Positions 1 to 6,359 of a DNA stretch of 6,359 bases are shown here, piece by piece (the stretch's first letter is position 1; each line of letters starts with the position of its first letter). The notes beneath the pieces are model-generated. The model ran no database searches. It worked only from the letters and a program-made list of their open reading frames with translations, and was not told where the DNA came from. Source of the stretch: Haloferax volcanii DS2 (GTDB taxonomy: Archaea > Halobacteriota > Halobacteria > Halobacteriales > Haloferacaceae); contig NC_013965.1 of NCBI RefSeq assembly GCF_000025685.1, forward strand, positions 1-6,359, written 5' to 3'. The position numbers and the translations under genes are program-made.

Positions 1-284
1 TCGACGGTGTCGGTGATCCCGAGATATAGGAGAGCGAACGACCACGACAGGACGTTTAGCGTATGCTCTTTCCCGTCTAAATCGCCGTCCTCGAAGGCTT
101 CCGTTCTAAGGTCCTCGTCGAGTTCCGAAACCAGGAGCGGCATATCATGTAGGGCTTCATGGAGCCGCTCGACTATCGCTCGCCGGCGTTCGTATCCTGC
201 CTGTTTGCTATACTCCTTCGGTTTTTGGAGATACCGGCGGTCGGCCGGTGACAAAATCCCTCTTGCCCTTTCGTCAAGACTCAT
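1..284 (-). CDS. Partial CDS whose C-terminus runs off the left edge. Small helical acidic protein, putative DNA-binding or regulatory protein typical of haloarchaeal mobile elements.
   Basis: Absent from the supplied ORF track because it has no stop codon inside the window. Reverse-strand ATG at 284-282. An in-frame TAA two codons upstream (290-288) fixes the start, and the frame stays open to position 1. My translation: MSLDERARGILSPADRRYLQKPKEYSKQAGYERRRAIVERLHEALHDMPLLVSELDEDLRTEAFEDGDLDGKEHTLNVLSWSFALLYLGITDTV... It is acidic and helix-prone. The N-terminal LSPADRRYL...(basic helix) pattern resembles small conserved haloarchaeal island or plasmid proteins I recall, but I cannot name the family. 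The + strand ORF 7..336 is its Ser/Arg-rich shadow. Confidence 0.6.
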   Translation of the reverse strand, partial: MSLDERARGILSPADRRYLQKPKEYSKQAGYERRRAIVERLHEALHDMPLLVSELDEDLRTEAFEDGDLDGKEHTLNVLSWSFALLYLGITDTV

Positions 285-317
285 GCTTTACCAATCACAT
301 CTTCATGTCCGTAATGC

Positions 318-323
318 TTTATA
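318..323. promoter_or_regulatory. TATA-box-like element (TTTATA / TATAAA) in the 62-bp divergent intergenic region.
   Basis: TTTATA at 318-323 is centred about 26-27 nt upstream of the ATG at 347. That is the spacing expected for a leaderless haloarchaeal transcript. Read on the other strand, it is TATAAA about 36 nt upstream of the ATG at 284. Confidence 0.4.
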
Positions 324-346
324 CGTTGTGCCCTAAAGCGGGATAT

Positions 347-490
347 ATGTCTGCCACGGACACGCGGATTCCGGTGTCGAAGGATGTGCGGCGCGACCTC
401 CGGGTTCTCAAGGCGCGGGAAGGCCGACGGTCATACGATGAGACAATTGCGGTGGTGCTTGACGCATATCTCTCTGAGAAGGTGGATTAA
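347..490 (+). CDS. 47-aa ribbon-helix-helix (CopG/Arc/MetJ-like) DNA-binding protein.
   Basis: Internal ATG (347) of supplied ORF 248..490. Product: MSATDTRIPVSKDVRRDLRVLKAREGRRSYDETIAVVLDAYLSEKVD. It fits the strand-helix-turn-helix RHH pattern: beta strand TRIPVSKDV, helix A RRDLRVLKAREG, helix B SYDETIAVVLDAYL. The size matches CopG-type repressors. The TATA box at -27 supports start 347. The 33 upstream codons (MTKSLLPFRQDSCFTNHIF...) are non-acidic and cover the promoter. Double stop TAATAA at 488-493. Confidence 0.65.
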   Translation: MSATDTRIPVSKDVRRDLRVLKAREGRRSYDETIAVVLDAYLSEKVD

Positions 491-701
491 TAAACTATAG
501 TCGTGACTAGCGAACTAGTTGAATCAAACGACGCCGGGAGCACACGAGTCTGCCAGGACTTCGCTCCTATCGGCGTCGAAGGATGCTTACGCGGACACGG
601 CGGGCGGGTGGCCCGTTGTCCTAACTCAACCAATGTGGTTGGGGCTTATGGGATTATCGGATTTTCACCCGGCGTTAGTGTTCGCACAAAAGCGACACTA
701 A

Positions 702-3347
702 ATGTACGATACGGACGATACGACGGCACACGAACCGACTGAGAAGCGAAGCCTTCGCTTTGCGACTGACCTCGAGGCGGACGTCTCGCTTACAGACTGG
801 ACCGCCCTTCGGGTTCATCGAGTAATCTTCGACGAGACAGAGAGTCAATTTGCGCTTCTCGAGGCACTACAAACAGCGGCGGACGGTGTCGACATACTCG
901 AGTTTGAACACCGACTGTCGAGTTGTGGGTTTGACGTCGATGGGTCAGTCGTGAAACTTGCACGACGAGCTGTCGCCGGCGAGAGACGGGCTCTGTGGGA
1001 CTTGATTCGGTATGCGCGACGGTTGGGACATGATGAGATGGGACAGCCACAGAGCGCCTTAGAGGACGCTCTCGCGTTCACTCGTCTATTGGGCTATAGC
1101 AACCCTCAACAGACGATAGCAATCGGTCTCAATGCGGCTTTCAGAGAGACGCGGCGCGACCAGGCCGACGAGATTATCGAGTACGTTCTAACGCTGTCTG
1201 AGAGCGTCGACGTGGTCCTTGGTGGGTCAGAGATCGACCGAGTGTACTTGCACAACTACTACGGCGATATTCTCCCATCGAGTGTTACGAATCCGTGCAA
1301 CGACACCCGTAATGATTACTCCATTACGACGCTCGTCGACGTGGTTGGGACGGACGGACTTGCTGTCGAGATACTTCGGACGGTAGGTGAGACTGAAAGC
1401 GGACACATGGCCTACAGCGCCCTACAATCGGCGTTCAGTCAGTACGATAGGACCACGGTCTCGCGGCGATTGAACGAGAAGCTAATCGAGTATGGTCTTT
1501 GTGAGAAGTACGGCGCTCGCGGAAACCTACGAATCGAGATTCTCGACAAAGGAGCGTTGTACCTCGAAGAATTAGCCAAAGAGAAAGAGCGACAAAAGGC
1601 CCTTCAGGACTACGTTACGAACACCCCAAAACCAAACCACAATACCCGTGTAATCACGGACCGCCCTCGGGGAGGGAGGGAGGACGACCACCGACCGACC
1701 GCCGAAGGTGAGGCGTCGACGACGCCGGACGGACGGGTTCGCTTACCTCGGTATCACGGTGTGGACTATCTTTCGTACGCAGAGACGGTCTCAGCGGCGA
1801 AGACACCGCCGAAGAAAGGCGTTAGTGTGACAAACTACCCTGTCGAACCCAAATCTGACCGGGGAGAAGCCGGGTGGGGCTACCTTGAGGACGAGAATAC
1901 GCTCGTCGTCTCTGCAGAGTACGACTCTGCCATGTCTCATGTGGTGATGATTGCACGAGCGTTACTCGATCCTAAGACGTTCGACCAGGTCCTTACCGAG
2001 GACCGTCTCGCGGAACTTGATGGACTAATCGAAGATGGGACGTACGTTCGTGGGTCTCGAAACCTCGGGTGGTTGGCTGACTCTGTCGACTCGGCGGGTG
2101 AGTACGTCGACGTCCTCGAGGACGCGAGAGACGAGCTACTCGACATGACGCGGTCACTTGCACATGAGGACTACGAGTGTGAGACGTCCGAGTACCTGAG
2201 TCGAATCACGAAAACGGCGATGGGTCTCGCGGGAACCGCGTTTCACGTCCTCGATTTACTCGATATTGACGTCGTTTGGGAGGCTCGCTTACCCGACTAC
2301 AACCGACACCCGGAGCGATACGGGGAGGACAATGCCGAGTTGTTAGCAACGACGCTTGCGAAGAACGCGCCGATTGCGGCGACGTACGGGAACCACGTAG
2401 TCCGGCGACTGTTGTTTGAAGACCGAGACGAGAAGCGACGTCAGTCGTTCGACCCTGTCGTCGACGCGAGCAATCCGTATGCGAACCTGATTGCGTCGAT
2501 CTCGGTGGTTGGTGACTTCGGGAATCGGGCGGACCACGTCGCCGGCGTAATAGAAGACCGACTGTCGAACCCTGGGGAGATTCACGAGGACGCGCCGGAG
2601 ATTGCGCTCAAAGTCCCTGTGGTCGTCGAGCATGGTCCGAGTACGGTTGCACGAGTAACACGGGCAATGTGTCGGGCGAAAGGTCTCGACGCGACGAGAG
2701 ACGCGATACGGCTATTCTCTGGGTTTGCACGGACACCGTACGACGTAGCCCACGCAATCGGGCGAGGGTTGTCTCAAGAAGCGACACCGAGAGAGATTCG
2801 GAGTAGCGAAGTACGGCTTTCACTCGCGAGTCTCCCGTCGAAGCGTCTCTTAGAGGACGCAACCCCCACGGTTCGGGCGATGATTAGTACGTTGCTCGCG
2901 ACGAATCTGAGCCTTAGCAAGACAGAGTTAGCCGAGAAAGCGGGAATCTCGACGCAGTCGGTTCGGAACCACTTACCGACACTTGTAGCAATGGGGTTAG
3001 TCGACGAGACCGAGGGTCAGTGCCGACTGAACCTTTCGTTCACAGACGAGCAAGAACGCCACAAGCGGATTCTTCCATCGTTCATGCTGACCGAGTCGTT
3101 CACTCGAGACGTCCTCTTTGAGACGCTAGAAGCGCTTGATGAGTTGACCGAGGAGGTAATCGAGATATGGGTACAATGCGGACCTAACGGGCTACCGGAC
3201 ATCGACCGTCTCCATACGATGTACGACTGGGTAGACTGGGTACGTCCCTTACTGTCGAGTCTAACCGAAGAACGAGACGAGACGGTTCAGACGCTGTCTA
3301 TTGGGCCGGAGATTGCACAGCAACCCCTCACGGAGGCAGGTTCGTGA
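702..3347 (+). CDS. 881-aa acidic multi-domain protein with two winged-helix-turn-helix modules. Function unknown. Candidate replication-initiation or maintenance protein of a plasmid or provirus.
   Basis: Longest ORF, and all six overlapping antisense ORFs are Arg/Ser-rich shadows. The composition is acidic. wHTH-like segment 1 is about aa 225-290 (nt ~1374-1571): GHMAYSALQSAFSQYDRTTVSRRLNEKLIEYGLCEKYGARGNLRIEILDKG. wHTH-like segment 2 is about aa 722-785 (nt ~2865-3056): LSKTELAEKAGISTQSVRNHLPTLVAMGLVDETEGQCRLNL. A low-complexity Pro/Thr/Arg/Gly linker lies at about aa 305-350 (TNTPKPNHNTRVITDRPRGGREDDHRPTAEGEASTTPDG). I see no Walker A (GxxxxGK[ST]) and no HUH motif. The functional call is inference from context only (RHH gene upstream, repeat-rich DNA downstream). 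Confidence 0.9.
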   Translation: MYDTDDTTAHEPTEKRSLRFATDLEADVSLTDWTALRVHRVIFDETESQFALLEALQTAADGVDILEFEHRLSSCGFDVDGSVVKLARRAVAGERRALWDLIRYARRLGHDEMGQPQSALEDALAFTRLLGYSNPQQTIAIGLNAAFRETRRDQADEIIEYVLTLSESVDVVLGGSEIDRVYLHNYYGDILPSSVTNPCNDTRNDYSITTLVDVVGTDGLAVEILRTVGETESGHMAYSALQSAFSQYDRTTVSRRLNEKLIEYGLCEKYGARGNLRIEILDKGALYLEELAKEKERQKALQDYVTNTPKPNHNTRVITDRPRGGREDDHRPTAEGEASTTPDGRVRLPRYHGVDYLSYAETVSAAKTPPKKGVSVTNYPVEPKSDRGEAGWGYLEDENTLVVSAEYDSAMSHVVMIARALLDPKTFDQVLTEDRLAELDGLIEDGTYVRGSRNLGWLADSVDSAGEYVDVLEDARDELLDMTRSLAHEDYECETSEYLSRITKTAMGLAGTAFHVLDLLDIDVVWEARLPDYNRHPERYGEDNAELLATTLAKNAPIAATYGNHVVRRLLFEDRDEKRRQSFDPVVDASNPYANLIASISVVGDFGNRADHVAGVIEDRLSNPGEIHEDAPEIALKVPVVVEHGPSTVARVTRAMCRAKGLDATRDAIRLFSGFARTPYDVAHAIGRGLSQEATPREIRSSEVRLSLASLPSKRLLEDATPTVRAMISTLLATNLSLSKTELAEKAGISTQSVRNHLPTLVAMGLVDETEGQCRLNLSFTDEQERHKRILPSFMLTESFTRDVLFETLEALDELTEEVIEIWVQCGPNGLPDIDRLHTMYDWVDWVRPLLSSLTEERDETVQTLSIGPEIAQQPLTEAGS

Positions 3348-3540
3348 TTGAACTAACCTTTGGTAATATGTTCGTGATATGCGTTGTATTCGGGTATCTC
3401 GTAATCTCGTGGTATCTCTCGAGACAGTACGTTCATGATTAGAGTAGGGTCGACGAACTCTGAACCTATGAATCGCGGTCGGACAACAACCCCCCATGGA
3501 ATCTTGAGGCAAGAGACAAACACGGACCACATGAACCCCC

Positions 3541-4110
3541 ATGAGTAGTAAGATGAATTACGGTCGGTTCGGGCGATGTACCGCGACAGCTAAGAGTACG
3601 GGAAAGCGGTGTGGTCGACCAGCAATCGGACCACATGGGAAGTGTGGGTTTCACGGGGGCAAGAGTAGTGGACCGAAGAATACCGAGTACCTGGAGGAAA
3701 ACGACTTTGCGAGAGGTAACTCGGGTGGGGGAGCGCCGAAGCTCAACACGAACGCGGTTCAGTCTGGTGCGTGGGTCGACCTCGAGAAGCTCGAGGCGCG
3801 ACTCTCCGAGAAAGAACGCGACGACGTCGAGCGTACGACCGAGGCATACCTCAAGCGGGCGACAGCGGACCTTCCCGAGGACGAGCTACAAGCAAAAGCG
3901 CGAGAGATTGCATTACTCCAAATTCTCCGGTTTCGAGCGACTGGTGACGTCTTTACTCGGGGGTTTGCGTGGGAAGAACCGACGTCCGTCGACGTCGCGG
4001 GCGAGAGTTACGAGTATGAGTCGACTAGAGTAAACCCCTCTGTCGGTCGTGGGTTAGACTTGTCCGCCCGGTGGCGACGTCTCATGTCCGAGATCGAAGC
4101 GTGGCCTTAG
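3541..4110 (+). CDS. 189-aa zinc-ribbon protein of HGGxSTG type with a GAPKxNxNA motif. Resembles a terminase small subunit or YjcR-type DNA-recognition protein.
   Basis: N-terminus GRCTATAKSTGKRCGRPAIGPHGKCGFHGGKSSGP gives C13-x10-C24-x10-C35-x2-H38-GG-x-S-x-GP (nt 3577-3672). This matches the bacterial and archaeal HGGxSTG motif as I remember it. It is followed by GGGAPKLNTNAVQSGAW (nt 3730-3774), which matches the GAPKGNxNAxKHGxY signature seen in YjcR and phage small-terminase-like proteins. The C-terminal half is acidic and helical. The alternative frame ORF 3611..4033 is Arg/Ser-rich. An ATG at 3553 is a possible alternative start. Confidence 0.85.
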   Translation: MSSKMNYGRFGRCTATAKSTGKRCGRPAIGPHGKCGFHGGKSSGPKNTEYLEENDFARGNSGGGAPKLNTNAVQSGAWVDLEKLEARLSEKERDDVERTTEAYLKRATADLPEDELQAKAREIALLQILRFRATGDVFTRGFAWEEPTSVDVAGESYEYESTRVNPSVGRGLDLSARWRRLMSEIEAWP

Positions 4111-4145
4111 TTGGTGTCTTCTTGCTGGTCGATGTACCCTACAAG

Positions 4146-4192
4146 TTGAATCAGAAAGTTACCGATTTGAATCGCTATCTCAAGTGTTTCAA
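4146..4192. repeat. AT-rich tract with three TTGAATC-type motifs: two direct copies and one inverted copy with a mismatch.
   Basis: TTGAATC at 4146-4152 and 4167-4173, 21 bp apart. GTTTCAA at 4186-4192 is the reverse complement GATTCAA with one mismatch. It lies just downstream of the TerS-like gene in the most AT-rich part of the window. Confidence 0.45.
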
Positions 4193-4303
4193 TTTCTGTC
4201 ATTGCATACTAAGAGTAGTCACGGTTAGGCGCGTCCTCGAAACACCCCATGGAAGAAATTGCTAATCGGGTTGTCGGTGAGTGACAACGAGGGCTAGCAA
4301 TCG

Positions 4304-4360
4304 GTACTAATCGCAAGACTGCGGTACGATACGTACTAATCAATACGTACGTGGATACGA
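4304..4360. repeat. Cluster of short direct repeats and palindromes in a long convergent intergenic region.
   Basis: GTACTAATC at 4304-4312 and 4333-4341. ATACGTAC at 4329-4336 and 4343-4350, with a partial third copy ATACGA at 4355-4360. A 5-3-5 palindrome GTACG-ATA-CGTAC at 4324-4336. An 8-bp palindrome ACGTACGT at 4345-4352. Nearby there is a hairpin GTTGTC-n7-GACAAC at 4270-4288, and CTAATCG at 4262-4268 and 4307-4313. Confidence 0.5.
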
Positions 4361-4456
4361 AATGCGGCGGTTCTCACCGGAAGAATAGTACGAATACTGA
4401 GAAGTGAGGACGCATTTTCGGAACGTCTTCAGGCGAGCGCGCGCCCGAAGTGCCGA

Positions 4457-4684
4457 CTACTCGTAACGGCAGGCTGGTCGGTGGGACGCCGTCGACGTCT
4501 CGCCGTCGAGGACTTCAGCCCCACACACGGGACACCGGACGTAGTTGTGCCCAGTCGGTTCGCCGTAGCGGTCGTACTCGGTAAACGGTCCTTCCCAGTC
4601 GGGAGTGTCGTCGATGACCTCGGCGTCGTCGCCGGCGATGATGATAGCGGTACTGTCTTGGCTTCGGGTTTCGTTGGTCGACAT
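4457..4684 (-). CDS. 75-aa acidic CPxCG-type zinc-finger micro-protein.
   Basis: Product: MSTNETRSQDSTAIIIAGDDAEVIDDTPDWEGPFTEYDRYGEPTGHNYVRCPVCGAEVLDGETSTASHRPACRYE. About 21% of residues are Asp or Glu. The metal-binding pattern is C51-P-V-C54-G ... H68-x3-C72 (nt 4469-4534). CPxCG is the hallmark of the small zinc-finger protein class described in haloarchaea. Both overlapping ORFs have atypical composition: 4481.. on the + strand (N-terminal part) and 4429..4731 on the - strand. Confidence 0.75.
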   Translation of the reverse strand: MSTNETRSQDSTAIIIAGDDAEVIDDTPDWEGPFTEYDRYGEPTGHNYVRCPVCGAEVLDGETSTASHRPACRYE

Positions 4685-4760
4685 GGTCTTTCAGTCTCCA
4701 TAGAGAAAGGCCGGTCTCGGTGTCCTACCACCGGGACGTTTCAACACGTCCGAGGATACC

Positions 4761-4822
4761 GTCTTTCTCTACCATATTGTATTAGCCACATGGACATAAG
4801 TCTTTACCATATTGGTTATGCC
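4761..4822. promoter_or_regulatory. Two about 21-27-bp imperfect direct repeats (candidate operator sites) in the divergent promoter region.
   Basis: R1 is CTCTACCATATTGTATTAGCC (4767-4787) and R2 is CTTTACCATATTGGTTATGCC (4802-4822). They match at 16 of 21 positions, with an exact 10-mer TACCATATTG, and are offset by 35 bp. Each has GTCTTT just 5' of its TACCATATTG core (4761 and 4800). A degenerate third copy, GTCTTTCAGTCTCCATA (4686-4702), abuts the start of the minus-strand gene. R2 ends 6 nt before the TATA-like box. Confidence 0.5.
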
Positions 4823-4828
4823 AAAAGG

Positions 4829-4834
4829 TATAAT
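4829..4834 (+). promoter_or_regulatory. TATA-box-like element with a purine-rich BRE-like flank for the 205-aa wHTH gene.
   Basis: TATAAT at 4829-4834 is preceded by CCAAAAGG (4821-4828). It is centred about 27 nt upstream of the ATG at 4859, which is leaderless-type spacing. Confidence 0.45.
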
Positions 4835-4858
4835 CGGGCGGGGAACGTACTGAATCGT

Positions 4859-5476
4859 ATGCCGAGGGAACATGGCGACAGCGGGACGTTTGTCGAGACG
4901 GTTAGTTTAGAGGACGTCTTAGGAGTGTTCGACGTGGTCGACGGACCGGTAATCTTGTCGGCGGACGTCGCAGACGAGTTAGATTGCTCGCGAGAGACAG
5001 CTCGTCGGAAACTACAGGCATTATACGAACGCGGCGACCTCGAGCGCCGGAAAGTCTCACGACGAGTCGTCTATTGGGAAGCCGACGTTACAGCGGAAAC
5101 GATGGGGTACGACGAGACGGCGAGAGACGCGCCACAAGATGCCGGTGATTCTATCGAGGGTACTCGGACGTCGACGGCGTCAAGCGCCGCAGAAAGCACA
5201 ATAGACATTGACGCGATTCTCTCTGATATTGAGGTACCTGGGTTTGGAGAGAAAGCCGAGGCGCGAAAGACGGCGGTTCGGGCGGTCCTCGAGTACCTAG
5301 TCGACCACAAAGAGGCGGAGAGTAAGACTCTCAAAGAGATTGCGTGGGAAGCCGATTCGGAGACGTACGCAAATGCACGAAGTCTGTGGTCGAACGCGGT
5401 AGTCAAAGCACTACACCAAATTCCCGAGGTATCGAGCGCCGGCGAGCGACAAAGTGGGTGGTCTATAGATGAGTGA
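4859..5476 (+). CDS. 205-aa protein with an N-terminal winged-helix DNA-binding domain and an acidic C-terminal domain. Putative transcription regulator, a repressor-like candidate.
   Basis: Internal ATG (codon 127) of supplied ORF 4481..5476. From here the product is acidic and haloarchaeal in character: MPREHGDSGTFVETVSLEDVLGVFDVVDGPVILSADVADELDCSRETARRKLQALYERGDLERRKVSRRVVYWEA... This is helix-turn-helix plus a wing (RRKVSRRVVYW), nt ~4901-5084. The 126 upstream codons are antisense to the 75-aa gene and cover the promoter and repeats. An ATG at 4790 is a less likely alternative start. Confidence 0.8.
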   Translation: MPREHGDSGTFVETVSLEDVLGVFDVVDGPVILSADVADELDCSRETARRKLQALYERGDLERRKVSRRVVYWEADVTAETMGYDETARDAPQDAGDSIEGTRTSTASSAAESTIDIDAILSDIEVPGFGEKAEARKTAVRAVLEYLVDHKEAESKTLKEIAWEADSETYANARSLWSNAVVKALHQIPEVSSAGERQSGWSIDE

Positions 5477-5891
5477 CGACGGCGACGACGTCGACCCAAC
5501 CAACCCACGACCGAAAGGTCACTATGGACGGTTTCGAGATTCACCGTGGTACTACGTCAATGACGAGTTAGCACAGACATTCATCCTCGGACCAGCAACC
5601 GACGCGGAACCGGGCGACGACTGGATACTGTCGTTTACGGGGGAAGGTGCAACCGAGACGGACCGCGAAAGAGTGTGTGTCCGACTGACGCCGCGAGCGT
5701 TGCACGAGCTATACATCGAGACGAAAGACTTGTCGCCGGACGCTCGACAGGCGGGACACACCGCCGAGTGTGACCTTTGCGGGGAAAGCGTCCCGCTGGA
5801 GAAGGCCGTCCCGAACAAACGCGAGGAGCCGGTTCACAAACGCTGTTATGTCGACGCCTACGGCGGGCCGGTATGGATGGAAGATTATTGA
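5469..5891 (+). CDS. 140-aa acidic protein with a C-terminal CxxCG...HxxC metal-binding motif. Function unknown.
   Basis: The start ATG overlaps the upstream stop (ATGAGTGA, 5469-5476), which suggests translational coupling. A partial Shine-Dalgarno-like GGGTGGTC lies at 5456-5463. The C-terminus ECDLCGESVPLEKAVPNKREEPVHKRC gives C101-x2-C104-G-...-H123-x2-C126 (nt 5769-5846). The antisense ORFs 5552..5818 and 5709..5906 have atypical composition. Confidence 0.8.
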   Translation: MSDDGDDVDPTNPRPKGHYGRFRDSPWYYVNDELAQTFILGPATDAEPGDDWILSFTGEGATETDRERVCVRLTPRALHELYIETKDLSPDARQAGHTAECDLCGESVPLEKAVPNKREEPVHKRCYVDAYGGPVWMEDY

Positions 5892-5898
5892 GCCGGGT

Positions 5899-5940
5899 TT
5901 AACCAACAGTCGGACGTCCCGATAGGTCGGTGTTGGTTAA
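5899..5940. repeat. Perfect 10-bp inverted repeat with a 22-nt spacer, 8 nt after a stop codon. Possible terminator hairpin or protein-binding site.
   Basis: TTAACCAACA (5899-5908) and TGTTGGTTAA (5931-5940) are exact reverse complements. The spacer GTCGGACGTCCCGATAGGTCGG can itself form a small CCGA/TCGG stem. It lies between convergent genes. No oligo-T tract follows it, so terminator function is uncertain. Confidence 0.55.
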
Positions 5941-6037
5941 GAGCGTGGTTACACCGGGAGTAAGCACGGCTCCAGTCGTCGAGATATACAAGGAGAGACG
6001 CCGAGGACGTCAAACGACGCGGTCGGCCCCCCAGGGG

Positions 6038-6359
6038 TTACTCGTCGGCGTTATCTCGAAGCTCTAAGTTCGGGAACGCTCCGACTTTGTCCGTATTCCC
6101 CGACTCCCAAGCTTCTTTGATTCGAGCCATTTGTTCCTCGCCGGTTAGGTGGGAGAGTTCGCCCGATTCGAGTAGTTGGTTCACCTCGGGGTAACTGAGT
6201 TCGTCCGGCTCGCGCTCCCGTAACTCGTCGAGCGGCTCGCCCCGTTTTACATTAACCTCGACCTCGACCTCCTCGACCGAATACCCGCGCTGGAGGTATG
6301 CCTGTCTAACACCGCTCGCGGCAATCCCCTCGAAAGCGTCCTTTGCCAAATCGGACGGT
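6038..6359 (-). CDS. Partial CDS, probably with its N-terminus beyond the right edge. Acidic protein of unknown function.
   Basis: The supplied ORF 6038..6349 begins at a TTG, but the frame stays open to the window end (...PSD-LAKDAFEGIAASGVRQAYLQRGYSVEEVEVEVNVKRGEPLDELREREPDELSYPEVNQLLESGELSHLTGEEQMARIKEAWESGNTDKVGAFPNLELRDNADE). The true start is therefore probably outside the window. Strongly acidic. I recognise no motif. Confidence 0.7.
   Translation of the reverse strand, partial: PSDLAKDAFEGIAASGVRQAYLQRGYSVEEVEVEVNVKRGEPLDELREREPDELSYPEVNQLLESGELSHLTGEEQMARIKEAWESGNTDKVGAFPNLELRDNADE

Follow-up and report, generated by a model that had tools for sequence, protein, structure and literature searches.

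A TerL-less small-terminase homologue on the Haloferax volcanii plasmid pHV2, very probably a virus-derived RepH-type replicon

What kind of element sets a small RHH-like gene, a large protein with two winged helices and a small-terminase (TerS)-like gene in a row, with no large terminase (TerL) on the same DNA? The window analyzed here, a stretch of 6,359 bp in all (positions 1 to 6359), is the complete circular plasmid pHV2 of Haloferax volcanii DS2. By megablast it covers 100% of NC_001375.1 at 99.9% identity, with its start permuted by ~248 bp, and its length is that given for pHV2 by Hartman et al. 2010 (6359 bp). An earlier note, made from the letters of this DNA, had proposed an extrachromosomal replicon, which is borne out, and had called the element novel and uncharacterised, which is wrong: pHV2 was sequenced in 1987, its replicon has been standard in Haloferax shuttle vectors since the late 1980s, and the repH homology of its 881-aa protein was noted already in 2012 (PMC3528665). 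In the literature, pHV2 is a plasmid whose origin presumably depends on Rep and which supplies the origins of vectors (pHV2-based vectors being at least 7.5 kb), and a 2023 paper describes the origin mechanism as not understood. pHV2 is thus a known element, and the modest, testable new lead is its small-terminase homologue without TerL.

Three open reading frames on the plus strand, at 347-490 (47 aa), 702-3347 (881 aa) and 3541-4110 (189 aa), are, as the note had described, followed by a 346-bp gap (4111-4456); a minus-strand gene of 75 aa comes next. Its list of missing genes also holds for the entire plasmid, as searches of Pfam, PHROG, NCBIfam and PADLOC detected no P-loop ATPase, HUH nuclease, Orc1/Cdc6, integrase, capsid, portal or TerL; the sole Walker-A-like string of pHV2 lies in a non-gene frame. 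ParA and ParB were likewise not detected on the plasmid with Pfam or NCBIfam.

The 881-aa protein (HVO_D0003; 702 to 3347, plus strand) had been labeled an uncharacterised orphan, wrongly, because the RepH family contains it. The replication-protein profile phrog_17376 matches aa 25-795 (E 1.1e-115), and tblastn aligns the protein to repH of ChaoS9, its best viral match (29% identity, E 2e-71), as well as to repH of phiH1 and PhiCh1. Among haloarchaeal plasmids, 56 match pHV2 RepH, including the 'replication protein H' of Haloarcula marismortui. Both of the winged helices read earlier from the sequence were confirmed. The first, at aa ~220-299 (1359 to 1598), is matched by the transcriptional-regulator profile phrog_2440 at aa 223-299 (E 4.7e-8) and takes the winged-helix topology H-E-H-H-E-E at aa 220-280 of an AlphaFold2 model. 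The second, at aa ~722-776 (2865 to 3029), has winged-helix topology in the same model, matches Pfam HTH_20 at aa 724-769 (26 bits, against a cutoff of 27) together with many other wHTH families, and retrieves MarR and Sso10a winged-helix folds in Foldseek. Profile searches and a motif scan found no ATPase, nuclease, primase or helicase motifs in RepH. Its family membership supports the role of initiator suggested for it previously, and on this basis RepH is probably the pHV2 initiator.

Upstream of repH, the 47-aa RHH-like protein (347 to 490, plus strand; annotated as CDS WP_006655018) may act as an autoregulator or in copy-number control. Homologues precede RepH on pHG4 (42% identity) and on a Haladaptatus plasmid (46% identity), and a TATA-like TTTATA at ~317-322, 5' of the gene, suggests a leaderless transcript. 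Small presumed RHH proteins of ~45-56 aa are encoded directly upstream of rep, on the same strand, in the CopG-RepB pair of pMV158 and the ORF56-ORF904 pair of pRN1 as well, although the Rep proteins themselves are not related (pMV158 has an HUH rolling-circle nuclease, pRN1 a prim-pol/helicase and pHV2 the motif-less RepH). The predicted fold, a beta-alpha-alpha pattern read by eye, would resemble that of CopG and ORF56, but the pHV2 protein has no profile match in Pfam, PHROG, NCBIfam or PDB.

The third gene (3541 to 4110, plus strand) encodes the orphan small-terminase homologue. Its true start is probably 3553, giving a protein of 185 aa, a length that agrees with RefSeq and with homologues. 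The protein contains HGG (aa 38-40) and GAPK (aa 64-67) motifs and matches phrog_21336 (E 3e-13), the TerS PHROGs 9231 (E 4e-7) and 1889 (E 8e-4), NCBIfam HGG_STG (NF041373; 26.8 bits, cutoff 29) and, as its best viral match, ChaoS9_005 (39% identity). An AlphaFold2 model shows the HGG zinc-knuckle domain at the N-terminus, joined by a disordered linker to a long helical hairpin, which is followed by a beta-hairpin and helices at the C-terminus. A BFVD fold search was enriched for TerS. Residues C13, C24, H32, C35 and H38 of the HGG domain (aa 7-40, 3559 to 3660; delimited by alignment columns and NF041373), the presumed DNA-binding module, are invariant or near-invariant in the alignment, whereas the C-terminal region differs from that of the viral proteins.

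Gene order around the viral homologues is HNH, TerS-like, TerL, portal, and a large terminase lies directly downstream of the TerS-like gene at all 24 loci, viral or proviral, whose downstream DNA is long enough to tell. The ChaoS9 gene annotated 'terS' matches an HNH endonuclease in Pfam (28.3 bits, cutoff 21.4), and we rejected that annotation; therefore, it is the pHV2-type homologue that fills the true TerS slot beside terL. Together with the PHROG and NCBIfam matches, this synteny upholds the earlier TerS-like call: tailed viruses of haloarchaea encode true homologues of the pHV2 protein as their small terminase. The viral homologues share the HK97-like HNH-TerS-TerL order of pac-type tailed phages. 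In the model, the pHV2 protein would also be built like a pac-type TerS, its N-terminal DNA-binding domain leading into a helical oligomerisation core, but an HGG zinc knuckle takes the place of the HTH, the C-terminal region is divergent, and a TerL partner is missing.

The lack of a large terminase anywhere on the element, as stated in the earlier note, is not peculiar to pHV2. The protein belongs to a distinct full-length subfamily of ~30 clusters at 50% identity, and TerL occurs in none of the five contexts that are informative, that is, followed by 3 kb of DNA or more (pHV2, L061, L059, L063 and L064); the difference from the viral type (0/5 versus 24/24) gives p ~1e-5 by Fisher's exact test, calculated by hand. 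The L061 member is carried by a circular 15.2-kb Prim-Pol plasmid without structural genes and the L059 member by an element with an integrase, the only relative to have one; replicases differ among the TerL-less carriers, that of pHV2 being RepH. RepH replicons do not in general carry the TerS-like gene, which is probably not needed for replication: against 56 plasmids that match RepH, only eight have any TerS-like or HGG match, and small RepH plasmids of 8.2 kb lack the gene. It appears to be maintained, given an intact reading frame, conserved zinc ligands and dN/dS ~0.2 against the L011 orthologue (47% identity, with dS saturated). Purifying selection and recurrence on TerL-less elements together argue that the gene does something.

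These observations make it very probable that pHV2, with a RepH-type replicon at 347-3347 and its flanks, is of viral origin and has retained a terS homologue. The small RHH-like protein, probably an autoregulator, precedes RepH, which would, via its two winged-helix DNA-binding domains, presumably bind a cis site on the plasmid and recruit the host replisome. The best candidate for this site is a set of three GTTCRTGAT copies and AT-rich DNA at 3340-3440. The iteron-like direct repeat, accompanied by two copies of GGTATCTC (3340 to 3439, plus strand), has copies at 3340, 3370 and 3431, spaced 30 and 61 bp apart; they lie in AT-rich DNA at or after the repH stop codon, directly upstream of the TerS-like gene, and there is no further copy elsewhere on pHV2 on either strand. 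Three copies were reached in ~5e-4 of shuffles, a figure uncorrected for the six intergenic regions inspected, and GTTCRTGAT was not found beside the TerS-like genes of related elements. The repeat may be a RepH-binding site or origin, or a binding site of the TerS-like protein.

The TerS-like gene was most likely inherited jointly with repH from a ChaoS9-like temperate virus and afterwards kept intact on a TerL-less plasmid, a descent suggested by identities of 29-39% and by gene order. The ChaoS9 repH gene shares its orientation with the HNH-terS-terL cluster, which follows a few kb downstream; among viruses, repH followed by terS is also collinear in L020 and L049, and in L045 and L046, where the gene in the TerS slot has no HGG-type match. 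Because of this apparent joint descent, and with terS intact in the absence of TerL, pHV2 is best seen as a virus-derived mini-replicon keeping one packaging-module gene. It is comparable to other virus-derived RepH replicons that are autonomous as plasmids, namely the L-plasmid (p-phiHL) of the Halobacterium virus phiH and the plasmid-prophages phiH1, PhiCh1 and ChaoS9, the group that holds the best viral matches of both pHV2 RepH and the TerS-like protein. The 12-kb L-plasmid carries genes for repressor and immunity and lacks any packaging gene, whereas pHV2 carries terS and has no detected repressor, immunity or ParA gene. Like pNRC100/pHH1 of Halobacterium and the pNG plasmids of Haloarcula, pHV2 combines a large RepH-family protein with an AT-rich non-coding region beside the gene and lacks Orc1/Cdc6, but it is far smaller, shares ~26-38% identity, and differs in having the RHH-like gene upstream and the TerS homologue downstream. 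The minimal replicon of pNRC100 was reportedly defined by Ng and DasSarma in 1993 as repH plus an AT-rich upstream region.

The retained protein could instead have been exapted as an oligomeric DNA-binding protein acting, for example, in partition or centromere binding, in transcription control, or in blocking an incoming terminase (superinfection exclusion), which we consider rather unlikely. Consistent with such a role, the HGG domain alone adjoins replicases on TerL-less plasmids, both as the C-terminus of a 261-aa pHG4 protein encoded directly downstream of RepH and in a 257-aa L061 protein encoded next to the TerS-like gene; pHV2 has no ParA/ParB; the gene shows signs of purifying selection; and it co-occurs with the regulatory pair Zn75/wHTH205 in L063 and in a remnant on pHTUR03. 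However, PADLOC defence families gave no match, the AlphaFold2 model still has every part of the TerS-like layout, from the DNA-binding domain through the helical core to the C-terminal region, and a conserved flanking binding-site pattern was not found.

Another possibility is that pHV2 carries a site bound by its TerS-like protein, which would recruit the TerL of an infecting tailed virus, with plasmid concatemers being headful-packaged and transduced in the manner of the bacterial SaPI/PICI satellites, which encode a TerS. The TerL-less subfamily, with its ~30 clusters, its different replicases and its contrast to the viral type, keeps this idea alive as a minority hypothesis, one that we regard as decidedly unlikely; the dN/dS of the gene and the iteron-like repeat immediately 5' of it are also compatible with it. 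As in SaPI/PICI, a small mobile element has its own initiator and TerS and no TerL, capsid or portal, but pHV2 exists as a free plasmid and has neither integrase nor att sites, and its relatives have various replicases, with an integrase in L059 only. Neither a helper virus nor an induction circuit is known for pHV2, and the same holds for a pac site and for encapsidation. The pac region of phiH1, PhiCh1 and ChaoS9 has no similarity to pHV2, the flanks of related TerS-like genes have no repeat pattern in common, and the divergent C-terminal region is the usual TerS-TerL contact. A head of 55-58 kb would need ~nine-fold concatemers of the 6.4-kb monomer. Moreover, Haloferax viruses in the phage collection have no detectable TerS-like homologue, and the DNAs reported in one H. 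volcanii virus stock do not include pHV2. No tailed provirus of H. volcanii is known, none of its proviruses shows tailed-virus genes, and HF1, the sole tailed virus reported on this host, is now lost (PMC12091111).

The AT-rich non-coding tract at 4111 to 4456, between the convergent TerS-like and Zn75 genes, had been proposed as a replication origin or as a pac-like partner site of the TerS-like gene. It adjoins that gene and is the most AT-rich part of pHV2 (48% GC, with a minimum of 35% at 4141-4220), but the description of it as full of short repeats and palindromes was not well confirmed. Against dinucleotide-preserving shuffles, enrichment was marginal for inverted repeats (p ~0.02), and direct k-mer repeats (p ~0.05-0.10) and 6-bp palindromes (p ~0.25) were near chance; the repeats present are two-copy matches of 8-9 nt, and Rfam gave no match. 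The tract also occupies the usual position of terminators, and the pac site of myohaloviruses lies upstream, not downstream, of the TerS-like gene. We take the vector replicon of pHV2 to be a ~3.7-kb NcoI-HindIII fragment; on the restriction map, the interval from HindIII (6109) to NcoI (3494) is 3744 bp, and such a fragment probably includes neither the tract nor the TerS-like gene. An origin or pac-like role for the tract is therefore improbable; it is probably made up of terminators and spacer, and the statistically stronger repeat at 3340-3439 is the better cis-element candidate. A vector fragment of ~3.7 kb is consistent with both the 3744-bp interval and the vector sizes of at least 7.5 kb.

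That the TerS-like gene is an inert viral relic without current function is very improbable, for although the pHTUR03 copy, frameshifted amid RepH fragments, is in clear decay, and pHV2 is, according to the literature, easily cured and dispensable, the pHV2 reading frame is intact with all conserved zinc ligands, dN/dS is ~0.2 against an orthologue at 47% identity, and some 30 diverged full-length clusters include several independent TerL-less elements.

The rest of the plasmid includes p103, an acidic 103-aa reading frame (6038 to 6349, minus strand) that is absent from the RefSeq annotation and has no family or phage match (Pfam, PHROG, NCBIfam, phage search). Zn75 (4457 to 4684, minus strand) is a 75-aa CxxC zinc-ribbon protein by weak Pfam matches, with homologues near the TerS-like genes of L063 (50% identity, E 4e-16) and pHTUR03 (45% identity). 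The region between it and wHTH205, with divergent promoters (4685 to 4858), contains a 28-nt imperfect direct repeat (4766-4793 and 4801-4828), is enriched in k-mer direct repeats (p 0.01-0.03) and is a probable operator. wHTH205 (4859 to 5476, plus strand; a RefSeq CDS) is a 205-aa winged-helix protein with matches to Pfam HVO_A0261_N and HTH_20, both below cutoff, and homologues on pHG4, L061, L063 and a Halorientalis plasmid. Its end is overlapped by p140 (140 aa; 5469 to 5891, plus strand), which shares 72.5% amino-acid identity with a gene on an 8.9-kb plasmid of Halorientalis litorea, in the same wHTH-p140 arrangement.

A megablast search of the plasmid collection matched the window to NC_001375.1, the complete H. 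volcanii DS2 plasmid pHV2, at 100% coverage and 99.9% identity; a circular permutation of ~248 bp in the window splits the match in two. Hartman et al. (2010), who described the DS2 genome, give pHV2 a size of 6359 bp, exactly the length of the window, and the megablast match and this genome paper identify the element as a free circular plasmid. The main result of this analysis is a correction: the "uncharacterised replicon" of the earlier note is the already known plasmid pHV2, which has a RepH-type replicon and encodes a large protein of the RepH family. That note had rightly recognized an extrachromosomal replicon; its view that the element is novel was mistaken, pHV2 being among the best-known archaeal plasmids. 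It was the first plasmid ever transformed into an archaeon, and the origin in the pWL101/102 and pTA-series shuttle vectors was taken from it; although this origin is used daily in Haloferax genetics, its mechanism is explicitly called unknown in the literature.

Three open reading frames run in the same direction on the plus strand, comprising an RHH-like gene (347-490, 47 aa), repH (702-3347, 881 aa) and a gene resembling those for small terminases (TerS; 3541-4110, 189 aa), followed by a 346-bp gap (4111-4456), as previously described. RefSeq carries the same genes and places the start of the third at 3553; homologues likewise begin with MNYG or MDYG. Scans with Pfam, PHROG, NCBIfam and PADLOC, covering every ORF of the whole plasmid, bore out the absence of a P-loop ATPase, HUH nuclease, Orc1/Cdc6, integrase, capsid, portal or large terminase (TerL), and the sole Walker-A-like string on pHV2 falls in a non-gene frame. 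The lengths of the 1987-era record NC_001375.1 and the window are 5 bp apart, and the large ORF of that record (950-3376) is annotated ~70 aa shorter than that at 702-3347 in the window and matches it in two pieces by tblastn, which is consistent with sequencing-era frameshifts truncating the ORF in the older record. The 189-aa product has an identical counterpart, hypothetical protein C483_19520, recorded for Natrialba hulunbeirensis JCM 10989, where the contigs concerned reach 6472 bp; this suggests either pHV2 contamination of that draft or a shared plasmid.

The 881-aa protein, previously regarded as an orphan, matches phrog_17376 ("replication protein") over residues 25-795 in the PHROG scan (E = 1.1e-115). 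The repH genes of ChaoS9 and phiH1, both Halobacterium viruses, and of the Natrialba virus PhiCh1 match it with E values from 2e-71 to 4e-45, ChaoS9 providing the best viral match (29% identity, E = 2e-71), and 56 haloarchaeal plasmids match it as well, some with genes annotated "replication protein H". The "Replication protein H" of Haloarcula marismortui matches at E = 1e-28. The homology extends over the full length and makes the protein a member of the RepH family. Its gene resides on an autonomous replicon that, scanned in its entirety, lacks Orc1/Cdc6, in agreement with the literature. Judged from this family homology, the large protein is probably the initiator, as had been proposed, and the two winged-helix regions attributed to it were recovered at residues 223-299 and 724-776. 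The minimal replicon of pNRC100 reportedly consists of repH and an AT-rich upstream region, and AT-rich DNA flanks repH on pHV2. The repH-bearing L-region of phiH replicates as a plasmid. Among complete plasmids, pHG4 of Haloferax gibbonsii ARA6 (positions 1702-6139) is the closest relative, with a RepH of 37.6% identity. The order in pHG4 is a 49-aa RHH-like gene, RepH and a 261-aa protein, of which the final ~40 residues are an HGG zinc domain alone, without the TerS core.

RepH lacks enzymatic motifs and has no relative of solved structure, and a profile search of the PDB returned the winged helix alone. Its AlphaFold2 model, built from just 7 sequences (pLDDT 68), gave nothing in the PDB at E 1e-3 or better by Foldseek; the best PDB matches of this model (m198afc678ef0) were ORC2 subunits and Aeropyrum ORC1, at E values of 0.01-0.13. 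These Orc-type matches may reflect a shared winged helix alone. An assignment of RepH to Orc/Cdc6 was rejected on the PDB profile search and on an hhalign comparison of the RepH profile with an Orc1 sequence (probability 0.3%), and is retained as a faint lead.

For the 47-aa protein encoded upstream of repH, no match to RHH profiles or structures was found in Pfam, PHROG, NCBIfam or the PDB, the last searched by phmmer and by profile, either with the single sequence or with a three-sequence profile. Its size, in the range of ~45-50 aa, and its place upstream of rep fit CopG-type repressors, an arrangement that is kept in pHG4, and the sequence, read by eye, suggests a beta-alpha-alpha pattern. 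In pHG4 a homologue precedes RepH; in a Haladaptatus plasmid, one precedes an unrelated large ORF. We infer from these features that the protein is an RHH-like autoregulator. A 38-nt imperfect direct repeat (349-386 and 548-585, 71% identity) could be an operator or a partial duplication; its first copy covers the beginning of the RHH-like ORF and its second falls between that ORF and repH.

The product of the third gene is a genuine small-terminase homologue, and the earlier note was right to call the gene an orphan TerS-like one. It matches phrog_21336 (E = 3e-13) and the TerS families phrog_9231 (E = 4e-7) and phrog_1889 (E = 8e-4); its match to the NCBIfam HGGxSTG domain falls just under the cutoff, NCBIfam TerS_not_xtmA scores 17 bits against a cutoff of 120, and Pfam gives no match. 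Among viruses, it most resembles the products of the first genes of ChaoS9 (39% identity, E = 1e-13), phiH1, PhiCh1 and HHTV-1, and the homologues ChaoS9_005, PhiH1_005 and PhiCh1 ORF1 overlap the start of terL. We recovered viral-type loci with the family alignment from 25 IMG/VR contigs and one Halorubrum provirus, and called TerL by BLAST or by phrog_2/phrog_38; TerL follows the homologue in all 24 loci with enough downstream DNA, at a distance of at most 1.3 kb in 23 of them and ~3 kb in one, and the portal gene is usually next. TerL likewise adjoins two metagenomic homologues, P0005 and P0007, on the downstream side. The homologues occupy the position expected of a TerS, immediately upstream of TerL, and no partner TerL is encoded anywhere on the 6359-bp plasmid. 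Metagenome and genome scans for the pHV2-type TerS gave just one weak locus and one provirus.

In the AlphaFold2 monomer of the TerS-like protein (pLDDT 63), a zinc knuckle is joined by a disordered linker to a long helical hairpin, modelled with confidence, after which come a C-terminal beta-hairpin and helices. This predicted layout is compatible with the TerS fold, which consists of an N-terminal DNA-binding domain, a helical oligomerisation core and a C-terminal barrel segment and assembles into a ring oligomer. Foldseek found nothing in the PDB at E < 0.1; against the BFVD viral models the best E value was 2.5e-4, and 14 of the best 50 matches were named TerS, at weak E values of 0.03-0.4.

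In ChaoS9 (54915..63), phiH1 (57827..63) and PhiCh1 (58242..63), a gene annotated "terS" spans the pac site. Its product in these viruses is a CxxC...HHxDGNKxN...CxxCH protein, which in ChaoS9 passes the Pfam HNH profile (28.3 bits, cutoff 21.4). The annotated "terS" of all three viruses looks like an HNH endonuclease, and a better candidate for TerS is the gene that follows, ORF1 or _005, which carries the annotation HTH or uncharacterised. Since "terS" translates to an HNH-type protein, the true order is HNH, TerS-like, TerL, portal. The order HNH, TerS, TerL, portal is the HK97-type arrangement.

Searched exhaustively with phmmer, 1.84 billion cluster representatives yielded 153 relatives of the TerS-like protein at E 1e-3 or better. 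In about 30 clusters the match is full-length and takes in the distinctive C-terminal region of the pHV2 protein, and a scan of IMG/VR with an alignment of this subfamily found distant viral relatives alone (29-32% identity). On contig L011, the C-terminus of a ChaoS9-like RepH precedes a 47%-identical orthologue and then a SWIM zinc-finger gene on the opposite strand; on L059, the orthologue is followed by small ORFs and an integrase, with TerL absent within 3.4 kb. L061/L062 is a circular element of ~15.2 kb with a 1217-aa Prim-Pol/DUF927 replicase, the TerS-like gene, MarR and ParE, and with a 257-aa protein ending in an HGG domain adjoining the TerS-like gene; it contains no structural or terminase genes. 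L063 combines the TerS-like gene with homologues of two further pHV2 genes, Zn75 (4457-4684, minus strand; 50% identity) and wHTH205 (4859-5476, plus strand), and lacks TerL in 7.8 kb downstream, and on L064 TerL is absent within 4.6 kb of the TerS-like gene. With pHV2 counted, TerL occurs in 0/5 subfamily contexts with at least 3 kb downstream versus 24/24 of the viral type (Fisher's exact p ~1e-5, calculated by hand). Between pHV2 and the L011 orthologue, dN/dS is ~0.2 (NG86, with dS saturated). These data show the recurrence of a TerS-like gene, maintained in the absence of TerL, on small mobile elements of haloarchaea whose replicases differ. What novelty remains lies in this TerS-only subfamily, which in the retrieved contexts is confined to TerL-less elements.

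The first 30 bases of L061 (JGI 3300037724 contig, 15545 bp) recur at 15207, making it an apparently complete circle. A partial ORF upstream of the TerS-like gene on L063 (2-1201) matches several "tail length tape measure" PHROGs with E values down to 4e-19; these matches may stem from coiled-coil composition or from a genuine virus remnant beside an orphan TerS. The 181-kb Haloterrigena turkmenica megaplasmid pHTUR03 carries a decayed pHV2-like set, consisting of RepH fragments, a frameshifted TerS-like gene and a Zn75 homologue, at 2922-3547, 8600-9205 and 12473-12604.

With regard to the origin of the repH-terS pairing, ChaoS9 is the best viral match for both the RepH and the TerS-like protein of pHV2, and some 3.2 kb separate its repH (48394-51690) from HNH-terS-terL, which lies downstream on the same strand, beyond the circular junction. 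The same order, repH and then the packaging module, recurs in the retrieved loci L020, L049 and L045/L046, the last with a gene in the TerS slot that gives no HGG-type match. The simplest reading, based on gene order and 29-39% identities rather than on phylogeny, is descent from such a viral junction. The repH-terS segment of pHV2 would be a contracted copy of the viral repH/packaging junction, and the ancestor of pHV2 would have been a temperate, plasmid-like tailed virus of which the replication module and one packaging gene were kept. By tblastn against the phage collection, wHTH205, p140 (5469-5891, plus strand) and p103 (6038-6349, minus strand) have no viral matches; Zn75, searched by the PHROG scan alone, gave nothing significant. 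TerS-like/HGG matches occur in just 8 plasmid records versus 56 with RepH, and small RepH plasmids without the TerS-like gene exist, such as an 8.2-kb Haloterrigena plasmid, so the TerS-like gene does not belong to the RepH replicon proper.

The recurrence of the TerS-like gene on TerL-less elements does not show packaging piracy, and an exapted DNA-binding role of the protein, in partition, regulation or interference, fits equally well; as to defence, the PADLOC defence-system families gave winged-helix cross-matches alone on pHV2. We consider it unlikely that pHV2 is the tractable founder of an element family, with L011, L059, L061, L063 and L064, that is packaged by helper tailed viruses via TerS; the replicases of such a family (RepH, Prim-Pol) would be interchangeable, and the small-terminase gene would be the sole gene of the packaging module to be kept. 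Like phage satellites of the PICI/SaPI type, pHV2 has its own TerS and neither TerL nor structural genes; unlike them, it is an integrase-free circular plasmid, without their att sites, chromosomal residence or helper-responsive repressor. Local alignments of pHV2 to the pac regions of phiH1, PhiCh1 and ChaoS9 score no better than shuffles, and the Haloferax viruses in the phage collection have no detectable TerS-like homologue. Among H. volcanii proviruses none with tailed-virus genes is reported, the one tailed virus reported on this host was lost, and a paper that sequenced an H. volcanii virus stock does not mention pHV2 among the DNAs. If packaging by helpers did occur, archaeal tailed viruses would have their first described satellite or hitchhiker system, and virus-mediated plasmid transfer would join haloarchaeal gene flow in a host with full genetic tools; the TerS-only subfamily makes this minority hypothesis testable in a tractable host. 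The recurrence of the maintained gene with different replicases argues against a RepH-specific replication role and against a pure relic.

Two regions of pHV2 were considered as cis-acting elements. The tract at 4111-4456, described in the earlier note as repeat-rich, is the most AT-rich stretch of the plasmid and has no match in Rfam. The description is weak and over-reads the tract: against dinucleotide-preserving shuffles, p is ~0.02 for inverted repeats, ~0.05-0.10 for direct repeats and ~0.25 for palindromes, and the repeats are 8-9-nt pairs. A better candidate, an iteron-like repeat, lies at 3340-3439, where GTTCGTGAT occurs at 3340 and 3370 and GTTCATGAT at 3431 (spacings 30 and 61 bp), the first copy overlapping the repH stop codon. 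Two copies of GGTATCTC lie between these repeats, in DNA of 40% GC. The GTTCGTGAT/GTTCATGAT motif is absent elsewhere on both strands of pHV2, and three copies were reached in ~5e-4 of shuffles, a value uncorrected for the six intergenic regions inspected. Related elements have no comparable or shared repeats flanking their TerS-like genes. The pHV2 repeat is a concrete candidate for the cis site.

The plasmid has a HindIII site at 6109 and NcoI sites at 3494 and 4247, and the interval from HindIII 6109 to NcoI 3494 is 3744 bp. We take the "pHV2 origin" of the Allers laboratory to be a ~3.7-kb NcoI-HindIII fragment. The stated minimum size of pHV2 vectors, 7.5 kb, fits the 3744-bp interval. 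As a lead, the 6109-3494 fragment would hold the RHH-like gene, repH and both flanking intergenic regions, and would exclude the TerS-like gene and the 346-bp tract. The repeat at 3340-3439 could serve either RepH or the TerS-like protein, because it falls within this presumed vector fragment and immediately precedes the TerS-like gene. For the replication mechanism, it would help to have the cis site mapped.

The strongest k-mer repeat enrichment on pHV2 (p 0.01-0.03) is found in the Zn75-wHTH205 intergenic region, a divergent promoter region that contains a 28-nt direct repeat (4766-4793 and 4801-4828; 75% identity, 35-bp spacing). The adjoining wHTH205-p140 pair (4859-5891) is kept on an 8.9-kb Halorientalis litorea plasmid (50-1089), with p140 conserved at 72.5% amino acid and 78% nucleotide identity; this plasmid further carries a large "MarR family" protein, a RelE/RHH pair and an integrase.
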